DNA of 64,000 nt, counting the filler, from Asterionella formosa (taxonomy: Eukaryota): assembly GCA_002256025.1 (NCBI GenBank). It is 15 parts of 15 records of this genome, joined end to end, with 100 filler letters (N's around TTAATTAATTAA, not from the genome) between each part and the next. Parts side by side here need not be neighbours in the genome. Positions count along the whole stretch, not along the records: positions 1 to 22,396 come from NKIB01002752.1; 14 more parts are not named here. The stretch is one strand, 5' to 3'. Every line of letters starts with the position of its first letter. Position 1 is the first letter of the stretch. Shown one piece after another: positions 1-64,000 of the stretch. Under the pieces are notes generated by a model. The model did not search any database, was not told where the DNA came from, and worked only from the letters and a program-made list of their open reading frames with translations. The position numbers and the translations under genes were made by a program.

Positions 1-466
1 ATGTAGATTCTAAGTGAGCAAGTAAGGTCAGAACAGTGATGTCTGCATATCCAAATGTAGCATCTTCCAGAACGTTGTAGTAGGTTGGGTCAATGGCTGT
101 TAGAATTTGTTGTCGGAGAATTTCACGGATTTGGGAGTAACGGCGGAATGCGTCAAGGGAGGTGTCAAAGAGACGGTTGGCAGCAGTGATTTGGGACTGT
201 GTTGCAGTAGTACTGTGTGGCGGCTGGATGCCGGGATGTTTGGGCGGTACAAAGGGTTCACCGGCACGTAAGAGATAAGGCGCAGCAGCCATGACAATAC
301 CAAGGAAACCATTGGCACCACCACCACTGGTACAGTGGACAGAGCGAGCGTTGGCAAAGAGTTCCTTGCGAAGGCGGGTTACAGTGAAGGCTGTAGGTTT
401 GCCCTCGATCGGCGTCAAGAGCGGATGAGGGAATGGGAAAACAGCGGAAACGATTGGAGTCGTCAT
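1..466 (-). CDS. gag: Gag N-terminus of a diatom Copia-type (CoDi-like) LTR retrotransposon, running off the window start
   Basis: Not in the ORF track (no stop in window). Manual translation from ATG at 466: MTTPIVSAVFPFPHPLLTPIEGKPTAFTVTRLRKELFANARSVHCTSGGGANGFLGIV...QILTAIDPTYYNVLEDATFGYADITVLTLLAHLEST, open to base 1; resembles from memory the FPHPxLTxIxGxP...ANAxSV...GGGxxGxLG pattern of diatom LTR-retrotransposon gag. Confidence 0.75.
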   Translation of the reverse strand, partial: MTTPIVSAVFPFPHPLLTPIEGKPTAFTVTRLRKELFANARSVHCTSGGGANGFLGIVMAAAPYLLRAGEPFVPPKHPGIQPPHSTTATQSQITAANRLFDTSLDAFRRYSQIREILRQQILTAIDPTYYNVLEDATFGYADITVLTLLAHLEST

Positions 467-613
467 GGTGGAAGAAGGCCTGAGAGACAGGGACAGCGAA
501 CGGGCAAGCGGTGCTGGACGGTTGATTGTTGAGACCAGTGCTGGTTTGCACTGTCGACAAAACCCGCAACTTCGCAGGTGCGGACAAGAGAGAAAGAACA
601 GATATTGTAGTTC

Positions 614-780
614 TGTTGAGGGGAACCTTATCGTGAATAAAGGTGAACTACAATATTATGACTATTCTATTGCTGTTCCAAGTACATCGTTGTTAGCACT
701 CACGCATGTACCTAATCTGGTGGCTGCGCCGGTATGGTTTGTACGGCGCATGTATGGAGCATCATATGCAGATATTAACA
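614..780 (-). mobile_element. Putative 5' LTR (167 bp) of the Copia-like element
   Basis: Minus strand begins TGTTAATATC (780) and ends CCCCTCAACA (614): TGTT...AACA inverted termini, ~150 bp upstream of the gag ATG. Second LTR is not in the window. Confidence 0.6.
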
Positions 781-1120
781 TACAGGTGGACTACATGGTA
801 CCTGGTACCTGGTAACTGGGTGTAGTAACAATGCTATGATACTTACAGTACCCGGTAGCAGGTACCGGACCTACTCTAATTCCGGTATATACCGGGAACA
901 CTGTACCGGTAGTCTACCTAGTTGTTTTCAGTATGTAGAGTTGCCCATCTGAATGACTGATTATAAAGGGGACAAGTGTGGACAGGGGTGTTCCAGCGAT
1001 GAATTTGTATCTAAAAATTACAATGATTTTGACCATCATGAAATCGATTTCTGACAAAAAAAAACGTGGATGCATATGTACCAGGTAGTATACCAGGTTG
1101 CCAGCATTGCTGATACTGGT

Positions 1121-2620
1121 ATGAAAGCGATGATACTGTTTAGCAGACGAAAGCAAAATCCAATGATGATGCGTTTCTATGCTTGTGGTATTACGGTGAT
1201 TGTTGTCATTGCTCTTGCAAGCATTGGGTCTCAATTGAGGTTGATTGGAAGAGTACCGGTAGATGACGGACATCCTGTCCAACTGAACGACACGATTGGA
1301 ACTGTTCCTGATGGCGCATTTTTGTCATTCCGCTCCAACTCCTCGTCAGTGACTAAGCAGCAAATGATAATAGCCTTGGCCAATGTCCGACGTCAATGCA
1401 TTGATTCAATTCGAGCCAAACACAAGGAGTTTTACGCTTCTAGTATCATTCCGAAGAAGCATACGACTGTTCTTTTGGTGGACCCAGCGTATCATGGAAA
1501 TGTTGGTACGTGACGTGATTTTCTTTTTGAATACTTTGGATACAAAAACACATGCGATATTTGTGCATTCAACATGTTTGCTTCTTCTCCTTTGCCATAC
1601 ACACACACACACACACACACACGCATTCTCTCAGGCGACAACATGCTCTCACGTGGAGAACAAGCATTTCTAAGTGCATTCAACAAGACCAACAATATGG
1701 AGGAATGCATGTACATACAAGCTGGGAAACGAGCCCCGCCTTGTAGTGCAGTATTGTCAAGAACGAATGCAACTCTTGCATTGTGGCATGCTGGAGGGAA
1801 CTGGGGGGACTTGTACATGTCAGTACATTCCAAACGAATGAATTCGTTTGTGGAGTTACTAGATCATGGGATGACCATCATTAGTATGCCACAATCGTTG
1901 TATTATAGAAATGCAAGTCTACATAGGGATCACGCCAATCTAATGAGGCGAAACATTATGAAAGGCTTACGTTTAAAGGATACAACGTCTCCCAAGAATC
2001 GTCGTTTGATAAAGTCCAAAGTGATGTTCACATGGAGAGAACAAGGTTCATTTGATCAGGCCAAAAGACTATACCCATTTGCCACCAACAAACTCATTCC
2101 AGACATTGCTTTTCAAATTGGACCCTTTCAGCCAATTCCACCTAAGAATGATACTAACAAGGTGGACATTCTTGTCTTTTTACGAGCGGACAAGGAATCA
2201 AAATTTGGGGGAAACGGTCGTTCTCCGGGCAACATTCAACGAATCCTGAACCAGATTGGGAAGAATGTGACATTTGCAGTGGTGGACTGGATAGATCGCT
2301 TGAAAATATTTGGGACTAAAAATATTCTCTTTGATGAGACCTCCATCGAACTCCTGTCGTTAGGAAAGGTTGTCATTTGTGATAGATTGCATGCCGCCAT
2401 TTTGGCCTATTTGTCCAACCTTCCTGTTGTCTACTTGGATCAAGAAAGCAACAAATTGACAAATGTACTAAACGTTGCCTTTTCGAGTTCAGACATTTGC
2501 AAAGATAAACGTAACATGGTGATTAAGTCATTGTCACTGCAGGATTCATTGGAAAAGGCTATTGAAATTCTTGCAACTGATGGTGCTGGTCATGGTAATG
2601 TATTGAAGGTGGCTGTGTAA
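1121..2620 (+). CDS. Polysaccharide pyruvyl transferase family protein, 2 exons (intron 1506-1634)
   Basis: Splicing GTACGT...CTCAG restores HGNVGDNML (NxGD motif); C-terminal DRLHAAI motif; N-terminal hydrophobic anchor. Start could be the downstream MMM near 1163. Confidence 0.8.
1598..1622. repeat. (CA)n microsatellite inside intron
   Basis: About 12 AC units. Confidence 0.9.
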
Positions 2621-3641
2621 TGAACTTCATTTGCAGCAGTTAAGTTGACTTACAAGAATTGTTAAATGTTCCCATTGTCATTGTGAAAATTCAAGCAAAA
2701 GATGAAAGCACCATTACTATCTTATATGCTATTCCTTACAATGAGTTGTCAGTTATCAAAAGTACAAGTTGCTGTGCCAAAATGTGTTGTCTACCTTATG
2801 GATGTGAAACTCCTTGTACCATAGTTCCTTTGTGTCTCATGATGTTTGATTGTTTACCATTTTATTTTAGAGAGGCTACTGGTAGTCTGGTATACTAAGC
2901 ATTCCTTCAGTGGTGTCTTTCTTGGGAAAGCAACAACATGACTATCATCTATATACATAACAATATGATCTACCAGTAATAATATATAATCAATCAGCAG
3001 CAATATGGAATACTGGTTTAAAAAGCTGCTTTAATTTATGGCATCAGCCATTTTGTAGGTCCATCAGCAAAGTGGTACAGGTAGGGTATAGATTGCGCTT
3101 TCTATGATATAGTGCAACACACAATGCCAGATGCATTCTTGATTGATGGAAATATAAGCCATGCTGATCATGTCAAAAGTTGATTTTTAAGAATGAGGAA
3201 TCTTTTGTATGGCGTGCGTGTATTTTTCCAACCTATGTCTAGATATTGGAGTAGCGGTACAGTTGTAGCGATCGTGACGTCATGATCCTTCGTTTGCCGC
3301 CATCATCATGCATGATGATCATTGAATCCAGTAAACTAGTAAAAAACACGATTGGTTTGAACAGCAAGAACGGTTGATGTTCCAGGAACAAGAATAAATG
3401 CCCCTCCGCACTCAGGTACCAGGGTACCTGGTACCATGTGTAGTGTCTAAATCAAGAGGATATAATGAAATTTATACTTATCATTAATTAAGCAATACTG
3501 TGAGTAATCTACATACTACGGTCTGGCCTCGTACCAGGTGTTGGCATCATTATTTTAAAATATATCTGTGTATCATATTGATTCTTGTTTGAACAAAAAT
3601 CGACATCATAAACGTAGCATACGAAGGTACCAAATCATCGC

Positions 3642-3716
3642 TCTTATATTATACAGAGGTAACTCTGTGTAAAAATAGGTCTTATATTATACAGAGGTAA
3701 CTCTGTATAAAAATAG
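3642..3716. repeat. 38-bp tandem duplication, each unit with an internal hairpin
   Basis: tcttatattatacagaggtaactctgt(g/a)taaaaatag twice; TATACAGAG-gtaa-CTCTGTATA stem. Confidence 0.9.
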
Positions 3717-3999
3717 TGCGACAGTTTTGTCCCTTCGATCAAAGTACTGGAAGACTACCAGGGACGATCAAAATAGTCTACCAGGTGTAGAATACCGGTA
3801 ATACCAGGGGTACTATACAAAAGCAATCTCTCCATTATTTTACTTTCTTGTTTCGCACCTCGTTTGTCAAACTATCCCAACTGGATAGAACAAAGAGAAG
3901 AAACGAAAAAAAGGAGGTGAGGATAGTGGTCGCTGCTGTTATAAATACATCAGTTTCATTTCATCATTAAGTTGTTACCGCAACAAAGCAGCTGCCACG

Positions 4000-6900
4000 A
4001 TGGAAGACGTTTCGACGATTCCTTCCAATGATGGATCAACTTCTGGTGAGCTTTTGGATGACACGAATCCTAATAGTACTAATAGAAGTATCCATCATGA
4101 TGATGATGATGATGATGGTCTGCAGGTGCACGAGCTTCTGTCAGATCATGAAGAAGAAGAAGAAGAAGAACAACAACAGCTAGAGATGAATCAGAGACAA
4201 GGGGACATGACAGCAACAACATTATCAACACGTGAGCAAGCCAATGATGATTGTCTCACTGCAACAACAACAACAACAACAACAACATTGCCATCTCCAC
4301 AGGTGGCAGTAGCTGTAGCAGCACCAACCACTGCCCATGTCTCAGCATTGCCAACAAAGGAAGACTTTTTGCGAAATGAAGCGAATCCTCCTCTCGTTAC
4401 TGCTACACTTGTTCCATTGGGTAATGATTCAATGCATGAGAATGATGCTATTCCTGTTAATGTACAAACTCTGGGACCTCATACAGTCGTTTCAACAACT
4501 AATCCCACTACTACTACAACTGTTGCGGATCAATGTCAGGCTCCACAAATAGATCTTTCGCAACAGACACTACTTCATCCACCCCTGGAACAACATACGA
4601 CTGTTCCTGAACCACGACAAATTTCGGATAGAGATTTAATTCGTGTATATGTAGACGATGACGGCTACAATGATCATGGCAGTGCAATGCCACCAGTATT
4701 AAGGGAGAGCAAGAATTTGAAATCGGAGGCCATTATGTCAATGACTTGGAAAAAAATTGCCTGCATTTCCATCCTCATTATATTCTTCATACTAATTGCC
4801 TTGGTAACTGGGATAAGTATTTCCAAACATGACAAACAGAATAATAATATCAACATTACAACGACAACAGCACCAACAACTACAGCATCACCTTCCCTGG
4901 CACCATCTTGCGTGCAAGGATTTCATCGAGCATGGACATTGGCTAACATAACGTCACTATCCTTGCCAGCTCTTGTTGTTGCTGCGGACTCGTATGATTC
5001 GTCCAGGACACTTGGTGTAGTGCCAAATTACAATATATTTACCGACAATTTCACATTCCACACCTTTGTATGGACTGAAAGTGGTGGCACTGAAGTGGAA
5101 ATCATTCAGCAATTTCAAGATTCTTTGGAAATTCAGGCTTTGGTACTAAGTGATGATGGTGCAACCCTTGTGGCTGGTGTCCATTCCTATTTTGAAGTAT
5201 CCGATGGAACTGTGGGTGGAGCCTTTCTTATATTCAAGCGTTTGAATCATTCCACCTTGACTTGGAATTTAACGCATGTACAACGGACAGATGGGGATAT
5301 CTATGGAACTGTCTTTGATGTAGCTGTTAGTTCTGATGGTTCAACTGTGGCTGTATCGGCTGGGCTGTTGGCAGACGTGTCACTGTCGTTTGGTGTTAGT
5401 GTCTATCGTGTCTCAGAGATTGGATTAGAACTCATGGGAAATACACTTTTGGAAAACCTGGTCGGTGACACCAAAATAGAGCTATCTGGAGATGGCACGC
5501 GGTTGTTTCTAACGACGGCTGATTCAAGACTACAGATTTTTGATTTTTCAATCGCATATGGATGGACCGTCACTAAAGAGTTCATTTTTGAAGGAAGCAA
5601 CCCAGTAATTCAAGTATCTCGGGATGGAGATATTCTTGCTATTGGAAACGACAACTGGTATCCTGTCAAGGTTTATGCACTTATGGATGGGAAGTGGGAC
5701 ACCATGGACTCGGTGGGACGCGTTGATCAAGATTCCTACAACTTCAAATTCTCACTCTCCAAGGATGGTAACAACCTGTTTCTGAGCGGGATATTTTCGG
5801 GAAATGGGACTCAAAATGTCATGGGAGAATGGTTCCGACGAGGATCGAATGGCTTTCAGGCGATTTCTTCAGTCACAATCCCTGGAACCTCCATTATAAA
5901 TGTCTTTTTCAATGAACAAGCCTCGCAATTGCTGTTTGCGACTGATTTTGGTTTGACGGGGTTTGAGCGCATTTGTGCTTCGTCAATTGTTGGTGGCTTT
6001 TCTGTCCCCATGGCCCCAGTTCAAACACAGCCAACCAACTCCCCGGCACCGACAGGTTGCATTTCAGGTTTAGAGTATGGCTGGTATAATTACAGAACGA
6101 AGGAGATTGATTCCGACCCATTTCTTGATCCGCTCATATCGATTTCTAAAGACGGATCAACATTAGTTATTGCCCGTACCCTCTACAACGCCAGCACCAT
6201 TCGCTTCGCAACTTTCGACGTGTCTTCGAACCGTACGTCGCTTGAGAGCGAGATTCGCTTGACGCAGTCACAATGTCGACTTCACGACATGGACATTTCC
6301 GGGGACGGTCGAACTCTCTTGTTCGGTGTCGACTCGTATCTCCAGGCAGATGGCACTATTGGTGGTGCCTTTCTGGTGTACCATCGGTCCAACGCTTCTT
6401 GGGCTGTTCATGCCATTATTGAGACTGGAGGAGGCGTGTTGGGAGCAGTTTTCGATGTGTCGATCAGTGATGATGGTGCCGTGGTTGCTTTTTCTGCCGG
6501 TGAAATAAATGGGAGCTCCTATGCCGACGTCTACGCAGTCGAAGACAAAGGGTTATTCCACATCAATGAACAAGGCTTTCCAAGGGATCCTGGAGATGGT
6601 AGTAACAATCTCATTGGAAACAACACGTTCGTCTCCAAGCTTCCAACACGTGACTTCACGCAGATCAGTCTGTCTGGAAGTGGCAGCCGGCTCTTCATAA
6701 TAGCCACTACTGGTGCTATTCGATCATTTGACTTTGACAGCGGTTGCGCGTGTTGGACTCAAATTGGCCAATCAGTTTTTATTTTATCGGAAGCCAAGCT
6801 TCATGTTTCTTTCGACGGAAACACAATAGTAAACGGGATCAAGTACCTTCCAATCACAATTTATGATTTCATTGGAGAGTATTGGGAAATGCGGGAGTCG

Positions 6901-7278
6901 TCAAGTTATTTAGACGACAAAGAAAATGAGTCCTCTGCACAAATCGCTCTGTCCAGTGATGGTCAATCCATTTTTGTCGCCCGAACGTACGATAGTCTTG
7001 AAGTTCGCAATGTTTCGGGCAGCAACCTGGATATCATTTGGAATCAAGTCACCGACTTTGTCGATGAAATTTTCAATACAACTGTACCTTCTTGGAACAA
7101 TCTATACTCTGTGGGTCAATTCTACAAGACATCTCAAGAGGGATCTGGCTTTCTTCAAGTCGAAACCAATTTGCCTTTGTTGCCTGGAGTCGTACAACAA
7201 ACAACCCTTACTGGGAACGGAAACCTTTTTGTTGTAACCAATGAGACAGTTTCTTTTTACCAAAATTCATGTGCATGA
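4000..7278 (+). CDS. Type II membrane protein with two duplicated beta-propeller-like (WD40/FG-GAP-like) ectodomains
   Basis: 1092-aa ORF; disordered N-terminus, one TM (IACISILIIFFILIALVTGI), APT/SPS linkers, recurring (L/I)SxDGxxLxV blades; internal duplication (DGTVGGAFLIF vs DGTIGGAFLVY). Confidence 0.8.
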   Translation: MEDVSTIPSNDGSTSGELLDDTNPNSTNRSIHHDDDDDDGLQVHELLSDHEEEEEEEQQQLEMNQRQGDMTATTLSTREQANDDCLTATTTTTTTTLPSPQVAVAVAAPTTAHVSALPTKEDFLRNEANPPLVTATLVPLGNDSMHENDAIPVNVQTLGPHTVVSTTNPTTTTTVADQCQAPQIDLSQQTLLHPPLEQHTTVPEPRQISDRDLIRVYVDDDGYNDHGSAMPPVLRESKNLKSEAIMSMTWKKIACISILIIFFILIALVTGISISKHDKQNNNINITTTTAPTTTASPSLAPSCVQGFHRAWTLANITSLSLPALVVAADSYDSSRTLGVVPNYNIFTDNFTFHTFVWTESGGTEVEIIQQFQDSLEIQALVLSDDGATLVAGVHSYFEVSDGTVGGAFLIFKRLNHSTLTWNLTHVQRTDGDIYGTVFDVAVSSDGSTVAVSAGLLADVSLSFGVSVYRVSEIGLELMGNTLLENLVGDTKIELSGDGTRLFLTTADSRLQIFDFSIAYGWTVTKEFIFEGSNPVIQVSRDGDILAIGNDNWYPVKVYALMDGKWDTMDSVGRVDQDSYNFKFSLSKDGNNLFLSGIFSGNGTQNVMGEWFRRGSNGFQAISSVTIPGTSIINVFFNEQASQLLFATDFGLTGFERICASSIVGGFSVPMAPVQTQPTNSPAPTGCISGLEYGWYNYRTKEIDSDPFLDPLISISKDGSTLVIARTLYNASTIRFATFDVSSNRTSLESEIRLTQSQCRLHDMDISGDGRTLLFGVDSYLQADGTIGGAFLVYHRSNASWAVHAIIETGGGVLGAVFDVSISDDGAVVAFSAGEINGSSYADVYAVEDKGLFHINEQGFPRDPGDGSNNLIGNNTFVSKLPTRDFTQISLSGSGSRLFIIATTGAIRSFDFDSGCACWTQIGQSVFILSEAKLHVSFDGNTIVNGIKYLPITIYDFIGEYWEMRESSSYLDDKENESSAQIALSSDGQSIFVARTYDSLEVRNVSGSNLDIIWNQVTDFVDEIFNTTVPSWNNLYSVGQFYKTSQEGSGFLQVETNLPLLPGVVQQTTLTGNGNLFVVTNETVSFYQNSCA

Positions 7279-8452
7279 ACCAGGCCTTGAATAAGGTAGA
7301 CCAACATGGCGAGCGACCAACAAGATCCATTTCTCGGGAGCTGTTCCAGTAGCCCATAACATAGGAATAATCAGAGAACATTAATTTCGCTACGAAATTT
7401 TTTCATGGGCCTTGCATGATTACCGGTAGAGTATTTGAGGTACAATACTCGTGCTGAGGTTCTCTCATTTGCGCAATTTCGCAACAAATGCGCACACTTT
7501 TGAACCATACTTTCTATTTCTAGAACCTGGTATTGGTGAATAAAATTGTATAGCTATATTTGTTGAGAATATCACAGATCTTACTTTTAAGATCACTGTA
7601 GCTAAAAAAGTATTTTCACTTTACACTTTCTAATATTGTGAGCTATCTGTTAAAAGTCTATCTAGGCTTGTTCTTGCCTGATAACTCAAGTAATCCTGAA
7701 CAAGACATCTCACAATTTCCTTGATCACGTCAATATGATCATGCTTGCTTTGACAATAAGTACCGGTAAGCATATTCATTTGACAATAAGCAAGCATCTC
7801 AATTCATTTGTCAATATGAGGATTGCATCTCTTGGTTTCATCACTAATATATCGATCGTCGACTCGTTGGATTCCATTTATTTTACAACTACCGTTATGC
7901 CTCGACTTATTTACCGGTAGAACGCCACATTTTGTTGCTGTGGGATCATTCGCTAAGGCTTTTCAAGTACCTGCGTACCGTGTTGTGGACTTCAATAACT
8001 ATAATAGCTAGCCGCTAATACTACCTGGTACCTGCTACCATTGAAAAAGGGTTATATTTTTGACATGTGCAAATGAGCCTAAATACGAAATTGTGCAATT
8101 AATATTTTACACATATATGTATATTAGTCCCCGAGATCAGACCTGTACTTAATTGCCAGTCTTGTGGCTCCATTTTGATACGAGGGCAAAGCTAGTACGA
8201 AGAGGTGTTTTCCTCCGCGTTCATACAATCCGAAGAACAGTTCCTTGATCTCCCGTTACACAATGAACGTTTTGATCTTTTGTGACATACAATATCTTTT
8301 CGGTAGGCAGTAAAGGAATGAGTCTTTGATGTGATGTAGTTTGCCTTCGTTCTTTGGGTTTCCTCCTGATTTCATCCTGCACCGTTGTTGATTCAGAATC
8401 TGGATCTCGTAATGTCAAGAGCGATTATGATAAACAGTTCTTTGATCGATTA

Positions 8453-8941
8453 TTACAAATCCAAAGCAAATATGTCTTCTGATTCTACATCTTGAGTGTT
8501 CACGAGGCTCTCATTCTTTGATGATGATATTGCTGGGTAATAGTAGGATGGGTTTGGGGTCAACGGCAAATGTCTCGGGAAAGGATGAATGCCATCAGAC
8601 TCGAAATGCACAGCCTTGAAGGCAAGATCTGGGAGGTGATTCTGGCTGCTTTGATGATCAACAACGGGTGTTCTCGCCAAGCTGCTGTCAGTTTCGTTTC
8701 TGTCCGAAGAATGCCGAGTCCGAATAATGTTGGCAAGGGATGGGTCCATGGCAGGCGATCTTGACTTGCTCATCGCACTAACGATGCGTACGTACATCCA
8801 GTAGTCCCTGCGATCGGCAGCGTGCTCGTCTTCCTCTAATTGTGTCTCTGAGTTTGTCCTCGATATGCCAAATCGAATCTTGATAGGTTCCGACTTTGAG
8901 GTAGGGAATTCGGATGTGAGAATATTATTTTCTGCGGTCAT
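8453..8941 (-). CDS. Hypothetical protein (start uncertain, 8941 or 9121)
   Basis: Open frame with RRDYWMYVRIV core and acidic EDIFALDL C-terminus, a pattern I associate with diatom hypotheticals. Confidence 0.6.
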   Translation of the reverse strand: MTAENNILTSEFPTSKSEPIKIRFGISRTNSETQLEEDEHAADRRDYWMYVRIVSAMSKSRSPAMDPSLANIIRTRHSSDRNETDSSLARTPVVDHQSSQNHLPDLAFKAVHFESDGIHPFPRHLPLTPNPSYYYPAISSSKNESLVNTQDVESEDIFALDL

Positions 8942-10500
8942 TTTTTGATCACCTTGAGCCTTTTCGCTGTCCCCTAGTTCGGACCCAAGTAATCTGGTAG
9001 AGTGTTTGTTATACTCAGGACCTCGGTTCATTGTACAAATCGTTCGACCTTCAAAAAAGGGTGCTTCCGCAAGATTTGAGATATGTTTTCCTTCATGCAA
9101 GTTGCATTTGAATGAGTACAAGACCCATGTAGGAATTACAGTATGTAGCAGGCGAATTCTGTTCTACGAAAAAGGCGAAGGCGGAACGCTTTTATTCGTT
9201 CTATGTATGGCTTCTGAGTTCTCATCGACCGTGTGATTGTGTAGAAGGTAGCAGGAGTAGTAATTCATAGATACCGGTATGCCTGTAGAGCAAATTTGCG
9301 ATGACCCGTGCGTACTAGATTTCGACCAGTGGGCGACATCGAGAGTTTTGGAGCATTTTGAATTCATGACGTCACTCGTAAACATTACGTGCGTCTGAAA
9401 TTAATTGTTCACGGAATACTTGATGCAGGTGGTGTTACCGGTACCGGTAGTAAAGCTACTAAGTAACAGGTGGTAAACATCTAGCCTGATGTGTGTAACA
9501 TTATCTACGAACGAGTTCTTCTGAAATCCATGTACTGGTGTGTCATCATATAAATCATTTACATAGATATGCACCGGTAGACTAGGAACATATAATAAAT
9601 AGAGAACCATGTACCAGTAAAAATGTACATATTGTATCCTACGACCTACGACTACAGCAGCATAAGCCAGTACATGTGTGTCCGGCGAAGGGTTCAACTG
9701 CATAACGCTATGCAGAGACGTCGAAAAGGTGGTGAGGCAGTAGAACAACCTGTCGCAAGCACGGAGTACCTTGGACGTATCAAAAATTGCTCAAGACCAT
9801 TCACTACATTACCCTTTTGTTTGACTACAACTAAAAAAATGTTCAGCAGACCCAATTAACACCCTTTTGAGTAGAGGTCAACTAATGCTTGCAAGTATTA
9901 ACTAGCTGGTTGAATCATTTTAACAATTTGAAGTTTACTTTGTTGTGATGTCGAACTATTTAAGTCATTTATTTTGCATTTTCATCATGTAAATATATTA
10001 TTTAATGGTAAACTCAAATGAACATCCAACTCTTGGGACGATTTCAGGAACATGACAGCTTTTAATCGTTTTAATTGATACGAAAAGTTGCACTAGATGT
10101 AGTGGAGCGAGGTTACCTGACAAGTGCTAATGTTCAACTCCAAGCAGTCAACAAATTCAAAGTCGAAATCTTTAGCCATTTGTAACAGGCCTAAAAATTT
10201 CAGCAAAAAACTGGTAAATTATTTTAGAAAAGCAATCTAAGCAGGTCCAAGATAGGGACAATAGAAATGCAAAGAAAGTTTGAGAAAATGTTTACTCAGC
10301 AACAAGCAAGCAATAACAACTATCAGGTGCAGTCATTGAAAACTAATACCATTCATGTTTGGTGTGCAGCAACAGAGATATTCCCATCCTTCGGCAAGGT
10401 GCATTCATTCTGTAGAATTTACGGAAATAATTAGGGACCAAAAATCAATTTTAATCCGAAAAATGTTACAGAATCATGATCGCTAACAGAGAAATTCTTT

Positions 10501-11325
10501 TCACACTTCTTCAGCAAAAAGATTGTCAAAATCTTCTTCCGCCCAAAAGCAAAGATTTCCAAATTCACGCATATCTTCTTCTTCCCTTTTGTCATGCGGT
10601 AATACACCAAAGTCACCCTCTCCATTTGCGAAATGATGTTTACTATTTCTCCACAACGAAATTGCAGCTGCATCGGATTGTGGTAACAACCACCGTGGCG
10701 TCGAAGTGTCAGTGGTAGTAGTACTCATGCTTTCGTCAAGCAACGGATCGGAAAATGGACCGGACGATGGAGTAGACATCTTCTTCTTCTTTGCCGATAC
10801 CCCATTTTCGAATGGCGATGGGGTGTACATGTAGTTGTCAATCCCGCTATCAATGTTAAGATCAACATGGCTGTGTCTCTTTGAAAAGTTTCGTTTCGCA
10901 CAAGGGTGACGGCAAAATCCGCAAAAGCGAAAGGCTCGTCCACTCTTGGCACAAATTTCGTGGGAACACACCAATAGTAGTCCATGAGGTGCATTGAACG
11001 GAACATCAAAATAGGCCGTTCCTGGCGTGTGATTGTCCGAAATGCCTCTAGCTCGACAAGGATATCGATGATGTTCGTCCGGCTCTGTCATACTTACAGG
11101 TAATTGTTGCAGAATTTCGTCGTCATCGTTGCCTGTGAGATGACGACGCTTTTGTGTTCGAAAAAAGGACTCATCATCTGGATTCTCGTTTACACTTTGA
11201 TGGGAGAGGGCCATGACTTCGCTAGAGGCACGGGAGACAGGAGTTACATGAAGGGTAGATTTGTTGGAATTGTCGAGAAACCTATTGTTGATTACAGGTT
11301 CGGTTGGATTCATGAAGCTATACAT
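10501..11325 (-). CDS. Hypothetical Cys/His-rich (zinc-finger-like) protein, possible nuclear regulator
   Basis: YPCRARG...APHGLLLVCSHEIC...FRFCGFCRHPCAKRNFSKRHSH module; basic KKKK NLS-like stretch. Confidence 0.7.
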   Translation of the reverse strand: MYSFMNPTEPVINNRFLDNSNKSTLHVTPVSRASSEVMALSHQSVNENPDDESFFRTQKRRHLTGNDDDEILQQLPVSMTEPDEHHRYPCRARGISDNHTPGTAYFDVPFNAPHGLLLVCSHEICAKSGRAFRFCGFCRHPCAKRNFSKRHSHVDLNIDSGIDNYMYTPSPFENGVSAKKKKMSTPSSGPFSDPLLDESMSTTTTDTSTPRWLLPQSDAAAISLWRNSKHHFANGEGDFGVLPHDKREEEDMREFGNLCFWAEEDFDNLFAEEV

Positions 11326-12780
11326 ACTTCTTGTTGGTGAGCTAGAATCATAGGCAACAAAATAAGTACATCGGTCTCTCGATTAATCCTTACTTGACCC
11401 GAATAGGACTGTGTGGAAAGCGAGCAATTGCGATGATAAAAAAAATGAATGAAGCGAATTTCCGTGCCTGGTGAGTATCAGTCGTACAATAAGCAGCGTC
11501 GGATTCTTTTCATCGACAAACATCTTAAAACTGCATGGACACGTCAACTTGAATACCATGCCTCGTAAAACTGCTTGGACACGTCACAGAGAAAATCGGA
11601 TGTTTTCGTTTCGTTTCCATGTCCTCCTTTAATATGGCTGGCACACAAAAGATGCTGAGGTGGCGGAATGCGTCAACATTGAACTAGGACTTTCATGTAG
11701 AATCGTTTGTGGAAAAATTCATTTTACTTATCGGTCCACTTACTTCAATGACAGTGTCCGACGTTGTTAAGAGATACCGGTATGTATCCCGAAAATCAAA
11801 AGCATCCGAGGGGCGATATGAAAACTGGGATTCAATCATGAGCTCGTGGCCATTTCAACAAAACGGTATTGCGGAAAGTCGGTTTTTTATATGGTTTTGC
11901 GATGAACATGTTCATTAGGTGTATGTAACAGTACATACCGCTAGTGGGCGCGCTGTGGTGTGTTCGAACACAAATCATTGTATCCATAATCCAAAATTTC
12001 TGTTGTGTTAACCAAATTTAACAGTGTGTACGTAAATACATAAAAATATGATGGTTATGCATCATACATGACTACATATAATTTCCAGGAATATTTCATG
12101 ACTTGCTTTGGGCATAACAAAATGACTTGCTCTTGCCAAAATAGGTACTATGCATGTGTATACTGCTACACAGCAATCACCCTTTTTGATCTATGAATCC
12201 ATCAATCATAATCTGCTGCTTTAGATTGCAACAATTTCATCATCATCCCCCCTTCAGGTCAAAGGAGACCAGCCAGAGGGTTTTCCCTTCCCCTCCAAGG
12301 CTGATAGTATGTCACTGTCTCCAGAAAGAGCAACACTCGGAATCAGAAGAAGAGGAAGATGAGGAAGACAATGGAGATGGAGATGACACCACTGCCAGCA
12401 ACGATGACAGCAGGTTTGGTGGTTCCAGTGTCACTAAGACAGCTTGATGTCTCACAGTCTCCATCAACAGGGAATGGCAAAGAATTTTGAAGCCCTAGTT
12501 GTGCTTCTGCAAGAAGAACAAGCAGTGGTGTCAAAAACGACAGTCACAAACTTCCACCAGTTTTTCCAAGGGCATGCCAAAACCTCCAAACTACTTAGAA
12601 TGAGCAGTTTTGAGCGACTCAATTGGGTTGTTTCATTGTTAGTTTTTGTTTCGAATCATGTGCCAATTGTACCTCATGCATGGAAATGTTGCTGCTGAAC
12701 AGAACGAAAATTTTCCAAACAAGAAGGATAGAACTGAAAGTTCGATTTGGTGAAAAAAATTAGCACTCCACAAAGTTCCA

Positions 12781-13569
12781 GCCCCAGCTTCACCCTAGTT
12801 TGGAGAAAATATCATTAGGGGCGGGTGTAAAAACGGCGTGGAACAGGGAGATTCCTACTGTGAATTCCCATTATTCAAGTGTCCATTTGAATATTTGAAT
12901 TAAATAGGAATCGGCGCCAGATTGATAGAGTTTCATTTTTAAGAAACGAAAATGATATGATTTAAGCATTAATACTATATCTACGTTGCTGAATGTAGAC
13001 ATGATTTTGATCAATGCCAAAACACATTTATAAATCAGGAGTATGCCAATGACATGTTTGCTTATTGTTCGTGTTAATACACTATATTCAATCTACGCTG
13101 CTGCCTGCTGGTATGTACTCCCTACCTGGTATACCCGAAATCATACATGACGCATTTGCATGATAATGTCGTGCGCCTAAATAATTTGCCATCTCCGTAG
13201 AAGTTAATCCCAAGACAAGATATACCATATTGTAGCAAATGAGGTGAAGGATCAAATCAATAGTATCCAAATATTTGTATAGATCGTCTTATATCATATG
13301 ATGCGGTGACTTCTAAACTTACCCTAATCCGTGTTCTTCATGATTTTTCGGTCGATCGACAATTTCACGCAATCTATCGAGATGAAGAACAACTTGCTCC
13401 AAATCTCAAACTAATTAGGTACATAGCTGAAAATCCTATTTGCTTGGGAAGGAGCCAGTACTCTCAAAATTTACATTTATTTAAATTTTGATTGCCAAAC
13501 GTGTTGTTCAATGGGTCACGGCAGTTCAAAAAAATTCTCAATGGGTCATGGCAGTTTTTTGCTGGTACC
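12781..13569 (+). mobile_element. Non-autonomous repeat, copy A
   Basis: 12781-12950 and 12995-13098 align by eye with 26663-26830 and 27950-28049; 13497-13569 is the reverse complement of 26575-26638 (probable terminal repeat). Confidence 0.65.
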
Positions 13570-13684
13570 AAAATTCTGCCAGATGGCCACCATCTGCGGA
13601 GTCTGCACCACCTGCTCCCTTGGCGTACTGCAGAGGCAACCATCCGTTGCTATCATTGCTTTGAGCTCCCCAGGTACAAGGGTA

Positions 13685-13780
13685 CCTGCAAGTTGCGGTC
13701 ATTTTGCTTAAACTAACATTTGAATCTGGGATAAAGATAGCTAAATCTTTAATTTCAGCAAAATTACCGCAACTTGCTGT
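13685..13780. mobile_element. 96-bp MITE, TA-flanked (Tc1/mariner-type)
   Basis: TA|CCTGCAAGTTGCGGTCATTTTGCT ... AGCAAAATTACCGCAACTTGCTGT|TA; further copies at 63015-63109 and ~61200-61293. Confidence 0.8.
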
Positions 13781-14269
13781 TACCAGGTAGTGTCCACTGG
13801 TTCCATCCTGCTTAGCCTATATAGCACGTACGGGATATGAAGCAAATGTGAGTTATTATTTTAGCCTTCGCATCGCTCAACGCTCTCGTCATCAATTTGT
13901 TATCCGCGCGCCCGCGTTCAAATAAAATGTCGATTAATTTTATTACGAACTCTGGAGCACTGTCTATACCCGGTACTGGTACCTGGCACTGTACAACCCT
14001 GTTGTTGGAGTACCGTAAAACGTCACGTGAACAACAAAGAAAATATGTCAGCATAAATTAGTTCTTGTTTACATCCTCCACCTCCGGCTCTCGCATCTCC
14101 TCCTCCTCCTCTTTCCTTCCTTGCTTTTCCATATTTTCTTCTCTCTCTCTCTTTCATTCTCACAAGAGATACCCAACAGATCTTTCCAGTGAAAGAAGGA
14201 AACAAGGAACGGAACGGAACGGAACAGAACAGATCAAACCGAAACTGAAACTGAGAACAGTCATTCACA

Positions 14270-16951
14270 ATGTCTTACGAGCCACAACGAACTCATGATG
14301 CCTATGACTATAATGACAATGATGATGGCTCTACAGATCATTTGGCATTCGTCGAAAGTTCTGGATATCTAGGAGAACGAATGCGTCAACGGAAACGAAT
14401 TCGATGTGCCATACTTGCCCTACCACTATTGATTGTTGGATTGATTGTTGCTGCTGCTCTTACTGCTTTCCAGAAAGGTTCAACAAGTCCTGCTACTGGT
14501 AGTACTTATAGTCATCAACAGATTACCATTCCCTCACCACCATCAGACTTGGCAACCAAATGCAGTATCGACAATGTCCAAACGACTGCTGGGAAGCGAG
14601 AATGTCGTATGATTTGTGAACCTGCAGAATGTTGTGACTTCCCATCGAATCTTGCCTTGTCATGTTTGGTTGGCAATGAAGACAAATGCCATGTCTATCA
14701 TTCACATTGTCACGTACAAGTGAAGGGCGTTGTTGACATGACGAAGGATATCCCACCACCAGCACCCAAGGACTTGGGATCCGTATGTTCCTCAACTGCT
14801 ATTGCAACAATTGATGGGTTTACTCAATGTCAATCTCATTGTGCTAGAGCATCATGTTGCTTTGACAAGTCAGTGGCAGTATGTCAACTTGATGTATGTA
14901 CAGGCTATGCACCATGCTTAGTTTTGGGAGCAACCAATTATGTACATTCAAAGATTCCCATTGAAATTGATAACGTGTGTGCGGGAGAACAACTACTGTC
15001 CTTGGAGGGAAGGACTCAATGTAAAGCAGCATGTTCCCATGCATTGTGCTGTTTCACTACAGAGGGATGTTCGCATCATGACAACAATGACGAGTCGTTA
15101 TATTGTGATCAATATGAAAAATGTAATGAGTTGGAACAAAACTTGTATGCCATTGCTTCAGCAAAAGAAATTAAATCTGAATGCATGAAATCTGTCACTG
15201 AATATACTCACATGTCCTTGTGTGAAGTGGAATGTGAACGTGGTGCATGTTGTTTCCGTTCTGAAGGATGTGATGACTTGTTTCCTGATGTTGATTGTAG
15301 TATATATGAGCCATGCAAGTTTTTATTTGATAGTGGTACTGGAAGTGACACTACGACAACAAAGACAAAGAAGGATAACAATGATGATGCAAATGCAAAC
15401 AATGGAATCATTCTTAGAAGTGATGTCGATGATGTCTGCATTGGATATGATCCTGCTGGGAAGAATACGGATACCATGCCCTGTGCCAAAATATGCAAAG
15501 GTGCCAAATGCTGCTTTGATTCTTCTGTGGATTGTGCAACTGATGGATTGATCTGTAGTGTCTATTCTGCATGCAAGGTCATTTATCACGGTGATACTGA
15601 TGATCTTACGTTTCCTCAAACAACTGGCACAACAAAAGGGAACAAGGACGAATCGACTTCAGCAATAACCTCTAGTGGACCCGACGCCGACGCCATCAAA
15701 GCAGCCTGCTATGATCCCAATGGCGACTTATCCACTGATACAGCAAGTTTGGCACTTTGTGAGGAAACATGCCGACCTGGAGAGTGTTGCTTTTCTCACG
15801 GAGGATGCACCGACTCAAATACCAACTGTCGTGTTTACTCTCCTTGTACGTTTTTCTTTAGTGATGGTAATGGTCCTACAGCAGGTCACACTGTGGCATC
15901 TACATTGAAGCCGTCTGATTTCACCAAGGCGGACATTATTGCGGCTTGTAAGGATATTGGCAGTGTCTCGTCAATGTGCAAAAATATCTGCAAAGCTGGA
16001 GCCTGTTGCTTTGATGCGAGCATGGAATGTCCAGTTGGTTCTATATGTGAAAACTATGCAAACTGCCCTAGTGCTCGTCGTCTACAAGAAGATGACGGCA
16101 ATAATAACCTGAATTTTGTTGCCGACGACCTTCCTCCAATTCGCATATTGGGAGGAAAGGACCTAAAAGACATACTGACTGAAGTATGTATGGAAGGTAA
16201 GAATGATGATGATCATTTGGAGACCTGCCAAACACTCTGCCAAAAGGGAAAATGTTGTTTTGCGAATAATAAATGTGAAGCTCCCGAGGATGTGCAATGT
16301 GAGGATTACTTGCCTTGCTTTGTTCTTTATGGTCCGACAGAGGACGATGACACTATCGTTGAGCTCAAAGAGGAGGCAACGAGTGACTTTGCTCATGCGT
16401 CCGAAGTTGCCGATGAAGAAATGAAAACAGGACATTCACCAATTGTGCACGAGAATTTGACTTACGAAATGGTCCAAACGGCTTGTACAGATCACGAATC
16501 ACTTCACCTCCCAGGGATGCCTTCCATGTGTGTGCAGTATTGCTCCCAAGGTATTTGTTGTTTTGACGAGGAACAAGATTGTGGCGATGATGTGAACTGT
16601 TCCATCTACGTGCCTTGTGCTTCGCCGTCGACATCCTTCGCCAGTGTCATTGCGAACATCAAGTCACCGTCATCTTTCACCTCCATTTCACCTGCCGAGC
16701 CTATCACAACAGTACCCAAGCCTGTTGATGAGGATGCTATTGAGAAAATGAAGGTCGATGAAGCATGTGATGGATCTGACATGAGCCATTGTGTACGGAA
16801 ATGTGTTGAAGCTGCATGTTGCTACGCATTGACAGAGACTGAATCTTGCAAAAATACGCATCCATACCTAAACTGTGATGTGTATACTTCATGTGACGGT
16901 GTTTACGGACGCGAAGCAGATGATGGCGAACAAGACAGTGGTCGTCTGTAA
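14270..16951 (+). CDS. Type II membrane protein with ~11 Cys-rich repeats
   Basis: 893-aa ORF; single N-proximal TM; repeated C...CxxxCxxxxCC(F/Y/D)...C...CxxYxxC module. Confidence 0.85.
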   Translation: MSYEPQRTHDAYDYNDNDDGSTDHLAFVESSGYLGERMRQRKRIRCAILALPLLIVGLIVAAALTAFQKGSTSPATGSTYSHQQITIPSPPSDLATKCSIDNVQTTAGKRECRMICEPAECCDFPSNLALSCLVGNEDKCHVYHSHCHVQVKGVVDMTKDIPPPAPKDLGSVCSSTAIATIDGFTQCQSHCARASCCFDKSVAVCQLDVCTGYAPCLVLGATNYVHSKIPIEIDNVCAGEQLLSLEGRTQCKAACSHALCCFTTEGCSHHDNNDESLYCDQYEKCNELEQNLYAIASAKEIKSECMKSVTEYTHMSLCEVECERGACCFRSEGCDDLFPDVDCSIYEPCKFLFDSGTGSDTTTTKTKKDNNDDANANNGIILRSDVDDVCIGYDPAGKNTDTMPCAKICKGAKCCFDSSVDCATDGLICSVYSACKVIYHGDTDDLTFPQTTGTTKGNKDESTSAITSSGPDADAIKAACYDPNGDLSTDTASLALCEETCRPGECCFSHGGCTDSNTNCRVYSPCTFFFSDGNGPTAGHTVASTLKPSDFTKADIIAACKDIGSVSSMCKNICKAGACCFDASMECPVGSICENYANCPSARRLQEDDGNNNLNFVADDLPPIRILGGKDLKDILTEVCMEGKNDDDHLETCQTLCQKGKCCFANNKCEAPEDVQCEDYLPCFVLYGPTEDDDTIVELKEEATSDFAHASEVADEEMKTGHSPIVHENLTYEMVQTACTDHESLHLPGMPSMCVQYCSQGICCFDEEQDCGDDVNCSIYVPCASPSTSFASVIANIKSPSSFTSISPAEPITTVPKPVDEDAIEKMKVDEACDGSDMSHCVRKCVEAACCYALTETESCKNTHPYLNCDVYTSCDGVYGREADDGEQDSGRL

Positions 16952-17260
16952 TTCGTGTGATGATGACTTGATGACTAGAGTTTCTACATGTGCTCTATCT
17001 AAAATTGGAAGGATGAAATGCATTAGTCTTTTCATTGATAATTTATAATTACAAAATGTTTTGAATAGATAAAGTATACATGGTATTCAAAATGAACGAT
17101 AATTAACATTCGTTTTTTTTTGTTACTGCTATGTTCCAATCACTTGATAAGGAAACCGAGTATAGATCAATTAAAATGTAATAACTTTGAAGGTGCTGAC
17201 TGCAATGGCATGATATGCATGCAACATGTCTATCAGCAGGACTCTCTTCAGACAACATCC

Positions 17261-18941
17261 TCAACCTCCACAACCCCCGCCCCCGCCCCCACCTCCGCAA
17301 CCTCCTCCACCACCTCCACTTCCACCGCCACAACCTCCACCACTACCACCACCACATCCGCCCCCACCTGCACCACCGCAAGCCGATGCTCCTCCAACAT
17401 CAGCAGAGCAGGCAACAGCTCCACCGCAAGCACCACCACATGAATCCCAAACAATTGCGGGGTATAACCATAACCCTGTGGAATCGGTGTATGTGTTTGA
17501 ATCGCGCCCCACTACTCCTCGTGGACTGGCAGCTCTGGACCGAGCGGAAATCTCATTGTAGACATCCATGTGGCGTTGCAATTCAGCTCGCTTCTCTTTC
17601 ACTACTTCTTCCCTCTTTTGGCCACAGCAACATTCTTCCATGGCTATATCAGAATTCAACTTGCGGATCCTGAACTGAAGTCTTGAGAGCATTATTGTGT
17701 AGGCTTCCTTGGTCTCAAGATGGTAATAACCAACTTTGTTGTTAACTTTGCCAAGTACATAGTTATCTTTGTGTTCTTCGTTTTTGAGCAATGTACGGTT
17801 CCCTGTCTTTGCATTTGGAGCGATGAAGGCAGGAGATCCATCAGAGGCCTTACCAGAGAGAGTTGCCCATTTTGAAGGTGGTGAAAAACTGTTTGGGGAT
17901 GTTGAGGAAGCGCCCATTTCCCGTTCCACCACCACCAACTTAGGAGCTAGTGTAGGCGTCCATGTTGCACTGTAATAGGAGACTGGAGGTTCTCCTCGGT
18001 ACATACCACCTTCCACAACATAGTCGGTACCAAACTCCTCAAGCCACATTTGCTTGGTTGATTGATAGGAAAGATCCAAAATGGCACCTTCGGTGCGATC
18101 GTCCAATGAATCGTCGTGGTGCAAGGTTGAGCCCATGAGGGCCTTGCAGTCAGAGTTGTATCCAGCAATCGAAGAGAGCATGTGAGTGTGCCACATCATA
18201 TCGATTTGACTGCAAGAAGAAAAAGTAGGAATGCATAGGTAAGGACGAATATGGGAAGGGCAAGAAAAGATATCAATGCAATGATGAAGTTTTCATCAAG
18301 TGGCTAACGTACAATGTTGGTACCAATATTTTCCGCTGTTGCTGTGCTCTTGGCTTCAAGAGGAGAAATTTCCAGTAGTTTAGTACCCCCTGCTCCAAAA
18401 ACTCCATATCCTCGAAAGAAGAAGACGAAACTTGCCAAAGAAAACCTGCTTGACGCTCCGAAGATCCCAACAAGTCGAAACCTGCCAGGAGTGAAAGTGG
18501 TAGTAGCTCTGGAGGACGAGTTTCTCCAACCTGGTTCTTGTCAGCAAAGAATAACTCATCGGGGAATTCTCTTTTCCAAAGATGTTGAGTCATCAAGGAA
18601 TCTTGGGAGTAGGTTCCTGCTTCTGCATGTTGCAACGCAAAAGGTGTAGTGGCCTCCAGAAGGATACCGAATCTTCCGATGACGTATTCTTCGTAGCTCT
18701 TAGGGGCAAGGCGGTGACAGTGCCACAACCAGGCCACATCAACAGGAGGAATCAAGGGCAAGTCTGGGTGTTTCTTCACCAGAGGGAGCCAAAAATCAAG
18801 GTATCGCCTAATCGAAAGCAAGGATTGTGGCTTGAGGGAGGCGCCAAGCTCATGGGTCGTTTGGAGAAACCACTTGAGCTTCAAGGAATTTTCAATCAAG
18901 TCGACGGAGAAAGGAGATTCTGAAGTGGGGGAGGCCTTCAT
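17261..18941 (-). CDS. Glycine-rich domain-containing protein (GRDP/DUF1399-like), 2 exons (intron 18210-18312)
   Basis: PPVDVAWLWHCHRLAP and spliced VPTFQIDMMWHTH motifs, HDDS motif, C-terminal GGCGG tail. Confidence 0.85.
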
Positions 18942-19557
18942 TCTGGTGGGATTTTGAAGAAGTGTAAACAGATTTGGATGCGAACGAAGAAAAAAATATC
19001 GCCTCTTTACTGAAATTTTCAATTTATGAGAGACAGGGATGATCTTTGTTACTTTCGTAATTTCTTGGTCCCCATGTTCTTTTGAAGGCTCGCACGACTA
19101 GTGAAAGCTCTCTTTCTTATCGACCTCGTTTGCATTTACCTCTTTGTTTGCTAAATGTATACTCCATCGTGACTTTCGCTAGCTATAGGCTAGGAAATAT
19201 GAAGATTACAACGTTATTTTATTGTTGTGTAGCTCGTCGTAGGTTTGTTTGACGAGGACAAGGAAATACAGTATTGTTATACCTAATAATACAGAGTGAA
19301 CGGCAATATATTTAGGGACGATTATTCTTGGCCGATATAAAGGTAGGCAGTACTAACATAGATCTCAGTTGAATGAAATTATGTGATGTATTATAGTACC
19401 GGTATTGATTATTTGATACTCCCAGTTACGACCGTATCTATGTTGTCAAATTAAATCATCATGCAATTAGTTCCAAGCCTACCAATGACATGCTAATTTC
19501 TCGGCCTCCTTTCTTCGAAGTATGTTTTGTCTATATACACATAAATATCCTCCTTAT

Positions 19558-21063
19558 TTACTCTTCATCAATTGCTCCATTCGTCGTCTTCCACATGACA
19601 CGGCCCTTGTCCTGGATGGGTTCATAGTGAGTTGGGAATGGTCGCATACTGGTCTTGCCCACCATAATGTCTACTGTCTTTCTGAGTCGTTCCCACACAT
19701 TCTCATTGACATAGGGGACACCATATTTGTCACAGATGGCTTGTAGTTTCGGAGCCCCCTTTTGATATTGCAGCATACTCAAATCCGGCCAAACATGATG
19801 TTCAATTTGATAATTCAAGAATCCATGCATAAAGTCCAACCCATCAGTGCCACCAGGATAATTGACAGACCCAACAATTTGCCGCACGTAAAAGGCTCCT
19901 GTCTTGGGTTTGACTTGATCATCAAAGGCATACACATCCTCCCCCGCGTGATTGGTAACAATAGTAATAAATCCATGAATGTTGGTAAGCAATTCTGCCA
20001 ACACCAAGTTCATAATGGCATGACCGAAAAGTGTTGTTCCAACAGTTGGAATGGCCAACAGGGGCAGTGGGAGCAACACAAATCGACTCACGAAGAATGG
20101 TCCCCACACCTTGAGCAACAAGTCCATGGGTTTGACCACCTCCCGAACAGTTCGTTGATGTGCTTTGGGAAAAAGTAAACTCAAAACAGTAATTGCCTCC
20201 GTAGGATCAAAGTCATCTGGTAATGGTATTCCTTGTTTCTTTCGCTCATTGATACATAGTTCCTTGTATGTGTTGGGGGCGTAATAGAACCATTTCCAGA
20301 TTGGAATCAACGCCCCGACGGCGAGGTATCGAATCGCAAGAGGTATGGATGACTCACGCATAAACTCCAAATTGCGCTGTACGAGGTCAGGATCTTTTGT
20401 TTCTCCCAAATGATAGTGATGCAATCGATTGTGTTCAATGTTCCATGCTTCTGGTTGCATCCAATCGCACCAATCGGCAACACGACGCCACACACTCCCA
20501 AGAGCAAAGCCTCGCGACGTGTACTTGTCTCCAGTATTCATGACACGATTGTAACCACCATGGCAAGTGTGATGAGCAATCATAGTCCAACTGGAGTATG
20601 TCCACGTCGACAATGCAAGGACAGAAATGGGATTGAGTGGCAACCACATGGTGGCAATGCCAACAAGAGCACATAGATTTCGCCAAAGGACGATCTTGTT
20701 CAAATGTTCAACATCAGCAGGTCCACTGTCCTGCAGAAGCTCTTTGCCTAGGGATGTAACTTCTTTGGCAAAGCCTTGGTAGTCCAGAGTCGCGATCCAG
20801 TCATCGTGACTCGGTAGTACGGGGCGGAGGGCGGAGGATGGCTCGATGGTGGTGGTGGCAGTGTCCATGCGTTCAGGAGTCGCGATAGTCGCCGAACTGA
20901 GGGGGGAGGAAGATACTGTTGCGGCTGAAACTTGCTGGCGAACAGCAGAGTCATGACGACGAGCATGATTCCGATGGCCAATGACTGCAAAAGGCGGGGA
21001 AAAGGCAGCAATGCCAAATTGTGAGGCGCTCGCCAGAATAAATGCGCTTATAAGGAGTCTCAT
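19558..21063 (-). CDS. Membrane fatty acid desaturase family protein, predicted plastid-targeted
   Basis: His boxes HHTCH, HNRLHH, QIEHH; signal peptide ending IAA|FSP followed by transit-like peptide; no cytochrome b5 (HPGG) domain. Confidence 0.88.
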   Translation of the reverse strand: MRLLISAFILASASQFGIAAFSPPFAVIGHRNHARRHDSAVRQQVSAATVSSSPLSSATIATPERMDTATTTIEPSSALRPVLPSHDDWIATLDYQGFAKEVTSLGKELLQDSGPADVEHLNKIVLWRNLCALVGIATMWLPLNPISVLALSTWTYSSWTMIAHHTCHGGYNRVMNTGDKYTSRGFALGSVWRRVADWCDWMQPEAWNIEHNRLHHYHLGETKDPDLVQRNLEFMRESSIPLAIRYLAVGALIPIWKWFYYAPNTYKELCINERKKQGIPLPDDFDPTEAITVLSLLFPKAHQRTVREVVKPMDLLLKVWGPFFVSRFVLLPLPLLAIPTVGTTLFGHAIMNLVLAELLTNIHGFITIVTNHAGEDVYAFDDQVKPKTGAFYVRQIVGSVNYPGGTDGLDFMHGFLNYQIEHHVWPDLSMLQYQKGAPKLQAICDKYGVPYVNENVWERLRKTVDIMVGKTSMRPFPTHYEPIQDKGRVMWKTTNGAIDEE

Positions 21064-21842
21064 TGTTATAAACAAAGTCCAACTCGCGCTCTATTACTTC
21101 GTCTTGGTGAAGCTGTGCTGTAGACCGGAAGAGTAGTTTATGGATGTTTGTAGAAATATGAAAATAATTCAATGAATTGTGTGGAGTATGAAGATGTGCC
21201 GACAAAAGAAGAAGAACGAAAGCAGAAAGAAAATCGTAAAAAAATGTTCTGTGGTCGACTCGACGCACGTGGTGGAAAAAGCCACAAGCAAGGATGTCCC
21301 ATCGGTGCCAGGTATACCTGGTACCAGGTACCACTTAAAAACTGTAAGCCACCGCTACGGCGACTTTTGAACTGTAAGCCACCGCTAAACGGAGTAAACG
21401 CACGGTTTGAACTTAGTTTACAAGATACGCTATTTATTGTCACGAACGAGTTGTTCAGATTTATATAGCGAGTAAATACTTCCGTACTTGTATTGTTGCA
21501 TTGTGTACATTGTTAATTAGGTATTATCGCCCAAAGGTTGCTGTCGACGTGAAATTGCGAAAATTGGATATTTTCACGTTTACTCGATTGAGCAAGCATC
21601 ACCTTTTATATACGTATTCAGGTATGTCAATATTCCTCCGCTAGAAAACTAATTTAGTATCCTCTAAAATTTATTTAATATGACTACGACGGCATTGCGC
21701 TTTCGCTCGTGCGCCATAATAAAGAGATAATTTCATTAATGGAAAACGTCAAATAGGAATTCCTGGTGCGCCCGAATTATGAGTACAAAAATTAAATGCA
21801 AACACACAACAATCACCCATCACCCATCACAACACCAACACC

Positions 21843-22396
21843 ATGACATCGAAAGCGCCTCGACAAGGCAATGCCTTGCCTCGAAAGAAATTGTCTCCTG
21901 AAGAGTTGGTCAGTGTTCAGTTTTGTCTTAACAATGTGATTAGGGAGCTATAAGCTAAGAAGGCTAAGAATGGTGGAAAAATGCCTTATGGTGCTATTTC
22001 TAGGACAGTATCAGCTAAGCAATGCATTTTCCCTTGGATATCTGTTAACCAAGTGAAGAATGAACTAAAACAAATTGCTAAACTAGAAGTTAAGTCTAGT
22101 ACTACTAGTATGTATACTACTTCTGGTTCGTCCCTCTTTCAGCCATCAACTGCAACCATGGTGTCTACATTGACACCTGACCATTGTGGCCCTACTAAAC
22201 CCCAACTCTTGAATGCTGATGGCAGCTTTGCCTTGTTATTTCCCAGTAATCTCATTCATAATTCATATAAAATTGTCGAGGAGGAAGAAGATGACAACAA
22301 TGAAGGTGTGAGTGAGCATTATGATAGTCAGTTTACAATGATGGGCACTTTGGCATATGAAACTGGAAACAATGGTGTGCTTACCTGGGGAAGTTT
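21843..22396 (+). pseudogene. Interrupted ORF, possibly a transposase N-terminal relic
   Basis: Frame from ATG 21843 has an in-frame TAA (~21951) then GGKMPYGAI...FPWISVNQVKN; truncated by contig end. Family call is from weak recollection. Confidence 0.3.
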
Positions 22397-22496
22397 NNNN
22401 NNNNNNNNNNNNNNNNNNNNNNNNNNNNNNNNNNNNNNNNTTAATTAATTAANNNNNNNNNNNNNNNNNNNNNNNNNNNNNNNNNNNNNNNNNNNN
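22397..22496. other. Artificial contig spacer; 13 more start at 44879, 46355, 47830, 49305, 50780, 52254, 53727, 55201, 56675, 58149, 59623, 61096, 62569
   Basis: Identical 100-bp N-TTAATTAATTAA-N linker with stops in all six frames. Confidence 0.98.
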
Positions 22497-22689
22497 TTTT
22501 GGTTTGTGCTGGGCAAACTTTGTCTGTATTGACACTGTCGACACACTTATCTGAAAAGGCCCCATCTGCTTCCAGCATGAGCTGCATAGGCCCCCATCCA
22601 AAGAAGGCACCTGCAAACGCTACGGTGTAGAACGCCGAGAAGACAAACAGTCCCAAGCGAGCTTCGTACAACGCCTTGGAGGCGCTCAT
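22497..22689 (-). CDS. 5' fragment of MFS transporter (SLC43/LAT3-like)
   Basis: AGAFFGWGPMQLMLEADGAFSDKC resembles TM1 of SLC43-type transporters; cut by the spacer. Confidence 0.7.
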
Positions 22690-24622
22690 ATTATCTGGTA
22701 GTGTGTTGCAAATATTCTGTTCGAGCGACTCAAAGTTCGTCTTCTACTGGTAGATTGATTCAGAATCTTTCGTTGGCTGGTACGTGCATGCAGGCCAAAT
22801 GGAGCTACCAGGTACCGGTAATTAAATTATAGGCGCTCATTCATTTGTTATGAGCTTGTAATGATCGAAGATTGTCATCGAAATGATCGCCTATCAAAAA
22901 CTATATTCGTAATGTTCTCATTTTCGCGGTGTGTTATGGATGTTGAGTACCGGTAGTACCTTCGGTGATTGTTTTATTCTCTAACTTGTTTCTTATGATT
23001 GATGCTGTTGTAGTGACAGCAAAACATCACTTGAATTCCAACAGAAAATGTGGTGTGTGTGGTAATAGTGTGGCCTCGAATTTTGTCATCAAATGACATC
23101 CACGGGTGGTGTCAATTCCTTCTCCGGGTTGGCAGAAATGTGATTCAGAAAACCCCTCACCATGATTATAGCCGTAAATACTATGTCCTGGTTTATACCG
23201 GTAGCCCTCCTCAAGCAAATTGTGGAGACAGGAAGCAAAATTCCCCCAAATCGGCAAGGCCCAATGGACATCAATTTTTCAGGATCCAAAACAGGCAACT
23301 GTTCATCGACCAACAAAAAGAAGCAAGAAAATGGCATTGGATAGTTTGTGGTTGTACACCATGTCTGGCAAGTGGATTTGTCCTCCTCTGTCTTGGAACT
23401 CCTGATACCTGCAAGTTGTGGTCATTTTGCTGACATGACAACATGATGGCAACTAATTTACCTTCATGAACTCATAGAATTCTAAATCTTCAATGGTTTC
23501 AAGCTGACATGCCAATACTTTGGCTGACTCTAAATACAATCACTTTGGCAGATTTGGTAATCAAAGCAAACTATACTTGAGTGCAGTAGCTAGTAATGCC
23601 CTAATGACTCAGAGTAAATTTTGCCTAATATGCCAAAATCCAAGGCATTTTACTGTTAAGTATACAAGGTCGCCCAGTCACCTCCAAACTGGGTCACCAC
23701 TTGAATTTTCACTATGAATCTAATCAATACTCTTACATCATGTCCAATCATGGATGGAATCTAGGAAGTTTCTGACTCTATAGACTGAATCTCCTTATCT
23801 AGTGTCTTCAAACATCTCTCCTATGGCGTAAAACACAAAAACCATGATTAAATAAACAGAGGGCCTACAGCCAACAGTCAACAAACCATGATATTCTACC
23901 AGATAGACAAATAGGAAATTCGCCAACTACTTTATGCATTCGATGCAGTTCCCAACCCAAAACTCATGATCATGTATTCTGCTGCCCTGAATTGATGGAC
24001 TTTTGAGACAAAAATGGACTGACATTCCAGACAAAATGATTCACATGACCAAACTCCAGAACCCCCCTCCCCCTCCCATTTTACTTTACTTGTTATTACT
24101 CGCAAGTACTTCTATAGTTTTGGGAGCATGGAGACCCCACATTCTAACCATATGACCTTTCTCTCCCCCTCCACCCTCTGACGAACTACAATTTTCACTG
24201 CCTTCCAAAAGCAATCTGTGATTGGTTGGAAGCATATTTACGTAGTGATTATATCCCGCCCCCTATCCTGGCGGGACTTTGCAATAAAGCATATAACTCT
24301 CAACATCTCCCTGACAAAAAAACTTTGATCCTACTCTTTGAGCACAGTCCCGTCAACTGATTGATATCATCAGAACCTACTCCATGGAGCGATGGAAAGA
24401 ATGGAATACTGTCGATCCCGCCTGAATAAAAGGCCTCACCAGGGAAGCCTGCGGAAAAATCCATACAATGGTTAGAAATCTACCTGGTTCTCAACGAGAT
24501 TGTCTACCTATTTGTAAACGCAAGTCATTACAAGTAAATATTTGCAGCTTAAGTTTAAGTAATAATGAGTGCTTGATATATACATGGTTTGCCTTCATTC
24601 CAATTCTACGGAATAACAGCGA

Positions 24623-25318
24623 CTAAGCGCAGGCTCCGGCGCCTCCTTTTCTGCTAGTCATTGGGATCGGGGAATGTGTTCTCAATCTCTTGAACGGTTG
24701 CTCTAAATCCGAACTTTCATCCTCAATGCTAGGCTCTGATGTCCTCTTTTTAGTCAACAATGGAAATTGTACAGAAGGCGCTTGAGGAACCAAGTGCATA
24801 AGTTCGGGGCTGTAGACTTGGTAAAAGTCTTGACAACCGGTCGCAAACGCAACTTCGGCTGCCCAAGCAGTACACTTTCGGGCAACGTGAGCCAAGTGTT
24901 CCGGCTTGCTGTAGCGTTGTTGAGCCTTGAGAATAGCTCTTGTAGCAAGGTATTTGTTCTTTTGTCTCTCCGTGGACACACGATGCTCCAGCCCTCGCGT
25001 GCAATCGTCAGGAGTGACACTTAGTACCAAATCAAGATCAAGGAGGATTGCGATTCCACATGATTCCCTGATTTGACGGCAAATATCTCTTGCATCATTC
25101 TTAAACTGATCGAGGTCAGATTGCTGGTACCATAGTTCATTGCGCTCGTCCTGACTCATGTCAGACGACGCGGCAGAGATAGAAGCGGTTTCGAAAGTTT
25201 CAAAGGAAACTCGTGGTGGTACTCGTACTACCGCCGGGGATGGAAGCGCAACCATTGGTGTCGTCATGAGAACTATTGAAGCGTCAATGCGAATGGGGTC
25301 AACGATCGGGCAGCACAT
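24623..25318 (-). CDS. Hypothetical protein (RVSF...LWY...RGLE type)
   Basis: 231-aa ORF with RVSF, ELWYQQSDLDQFK, CTRGLE motifs I recall from an expanded diatom hypothetical family. Confidence 0.7.
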   Translation of the reverse strand: MCCPIVDPIRIDASIVLMTTPMVALPSPAVVRVPPRVSFETFETASISAASSDMSQDERNELWYQQSDLDQFKNDARDICRQIRESCGIAILLDLDLVLSVTPDDCTRGLEHRVSTERQKNKYLATRAILKAQQRYSKPEHLAHVARKCTAWAAEVAFATGCQDFYQVYSPELMHLVPQAPSVQFPLLTKKRTSEPSIEDESSDLEQPFKRLRTHSPIPMTSRKGGAGACA

Positions 25319-26574
25319 GCTTTATTGAGTAACAATGCTGTATTACAAAAGGAGAAGAACAGTTGAAATAGTCTCTTGCTTGTTACTTTGAAACACCAAG
25401 CTAGAACAAAATTGTGCGTGTCCTGTAACAATGTTACCTGTACAAATATTGCAAGAAACAAAATACCGGGAATATGACATGCCTGTCGTACATCATGGTG
25501 TAACTGCCTATGCAGTGTCCTTCGGAGTACAATCACGCCAAACTCATTGAGTCCAATTCGAACCAAGAAAATACCGGTACTGTGCGTACCTGAAGAGACA
25601 GTCTGACTGAAACTGAATGTAGTGGTACTCAGCATACTGCATAGCGTGACGTCATGTGGAAGGAGCTGCCTGTATTCCGGTACCAGGTACCCTGGTACAA
25701 GGGTAGTACTATGCGACGTGTCGCAGATCCTGAATCCTCACCTTGTGTGAAGTCATACATACGGTCATGGGAACTCTTGCGTGTTGGTGTGATGCACAAA
25801 AACACATATCAGTCGTATCGGAATCAGGTATTGAAGAGCAAAATTCGATATAATTCAAAAGTACCGTACAGGTAATGATTGGCAAATGTGTTAAATGAAA
25901 AAAATCCGGACAATCTCAAAATGGGAACTTCAATTAAATGACCAGCTGTGACGACTTCATTGGTACACTGGTATTTTGTTTTATTGTCGTAGCTTTCGAA
26001 GGACATTCGTTGACAAATTTACTCGTCATGATTAGAATGACCTCTTGAACTAATCAAGAATGACCATGAAATTGCCTGGGGTTAAATATCAATACAACGA
26101 CACCGGTACTGGAGTGCGGTACTCGTTACTAATTCCGAGGCGCGCATACAAAATAGGTTCTACTAAATGACTGTACAGAGGAGTGTGATATCATAGGTCA
26201 AGAACACATGATGGGGGGGCAAACGAGTAAACAACATGTTACTCTACTGTGCCAGCATATTCTTTCGTCTGCACTGTACAATCATTTTCCACTCTATGTA
26301 CCAGGTACTGGTAGAATCAATGGAGGTTGTGTCGCATGTATCAATCTTCATGTACGAAATGTTATAATATATATGCAATAGCTCTTATATTGCATTTTCA
26401 TTACCTGGTAACCAAGTGGTATGCAGCATTCGAAACAATGCCAACCGGTACCAGTACCAGGTACTCCAATACCATGCTGGATGTCACATACTCCTCTGAA
26501 CGAGCGACATAGCTAACGAACAGCTCGTGAGCCGAAATATGACTCCACCGGTACTCCCGACAAAAATGAGAATC

Positions 26575-28049
26575 GGTACCAGTAAAAACTGCCATGACCC
26601 ATTGAGGCCGTGACCCATTGAACGCAGAATAACACGTTTTGCTGTCAAAACTTAAGGTTGCGGCCCCAGCTTTAACCCTAGTTCGAAGAAAATATCGCTA
26701 GGGTTATAGAAACGGCGTGGAACAGGGAGTTTCCTACTATGAATTCTCATGATTCGAGTGACCATTTGAATAATTGAAACAAATAGGAATCAGCGCCTGG
26801 TTGATAGAGTTCCATTTTAGCTAAACAAAAAAAAGATTTTTAAGGTTCCTGCAATCCAACCCTAAGGCAAAAATTAAAAAATTGCTTAGGGTTGCCAAGG
26901 AAATTACCTGGAACTAAGAATTTATATGAACTATTTTTGAATGACAAGATTCCATTTGAAGTATTCAAATTAGTAGAAATTTGTGCATACGTGCATAGAT
27001 TCCTTTTCGAATTTGCTAAATACTGGGGTATATAGATTTAGATTGTACATCTGTATGTATATACTGGTATACACTCTATACACTGATCGATGGTTGATGT
27101 GTCATATGACCTGGCAGCTTGGCAAATATTTGAAGTGCTTTCTAGGAAAGGTACGCATGTGTCAATTGATAATCATCTACTGGTACCCGTAGTGGATATG
27201 GTACCGGCATACTGGCGATCACACAAGAAAATTTTAAATGTGTATCCAGTGTGGCCGGTGTGGGTTTGCAAGACCTCGCAAACCAGGCCAATCATTTGTC
27301 GGTAAGAAATTGAACTTGACCAATCAAATATTTGTAGTGAAGCGGACACTTACAATGGAACTTCTTGTACAGAAGATTGTAGGACGAAAACTTGAAACAC
27401 AAGACTTCAGTTCTGATGATGACATTTCGGCGATTATTGATTCTGATTCCGACATTTTAGAGACCATTGAAAAGGCCAATATTGTCGAATTTTTGAACGA
27501 CAATAGCTCGGCGTTGGCAGGGTTTAAAGAAGAGTTAAGTGCATAGGTAATCTTCATATAGACCCAGAAGGTAACTTTCGGAGAGAAAATGCAGAAAGGA
27601 ACTTCGGTTTTTTTAACTAGGCCAAATAAATGAGTTGGCCCGGGAAAAACCACTATTTTAAGCATAGTTAAAAAACCGAAGTGCCTTTCTGCACTTTCTC
27701 GACAGATCCTATATCCTGACGATGTATAGCGTTGAGCTATACTCCTGCTTTGTCAGAAGACTGAATCAAAGCATATGGAAAGGGTGCATATTAGTGAAAG
27801 CTCCATTTAGCGATATACATTAATGTTGTAATCGTAAGAAGTGTATGTTTGAGTACTCTGACTCAATATTATTTTTTCAACCCTACCTCTAAACTAGGGT
27901 TCAAATGCAGGAACCTTCAATGTAAATATTTTATATTCATTGCTTAATGTGGACATGATTTTGCTCGATGCCAAAACACAAACATAAATCAGGAGTATGC
28001 CAACATGTATGCTCATGATTTGTGTTTGTACGTTTATATTGAATCTACG
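26575..28049 (+). mobile_element. Non-autonomous repeat, copy B, interrupted by a nested TIR element
   Basis: Homologous to 12781-13098, with ~1.08 kb extra sequence at 26842-27917. Confidence 0.65.
26842..27917. mobile_element. Nested non-autonomous TIR DNA transposon
   Basis: Ends AAGGTTCCTGCAatccAACCCTA / TAGGGTTcaaaTGCAGGAACCTT; the empty site in copy A reads TTAA (~12962). Confidence 0.75.
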
Positions 28050-28062
28050 TAGTTTCGATACA

Positions 28063-28341
28063 ACTGAACGAATTCATATTCATCATATCAAACCCTTTCA
28101 TAGGTGAAAGGTTTTCCCTTGATGTGGGAGAGTGAGCAATCTCGCTCAACTACAGACATAGCTACCTATACTACTAGGGTTAGGTTTACACAGATAAATA
28201 AGAACTCTATCAGGAGAGAACTCGACTAACACCTATTTGAATAGCTTAGTTTCAACCTAGGAGATTGAGTTGCACACAAGGATTAACTAATAAGCTCATA
28301 TATTCAACAAATACTACTACTTCTAGTTAGATACTACTTCA
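28063..28341 (+). mobile_element. Diverged Gypsy remnant: integrase tail, PPT and 209-bp LTR (28133-28341)
   Basis: TERIHIHHIKPFHR* vs TERINIRRIKPFHR* in intact copies; gggagag|TGAGCAATC...ACTTCA. Confidence 0.85.
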
Positions 28342-31300
28342 GGAGTATCTGGTGGTACCAGTAGATGTGCTATCATTGTCACAACCACCAGGGACCGGTC
28401 TAAAATTGACTCATGGTGGGTTTGGGAAGCAGACGAAAGGAATCAAACACAGTTTTTCAATGATACCACTCAAATTTATAACTGCTAAAATTTCGGCGCA
28501 TGAACAAAGTTGAGGCACCATTAGAACCGCATCAACCTGTTCGTTCAACGTAGGATAGTGTCAATAATAGCTTAGAAAGGGTAACATGTATAATTTTTGA
28601 TGACGAGATGCTTAGTATGATAAAACCTAAGCATAGCCCTATCCTGATAATTCATAAATCGTCAAGTGAACCTAGAACAGATATCTCACGACATCTAAGC
28701 CACATAATACGTGAAGTGACCATCACGTAAATAAGCCTAGATGATTTTGAATGGATCACTTGAATTAGTTGAATACATCAAAATTGCTTATTTGAATATA
28801 TCTGTATATTATCTGAATACATCACGTTAATTAATTGATCAGAGTAGTATCATGCATGCATTCGCTCCTGATAATTACTATTACGTGATCACCTTCACTA
28901 ATTATTTGAAATACTTCACGTAATTCAAGAATTTAGTTCAAGTTGCCTTATAATTTCGTTCACGTACATATTAAATTTCGTAATTCTATGATTTGTTCAC
29001 GTGATTTTCTAAATTTCATTCAACCAATTTCCTGAAGGTTTTTCAACTAATTTAATAGTACTATCAAATAATGTTGTTGACTAATTCAACTATTTCAAAT
29101 TGCATGGGAAACAAATGTCGATATGCAATCAAACAAAGATGTTTTTCAGAATGGAATCTTCAGTCTTGTCTTGAGAAGTTAGGCATCATGACACGTCTGT
29201 AAGGACAATGCAAGACGAAGAGAAGCCTTTCATTTAGAATGGAAATAATATTCTCTATTGATCAGACATCATTGTTGTGCGACATTGCTATAGGAAGGCA
29301 ATGCACCACACTGGCTTCCTTCTTGTCCTTGAAAGGCCTTCTTCATTGACCTGCAAAGATTTACATTAAAACAGTGTGTCAGTAATTCATTTGAAACAAC
29401 TCGCAACAGCAGAAAGCAACTCACGTATTTGCTTTTCAACTCTTTCACATGTTCGGTTTAATGGTGTCAGATAACAAATGATGTGTACCAGTAAATCAGG
29501 GAGCTAAATTTGTATATGTGCTAAATTTTTTTCTGGATGATGGTGTCTTTTGCTTTATTTTGGTGTCCGATGATGTCACGAAATCTAGCCCTAACCCCTA
29601 AATTTGGGTGGATTAGTTTTAGGGTTTCCCAATAACTCTACGACCGTTCTAATTACAACATCGTCATTGAGCATGCTCCACAAACAAACACGAAAAGTAG
29701 CTAAGTGGAGATATTAAGAGGTTTACGCTATAATTATTTTTAGCTCAGATTATTCGATTCTTTTCTATAGAGGTATTATATCTACCGGTATAACACTATG
29801 GAGTAACTGTGTGGTCCTCGTCGTTGTGAGCAGCTGGAGTATGCATCATGGTGCATCATGTCGTGGTCTCAGCATTGACCATGACGAAATCAGCAAATAT
29901 CTCCATGAAAACTGAACACGACGCTTTGCTATTGGGTACATATATTAAGCAAGATATAGAAAATACAATCGTAATAAATATTATTTGTAAGAACTCAACT
30001 ATTGACAGCGAAAATTGAATAGCTGATAGCGCATTTTTTAATGAAATTTATAGATTCACAGTTCAAAACGACGATGCTATCAGCAGATTTGATACTCTCA
30101 CATTAGTTATACAACGACTGCAAAGACGACTAAACAATAATATGATTAAGTAAAGCAAAAGATGTGAAACAAGCTATTAATTAGCTTATATTTGATTGCT
30201 TGTATCGGCCGCTTAGATCTTTTGTTATCAACAACAAAGCAACTTCTACTTACCAGATATCATGAGACCGTTATACATGGTGAAGCTGCAGTGCCAGTTA
30301 CAACTGTAACGGAGACACTTCCTCTCTCTTTTGTCGCTCCTATGATTACATGACAAGATATGATTGGAGGATCACCTGTCTAAGAATGTTGCAGCTATGG
30401 GAAAAAACACATGTAAGGAGTCTTTGACTGAATTGACAAGATATGATGGGAGCACCACTAGTCTAAGAGTGATAAAACTTCTGCGATAAACAAGCATGCA
30501 AATGATATAAATATTTTGTAACCATTGCATGTGATATGGCAAAATTTTAATCAATGGCTTTGTGCTGCCACTTCGACTGCTGGTTTTGTCACTTTTAAAA
30601 TGGATAGATCTGAGTTAATATATGTTCAAGTATAGAAATGATCTAAATCTCAGGTAGCTTAATGAACAACTAGTAACTAATATTGTACCAAAGGGTGAAA
30701 GAGGGGATCGATTTTAGCATACATCTAGAATTAGTGGGAAAATAATCTAATAACTTGACTCATAGCCAGGTGTAACTGGTACGGGACTACACGTTTTCAC
30801 GCCAACATACATGCCGGTATATAATAAAAATGCATACCCGGTACATACATGCAGCCATAATAAAAATGCATGATGTTATTAATGATACGTGTCAATTTCC
30901 TTCCTTCCTGTTCGAGCTACAAGATATACACAGTATACGGGTATGTAAGTAAATGTTCTGTATGGATGTTCAATTGTGTTCCTGAGGTGGCACACTCCAG
31001 GTACGACCTGCTGTTTGCATCACCTTGTACTGTGCCGATACGAGGAGTCGTCTACCAGGTGGGGGTGATTTCTAGATGAGTAACTGGTACCGGTTGGTTC
31101 TAGGTGGTAACACGACAGGTGCAACGGTACATCGTTACCTGGTACAGTGGTCGAGGTAGGTCTACTGTACCTGGGACCAGTACCAACACTATTTGTACCG
31201 TCATCCTGTACAAATCTGTTCATTTTGCTACCTATAGAAACTCAACTCGTGAGATACCGTTGTTAGTTCCTAAGTACTCCTTGTTACGTGTCATAAAAAA

Positions 31301-31361
31301 TTTAAAAAGAACATAAAAATTGAATCTTTCATCAATCGTAAGAACAACAGTCCTGTGCCCC

Positions 31362-32341
31362 ATGGTGCGCTCTAGTTCTCCTTCCGTTTCCCCTCCCTTG
31401 ACGGCTCTCAATTTCCTCAATGTGTTGGCCTACATTGCCAATTTGTTGGTGACGTACGGCATTGGCGTTGCTGGCTTCGCTGGAACGCAAACCAATGCAG
31501 ATCTGAGTGCCAAGTATCAGACTTTGGTGACTCCCATTGGGTGGGCGTTTGCGATTTGGGGCGTCATCTTCTTGGCACAGCTCGTCTTCACGATCGCTCA
31601 GCTCCTTGGGGCCTACCGTCAAGCTCCTCTCGTCACGCCTGGCGTCGGACGAGGCTACATTGGCGTGTGTATCGCACAGGTGGGGTGGACTTTGGCCTTC
31701 ACGTACGAAATCATTTGGCTGTCGCTGGTCTTTATGCTGTCCATCCTCTACTTTTTGATTTCCATCCTCATGTCGCAATACAAGACGCAGCAAGCAACAT
31801 CGGTGAAGGACTACTGGTTGCTCAAGTTCCCCTTTGCGATCCATGCTGGATGGATCGTGGCAGCTTCCTTTGTGAATATTGGGGTAGTCCTTGTGAATTA
31901 CTCAGTTGGTGAAACCATTCAGTACTATTTCGCCTTTGCGACCATTGTCATGCTTTTGCTCATTACTGCCGTGGCACTGGGATACCATGACCGCCCTGAA
32001 TACGTCGTTCCGTTGGTGTTGTCTTGGGCGTCGGTACGTTGCGCTGGAGATTGTTTGTCCTTCTGGCATACTCCCCAACCCTCACACGCTTTTATTTCTC
32101 TTTTTATATTCAGCTTGGAATTTATTTTGAATTGAGCAACCCCAAGGAATCGATTGTTGCTACGTTTGGTGCCAATAAGGTCAATGATGTGAAATATGGT
32201 GCCATTATTGCGTCGGTAACTATTTTCGTTGCTGTCCTGGTTCGGGCTCTAATGAACTATCGCAAAAAGCACGGCGGTGGAGAAGCCGACTCGGAAGAGA
32301 ATGCCTATCTGCGTCATGAGGAACATTCTACCAGAAGGTGA
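31362..32341 (+). CDS. Multi-pass membrane protein (TspO-like/DUF1774-like), 2 exons (intron 32034-32113)
   Basis: LSAKYQTLVTPIGWAFAIWGVIF motif; about 8 hydrophobic segments; splice restores WAS|LGIYFEL. Confidence 0.75.
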
Positions 32342-32807
32342 ACGAATAGGTTGTGCTGCATTGTACTTTTCTCATGTTGACATTTCTATTTAGTATTTAA
32401 TATTCAATTTGAGCGATATCGTGTTTAGGTAACATTGCTTTTTGTGGAATAACCACGATTAATTATTCCCCCCCCCCCTTAAAATTCGTTTCGAGAGATC
32501 ATCTGCCTACAGGATACCGGGTAGAGTAGTTTACTTTCGCAGCTGTCACCATTGTGACATTTCTACCTTTGTCGTGAATGAGGAGACCCACTTCAGTCGT
32601 TCCTACGAGTCTGTGAACACAAGACCAGGTACCTGTCGTTCATTTCTAATGAGGCCCGTATACATGGCATGTCAACTAATAACATTTTGTTTCTGTACAA
32701 AGTTTCCCCAATGGCAATTTTAAAGTATGCCGGTAAGAATATTTCTTATTTTTTAATGTTTTACTTTGTGCAGAAATAAAATGACGTAGGTCTCAAAATT
32801 GCCCATC

Positions 32808-35800
32808 TTAGGCAATTTCCTTGATATCCTCGTCTTGATACACTTCAAGAGGTGGGCATGTGCAAACCAAATTACGATCACCATAAACATTGTCAACACG
32901 GCCACAGGTAGGCCAGAACTTGTTCGATCGAATCCATGGTGCAGGGTACGCCGCCACCTCCCTGGAATATGGTCGATCCCAACTGTCGGCAAGCAAGTCA
33001 TCAATGGTATGAGGGGCGTTTCTCAAAGGAGACGAATCAAGAGGAATACGGCCACTTCCAATGTCATCAATCTCAGATCGAATAGCAAGCATGGCATCAC
33101 AGAAACGGTCGAGTTCGGCCAAATCTTCACTCTCCGTTGGCTCAATCATAAGTGTTCCAGAAACAGGCCAAGACATGGTGGGGGAGTGGAATCCATAATC
33201 TTGCAGACGCTTGGCAACATCCTCTTCGGTGACACCAGTGGCGGCCTTCAAAGGACGGAGATCAAGGATGAACTCATGTGCGCATTGTCCATTCTTTCCG
33301 ACAAACAAAACGTCATAGGCGCCATTAAGGCGGGCTGCCATGTAGTTAGCATTCAAAATGGCAAAGCCAGTAGCAAGCTTCAGTCCCTCCGCTCCGAGCA
33401 TCTTAATGTACATCCATGAAATTGGCAAAATGGCAGCAGATCCAAAAGGAGCGGCAGCAACAGCGCCATTTGTCTTTGGCACGCATAGATCGGAACCGCA
33501 AAGCTTTCCAGAGGCCGCAGGGTCGACGCTGTGCCCAGGAAGGAATGGAGCAAGGTGGGCAGCAACTCCAATAGAACCTACTCCAGGTCCTCCACCTCCG
33601 TGAGGGATGCAGAATGTCTTGTGCAAATTCAAATGGCACACATCGGCACCGATCAATCCAGGGCTAGTAAGTCCAACCTGAGCATTCATGTTGGCACCGT
33701 CCATGTACACTTGACCGCCGGCCTCGTGGACAGCATCAATAATCTCAACAATGGCCTCTTCGAATACACCAAATGTGGAGGGGTATGTCACCATAAATGC
33801 AGCCAAGTCATCCTTGTGCTTTTCAATCTTGGCCTTTAAATCAGTCATATCAATATTTCCATTGTCATCATTATCGACAACCACCACCTTCATACCGGCC
33901 ATGGTAGCACTGGCAGGGTTGGTTCCATGAGCACTCTTGGGGATGAGGCAAGTGCTACGGTGTCCTTCACCCTTGGAGGCCAAGTATGCCTTAATGGCAA
34001 GGAGACCTGCGTACTCTCCAGTAGCTCCAGAGTTGGGCTGGGCACTAACGGCCGCGAAACCTGTGATTTCAGCAAGATCCTTGTTCAGGTCCTCAATCAT
34101 TTCATGGTAGCCCTGAACCTGGTCAGTGGGTGCGAATGGATGGATGTTGCAAAGCTCGGGCCAAGTCACAGGAATCATTTCTGTGGTAGCATTCAACTTC
34201 ATGGTACACGATCCTAGAGAAATCATGGAGTGATTCAAGGAAAGGTCACGATTTTCCAAAGCCTTGAGATAACGGAGCATCTGTGTCTCAGAGTGGTGCT
34301 GACGGAAAATAGGGTGTTCAAGAATTTCTCCCTCACGAGCGCACGAAGCGTCAACCTCCGTCATGGAAGCATCTGCAGTAACATCGGGAGCAGCGACCTT
34401 GAATGCCCCCGTCAAAAGTGCCGCAATGTCGTCACGGGTAATACCTTCTCCCATGGAAATACCGACCGTCGATTCGTCAATGATACGCACATTGGCGCCA
34501 ATGCTAACAGCTCCAGCCTGAACGGCCGCAGAAGTCATTCCCTTGGAGGAAACGTCTACAGTAAAGGTATCAAAGAAAGGTCCTTCCGTCACCTTGAACC
34601 CTGCCTTGGCCAATTCGCGGTGAGTCACACGGGCAAGAGCATGGATGCGACCTGCAATCTCCTTGAGGCCCTCTGGTCCGTGATAGATAGCATAGGACGC
34701 TGCCATGTTGGCAAGAAGCGCTTGTGCGGTACAAATGTTGGATGTCGCCTTATCACGTCGAATGTGTTGTTCTCGTGTTTGCATCGCCATGCGAAGGCAA
34801 GGTTTGCCCTTGGAGTCAATAGTGACACCAATGATACGTCCTGGCATTTTGCGAGAATAGTCATCAGATGTGGATAAGAATCCGGCATGTGGACCTCCAA
34901 ATCCCATGGGTACACCGAAGCGTTGTGCCGATCCAACAGCAATATCCGCTCCCCAAGTGGACGGGGCGGCCAATTTTGTCAAGGCCATGAGATCCGTGGC
35001 AGCAATAACCATACTGTCAGCGTCGTGAACGCGCTTAGCGAAAGATTCGTACGACTCCCCTGGCGACTCCACGGATCCATAGGTGTTTGGGTATTGAATG
35101 AGGGTACCGCAGTAGTCTTTCGCCGAAAAGTCCACAGTGGAGTGGTCGCCAACAACAACAACAATCCCAATAGCTTCCGCACGAGTATGAATCAATCCAA
35201 TTGTCTGCGGGTGAACGTCCTGCGAGACAAAGAACTTGTTCTTCTTTCCCTTTTTCCCCTTGAGGGCAAAGCACATTTGCATGGCCTCCGCCGCAGCCGT
35301 GGACTCGTCTAGGAGCGATGCAACTGCCATGGGAAGTCCCGTCAAGTCCACCACCAGAGTCTGAAAATTGAGAAGCATCTCCAAACGTCCCTGGGCGATC
35401 TCAGCTTGGTATGGCGTGTATGCTGTGTACCAACCTGGGTTTTCCAATACGTTACGGAGAATGACACCTGGGACTTGCGTATCATAATATCCAGTTCCAA
35501 TGTATGACTTCATGACCTTGTTCTTGTCCGCGTATTCCCTCATCTTGGCAAGTGCTTCCGATTCCGTCATGACGGGTTCTAGGGCTAGTGGCTTGTTGGT
35601 GAGGATATTCGGAGGGACCGTAGACTTGACCAGGGCTTCGAAGGAGTCAAATCCAATTGTAGCCAGCATGTTTTTGGCTTCTTTCATGCTTGGGCCCACT
35701 GATGGCAATGACGGTTAGGAGTCGAGTCATTGTATTGAGAGAGTCGAGTTGAACGGAATGGATGCAGTCAGTGGTTTGATACAGGGGGCAAGGACAATAG

Positions 35801-36197
35801 AGGGGTGAGAGCGATGTGTGAAAAAACAATTGCCTAAGTTGAAGTTGGTTCAAATGGCGTCAGCAAGCACGAGGAATGATCCTGCTAAATATCCGCCATA
35901 CATGAATGTATTTATCGTGGTTGCAGGTACGTGTCCAACATTGGTTTGGTACAAAACCAGCGGCTCTTTTTTTTTCATTCCACCAAAATGATGTCATCGT
36001 GATGAATAAGCAAGCAGTGACGTTCGTAGAAGTTTTACTACGGAGATATCGCGATATGAAAACTTACTGTGACGACGAGAAAACGTATCTGTCATGTCCA
36101 ACGCATCCGCCGCAATGGCAGCAGTGGAACGAAATCCTCGTTCATAGTATCCTTTTGATGCCAATAATCTGCGGAGAGTGGTTGATCGGAGTAGCAT
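32808..36197 (-). CDS. GLDC: Glycine dehydrogenase (decarboxylating), glycine cleavage P protein, mitochondrial; 2 exons (intron 35699-36067), ~1006 aa
   Basis: YTAYTPYQAEIAQGRLE, REQHIRRDKATSNICTAQAL, PLP site HLNLHKTF, DNVYGDRNL; exon 1 encodes an Arg-rich mitochondrial presequence and the splice gives FSRRHMGP. Confidence 0.97.
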
Positions 36198-36944
36198 GAT
36201 TGATTATTGAGAGGAAGGTGAAGGTTGTATTATATATGTAGAATGATAATATGGACGAGTATTGATGCGAGCGAAATTGAATCCAAGAAAATAATGTATG
36301 ATCCATTTGGTATATCTTCTTATTTATGCTGCCCATATACAATCATCTACAGTCCCTCGTACCAATTTTGCATTGACTTTCTTTGGATTTTGTCGCGACA
36401 AAATGACATCCATCATTACCAGTACCGGTACCTAGTGGTGGCTTGTGAATGACGTCGGTACAGCTACATGAATTTTATACCAGGCGCCACTTAGGAAATG
36501 GTTCCGACGTAGTAATGACGTGGTGATTGTGGGTCGTTGCCCTTCCCTTGTTGAATTTTATGTTGTACTCATATTACAACCGGTACCATGTACTGTATGC
36601 ACCGGTAGTTTAGGATGGCACGTTCGCCAAACCGTTCGTAAATTACCGGTAAATAATGTTAGTGCATAAACATGTCATGCACATTATATAAATACATGAG
36701 CACCGGCATATACTACAATACATAATACTCCGTGTACCGGTATATTGTCTTCGTGGTGGTGGGTGTACTGACATGGGCGAACAACTGCTATTTATTCTGA
36801 CTGTTCCATTCATGACCATTGCAAACCACTTTCTTCTTCGCCTTGTAATTTCCCCTTTGTGTATCGATTATCGGCACGCTCTATCAACTTTCCATTGAAG
36901 CTCGACCCTATCAAGTCTATTCAAACCGCAAACAGGAAAACAGA

Positions 36945-37513
36945 ATGCCAGCCACTGCATCTTCCTCGCCGTCATCGTCATCCCAACCAGCCACCATGGC
37001 GGATTATGATCCACGAGAAGATTCCGCATGGATCTATTCCTTTGGAGCTGCCATGGTTCCATTTTGTGGATTTCTCTACATTCACAAATTAGGAATGACC
37101 GCACGAGTCGTGGAAGCCACCGTCCGATCTCCCATTGGGGTGTATGGATTATTCTTATTACCCTTTTGTACCTTGGCTATGGAAAAATCGATTTATGATA
37201 CTGTTCAAAGTTGGCAAGGGATCAATCCTCAAGTACGACCAGCCGATCGAGGGGGATTCCCTAGTGGTGGAGCAGGTGTGTATGTTTGTGTTTGTGTGTA
37301 TGTTGTGATTATTATTCAAAGTACCTTACTCATCACATTATTCATCCTTATTTGGTGCGCATGTTGTTACTCCTACGATTGATTTGTATCTACGTACATG
37401 CAGCTCTTCCATCCTTTAGTTGGATTCCAGTGCAACCACGGGCGATGCCTCGCCTACAAACATTTGTTTCAAAATCAACACCACCTCTACCATTACAAAG
37501 AAACGACGAATAA
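36945..37513 (+). CDS. Small hypothetical membrane protein, 2 exons (intron 37276-37403)
   Basis: Two hydrophobic segments; GT...CAG intron restores FPSGGAALPSFS. Confidence 0.65.
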
Positions 37514-38162
37514 GTCAGGGACCACGTGGAAACATTGAATGTCCTTCCTGTCATTGGAGGGTGGATGAATTTTGATCTTTGCAACAAAAAGAATCAAAGG
37601 AAGTATCAAATATACTGTATTCGACTGCCTGTTGTCGTGTCTTGTAATAAATACACTTTCAATGCCGGTTTATGCATTCTGTACAGTAACAAAACCTACA
37701 TATAATAGTGACTTCGACAATGGATGATCGTTATATATGGTGCGCAAAACAGTCGATTATTTTTGCGTTTTAGGATTGTGTAGCTATTTTTTAATGGCTC
37801 CTTGCGGGCATGTCGGATGGCGCGTATCCCGAATTCTGAATGTATGCATCATTATTAGTCTACCGGTAGACTACATACGAACATTAGTCCATCACTCTAG
37901 TGTCCAAACAAAGTACGTGAATATGTTCGAAAACAAAAATTTTATGATGAAAAAACAAATGATATATATATGCCGGTATTTCTACATACCGGAATATATT
38001 ATTATGATGGTGCGCTATCATTCCCGCTCCCGCTGTTCTTAAATTCCCGGCGAGCGAGGATTGAAGAATCTTGAAAGCCATCTTTGTTCATGATCTGATC
38101 TGCGGCGCCGCTGTTCACCTCCTCATTGTAGTACTAGTACCAGTTTCGCTCCATCCAATCAC

Positions 38163-38804
38163 ATGGCATCTTTAGTAATAGACAACGAACACACCACCAC
38201 CTCCCTTCGCAACAAGAAGTATAAGGGAGTATTGTCACTTCTTCGTGAGCCGCTATTCCACCATGAGGACTACGACCCTGACATTCTCGCAGAATCGACA
38301 AGGCGCTTCCTCAAATCACAGCATTACAAACATAAACATCATACTACAGCTCAACCACCATCACAACTACTACATTCCTACGATCCATCCAAATCATTTT
38401 TGACATTGTTCTTTTTAGGGGATTCCAACAATCGGAATGCCATTCGATTTCGACCACGATTGGTACAATTTTGTCAAGCACAACAAGACCAAAAAACTGT
38501 CCAAACCATTTGTATCCTTCAACAAGACAATACTAATTCGACCTTTTGTGATGGAACGGGATTCTTCTACATGACAACTACCCATCCAAACCGGACAGCA
38601 TTATTGACACTATTGGCAGCGTCCTGTGTCCCTTCTGTTATTGTTGTTGACAATGCCACTGGTCGAAGAATTACTGACCTTGGAATGCAAGCTATTGATA
38701 TGAATAGTGATGATACTGATGCTCATGTGGTGGAACAATGGAAGCTTGGGAAAAATGGTTTGACAACAATACAGTGGACCATGACAAGTTGTCATATATC
38801 ATAG
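38163..38804 (+). CDS. Thioredoxin-fold (nucleoredoxin-like) protein lacking CxxC
   Basis: LTLFF...FRPRLVQF...VPSVIVVDNATGRRIT pattern. Confidence 0.6.
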   Translation: MASLVIDNEHTTTSLRNKKYKGVLSLLREPLFHHEDYDPDILAESTRRFLKSQHYKHKHHTTAQPPSQLLHSYDPSKSFLTLFFLGDSNNRNAIRFRPRLVQFCQAQQDQKTVQTICILQQDNTNSTFCDGTGFFYMTTTHPNRTALLTLLAASCVPSVIVVDNATGRRITDLGMQAIDMNSDDTDAHVVEQWKLGKNGLTTIQWTMTSCHIS

Positions 38805-38958
38805 TTACAAATAAGCACTCACAACAAACCAATGATAACTATACCATTGATCAGTGACCAGCAGAGTATATATTCATTACAGCTTCATAGTTTATATTCA
38901 CAAGTGTACACCTTACATATAGTACAATAAAAATTTACAGGAACATCCATGTACATTC

Positions 38959-41387
38959 TCAACCAAGTGGAAGCAATAGAGTGTTTTCATCTGCTACTAG
39001 CAGCTCATCTTCACAATTTTGATATGCAGTTGTATTGTTTTGTTGTTGTTGCTGTATCCACAGTTTTCTTTTCCGTTCTACATCAAAACCATCATCATCA
39101 TCGTCCTCCTCCTCCTCTTGGTCCTCATCATCAACACAATGAAATGGCAATCGTATTTCTTCTGAAATTTCTCGAATAGCAACTCCCACAAATCGGAAGG
39201 ACTCGCGAGCAGCACTCCCATCAAAAGATATCATGCGATCTTCAATAGATACCATATCATCATCTTCTGATAGTATGGATGGAGCATCATGTTTCAACAT
39301 TGCAGTTTTGGCATATTGAGCCAATTCAGCATTCATGGCATCTTCATCATTTGGTAATGTTCTTGACAAGAAACATAATTGAATGGCAGTAACAGTCCAA
39401 AAGAAACTTAACTGAGTGAAGTAGATGGAATATAACAAAACAATATGAGTCACGGCAAGTCACATGTACTCAAATCATAGGGGGGCACATTGATAAAAAC
39501 AAAATGGCAAATCATTACACATACCGTCACATTAAAGGAACATTGTCGATTCACTTGGAATAGTGCTCCCATGAGAGTAATACAGGATGGGCCTGCCCCT
39601 CGAGCCACATTGATAATAAGATTGGCTGCCGTTAGTGCTGCACCTCTTGTTTCAGGTGGATTGACATTGATCAAGCATGGTCGGACATTGACACTTGGCA
39701 AGGATGCAATTAATCCTCCCATGAAGGCATTCAAAATGGCCCCAACTCCATGGGCATTGGTAAAGTGTCCATTTAACAAGAACAAAAATGGAAAAATACC
39801 CAAAAAGGTGGTAACTGCCATGAACCACGGCAAATAAGACCGGTTCTGAAGTAAGATGAGTTGACCCCAATAGCCACCCAATATTCCTCCCATGGCACAG
39901 CCAACCCCAAAGACAGCAACCAGATATGTGGCATCGGGTACGCTGAAGCCTCGCTCTTGAGACAGATAATCATTCAAAAACACAAAGATGATACCCCATG
40001 GAACGCTTGATGCAAATCCTTGCCACATTAAAATCACATTACTTTGATTGTTCTGCATGGCATGAAGAAATCCCTTCCATGTTAAAGTCCGTTCATATTT
40101 GGTGCCATGCTTCAACATGTGTTGCAATACATCTTCTTTTCCACCTCGAACAGGCTCCTTGACAAAGACAATGACCAGTAGTGCAGACACCAATGTCACA
40201 ATTGCAGACACAGTAAAGGCATGTGACCACCCTTGTTCACTCCCCACTACACCTGCATAAACTTGTCCAAAAATAATTCCCATCCCCATCATGGCTGTCA
40301 GTCCTGAGGATGCTGTATTACGTTCATTAGTAGCAAACAAATCACTCAATAACGAAAAAACAATTGGGACTGACCCACTCATGAATCCACCATTCAACAA
40401 TCTGGCCAGAAACAAAGCATTGTACGATGTGGAAGCCCCTGTCGCCCATGATGTAATACCTCCAGCAATGACAGTGACACAAAACAAGTGTTTGCGGTTG
40501 CAGACATCGGCTAAAAATCCGATACCTGCTGAAATGGGCAAGGACAAGACTCCAGAGGCCAATGCCAAATTGGCTCCCAAGTACACATCTCGTTCTTGAT
40601 CTGTAGTAAATCCAAATACTTTGGCCATTTCTGTTAAATTAGGTGCCATGAGATTTTGGGGTGACCAAATGGCCATGAAGGCAATTCCCAATAAAAGAGA
40701 TTGGGCATGGACTGTTTCATGTGCATGTAGCATCCTTCGTTGTTTGTTTTTCGATATAGGAGTATTCTTGGCCCTGCTGTTGCGTCTGTTTTCGTAGGGT
40801 GTTATCGGAGAGATCATGTCACGAGACAAATGTTGGCGAGATCGATTGGGAGAGGAGGGAGGTGTCATGTCTGAGAGTTGTCGAGTTTCCACTAATGGTC
40901 CATGCAGGGACGAAGTAACATATTCTGCAGTACTTTCTGTAGTCGAGGCATGCACGGGCACAAGATGAATCATTAGACTCGAAGAATTGTCGTCATCACT
41001 GGAGGACCATCGACGGATGCTTGGTGGCTGATGTTGCGGCCTGTCGAGGTACCCATATCGTTCCTTTACACGTCCACCAAAGAGACTACGGCGATTTTGC
41101 TGCGACTCTGACACTGATTCTGGTGGAGGAATGTCGGATACATTACTTGTTGGTATTGTAAAATCAGAATGAACAGGAATGAAAGGTTCGTGGTTGTACG
41201 ACCATTTCGCATTCATTGTGTAGCTGTTGGAATGAGCGCTCGACACTGAATCCTGCCGCGGCAGATAGGAAGGTTGCTGTTGCTGTTGCTGTTCATGTTT
41301 CTGCTGCTTGCCAGATGAAGAGGCTTCCAACGCTTGTGCAAGGAGCGAAGGGCTCTGGACAATATCAGATCCCTTTTTAGGTTTCAT
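38959..41387 (-). CDS. MFS transporter (spinster-like), 2 exons (intron 39412-39524)
   Basis: GFLADVCNRK motif A, LARLLNG, SLLSDLFATNER, NVNPPETRG; long disordered N-terminus. Confidence 0.88.
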
Positions 41388-42153
41388 CTTGTTGTTGACA
41401 ATAAAATCAGAGATATGCGTAAAAAATCAGAATGCGAGAAAAATGTTTCATTATTTTTTAAGTGCATACGCACACGGTATTAGTATCATGCGCCTAGCAT
41501 CGCTTAAAAGACTTTGATTCTCTGTGCCATCACATGTTTTCTGTATTCATATATGGATACAATTATATTCAGCTCTATTCACATACAGTAACCAATATAA
41601 CGCCGCCAGCTTTTGTCGATTATATCATATTGCCATGGCTCAGGTATGTACCGGTAATTTAGAAAAGGTATTATTAGTTAGGACAACCATGTGGCCTTCA
41701 CTCCTTTTGCCACACCATGACACAAGGAAATGGTTGCAAGGTGCGCAATGCTGTAAAGCGAACAATTCTTAAAAATTTAAACGACCGTGAATCATGTAGA
41801 AATATATGTACAGTGTATTATTAGTTTTTAAGCACTGTATCACCTAACTATATATAAGCTTATTTGAAAATGATGAAACAAGAATAAATTGAGAATAGAA
41901 CGAAATGACATGAACTGGAGTTGGTATTGGCTAGTTTTCCTTCATATGAAATGAATGCGTATGCTCAGGCCAAGGCTGTGGGATAATTGAGTAAACTGTA
42001 TGTAACATCATTGAGAAGTAGGGGGAGTGACAGGAAACCATGCAGGTACGAAGAAGGCCGTGGATGCACCATGTTTCCTTAAGGTCTATCCATTAAACGT
42101 TTCAAGGAAGCAAGGATGAAAATCGAGAGGAACACGAAGCAATGACAGACAAA

Positions 42154-43674
42154 TTATCCTTTACTTTGACCACAATCTTCTGCACATGAATAGTCCATAC
42201 GGGGGGCTCCAAATTCGCATAGCTCACAAGGAGATCTAAACCATAAACTGCACCCTGCCGAAATAGATACAACCTCATTGAGTAAAAGTAAGATCCAAAT
42301 AATCAAGAAAAAATACGAGATGACCATAAGATACCATCCCAACCATTGATTGCAGAAAAATCTGTCTTGGATACGGCCATGTTCGTTTTTAACTCTAACA
42401 ATCAAGTCACGCAACCTTTTTTTGGCGGCAAGATCTGTCTCGCTCAACCGAAGGAACTCAACGATTTCCGTGTATGCTGCATACTTTGCATTAAGCATGC
42501 CGTTGACAGCTTCTTGGTTTCTTGTCATTACCTTGAAGGCAGATATGGTATCAACAATTGAATATATAGCCAGGGCCACACCCAGTATGGGAAGGAGAAA
42601 CAATAATGATGAGAAGTGATGAGGTTGTACGGTGCTTGTAAGGGATGCCGCAGTACCAAACAGGAAAGAATGACCTAGAATGATCCAAGAATAATGCGTT
42701 CCTGCAACATTCTGTACTGCATCCTCTTCCAAATCAATGTTCTCAATCTGAAGCAGTCGATTGATCATTCCAATCTCTGGAACCCAAACACATTCTCCCA
42801 CATCATTTTGATTTTCCTTAGAAGCTTGGATTGATGCTTCGTAAAAGTCTCGAGCCATCTCATAGTCTTTTGCTATGCATTCGTCAACGTTTCCCATCAG
42901 ACCACGCTCATAGATGGAACCTAATTCAAAGAAGGCTTCTGCAATTTGAAGCTCTTTCGCTGCATCATGTAAAAGTCCCATTCCCTTTGGAATATTCTTC
43001 TTAATGCCTCCTGTACTATATATAAGAGCGTGTCCATACAGATATTTACAAAATGGAATCTTGTAGCCCAAGGCACCGATTTTGAAGTACAAGACAGCTT
43101 CACGTTCACTTCTTATATGTTTCGCTTCGACTGAATATGTGGCGGATACATCCGGTTGTTTCGGAAATGGCATCCAGAAGTCTGGGATACATCGGGAGAG
43201 GCAGTTTTTGGGGGGCTGCTGCGTTGTGTTGCGTTGTATTGAATGGGTGCTTACGGAGAGAAGTATGCCAACATTGGTCATGGCAATCGACCGAAGAAAA
43301 GTGTCTGTAGCAACGGAATTTTTCGAGATTTTTATATCCAACACGGATCGATAGATTTTTAAAGCTAATTCAAAATCCTTGGGACTTCCTTTATTGTGCT
43401 CGTTCACCGCCTTCGCTGTTTCTATGTGAATGTCTGTTGGCCTTCCCTTGCAACAAGCCCCAGTTACGGCTTCTTGATACGCCATGATCCCTCTTTCTTT
43501 ATTTGGGCGCCAACCCTTGTGAAGGCAGTCTAAGAATGGCCAATAGACTCTGGGATCTGCAACAACCTTTGGCAAACCATCATTCTCGATATCTCCAACT
43601 ATCATTTCTTTAAGGAGCAAGTTCGTGAAATAACCATTGAAATTGCTATTTCTTCCCACCTCAACTGCAGCCAT
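42154..43674 (-). CDS. Sel1-like repeat protein with C-terminal 3-TM domain
   Basis: YLYGHALIYSTGGIKKNIPKGMGLLHDAA and AEAFFELGSIYERG...DYEMARDFYEAS Sel1-like repeats; three hydrophobic segments after residue ~325. Confidence 0.7.
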   Translation of the reverse strand: MAAVEVGRNSNFNGYFTNLLLKEMIVGDIENDGLPKVVADPRVYWPFLDCLHKGWRPNKERGIMAYQEAVTGACCKGRPTDIHIETAKAVNEHNKGSPKDFELALKIYRSVLDIKISKNSVATDTFLRSIAMTNVGILLSVSTHSIQRNTTQQPPKNCLSRCIPDFWMPFPKQPDVSATYSVEAKHIRSEREAVLYFKIGALGYKIPFCKYLYGHALIYSTGGIKKNIPKGMGLLHDAAKELQIAEAFFELGSIYERGLMGNVDECIAKDYEMARDFYEASIQASKENQNDVGECVWVPEIGMINRLLQIENIDLEEDAVQNVAGTHYSWIILGHSFLFGTAASLTSTVQPHHFSSLLFLLPILGVALAIYSIVDTISAFKVMTRNQEAVNGMLNAKYAAYTEIVEFLRLSETDLAAKKRLRDLIVRVKNEHGRIQDRFFCNQWLGWYLMVISYFFLIIWILLLLNEVVSISAGCSLWFRSPCELCEFGAPRMDYSCAEDCGQSKG

Positions 43675-44647
43675 GATGATTGAGTGAGAAAGATTGACTG
43701 TCCCGGCAAAGGAAGTCTGTAATTACTTTGATTAGATCGTTGAAATCAAAGATGTATGTGTTGAATCCACAAGTTCAATCTGTCTAGAATTGCGACAGGT
43801 GGACAAGGGAGGCTTATCGAAGTAAACCAGATAATCAAAGAATGATGTCCTTGGGTCCATATTACATGTATACCGGTATGCCTATCCGCCGGACACCCTC
43901 TGTGATGATAGTTGAAACAGAAAAGTCAAACAAATATTGTTTGTATCTCCAAATTTAGCCCAGTCATGATCTTTTGAGTCTAGTCATGAACATGAATCAA
44001 TCTTTACTCATATGTGAATCAATCTTTGAGTCTTGTTGTGAACATGAGTCCATTTACTCATTTATTATTTTATTTTGTTTGCTAGAAGCTAATTCTAAAG
44101 TGCTCACTTTATTTGGAAAAACCAATGAAGTCAAATCTATCCACCAACATTCTCCTAAATTCACTGTGATCATTGATATATATGTACTATTTTTCAACAA
44201 GTCAAACTCCTTTCAGGTTAATTTATGACTTCTCTTTCAAGTATGATGCATCAATAATTGGCAACATGGCATTATTCTTTTAGGTCTTTTTAGTCCATTT
44301 AGCATTATATCCCAACACACTCCTGTGATCATAACTGTGTCTTGGAAATCTGTGTAGCATGAACCCAGGAGAGGTTTGGTTAAAAAAAAAGCAAGCATCA
44401 TGGCTTTGGTTGGACAGTTTTCCACCACTGAGACCACATTACATGCAATTCTATCAGCCACGAAGAAGTACCAAATATTGATGTGACAAGTTTGTGTGTT
44501 GCTTGATGCTGAGCGCCATATATTTCAACAAAGGTATAGTTAGCAAGTAATGGCCAGTCGAAGATCAACCATGTGTCCTTCATTCCTTGTGCCCCACCAT
44601 CATGACACAAGGAAATGGTTGCAAGCCAGGTGTACACTGCTGCTGTA

Positions 44648-44878
44648 CATCTAAGCCGCGAAATATGCCACTTTTCGAAATTTCGTCTACGTATGAGTGT
44701 TAATTATGTGGTACTTCACATGCATTAATGCCACTCTTCACGTAAAAAAGATTACTTTTAACGGTTTCATGTGAAGTTTTAACTGTTTCATGTGAAGTTT
44801 TAACTGTTTCATGTGAAGTTTTCACAATGAATTTTGAACGCGAGACTGAATTAGTTGATGTTTCAAATAATTCATTTG
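44648..44878 (+). repeat. Repeat-family left end with internal 21-bp minisatellite (x3); near-identical copy at 49178-49304
   Basis: 127 bp shared; ttttaac(g/t)gtttcatgtgaag tandem units. Confidence 0.8.
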
Positions 44879-44978
44879 NNNNNNNNNNNNNNNNNNNNNN
44901 NNNNNNNNNNNNNNNNNNNNNNTTAATTAATTAANNNNNNNNNNNNNNNNNNNNNNNNNNNNNNNNNNNNNNNNNNNN

Positions 44979-45148
44979 TCCATATCTGAAAGACGGGTCC
45001 AATCGTCGCCAGCAGACCAAGAACGCGTTGATACGGACAGTTTCAACGTAAGGCGCTTGAAATTCATTGCTTTTTGTGCGATAGAAAACCCCTCGACACA
45101 CATCACTTGAGCCGATAAAATCACGAGCGCTGCGTAAGTCGTATTCAT
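44979..45148 (-). CDS. 5' fragment of a probable plastid-targeted protein
   Basis: MNTTYAALVILSAQVMCVEG|FS then basic/Ser-rich stretch; cut by the spacer. Confidence 0.45.
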
Positions 45149-46457
45149 TTGCCTTGCTTTGCTCATGGCGACGAATTTAAAACAACGCAAAAAAAAGATA
45201 ATTATTATTTTGCAGAGCAGAATTTGTCATGTCTGATGTGAACAACAATATTCGAGTGAACATGTTAAAAAGAACAACCTTATCTGAACTCATTTGGATT
45301 CTACATACATCATTCTCGTACAAAGGTATGCCAAAAAGATATTAGCTAATTAGCACGACAGGCAGAGTTGATGGCCTGATGGCTGGAGGGTTCCCAAACT
45401 GATTTCAAATGCGAACTCTGAAAATACTGCCTACCAGTAGTTGCGATGATGATTTATTGGCAAATATTTTTTATGTGAGCGACGTGACAAGAAACAACGA
45501 TTGCGAGACGACTAATTCGAACCAATTGTGCTACAGGTGTACGAACATATGTACTTCTCTAAGTCAACCGAATGTCAAGGTCGGCTACCTGGTACCTGGT
45601 ACCAGCAAGTTGCGGTCATTTTGCCGAAAATGGAACGCGGCGCCGGCAAGCACTCATTTTCGACTCCCCGGAAATATTACTTAGGGTCGTTCTTATCATT
45701 CCGAATTTGCTGTATCATTTCTGGGTTGCGGGCAAAAAGTGACGGTTGGTATCAAAACACGGTATCAGCAACAGTAACTTGATGGTATCAATTTTGTATC
45801 ATTGATACAAAATTGATACCTCTTTTTGCCCCCTCCAAAAACGGTATCAGTGATACTGACGTTTTAACGCGGGTATCATTACCGTTGTCACTAATAAAAT
45901 AACCGAAAATAAGCCTGCAAGGCAAGGCACCAGTGATAAAATTAATGGCATATACTATTCCTTCAATTTTATGCTGGCTGCGTACATCGTCCAAGCAACA
46001 CCATTGATACAATTATACAGCACCAGACAGAAAGTTATACTTGGTGATCTTATAACTCCCAATTGTTTTTGTGTATTTGTTACTACAGATCAGTCATTTG
46101 AATCTCCCTGAAGATACTACAAGCAAGGCAAATGGAACCGCATAGTATGGAACCAGTCACACAAACGCAAACAACAACTGTTGATGTGGAGACCACTGTA
46201 TATCAAGATTGACCCACCACTTCAACGATACAATGCAGTCTCTTGCTACAGATACTGAAGTCGATCGATTTGTTGACTCCCTCATACTTCCTGATGACTT
46301 TGTGCTTGATAGTGAAAGGACAAAGGTGATTTTCATCAAAGGTGTTGCAATGAANNNNNNNNNNNNNNNNNNNNNNNNNNNNNNNNNNNNNNNNNNNNTT
46401 AATTAATTAANNNNNNNNNNNNNNNNNNNNNNNNNNNNNNNNNNNNNNNNNNNNATG

Positions 46458-47829
46458 TCACCAACCACAGACGAGTTTGCGAATAGCTGTAAATTTCTCA
46501 GCAACAAGACCTTTGGTAAAAATGTCGGCGGGGTTGACTGCAGTGTCAATTTTTAGGATGCGTAGCACGCCAGATAGGACATATTCACGGAACCAATGGT
46601 AAGAAACAGCAATGTGCTTGGTACGGGGAGTCATTTTTGGAAGATTGGCTTGGGAAAGACATGCACTGTTGTCTTCATAAATGGTAGAGTAAGAAGTAAC
46701 AGCAAGAGGGCTGGCCATGTGAATTGCAGTGGAAGCCTCAGTAATGATGTGGCGAAGGGGAATGAGGTCACGGCAGCTAGTGGAGAGCGCCTGGTATTCA
46801 GCCTGCATGGTAGAAAGGGCGATTGTGGTTTGTAGTTTAGAAACCCATAAAACGGCACAGCCAGCAAGAGTAATGACATAGCCAGTGCGGGATTTGGCGC
46901 AAACGGGATCATTCGAGTTTTCAGTTCCAAAAAGACCAGCAAAGTCACTATCGACAAAACAGTCGATTTTAAACTCCGATGTAGGTGTAAAAATGATACC
47001 CTCGTTTAAAGTACCACACAAATAACGGCAAATTTTCTTAAGAGCCACTTCATGTGAGGCACGCGGACAGTGAGAAAATCGAGCACACTGGTGCACAGCG
47101 AAGGCAATGTCTGGGCGAGAGTTTGTTGATAAGTAGAGGAGCATGCCCACAACAGAGCGGTAGTTCCATGATTCACGGGCAGGAAGACCATTAGAATCAG
47201 TACCTAACGGTTCTCGTGTTGCAGGAGTAGGGGAGGAAGACCCGTGAACAAGACCAGTAGTTTCTAAGATCCGTGTGATAAGTCCCAGTTGTGTTAACTT
47301 GAGGGAACCAGTAAGCGATGACCTGTCAATTTGGATGCCCAAAAACGAGGCAAGGTCGCCCTCACGAGTAAGTTCAAGCTCGAGGGACAAATTGGTAATC
47401 ATGGCATCAATAAGGGACTTGTCCCGACCGATGAGAATGGAGTCATCGACATAGTTAAGGTATACCATATCAGCATGGATAAAAAAACAGGGGTCAAGCT
47501 CAGATTGGCGGAACCCGCGATGTTCAAGACACTCTTTAAGTTTAAGAAACCAGGTACGCGGGGCCTGTTTTGTACCATAGAGAGATTTATTCAGCTTCAT
47601 GACCATGTCACGACCTTGAAGGTCACCGAAGTCTTTGGGCGTCTCAACATAGAGTTCTTCTGTAATGTCGGCCTGACAAAATGCATTCGAAAAATCAATT
47701 TGTTGTGTCTCAAGGCCCAGAACCACGGACATGACCAAAAGCGCACGGACAGTAGACCACTGGACCACAGGGGCATAGGTTTCAAAATAGTCAATACCTT
47801 CCTTCTGTAGATCCCCGCGTACACAAAAC
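46458..47829 (-). mobile_element. Ty1/Copia pol fragment (RT + RNase H)
   Basis: IDFSNAF, LYGTKQAPR, YVDD, DSDFAG, RTKHI, ADIFTK. Confidence 0.95.
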
Positions 47830-49404
47830 NNNNNNNNNNNNNNNNNNNNNNNNNNNNNNNNNNNNNNNNNNNNTTAATTAATTAANNNNNNNNNNNNNNN
47901 NNNNNNNNNNNNNNNNNNNNNNNNNNNNNTTCCAGGGTTTGATGCTGGTGGGAGAATGCGTATTGGTGGCCAGTAAATAGGATAATATAGCATAGTTGGG
48001 ATGAATGGATTGATGTATTTTTGATGGGGCTGTAGAATGAACAACACATTACAGCTTAGCAATTAAGATTGTTCTATATTGAAAGTTTACTGAACTATTT
48101 GCAAATGATGGTGGCAATTATTTGCAAGAATTAAAAAATCAAAATATGAATACATTATGCCAGTATATATATTTATATTTTATGGATAAAAAGAATTAAA
48201 AATATTGTCTCTCGTGATTGCTACAGACGATTGCTGGGGTTTTTGGATTGGGAGGTTTCCCCCTGATCTCAATCCTGAGCGAGTGTCAAGATTCCTTATT
48301 CCAGAAATCTCCTCGTTTACATGGGCATGCATTTCATTCTAGCTATGAATGTACAGAAGTGAAAATTGCTGCCGGGATGTACTAATGCATCATTTGAACA
48401 TACTGGTACACAACATCTATGTTCTATATACACAAATATTTATACATCATAGTATGTACAATGATTCGAACATGAGAAATTTTCCATTACTAGCTTTAAA
48501 CAGACCATGATAAAAAAATGATTTTTAATTTTGTACAACTACTTAACACTTTTATTAGTTTCTTAGATAGAAGAGAAGTATCACCAGCCTTTAGAGGAAG
48601 TGTTGGCATAGCTTTGATATTCATGCAAAATAGCTAAAATTGAAAATCGGCAGAAGCAAAATAAATGTTGCTCAACCAGACCTATATATCTACCACTTCC
48701 TACCTGATTCTTCTTCTCCTTCTCTTCTTCAGACTCATTTTTCTCGCATATCACTACATGATCAGCAAGTTGTGCGTATTTTGACTTGCTATGACCCCAA
48801 TACCACTGGTATGCTCATTTTCTGTTAAATAAGCCATACCATGCAGGTACCTCCACAGAGATCAACAAGATCTCAACCATATTTTTTTTGTTCTACTACT
48901 CAATGGACATTCCTTCATTATCTTTCCTCATGTCTGGCAATACTCCTGACCTCCTGGCCCTCTTCCTATACTGGTCATCTGTGTACTAGAAGCTTGCTTC
49001 TGGCCTTTCCTCACTTTACTCATTTGCCAACTAGAATTCAAGTCACATAATTGAAAATATCAGTTTTGCCACCCAAATTTACATCCATTCCTTTCCTTTA
49101 ACTTCACTCACTACATTCAATACTGCTTTCCAGCCACTTGATTTCTACAATCTACTAGCTTGCTAATCTACCACCTTCATCTAAGACGCGAAATACGCCA
49201 CTTTTCGAAATTTCGTCTACGTATGAGTGTTAATTATGTGGTACTTCACATGCATTAATGCCACTCTTCACGTAAAAAAGATTACTTTTAACGGTTTCAT
49301 GTGANNNNNNNNNNNNNNNNNNNNNNNNNNNNNNNNNNNNNNNNNNNNTTAATTAATTAANNNNNNNNNNNNNNNNNNNNNNNNNNNNNNNNNNNNNNNN
49401 NNNN

Positions 49405-50779
49405 ATATCGGAACAGTCATTGAAGTTTTACTATCAAGTTTAGCCGGAGCCGGTCACAAGACAAAGTATGTCCGTTGCGATGACGCAGGCGAGAATACTA
49501 AACAATTGAGAAAGGTATGTGAAAATCGCGGTATAAAAATGGAATTTACTGCCCCGCACACTCCACAACACAATGGTGTAGCGGAACGCGGTTTTGTCAT
49601 TGTGCGACAGAGGGCACTAGCAATGATGCTAAGTGCGAAACTAACAGATGAGTACCAAGGGCTATTATGGGCAGAGGCGGTACATACAGCTACACGTTTA
49701 ACAAATAGTACAGTTAACTCAGTAACTAAAAGAAGTCCCGACGACATGTTCTACGGCGAAATGAATCCAAGAAGGCCCTACAAGTTATACAAGCAATTTG
49801 GGCGCGTAGGATGGGTTACTGCAAGACACAGCATTAAGAAATTAGACGCACGTTCTTTCAAGTGTGTCTTTTTGGGTTATTCGGAGGACCACTCCCAAGA
49901 TACGTATCGTATGTATAATCATGAGACTAACACTGTAATCAATACACGCGATGTTAAGTGGAGTGATTGGCATGGAACAAACGCACCTACGGACGGACTA
50001 GGAAAAATCTACAAGGACAATGCTAAAGAGAAAGTAACAGTTCAACCAGAAGCTGAAGTCAATAATGATGGATTAGATGATGAAATTTCTGACCTAGAAA
50101 AGAGAAATGTTTTGAAGCAACAGGCAAAGTTGGAACGAGAAATGAAGAAGTTGGACTCATCGTACAATCCAACTAAAAATGTTAAATTCCCTCCAGACAC
50201 TTCACTACCAAATGTGATTGAGGAGGAAGCTTCTTCGAATAAGGAAACTGAAGTAAATTTCGTATTCAATGCAAGTCTTGCATCGGACCCAGGTTTACCA
50301 AATAGTTATGATGAGGCAATGATAAGACCTGATCGCAAAGAGTGGATGAAAGCTATAAAGAAAGAATTTGAAAACTTCCAAGCAAGAAGAGTATGGAAAA
50401 TAGTTAAGAGAAATGACGTGAACAAGAGAGCTCTTAAGACAAGATGGGTCTTCCGTATTAAGGAGGACGTGATAACTGGAAAGACAGTATACAAGGCACG
50501 GTTGGTTGTAAAGGGATATGAACAGATCCCGGGAGTTGATTTTACTGAAACATTCGCTCCTGTTGCAAGTGATGCTACAATAAAAACTGTTCTGGCTGTT
50601 ACTTTGTACTACGGTTGGATAGCGGAAGCAATTGACGTTGAAGCAGCGTTTCTAAATGCTGACGTCGACGAAGACATTTATATTGAGCCCCCAGAAGGAT
50701 TGACAGGGATCGATCAGAATATACATATCTGCAAATTAATTAAGGCTATGTATGGAATTGTACAAGCTCCAAGATGCTG
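49405..50779 (+). mobile_element. Ty1/Copia pol fragment (integrase core then RT start)
   Basis: RCDDAGE, PHTPQHNGVAER, LWAEA, KARLVVKGYEQIPGVDF, DVEAAFL; IN-before-RT order. Confidence 0.95.
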
Positions 50780-51005
50780 NNNNNNNNNNNNNNNNNNNNN
50801 NNNNNNNNNNNNNNNNNNNNNNNTTAATTAATTAANNNNNNNNNNNNNNNNNNNNNNNNNNNNNNNNNNNNNNNNNNNNTTGTCAATGTATGTATTCATA
50901 TAACCCGTAGATTATAGGATAACTCCAAGTTCTTCACTTTGCTTGCTATATTCCCTCAATAATCAGGACAAGAAGTATAACAACCAATTATCTTTGGGTA
51001 CCAGG

Positions 51006-52253
51006 TGAAGTATCTAACTAGAAGTAGTAGTATTTGTTGAATATATGAGCTTATTAATTAATCCTTATGTATAACTCATTTCCTGAACTGACATCAAAAG
51101 TATAGAATGGGTGTTAGTCGAGTTCTCTCATTATTGAATTCCGATATATTTGACATAACCCCAACTCTATATATATCTGTATCGATGTGCAGGATTGCTC
51201 ACTCTCCCACACTTGAGGGAAAACCTTTTACCTATGAAAAGGTTTGATACGACGAATATTAATTCGTTCGGTAATATGCATAGTGCGTTGAAAAGTAACT
51301 GTACCATTGGCATGTACTTGAATAATAGTATAAGGACCTCGTCCACGATCATCCAAAGTAGTAGGATTATCCAATAATATTAAAATCTCGTCACCCACTT
51401 TGTAATCATAAGATCGACGACGGAAATTTGCACGACGTAAACGTTCGTCAATTATCACCTGTCGACGTTGATGTATTAATTGTAAATCTGTAATCAAAGG
51501 AATATTTAATATCATATCACGTTGGAAAACCCATGCTCCTGGTGAAATACGTAATATACTATGAATAGTAGCTCGAGCTGCATATGACGCAGCTGCAAAA
51601 CATGTATCCACAATATTTTGGGCTTGAAATTCATTGATTGGAGGATGAGCCTTTAACATAACTCGTAGACTATTGCTGATAGATTGATGGAAACGTTCAC
51701 AGATAGCATTTGCTTGTGGATTCTTTACTGTGGTAGTCACATCTTTGATTCCATTCAATACTAACATGTGTAAGAAAGGAGCACCAGTAAATTCACCTCC
51801 ATTGTCATGTATACAACGTTCTGGACGGGGATATCTGGCTAACCAATCATTTTCAAATTTCATTGCAATATATTCTGATGTTTTATTGATGATACGTGAA
51901 ATTTCTGCTAAATTGGTGACTGTGTCAATACAAGTTAGAGCACGAAATTCAATCGTTTGAGCAGCCACTGTTATCTTCCATGGACCAATTAGATCTACTG
52001 CGACTTCTGACCATGGTAATAATAATGCATTCCTGGGTGGAAGTTCACCAAAACCAGTACCAGGTAATTTTGTACGTTGACATGCTTCACATACTCTTAC
52101 AATATGTTCCACTCTTGTTTTTAATATAGGGTGATAAAAATGTGTAGCAATTGTAGCATTTAATCTTGTCATACCCACATGAGCTAACATCTGATGATAC
52201 CAATTAATAATAGGATCCAATAATGATGTAGGAATAGCAATACGCCAAGTATC
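51006..52253 (-). mobile_element. Gypsy 3' end, copy 1: integrase (stop 51228) + 196-bp LTR (51006-51201)
   Basis: HHCC finger, D(VDLIG)-D(HDNGGEF)-E(ERFH), GPY motif; PPT gggagag then TGAG...TTCA. Confidence 0.92.
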
Positions 52254-53416
52254 NNNNNNNNNNNNNNNNNNNNNNNNNNNNNNNNNNNNNNNNNNNNTTA
52301 ATTAATTAANNNNNNNNNNNNNNNNNNNNNNNNNNNNNNNNNNNNNNNNNNNNCGGCTCTGCGTCGCGATGGTAACTTCGCGGAGGGCCTTCGTACCGCA
52401 TCATCGGAGGATGAGAAGGCGACTGGCCGTGAGGAGGCGGATACGGGTGAACCCACATTGTCAGCTGACAAAGGATGGCAGAGTGACAATATTACAGCTG
52501 CCAGGAATTGATTGTAGAAACAGATTGTTACACAAGATTTACAATCAAAGGAAGAATGGTCAAACTCAAAAGTTTAACACAAGTGACGATTTGGTGTGTC
52601 GGGCTGGTGTTGATCTTATACAAACGTGTATACGTTTACTTAAGGACACCCTCCGCAAGTCGGTCATATATTTGTCTACAAATTTGTATAGAATCATTCT
52701 AATTTTAAACTGTATTGGCTTCCTTGTTCATACCAGGTCCAACGTGAATTTCGGCAAATACCCATTCTCTCATCATCCGCATGGCGAGCTGCCAAAATTG
52801 TCGAGGACGTGGCTGGCGCTTCCCGCCAGTTCCAGCTATTCATTGGCACACCAACTGATTAAATCTAAATTATACAACCGCAATATATCTAGAAGGTCCA
52901 GCACTCCTACCCACATACAAAAGAAACAGAAGAGGGTTGCCGCCCTTTCGGCGGACGCTCGGCGTTTGGATACTACACATAACGTCATCCTTGAATATTT
53001 TAAATTTCCAATAATTCCATTTTTTCGTCGCTTTAGAAAACCGTTGATATTCTCTTTGACGAAAAGACTGGATTCATTTTTAAGAATACAACGTTGTTCC
53101 CCCAAAATCCCGGGACCAGAACAAACCATCTACTACCGCTATACTACTTATTACTATACAGAGCTGATTACCGGGAGGAACATCGCTCGCGTGCTTGCCT
53201 GACCAGGGCACTTACCGCACATATAACGTGTCCTTGGAGTGAGCAGCAATCATGTCCCTCCCTTGATTTGGCACTATCTATTTTTCTATATATTATTCTG
53301 GGTACCAGCGTACGGTACTAGTATCGCCTACATTCATACATATGTCATGAACACCATGATATTACCCAGATATCATACAACCTGGTTCCCTCATGCACAT
53401 GCCCGTATACCGTATA

Positions 53417-53500
53417 CTTCATTGTCCTGGACCCCCCAATGTACACTGCCGTGACTGAATTTGACTGATTTTACTTAAGGGGGGGCCCAGGACAATGAAG
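53417..53500. repeat. 21-bp inverted repeat with 42-bp spacer
   Basis: CTTCATTGTCCTGGACCCCCC / GGGGGGCCCAGGACAATGAAG, one mismatch. Confidence 0.85.
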
Positions 53501-53952
53501 AGATTTCCCTTATAATGGACCTAAGTAAATATCTTTAGTTCTACAGGATAGCGCACATTTTTCTAAGATGTATTAATATGACAATTATTTCCATCTTGTG
53601 AAAAATGAGAGAGTTCTTCACCTCGCAAGAAAAACGCGACTTCATGTTGTTATCGGCGATCTCAATTTCGTTGTCATTATTAGTGTTATTACTTTACTTC
53701 TTTTACGATTGTATTTTCCATGTCGTNNNNNNNNNNNNNNNNNNNNNNNNNNNNNNNNNNNNNNNNNNNNTTAATTAATTAANNNNNNNNNNNNNNNNNN
53801 NNNNNNNNNNNNNNNNNNNNNNNNNNCAATCTCACCTTGTTTGTACAAGACGTGTTATTGCATACTCAACATCACCTACAGGTACCGGTACCAACATCAC
53901 CTTGCTTGTTTGTATGAGAAGAACGTGTGATTGTTGCGTACCAGGTACCTGG

Positions 53953-55200
53953 TGAAGTATCTAACTAGAAGTAGTAGTATTTGTTGAATATATGAGCTTA
54001 TTAATTAATCCTTATGTATAACTCATTTCCTGAACTGACATCAAAAGTATAGAATGGGTGTTAGTCGAGTTCTCTCATTATTGAATTCCGATATATTTGA
54101 CATAACCCCAACTCTATATATATCTGTATCGATGTGCAGGATTGCTCACTCTCCCACACTTGAGGGAAAACCTTTTACCTATGAAAAGGTTTGATACGAC
54201 GAATATTAATTCGTTCGGTAATATGCATAGTGCGTTGAAAAGTAACTGTACCATTGGCATGTACTTGAATAATAGTATAAGGACCTCGTCCACGATCATC
54301 CAAAGTAGTAGGATTATCCAATAATATTAAAATCTCGTCACCCACTTTGTAATCATAAGATCGACGACGGAAATTTGCACGACGTAAACGTTCGTCAATT
54401 ATCACCTGTCGACGTTGATGTATTAATTGTAAATCTGTAATCAAAGGAATATTTAATATCATATCACGTTGGAAAACCCATGCTCCTGGTGAAATACGTA
54501 ATATACTATGAATAGTAGCTCGAGCTGCATATGACGCAGCTGCAAAACATGTATCCACAATATTTTGGGCTTGAAATTCATTGATTGGAGGATGAGCCTT
54601 TAACATAACTCGTAGACTATTGCTGATAGATTGATGGAAACGTTCACAGATAGCATTTGCTTGTGGATTCTTTACTGTGGTAGTCACATCTTTGATTCCA
54701 TTCAATACTAACATGTGTAAGAAAGGAGCACCAGTAAATTCACCTCCATTGTCATGTATACAACGTTCTGGACGGGGATATCTGGCTAACCAATCATTTT
54801 CAAATTTCATTGCAATATATTCTGATGTTTTATTGATGATACGTGAAATTTCTGCTAAATTGGTGACTGTGTCAATACAAGTTAGAGCACGAAATTCAAT
54901 CGTTTGAGCAGCCACTGTTATCTTCCATGGACCAATTAGATCTACTGCGACTTCTGACCATGGTAATAATAATGCATTCCTGGGTGGAAGTTCACCAAAA
55001 CCAGTACCAGGTAATTTTGTACGTTGACATGCTTCACATACTCTTACAATATGTTCCACTCTTGTTTTTAATATAGGGTGATAAAAATGTGTAGCAATTG
55101 TAGCATTTAATCTTGTCATACCCACATGAGCTAACATCTGATGATACCAATTAATAATAGGATCCAATAATGATGTAGGAATAGCAATACGCCAAGTATC
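53953..55200 (-). mobile_element. Gypsy 3' end, copy 2 (LTR 53953-54148)
   Basis: Same sequence as copy 1 by eye, different flank. Confidence 0.92.
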
Positions 55201-55638
55201 NNNNNNNNNNNNNNNNNNNNNNNNNNNNNNNNNNNNNNNNNNNNTTAATTAATTAANNNNNNNNNNNNNNNNNNNNNNNNNNNNNNNNNNNNNNNNNNNN
55301 GCGCTCTTGAGGAACGTCATTGTCAGCAATAGTTGCTCTGTTTTCGTCGAGCAGCAATAGACCTACTCGCTGTTGGTGCAAAACTCCAACCGTCAATGCG
55401 AACAGCAGAAGCTGAGCAACACGAGCATAAGAGGGAGCATGATTTTGCTTTGGTCCCATCATCGTTTGTAAGAATATTCGATAATCTCTGTTCAAATATT
55501 CCGTACTCCTTCCCGCGGGTTGGGTCTCTCTTCACGTAGACTCTTACGTGATCGTAGTACTACCTAGTACCACTTTCTTTCTCTCTTGTCTCTGCTTCTA
55601 GCCTTCCTGCTAGATACCGGTAGACTAATTGACCTTAC

Positions 55639-56674
55639 TGTCAATTAACACACTGTTTCCTCGGTTGATAATCTAAATCTCAAATTAAATTATAAGCTAA
55701 ACTAAATGTTTCCTTTCCATGCATCTTTGCTTCCTGCAAAGTCGTTCTAAGACTCTCTTCGAGTTTCCACTTAACATTTCCTTAGAAATCTTCAATCTCT
55801 GATCTCGTTAGACAGCTGATTGACGTGGCAATGCAATATTCGACTCGTTCGATTACAATCGAGTCCACAATCCTTGTGACTCGGGCTAATATTCTTGACA
55901 TCCTCCCCATTGCCACGCTCAAGAGGCTGTAACATCGTTCCACTCTGAACTGGTTCGGACAATCTCGTATGAATCTGTTCCTTCACGTTCTTGGTCATAA
56001 TGTCCGCAAAATTATCTTCCGACCTTATAAAAATGACTTCCAATTCTTCATCCTCAATCATGTCCTTTACATGATGATACTTAATATCAATATGTTTTGT
56101 CCTGGTTCCGATTTGCTGATTCTTCGCGATAAAAATAGCTCCTGTATTGTCTTCTCGTAGGATACTTGGTAACATGACCTTACCACCAGTAACCTCATTC
56201 AGTAGCATTGCTATAAACTTGATCTCTTGTCCACACTGGGACATCGCCACATATTCGGCTTCCGTACTGGACAGCGTAACCGTTTGTTGTCCCTTCGACT
56301 GCCAACTGATAAGTGCCCCGCCAATAGTAACAAGATAGCCAGTCGTGCTCTTACTGTTAACCTTATTAGCAGCCCAGTCACTGTCCACGTAGGCAATGAC
56401 TCTTAACTCTTTTGGCTTACGCAACTTGAGAACTCTATCCTCCATATTGGATAGGTAACCAATGACTCTTGCCACTGCATGCCATTGTTCTTCACCTGGG
56501 CAACTTAAATGAGCCGATAGTTCCCGAACCGCATTCGCACAGTCCGGCGAATCCTTCTTTGTAGACCATAGTAACTTGCCCACAATTTTTCGATATTCTC
56601 CTTCCATAATGACTTCACCGTCATTCTTGTTCAATGTCTTTCCTGGTACACCCGGCGTTGCGTACGACTTAATT
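55639..56674 (-). mobile_element. Ty1/Copia 3' end: RT/RNase H (stop 55792), PPT and putative 3' LTR 55639-55900
   Basis: YVDSDWA, LSSTEAEY, EDNTGA, RTKHIDIKYH, ADIMTK; minus strand GGGGAGGA|TGTCAA...TTGACA. Distal LTR boundary tentative. Confidence 0.85.
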
Positions 56675-56774
56675 NNNNNNNNNNNNNNNNNNNNNNNNNN
56701 NNNNNNNNNNNNNNNNNNTTAATTAATTAANNNNNNNNNNNNNNNNNNNNNNNNNNNNNNNNNNNNNNNNNNNN

Positions 56775-58022
56775 GATACTTGGCGTATTGCTATTCCTAC
56801 ATCATTATTGGATCCTATTATTAATTGGTATCATCAGATGTTAGCTCATGTGGGTATGACAAGATTAAATGCTACAATTGCTACACATTTTTATCACCCT
56901 ATATTAAAAACAAGAGTGGAACATATTGTAAGAGTATGTGAAGCATGTCAACGTACAAAATTACCTGGTACTGGTTTTGGTGAACTTCCACCCAGGAATG
57001 CATTATTATTACCATGGTCAGAAGTCGCAGTAGATCTAATTGGTCCATGGAAGATAACAGTGGCTGCTCAAACGATTGAATTTCGTGCTCTAACTTGTAT
57101 TGACACAGTCACCAATTTAGCAGAAATTTCACGTATCATCAATAAAACATCAGAATATATTGCAATGAAATTTGAAAATGATTGGTTAGCCAGATATCCC
57201 CGTCCAGAACGTTGTATACATGACAATGGAGGTGAATTTACTGGTGCTCCTTTCTTACACATGTTAGTATTGAATGGAATCAAAGATGTGACTACCACAG
57301 TAAAGAATCCACAAGCAAATGCTATCTGTGAACGTTTCCATCAATCTATCAGCAATAGTCTACGAGTTATGTTAAAGGCTCATCCTCCAATCAATGAATT
57401 TCAAGCCCAAAATATTGTGGATACATGTTTTGCAGCTGCGTCATATGCAGCTCGAGCTACTATTCATAGTATATTACGTATTTCACCAGGAGCATGGGTT
57501 TTCCAACGTGATATGATATTAAATATTCCTTTGATTACAGATTTACAATTAATACATCAACGTCGACAGGTGATAATTGACGAACGTTTACGTCGTGCAA
57601 ATTTCCGTCGTCGATCTTATGATTACAAAGTGGGTGACGAGATTTTAATATTATTGGATAATCCTACTACTTTGGATGATCGTGGACGAGGTCCTTATAC
57701 TATTATTCAAGTACATGCCAATGGTACAGTTACTTTTCAACGCACTATGCATATTACCGAACGAATTAATATTCGTCGTATCAAACCTTTTCATAGGTAA
57801 AAGGTTTTCCCTCAAGTGTGGGAGAGTGAGCAATCCTGCACATCGATACAGATATATATAGAGTTGGGGTTATGTCAAATATATCGGAATTCAATAATGA
57901 GAGAACTCGACTAACACCCATTCTATACTTTTGATGTCAGTTCAGGAAATGAGTTATACATAAGGATTAATTAATAAGCTCATATATTCAACAAATACTA
58001 CTACTTCTAGTTAGATACTTCA
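56775..58022 (+). mobile_element. Gypsy 3' end, copy 3 (LTR 57827-58022)
   Basis: Reverse complement of copies 1 and 2, different flank. Confidence 0.92.
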
Positions 58023-60280
58023 CCATGTACCACCCTGGTACAATTGACTTCATGTCAGTATATGGTTTTTAGCAAATAGCTACAAGCATGTACCGGTATG
58101 TTCTTGGAACATGATGATTGCCGGTTTGGTAGTAGTATCATGGTAACANNNNNNNNNNNNNNNNNNNNNNNNNNNNNNNNNNNNNNNNNNNNTTAATTAA
58201 TTAANNNNNNNNNNNNNNNNNNNNNNNNNNNNNNNNNNNNNNNNNNNNTCTACCATAAGCCGAAATCGACTTCGCATCGCTTGTTGAAGGCAATCGTGTT
58301 ATGTCGAGAGAACGCGCGTGCCTGGTGTCAATTTTCTAACACAAAATCGTAAATAAATAGTTGAAGTTGAAGACACTTCCATGACGTATCAAGAAAATAA
58401 GCGTGACTGGTGTCAATTTTAACAAAAGATCGTCTTCGCATTCTTGCTAAATGCAGTCCTGTGATGTATCAAGAATACAACCACCCTTTCAAGCGTAAAT
58501 TTGTACATGATAATTTTATACTCAGTGGCAATGACAGGGCACATGCATCTTAATGCAACCGACCACGCATGGAATATGAAACAACAGTCAAACATAAGGT
58601 TCATGGAGTTAACATTACTAACACTACTAACCTTGTTCCTGTTCGGAATCCGGTTCCTGTTCCTCTCCTGTCGTAGAAATTCTACGCGGAGCAAATTATC
58701 ATACTAACACAGCTAACTCTATTCATGTTATTTCTTCCGTGCATGTTTTATACAAGCAAATCCATGGGTTAACCCTATGATGATGTCTGGTTAGGGTACT
58801 GTGCCGAGGGCCATACCTGCCGACTATTATGAATCTGCCCAGGAAATTTTAGTGGTCATGAACCCTCCTGTTGGTCAGTTAGTGGCCGATGTGCCTAATA
58901 AAAAACCAGCAGAATGCTGAATATATCGCCTTAACAGAATTATGTGCGACAATAGCAACAATGCTATGATTTTAATAATATACATATATATATATATATA
59001 TTTATGAGCGACAGCACATTGAATATGTCTTACGTCAATCATTACCTGAATAACTTTTGTTATTTACAGGATAATTACAGGTTGGATATCACCGCTATTG
59101 TAACACGGGATATTTTAAAATGCAAAGGTAGATTCAATATATCATTCCATATGCACATCTCAAGACCTGATTCCGGTCTCATTCTTTCTTTGCCTATGAA
59201 TGCATAAGCTTAATTGCATTTCATTCTCATGTCATAAGCAACCCAAGCATTGGTGGCTGCGTTGTATATGCATGACAAAAGATGAATATTATTTGATCAC
59301 GGTGGGTCCTGATCTTTAACTTATGAATGGATTGCACTTCAGGACATTTCGTTGTAAATCGAACATTTATAATTAATATATACCATGCATAGCAGGTATG
59401 ATCCCACTTTTTCTTCCTTTGCCAGTACTCAGCATGATGCTCTCAAAATTTAATCTGTCAGCTTGTATCTTGCAACAGAAGTACCTGGTCTTAGTACCTT
59501 CTGCGAGTTCGCTCATTTATCCAGCTGATTATTTTATGACGGATAATTTACAAATACCATGTCCTGTCTGTATGGTGGATATATCAGTGTTTTTCTGCAT
59601 GTCATGCATTCCTATAATGATANNNNNNNNNNNNNNNNNNNNNNNNNNNNNNNNNNNNNNNNNNNNTTAATTAATTAANNNNNNNNNNNNNNNNNNNNNN
59701 NNNNNNNNNNNNNNNNNNNNNNGCTTTCTATTTCTTGATTGGCCCTCCTCTCTGCTCTCTTTTCCCTTTACTGTTCTACACATGATAACAAAAATAGTCT
59801 CCCCCTATACCAGCACCTTCCATTGCTCCTACCCAGCCATGCCATTTCCAATCGCTTAAGCATCAACATATATTTTTGTCAGTCTCACCACCTCTGTATG
59901 TTGTTGCTTAGTAGGGGGATTGTGATCTTGGACAGCTTCCATATTCTTCATGATCACTTATCACAGGAACACTTTTACAGATACTAGGTGAGTTATGCAA
60001 CATGGCAGCTGATAAGTGGAAAGGGGAGAGATATCATTGAACCGCCACAGAAACCAAGAATTGATGAGAAAATGCTTTGCACACATTGAACACTTAAAGA
60101 TTGATGCTACAGCAAACCTGGACACTCTTTTGACCACACCTTGGTTAACAGCTTGAATGAAGGGGAGTAGCATAGAAATATTACAACGTACATCCAGTAA
60201 AGTCATTCAATAGCAAACAGGCACGGTATGGTGGCAGTATGTATGACCAATACATATTTATGTATGGTCAAGCAATCTAT

Positions 60281-60343
60281 GGGGGAATGGCTAAGTGGCT
60301 AGCACACCTCATGAGGTGGCGGGTTCGATTCCTGCATTCTCCA
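60281..60343 (+). ncRNA. tRNA-like sequence (pseudo-tRNA or SINE head)
   Basis: A box TGGCTAAGTGG, B box GGTTCGATTCC, D stem GCTA/TAGC, T stem GCGGG/CCTGC, terminal pairing GGGGAAT/ATTCTCC; anticodon loop collapsed. Confidence 0.65.
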
Positions 60344-61199
60344 TCTGTTGTTCTTTTATGTAGTCCCTAGGGTTCCAGGGTGTGTGGGTGACAAGGAGAT
60401 TGGTCCCATTGTACCAGGTACCATATGGACAAATAAACCAGTGCTAATTGTGTCCATTTGTTTGTGCACAAGTGCAATTATTGGATAGCTTTAACATACA
60501 ATAAGATTTGATTGACAATCTTATGTTGAAGCAATCTATGAATTTTCAGCAGACAGCCAACTGCTACCAGCCAGCAGTAAAACCAACAGGATATGAAATT
60601 GATTAATAGAGCACACATTAGTAGAATTTGACATAAATGGTAAACGCTTTTCTCTGTGTCTGGCGACAATTGGGTTCGTCGTGATTTGAAACTCCAGCTG
60701 TTCATATAGTGATTTCCTTATCCTTTACTACAAAATATCAATTCTTTAAATCCTCATAATGTTCATGTGCGAACACGTAATATTGTATTTCCCGCGGTAT
60801 GTACTACCGGTTTATAATACTATTACCGGTAGGCAGAAGCCCTTTCTGTCTTCTTCATGATGACAACAACAACTCGTAGTTTATTTGTATTTAGTGCATA
60901 TTTCGTCACTGTTCAGAAAAGTTTGCATATTGCTTACAAGGGCTATTGAACCAGAAAGGAGCATGCTATTAAGGCTGCTATTATTCAGCCTGAGTTCCCT
61001 TTTCTCCGAGGCTTGGGTCTCGATCATTGGTCCAATAAAACAACGCAACCGAAACAGAAACTCCATTGCAATCAACCCCGTGATTATGGCAGCAANNNNN
61101 NNNNNNNNNNNNNNNNNNNNNNNNNNNNNNNNNNNNNNNTTAATTAATTAANNNNNNNNNNNNNNNNNNNNNNNNNNNNNNNNNNNNNNNNNNNNAGGT

Positions 61200-61293
61200 A
61201 TCTGCAGGTAATTGTGCTGAAACTAATAGTTTAGCTATCTTTATCCTATTTTAAATTGTTTGTTTATTCAGCCAAATGACCGCAACTTGCTGT
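61200..61293. mobile_element. Degenerate copy of the ~95-bp MITE, reverse orientation
   Basis: Ends ...CAAATGACCGCAACTTGCTG; internal TTTAGCTATCTTTATCC is the reverse complement of GGATAAAGATAGCTAAA in the 13685 copy. Confidence 0.7.
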
Positions 61294-61321
61294 TTCTGGC
61301 ACTCTGCAATGTACCTAGGTC

Positions 61322-62568
61322 TGAAGTATCTAACTAGAAGTAGTAGTATTTGTTGAATATATGAGCTTATTAATTAATCCTTATGTATAACTCATTTCCT
61401 GAACTGACATCAAAGTATAGAATGGGTGTTAGTCGAGTTCTCTCATTATTGAATTCCGATATATTTGACATAACCCCAACTCTATATATATCTGTATCGA
61501 TGTGCAGGATTGCTCACTCTCCCACACTTGAGGGAAAACCTTTTACCTATGAAAAGGTTTGATACGACGAATATTAATTCGTTCGGTAATATGCATAGTG
61601 CGTTGAAAAGTAACTGTACCATTGGCATGTACTTGAATAATAGTATAAGGACCTCGTCCACGATCATCCAAAGTAGTAGGATTATCCAATAATATTAAAA
61701 TCTCGTCACCCACTTTGTAATCATAAGATCGACGACGGAAATTTGCACGACGTAAACGTTCGTCAATTATCACCTGTCGACGTTGATGTATTAATTGTAA
61801 ATCTGTAATCAAAGGAATATTTAATATCATATCACGTTGGAAAACCCATGCTCCTGGTGAAATACGTAATATACTATGAATAGTAGCTCGAGCTGCATAT
61901 GACGCAGCTGCAAAACATGTATCCACAATATTTTGGGCTTGAAATTCATTGATTGGAGGATGAGCCTTTAACATAACTCGTAGACTATTGCTGATAGATT
62001 GATGGAAACGTTCACAGATAGCATTTGCTTGTGGATTCTTTACTGTGGTAGTCACATCTTTGATTCCATTCAATACTAACATGTGTAAGAAAGGAGCACC
62101 AGTAAATTCACCTCCATTGTCATGTATACAACGTTCTGGACGGGGATATCTGGCTAACCAATCATTTTCAAATTTCATTGCAATATATTCTGATGTTTTA
62201 TTGATGATACGTGAAATTTCTGCTAAATTGGTGACTGTGTCAATACAAGTTAGAGCACGAAATTCAATCGTTTGAGCAGCCACTGTTATCTTCCATGGAC
62301 CAATTAGATCTACTGCGACTTCTGACCATGGTAATAATAATGCATTCCTGGGTGGAAGTTCACCAAAACCAGTACCAGGTAATTTTGTACGTTGACATGC
62401 TTCACATACTCTTACAATATGTTCCACTCTTGTTTTTAATATAGGGTGATAAAAATGTGTAGCAATTGTAGCATTTAATCTTGTCATACCCACATGAGCT
62501 AACATCTGATGATACCAATTAATAATAGGATCCAATAATGATGTAGGAATAGCAATACGCCAAGTATC
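61322..62568 (-). mobile_element. Gypsy 3' end, copy 4 (LTR 61322-61516, 1-bp deletion)
   Basis: Identical protein; CAAAGT vs CAAAAGT in the LTR. Confidence 0.92.
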
Positions 62569-63014
62569 NNNNNNNNNNNNNNNNNNNNNNNNNNNNNNNN
62601 NNNNNNNNNNNNTTAATTAATTAANNNNNNNNNNNNNNNNNNNNNNNNNNNNNNNNNNNNNNNNNNNNCATGGCAGCGGAGAAGTATCTGTCGGCTTCAT
62701 GGTCCTCTTCGTCGAGCTCATCAGAGAGAGGAATGACTGGCAACTTTTGCAAATGAACGTCCTGGCGATCGTTCTAAGTGGGTAAGAAAGGATAAATGCA
62801 AGTAGTGCGGATATCACAATTAAGGGGTTGCTCTGGTCGTTATTGGTTGGAATCATGCAACACGCAGTAAATGTGCTATTGTGTCACAGGGGCCCATCAC
62901 ATCCTGTTCGAGGATATCGGTAGTATTGTTCTGCTTTGTCAGACAAGTTTCTGCATTCATTTCCGGCGTCGTAGCTATCTTGTGATACTGGTAAACTATT
63001 CTGGTTTGTATATA

Positions 63015-63109
63015 CCAGCAAGTTGAGGTAATTTTGCTTAAATCAACAATTTAATCTGGGATAAAGACGGCTAAACCTTTAGTTAAGCAAATTTACCGCA
63101 ACATGCAGG
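63015..63109. mobile_element. 95-bp MITE, TA-flanked
   Basis: TA|CCAGCAAGTTGAGGTAATTTTGCTTAA...TTAAGCAAATTTACCGCAACATGCAGG|TA. Confidence 0.82.
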
Positions 63110-63864
63110 TACTGTACTACTAGTGCCGGTACCAGGTACCAGGTACCTGGTTGTTACGTTGTTACCCTTCCTGTTGCAAGTCGCTGATGCTACCTGGTAC
63201 AAGGGACCTGGTACATACTCTCTGGAACCGGTAGATAAAATACATTTCGTATTGATGATCATTACATGCATTTGTACTGTATCACCTACTATACTATGAC
63301 TACATAACATATGGTCAGGGTACCTGTTACACGAGGTAGCCCTTGTAGAAGTTAGAATTTAATTATTTAGCTTAGATGTTGCGATTTGTTTCTATTAAAT
63401 AAAATGTATGCAAAACCACGTGGCAGTGTACTGATAGTTCTTGTTGTGAGTGGCTGGAAAACAATCCAGCATCATGCCATCTCCGTCTTGACGATGCATG
63501 ACGAAAATAACAAATGTATCCATGGAAAATGAAAACGACGCTATGCTATTTAGTAAATATATTATGGGTGATAAATACAATACAATCATAGAAGAATCAT
63601 TGTGATATCACTAATAATGACAACTAAAATTGAAGTTGCTGATGGTGCATGGCTTCATGTAGTTTTGATGATGGAGAATTCAAAATGACAAAGTTACAAC
63701 AATATTTTACACTTTCACAGTATGCAACATGCTACACTACGGTAATCTGTAGGGCAAACCAAGTTTTGTTTGATTCTCTATTTAACAATATAAATTAATA
63801 GTTAATTGATATTTTCAAATTACTCTTTTGCTTATGAGTACTGATCTATTTGGTGTCTACATGT

Positions 63865-63940
63865 GACTAGAATTTGCTGACAGCGACTAGAAATTGCTGA
63901 CTACAAATAGGATTTGCTGACTACAACTAGAAGTTACTGA
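63865..63940. repeat. 20-bp minisatellite, ~4 degenerate units
   Basis: gactagaatttgctgacagc / gactagaaattgctgactac / aaataggatttgctgactac / aactagaagttactga. Confidence 0.8.
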
Positions 63941-64000
63941 GCAATTTGTGAGCTCTATAACCAAACCATCTTCCAGTTCCTGAATACTATTTTCAGTAGA

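Follow-up and report, generated by a model that had tools for sequence, protein, structure and literature searches.

Tf1 and Tf2 of Schizosaccharomyces pombe, together with the Tf1/sushi and Tcn1 groups, are self-primed Ty3/gypsy chromoviruses. In Tf1, the RNA folds back, is cut by RNase H, and reverse transcription is primed from the element's own 5' RNA; as described in PMC7175516, self-priming is established experimentally only for this fission yeast element. In the Ty1/copia superfamily, self-priming has been predicted in 89% of 203 elements of the plant TAR lineage (PMC6317226, supplementary file 3), under a rule that requires a stretch of 10 bp or more in the 5' LTR to complement a region whose first base lies 0-5 bp past that LTR. 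The authors describing the fungal GalEa elements reported no complement of their Conserved Hairpin Site in the LTR or U5 and rejected the Tf1 model (PMC5445492). The Ty1/copia elements of diatoms are stress-activated and shape diatom genomes (PMC2806351); in the main text of that paper, the term tRNA does not occur and "PBS" denotes a buffer only. We found no report of self-priming in diatoms in the literature. The initial annotation had considered self-priming undescribed in diatom Copia elements, which agrees with this result, but self-priming is not new to the Copia superfamily, as it was predicted earlier for plant TAR (PMC6317226).

The window is the whole stretch of DNA that was analysed (64,000 nt, filler included). 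Its positions 780-1, on the minus strand, hold the 5' end of a Ty1/copia-like LTR retrotransposon of the intact type, from a diatom family (hereafter the main element). This element is approximately 5.6 kb in total, with a 167-nt LTR, a 362-amino acid (aa) gag, a TGA stop, and in-frame PR-INT-RT-RH; the pol ORF terminates 118 nt into the 3' LTR. Its features in the window are as follows, with the basis of each assignment in parentheses where one applies:

781..1100, no strand assigned: host flank upstream of the insertion (contig coverage)
614..780, minus strand: 5' LTR, TGTTAA...TCAACA, 167 nt (upstream contexts at 780, loose contig ends at 614)
662..780, minus strand: LTR segment whose 3' counterpart codes for the 39 C-terminal residues of pol and its TAG stop (664-662)
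657..661, minus strand: TCATA, matching the initiator-like motif TCAH(+1)W, with 658 as the predicted transcript start (motif match)
645..656, minus strand: upstream arm ATATTGTAGTTC, proposed self-primer with its 3' end at C645 after cleavage (inverted repeat and fold)
614..644, minus strand: 31-nt loop comprising the rest of R and U5, putative template of a very short minus-strand strong-stop DNA (fold)
643-637/631-626, minus strand: weak inner stem within the loop (fold)
602..613, minus strand: downstream arm GAACTACAATAT, at the primer-binding site (PBS) position, from the first base after the LTR onward (inverted repeat and LTR end)
467..601, minus strand: untranslated leader, 135 nt
2..466, minus strand: first 155 codons of gag, with an ORF that runs off the window (98% identical to the 362-aa protein P0001)

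Both LTR boundaries could be fixed without recourse to the hairpin. Upstream of the LTR start at 780, TGTTAATATC, three contexts differ and so set this boundary: the flank in the window, the flank of L003, and an internal purine tract, GGTGAGGGTG, in L001 and L002. Contigs diverge at this position in the DNA run X1 (29 contigs), X4 (one), X9 (one), and the RNA run X18 (nine). In X4, X9, and the X1 consensus (agreement 0.61), the loose sequence at 780 reads as the internal purine tract in reverse complement; the nine loose ends from X18 are diverse (agreement 0.43). Among these four runs, the host flank at 781..1100 is fully covered by X1 only, with thin X18 coverage to approximately 960 and X4 and X9 not extending past 814. 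At the other boundary, 17 contigs from X1 and four from X18 match from 614 upward and are dissimilar below this position, where the consensus agreement of their sequences is 0.45 and 0.6, respectively. This divergence looks like the junctions of 3' LTRs or solo LTRs with flanking DNA. X1 depth over 593-777 is approximately twice that over 1-592. The LTR end is thus at 614, as first annotated, and the LTR does not extend past 602, an outcome that would have counted against the original reading. With the LTR running from 780 to 614, the 12-mer at 613-602 adjoins a 167-nt TGTT...AACA LTR. A second copy or a 3' LTR was not found within the window, in which only chance matches of 31 nt or less were detected.

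The arms at 656-645 (ATATTGTAGTTC) and 613-602 (GAACTACAATAT) form a perfect 12-bp inverted repeat on the minus strand, with 31 nt between them, exactly as had been read from the sequence at the outset. Pairing also stops where the LTR does: the stem is not extendable by its flanking bases (A644 is opposite A614, and A657 is opposite C601), and the LTR end was mapped without reference to it. Twelve-mers with a perfect reverse complement no more than 170 nt upstream start at 15 of the 64,000 window positions, 613 among them. The predicted fold of the 55-nt RNA has an energy of -14.5 kcal/mol, compared with -4.44 ± 1.86 kcal/mol for shuffled sequences (z-score -5.41; 0 of 200 shuffles as good). 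The upstream arm is invariant in four copies, and no variant of it at 10% of depth or more was seen in the contigs of the four runs examined. Across the four near-identical copies of the main element all 12 pairs are unvarying, hence there is no within-family covariation.

Common variants in the contigs fall in the loop, at 630 and 633. The second stem that had been noted inside the loop is present, but the letters given for it (ACCTTA/TAAAGGT) were wrong: the stem is ACCUUUAU/AUAAGGU. In the main element it comprises 5 bp and stacks on the 12-bp stem; one further pair is broken by the variant that is common at 630, which L001 also has. This U5-IR-like stem is therefore weak and polymorphic, and the folds of the relatives have no common counterpart. 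Beyond a 5-nt bulge, 7 bp more can form between 601-595 and 668-662; this extension was rejected as part of a conserved structure, as the relatives mismatch beyond their own stems.

The initial description of the element as Copia-like and diatom-type is confirmed by its domain order, a capsid model, and its pol homologs. The order of motifs in pol is DSG, DDE integrase, SH3_retrovirus (367-423), RVT_2 (840-956), VVDD, and RNase H. This is the Copia order PR-INT-RT-RH, with the integrase before the RT, and not the Tf1/sushi order PR-RT-RH-INT with a chromodomain, as the DDE motifs and SH3_retrovirus precede RVT_2, VVDD, and RNase H. The RVT_2 match on pol is below threshold (21 bits, with a curated cut-off of 31.6), as is the other Pfam match on this protein (25.7, with a cut-off of 27). 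PF07727 is precomputed on many pol homologs, and each of the 30 Atlas matches to the RT-RH portion is an RVT_2 set. Those pol homologs that carry a name are proteins of the diatoms Fragilaria, Cylindrotheca, Nitzschia, and Fistulifera. A PDB sequence search with pol returned one chance row only (E 0.098).

Searches of Pfam with gag identified no family, even at E-values up to 10. The structure model of gag P0001 (362 aa, mean pLDDT 89.6) aligns with the Drosophila Copia capsid 8vvw_A (Z 12.6, rmsd 6.3, 182 of 184 residues aligned) and with Ty1 CA-CTD chains (Z 10.0-10.7, rmsd 2.3-2.6, 88-91 residues aligned), so that gag, as modelled, has a Copia/Ty1-type capsid fold; the Foldseek E-values for this model, taken alone, are 0.3 or weaker.

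The initial annotation had also stated that no TGG-type tRNA PBS follows the LTR, and this is borne out: the LTR is followed instead by GAACTACAATAT. In the main element there is no TGG within 70 nt of the LTR end, the first on that strand lying approximately 70 nt further on. In all four elements for which a junction was available (the main element and three relatives, below), no TGG starts 0-5 nt after the LTR; in the relatives, the sequence at this position begins GATTTA, GACGTA, or GACTAT. No tRNA genes were found in the window. Rfam yielded 0 matches at the gathering score for both the window and L001, and only two chance-level rows at E-values up to 5 for positions 400-900. By the published rule for self-primers, the main element has 12 bp of complementarity starting 0 bp after the LTR, and the relatives have 15 bp (L009), 13 bp (L008), and 9 bp (L004, one short), all 0 bp from the inferred LTR end (PMC6317226).

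Relatives were collected by a profile search of genome contigs with a pol alignment, which identified nine loci; the LTR-to-gag junction is complete in three of these (L004, L008, and L009). These three are divergent from the main element, with 28-35% identity in gag and approximately 48-56% in pol. Each junction contains exactly one perfect inverted repeat of at least 9 bp, and in each case arm 2 lies directly after an LTR-like ...CA/TA end:

L004: stem of 9 bp, loop of 40 nt, LTR-like end before arm 2 GTTCAATA
L009: stem of 15 bp, loop of 54 nt, LTR-like end before arm 2 ATCTTCA
L008: stem of 13 bp, loop of 46 nt, LTR-like end before arm 2 TCTCAACA

The LTR 3' ends of L004, L009, and L008 are placed by terminal inverted repeats and by likeness to the main element rather than by flank junctions. 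Where the purine tract fixes the LTR start, the hairpin start is one of only two to four LTR ends that are consistent with the terminal inverted repeats (main element, 167; L004, 186; L009, 313). As a background, a 9-mer has a perfect complement 20-80 nt upstream at 106 of 127,054 positions.

Covariation was tabulated by script; a MAFFT alignment of the four hairpins left the arms out of register. All 49 of the 49 pairs in the stems are Watson-Crick pairs. At the nine positions common to the four elements, 36 of 36 cells pair and both sides change at seven of the nine, with the first two stem pairs (G-C and A-T) invariant. The fold z-scores of the three relatives are -4.27, -4.53, and -2.94. 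Complementarity, the absence of which from relatives would have told against the original proposal, is therefore kept in three of three relatives with a complete junction, in sequence that covaries. Stems of different sequence that nonetheless all pair argue against both chance and a shared tRNA primer, and we regard the comparison of relatives as the decisive evidence.

The remaining loci do not enter this comparison. L005, L006, L010, and L011 have no usable junction, and L012 is a 90-aa piece of pol only. L007 has no inverted repeat of at least 8 bp in the 177 nt upstream of gag; this is too little upstream sequence, and the LTR is possibly off the contig. There is no second LTR in the 22.7-kb locus of L008. 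No relatives were found in viral contigs by profile searches with gag alignments and the pol alignment, or in genome contigs by one profile search with a gag alignment. The bins of L004, L007, L008, L009, and L012 hold no further copies beyond the same loci. Elements of the kind described here contaminate prokaryotic genome bins.

We consider Tf1-like self-priming to be the best reading of this element, and a probable one. Those checks proposed in the initial annotation that were run (LTR boundary, relatives, and superfamily) all favoured it. We infer a transcript start, cleavage, priming, and strand transfer over a short R as follows. The RNA of the element, with a predicted start at approximately 658, would fold back such that 656-645 pairs with 613-602 just after the LTR. 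As in S. pombe Tf1, the element's own RNase H would then cleave the RNA on the 3' side of C645, and the freed 3' OH would prime minus-strand synthesis across a very short, 31-nt U5-R. The PBS of each new copy would be copied from the primer, such that the two arms stay perfectly complementary.

Transcription may start near 656-658, as suggested by the TCAHW motif. This initiator-like motif has been proposed for diatoms, where it was found by eye and is present in 68% of 80-nt upstream regions (PMC4686930), which makes it weak evidence of a start. It occurs only once in the main LTR, with its +1 position 2 nt ahead of arm 1; across the four elements the +1 offsets from arm 1 are -2, -5, 0, and -2 nt, that is, 0-5 nt before the arm in each case. 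One RNA contig (X9 record 25) crosses the LTR straight into pol, and the contigs show neither a start nor a poly(A) site. With a start at approximately 658, R and U5 of the main element would together be 45 nt and the strong-stop DNA 31 nt. Among the points that count against self-priming, 45 nt of R and U5 would leave a short R for the first strand transfer, the 9-bp stem of L004 is below the published 10-bp criterion, the inner stem is not conserved, the pairs do not covary within the family, and the LTR 3' ends of the relatives are placed indirectly.

The strongest alternative, which we consider unlikely, is that the hairpin is real and conserved but is a leader structure (acting in packaging, dimerisation, translation control, or suppression of 5' polyadenylation), with priming by an unrecognised host RNA or at an unconventional site. 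Covariation points to a constrained structure and not to its function, the fungal GalEa Copia elements lack a PBS and have a conserved hairpin of unknown role (PMC5445492), and the 45 nt of R and U5 noted above is short for strand transfer. However, arm 2 begins at the first base after the LTR in four of four elements, which is where the 3' end of a primer must sit, and the lack of TGG at 0-5 nt in these elements, and over 70 nt in the main element, leaves no alternative PBS. An ordinary structural stem would also tolerate G-U pairs and mismatches, whereas these stems are perfect at every pair; copying of the PBS from the primer in each cycle would enforce such pairing.

It is very improbable that the 12-mer instead serves as a PBS to which an internal piece of some host tRNA anneals, in the manner of the half-tRNA priming of copia, Osser, and Bianca, and that the copy in the LTR is incidental. 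In the main element, the PBS complement has GTTC at its end, resembling the beginning of a tRNA T-loop; this resemblance to a tRNA T-arm was rejected, as it is not shared by the relatives, in which arm 1 ends AATC, CGTC, or AGTC. Only Ty1/copia lineages are known to use half-tRNA primers (PMC6317226), but a tRNA primer predicts a common PBS and makes a copy in the LTR needless, whereas the four elements have four different PBSs, each perfectly matched in its own LTR. A chance inverted repeat or an assembly artefact at a repeat boundary has a negligible probability: the arms are AT-rich, short inverted repeats are no rarity (the window has 54 nine-mer positions), and there are scaffold gaps elsewhere in the window, but the same sequence is present in three independent metagenome contigs and in contigs of four runs, the position-specific chance is approximately 2 in 10,000, and the geometry recurs in three relatives.

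The element is very abundant and is present in RNA libraries: 8545 X1 contigs match the 1100-nt stretch, which is at least partly present in 20 of the 24 listed runs, from 15 studies and including six RNA runs. Beyond the main element, we lean, with less assurance, towards self-priming as a property of a whole clade of diatom (stramenopile) Ty1/copia-like elements. Members of this clade would dispense with a host tRNA and prime in a Tf1-like manner from the first nucleotides of their own RNA, with a compact R-U5 of approximately 45-69 nt, a strong-stop DNA of approximately 31-54 nt, and a conserved primer terminus (...UC-3') opposite a likewise conserved GA at the start of the PBS. Such elements are abundant enough for assembly from metagenomes and metatranscriptomes of freshwater, estuarine, and marine origin.

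A retrotransposon that primes itself no longer depends on a host tRNA. Outside Tf1, the case for self-priming rests, in the literature that we consulted, on pattern matches in single genomes; with covariation across four elements and an independently mapped LTR boundary, the present case is among the cleaner computational ones and the first that we have found for diatoms. If true, it would join Tf1/sushi, Tcn1, and plant TAR in suggesting that hairpin priming is recurrent, and possibly ancestral, across both LTR superfamilies and three eukaryotic supergroups. As Phaeodactylum is transformable (PMC4686930), the prediction is directly testable. It would also provide an annotation rule for the clade, in which the PBS is the reverse complement of the LTR segment downstream of the TCAHW motif.

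Among described elements, the diatom CoDi Ty1/copia elements (including Blackbeard and Surcouf; Maumus et al. 2009) resemble the main element in being Copia-like and approximately 5-6 kb in length, in having one or no stop between gag and pol, and, in most CoDi groups, in having a non-canonical gag (PMC2806351). Fungal GalEa is likewise a Copia element that lacks a tRNA PBS and has a conserved hairpin in its place (PMC5445492); in the diatom element, unlike in GalEa, the LTR contains one of the two arms, and the other arm is itself the PBS position. The plant TAR elements, including Houba and Osr-1, belong to the same superfamily and are predicted to self-prime by the same in-silico rule (PMC6317226). 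TAR is a land-plant lineage, however, and the likeness drawn here is by that rule; the pairing described here goes beyond the TAR prediction in that four divergent elements covary and the terminal dinucleotide, GA/UC, is conserved.

With Tf1, the diatom element shares the lack of a tRNA PBS and the complementarity of the bases adjoining the 5' LTR to a short segment at the expected transcript start (11 nt in Tf1, 9-15 nt here). The proposed mechanism of fold-back, RNase H cleavage, and self-priming is also the same, with the diatom case known from sequence alone. Unlike Tf1, the diatom element has its integrase before an RVT_2-type RT, a Copia/Ty1-like capsid as modelled, and no chromodomain that could be seen, and its host is a stramenopile alga. 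Tf1 requires an inner U5-IR-like stem, whereas the inner stem is not conserved among the diatom-type elements, in which R and U5 together would amount to only approximately 45-69 nt, as derived from the +1 offsets and the arm and loop lengths.

The main element is a Copia-like LTR retrotransposon on the minus strand, truncated by the start of the window; no second copy of it is present in the window. The features discussed here are as follows (window coordinates).

780-614, minus strand: 5' LTR (167 nt, TGTT...AACA)
656-645, minus strand: arm 1, ATATTGTAGTTC, inside the LTR
613-602, minus strand: arm 2, GAACTACAATAT, at the primer binding site (PBS) position
466-2, minus strand: first ORF, 155 codons only

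The sequence shared by the window and the metagenome contigs of the element (L003 and L001/L002) begins at TGTTAATATC (window 780), above which three different contexts are found: two unrelated flanks and an internal purine tract, GGTGAGGGTG. The LTR ends were tested by placing contigs of four public sequencing runs (X1, X4, X9 and X18) on window 1-1100. At 614, 17 records from X1 (DNA) and four from X18 (an RNA library) match upward and are followed by dissimilar sequence below (agreement 0.45 and 0.6, respectively); at 780, departing records number 29 (X1), 1 (X4), 1 (X9) and 9 (X18). In X4, X9 and the X1 consensus (agreement 0.61), the loose sequence at 780 corresponds to the purine tract in reverse complement, and the nine loose ends of X18 are diverse (agreement 0.43). 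X1 depth is approximately twofold over 593-777. Because of the start contexts at 780 and the contig departures at 614 and 780, the LTR is delimited as 780-614, and arm 2 begins at the first base past it. The initial annotation had placed the LTR boundary at 614, and this is correct by a test that is independent of the hairpin. Minor loose ends are found at 613 (one record), 596 (two) and 586 (four). At 676, five X1 contigs (agreement 0.88) and two from X18 match below and carry different sequence above; these may represent a subfamily or a recombinant with another U3.

Arms 1 and 2 are exact reverse complements separated by 31 nt, bearing out the perfect 12-nt complementarity first noticed from the sequence alone, and extension of the stem is blocked at both ends (A644 opposite A614; A657 opposite C601). 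The folding energy of the 55-nt RNA is -14.5 kcal/mol, compared to -4.44 ± 1.86 in 200 dinucleotide shuffles (z -5.41; 0/200 as good), and the hairpin is still formed when 214 nt are folded. A 12-mer with a perfect complement at most 170 nt upstream is found at just 15 of the 64,000 window positions. The initial annotation also described an inner stem: this is present in the main element as 5 bp that stack on the main stem, but one further pair is broken by a common variant at 630 and no common inner stem is observed in the folds of the relatives. A 7-bp stem extension (668-662 with 601-595) was rejected as not common to the relatives.

Relatives were sought with a pol alignment (A7) against prokaryote genome contigs, a test able to refute self-priming. 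Nine loci (L004-L012) were recovered from contigs filed as bacterial or cyanobacterial bins. These contigs are evidently eukaryotic contaminants, and algal repeats seem to have contaminated prokaryote assemblies; one homologous protein, P0191, is named for Marinobacter shengliensis. The junction (pol end or 5' flank to gag) is complete in L004 (circular overlap, 1-141 = 5312-5452), L009 and L008, partial in L007 (177 nt before gag only) and absent from L005, L006, L010 and L011; L012 is a 90-aa pol piece only. Gag of L004, L009 and L008 is 35, 28 and 34% identical to that of the main element, and pol approximately 48-56%. Each complete junction contains exactly one perfect inverted repeat of at least 9 bp, with arm 2 directly after the LTR-like end.

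Paired arms in four elements (arm 1 / arm 2; stem; loop; end before arm 2)
Main element: ATATTGTAGTTC / GAACTACAATAT; 12 bp; 31 nt; ...CTCAACA
L004: ATGTAAATC / GATTTACAT; 9 bp; 40 nt; ...GTTCAATA
L009: TTAATTATTTACGTC / GACGTAAATAATTAA; 15 bp; 54 nt; ...ATCTTCA
L008: AATCGAAATAGTC / GACTATTTCGATT; 13 bp; 46 nt; ...TCTCAACA

LTR/PBS complementarity is kept in these relatives, as perfect stems of 9-15 bp that differ in sequence. All 49 stem pairs in the four elements are Watson-Crick. At the nine positions common to the four, counted from the LTR boundary, 36/36 cells pair and both arms change at seven positions, with the first two pairs (G-C, A-T) invariant. As background, 9-mers perfectly complementary to sequence 20-80 nt upstream occur at 106 of 127,054 positions. 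The LTR ends of the relatives were inferred rather than flank-mapped, and the L008 locus has no second LTR. With the LTR start set by the purine tract, the first hairpin position is one of 2-4 ends consistent with a terminal inverted repeat among 250-300 positions, and LTR ends coincide with the hairpin start at 167 (main element), 186 (L004) and 313 (L009). No inverted repeat of at least 8 bp is present in the 177 nt before gag in L007, a stretch that may not include the LTR. In L004 the stop codon of pol falls within the upstream arm (arm 1), and in L009 it is located approximately 26 nt into the LTR.

The hairpins of L004, L009 and L008 also fold better than shuffled sequence (z -4.27, -4.53 and -2.94; equalled by 0, 0 and 1 of 200 shuffles). 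Self-priming is the probable mechanism in the main element, as the initial annotation had proposed, and the arrangement of the arms matches that in Tf1. The main rival explanation, which we consider unlikely, is that the hairpin is a conserved structure of the leader and serves some other purpose. Priming by an entire tRNA or a tRNA half predicts the same PBS among related elements and needs no LTR copy; it is very unlikely, given that the four elements have four different PBS-position sequences, each of which is complementary to a segment of the LTR of the same element. None of the four has a TGG start 0-5 nt after the LTR.

A transcript start at or just before arm 1 is predicted from the diatom initiator-like motif TCAH(+1)W (PMC4686930), which is degenerate and which its source reports for 68% of 80-nt upstream regions. 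The motif occurs once in the main LTR, and its +1 lies at -2 (main element), -5 (L004), 0 (L009) and -2 (L008) nt relative to arm 1. In self-priming, a transcript starting at approximately 658 would have an R + U5 of 45 nt, the RNA would be cut after C645, and strong-stop DNA would be 31 nt. Every new copy would have its PBS copied from the primer, which would explain the perfection of all the pairs. The conserved ...UC primer end opposite GA may reflect cleavage or initiation specificity.

The coding layout was taken from L001-L003, the three contigs of the main element found in a metagenome scan (98-99% identity), and extends beyond the window. The two ends of L001 are the same sequence (1-392 = 5419-5810), as are those of L002 (1-739 = 5407-6145), so that both contigs are collapsed "circles" comprising a single LTR and the internal part (approximately 5.4 kb), from which a full length of about 5.6 kb is derived. 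The first ORF is 98% identical to P0001, a 362-aa gag protein whose family has 4452 cluster representatives at E ≤0.001 and no Pfam match. In all three copies, gag terminates in a single TGA (L001 1289-1291) with pol in the same frame and the protease DSG 33 codons downstream, which suggests stop-codon readthrough. The pol ORF extends 118 nt into the 3' LTR (window 662-780 as the 3' copy; stop TAG at 664-662), and therefore most of U3 is coding too.

The pol motifs (DSG protease, DDE integrase core, SH3_retrovirus at 367-423, RVT_2 at 840-956, VVDD and RNase H tail) are in Copia order, with both Pfam matches under curated cut-offs. PF07727 is found on many pol homologs, 30/30 Atlas hits of the RT-RH part are RVT_2 sets, and those homologs that are named belong to diatoms (Fragilaria crotonensis, Cylindrotheca closterium, Nitzschia inconspicua and Fistulifera solaris). 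For gag, the closest Atlas cluster has 89% Eukaryota, with Bacillariophyta the most frequent (phylum known for nine members only). The best structural alignments of the AlphaFold gag model (mean pLDDT 89.6) are to the Drosophila Copia capsid (Z 12.6, rmsd 6.3, 182/184 residues) and to CA-CTD chains of Ty1 (Z 10.0-10.7, rmsd 2.3-2.6); Foldseek by itself gives E 0.3 or weaker. Near the gag C-terminus (P0001 ~300-330), a YCWTHG...H.S..C...GH motif, nearly invariant in 60 sequences, replaces the canonical CCHC knuckle; zf-CCHC is found in 21% of members of one related Atlas cluster.

The element part (window 1-780) was found in 20 of 24 listed runs, from 15 studies and including six RNA runs; sources are freshwater, lake, estuary and marine metagenomes and organism A. 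X1 alone contains most of the stretch including host flank (share 0.87), and copy and variant numbers are very high, since 8545 X1 contigs match the 1100 nt.

Elsewhere in the window, a second LTR-like pair (44648-44774 and 49178-49304; 127 nt, 98% identical, 4530 nt apart) encloses an RT-like ORF (46458-47768, minus strand; 22% identity with pol of the main element). Its boundaries are uncertain because both repeats adjoin N runs with TTAATTAATTAA linkers; the upstream copy is followed by ...GATGAAGGTGGTAGATTAGC, a possible TGG-type PBS. A 300-nt direct repeat (50997-51296 and 53944-54243; 100% identical, 2947 nt apart), each copy of which overlaps a 330-aa minus-strand ORF (51228-52220 and 54175-55167), looks like a recent tandem duplication. 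A plus-strand ORF at 4000-7278 encodes 1092 aa, including a putative membrane segment and low-complexity stretches rich in threonine and acidic residues.

Self-priming is a known mechanism. It is established in Tf1 and has already been predicted both in Gypsy (Tf1/sushi and Tcn1) and in Copia, where the plant TAR lineage, including Houba and Osr-1, is predicted to self-prime in 89% of 203 elements (PMC6317226). The plant rule calls for at least 10 bp of 5' LTR complementary to the region 0-5 bp after the LTR (PMC6317226); the main element satisfies it with 12 bp starting 0 bp after the LTR, and the 9-bp stem of L004 is one base under it. The paper on diatom CoDi elements does not treat priming in its main text (PMC2806351), and a full-text literature search for self-priming with diatom or Phaeodactylum returned only two papers with incidental co-mentions and no report of diatom self-priming. 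Fungal GalEa Copia elements are described as having no PBS and a hairpin without an LTR complement (PMC5445492), whereas arm 2 of the main element is matched inside its own LTR. What is new here is the group of hosts, the clade and the evidence from covariation.
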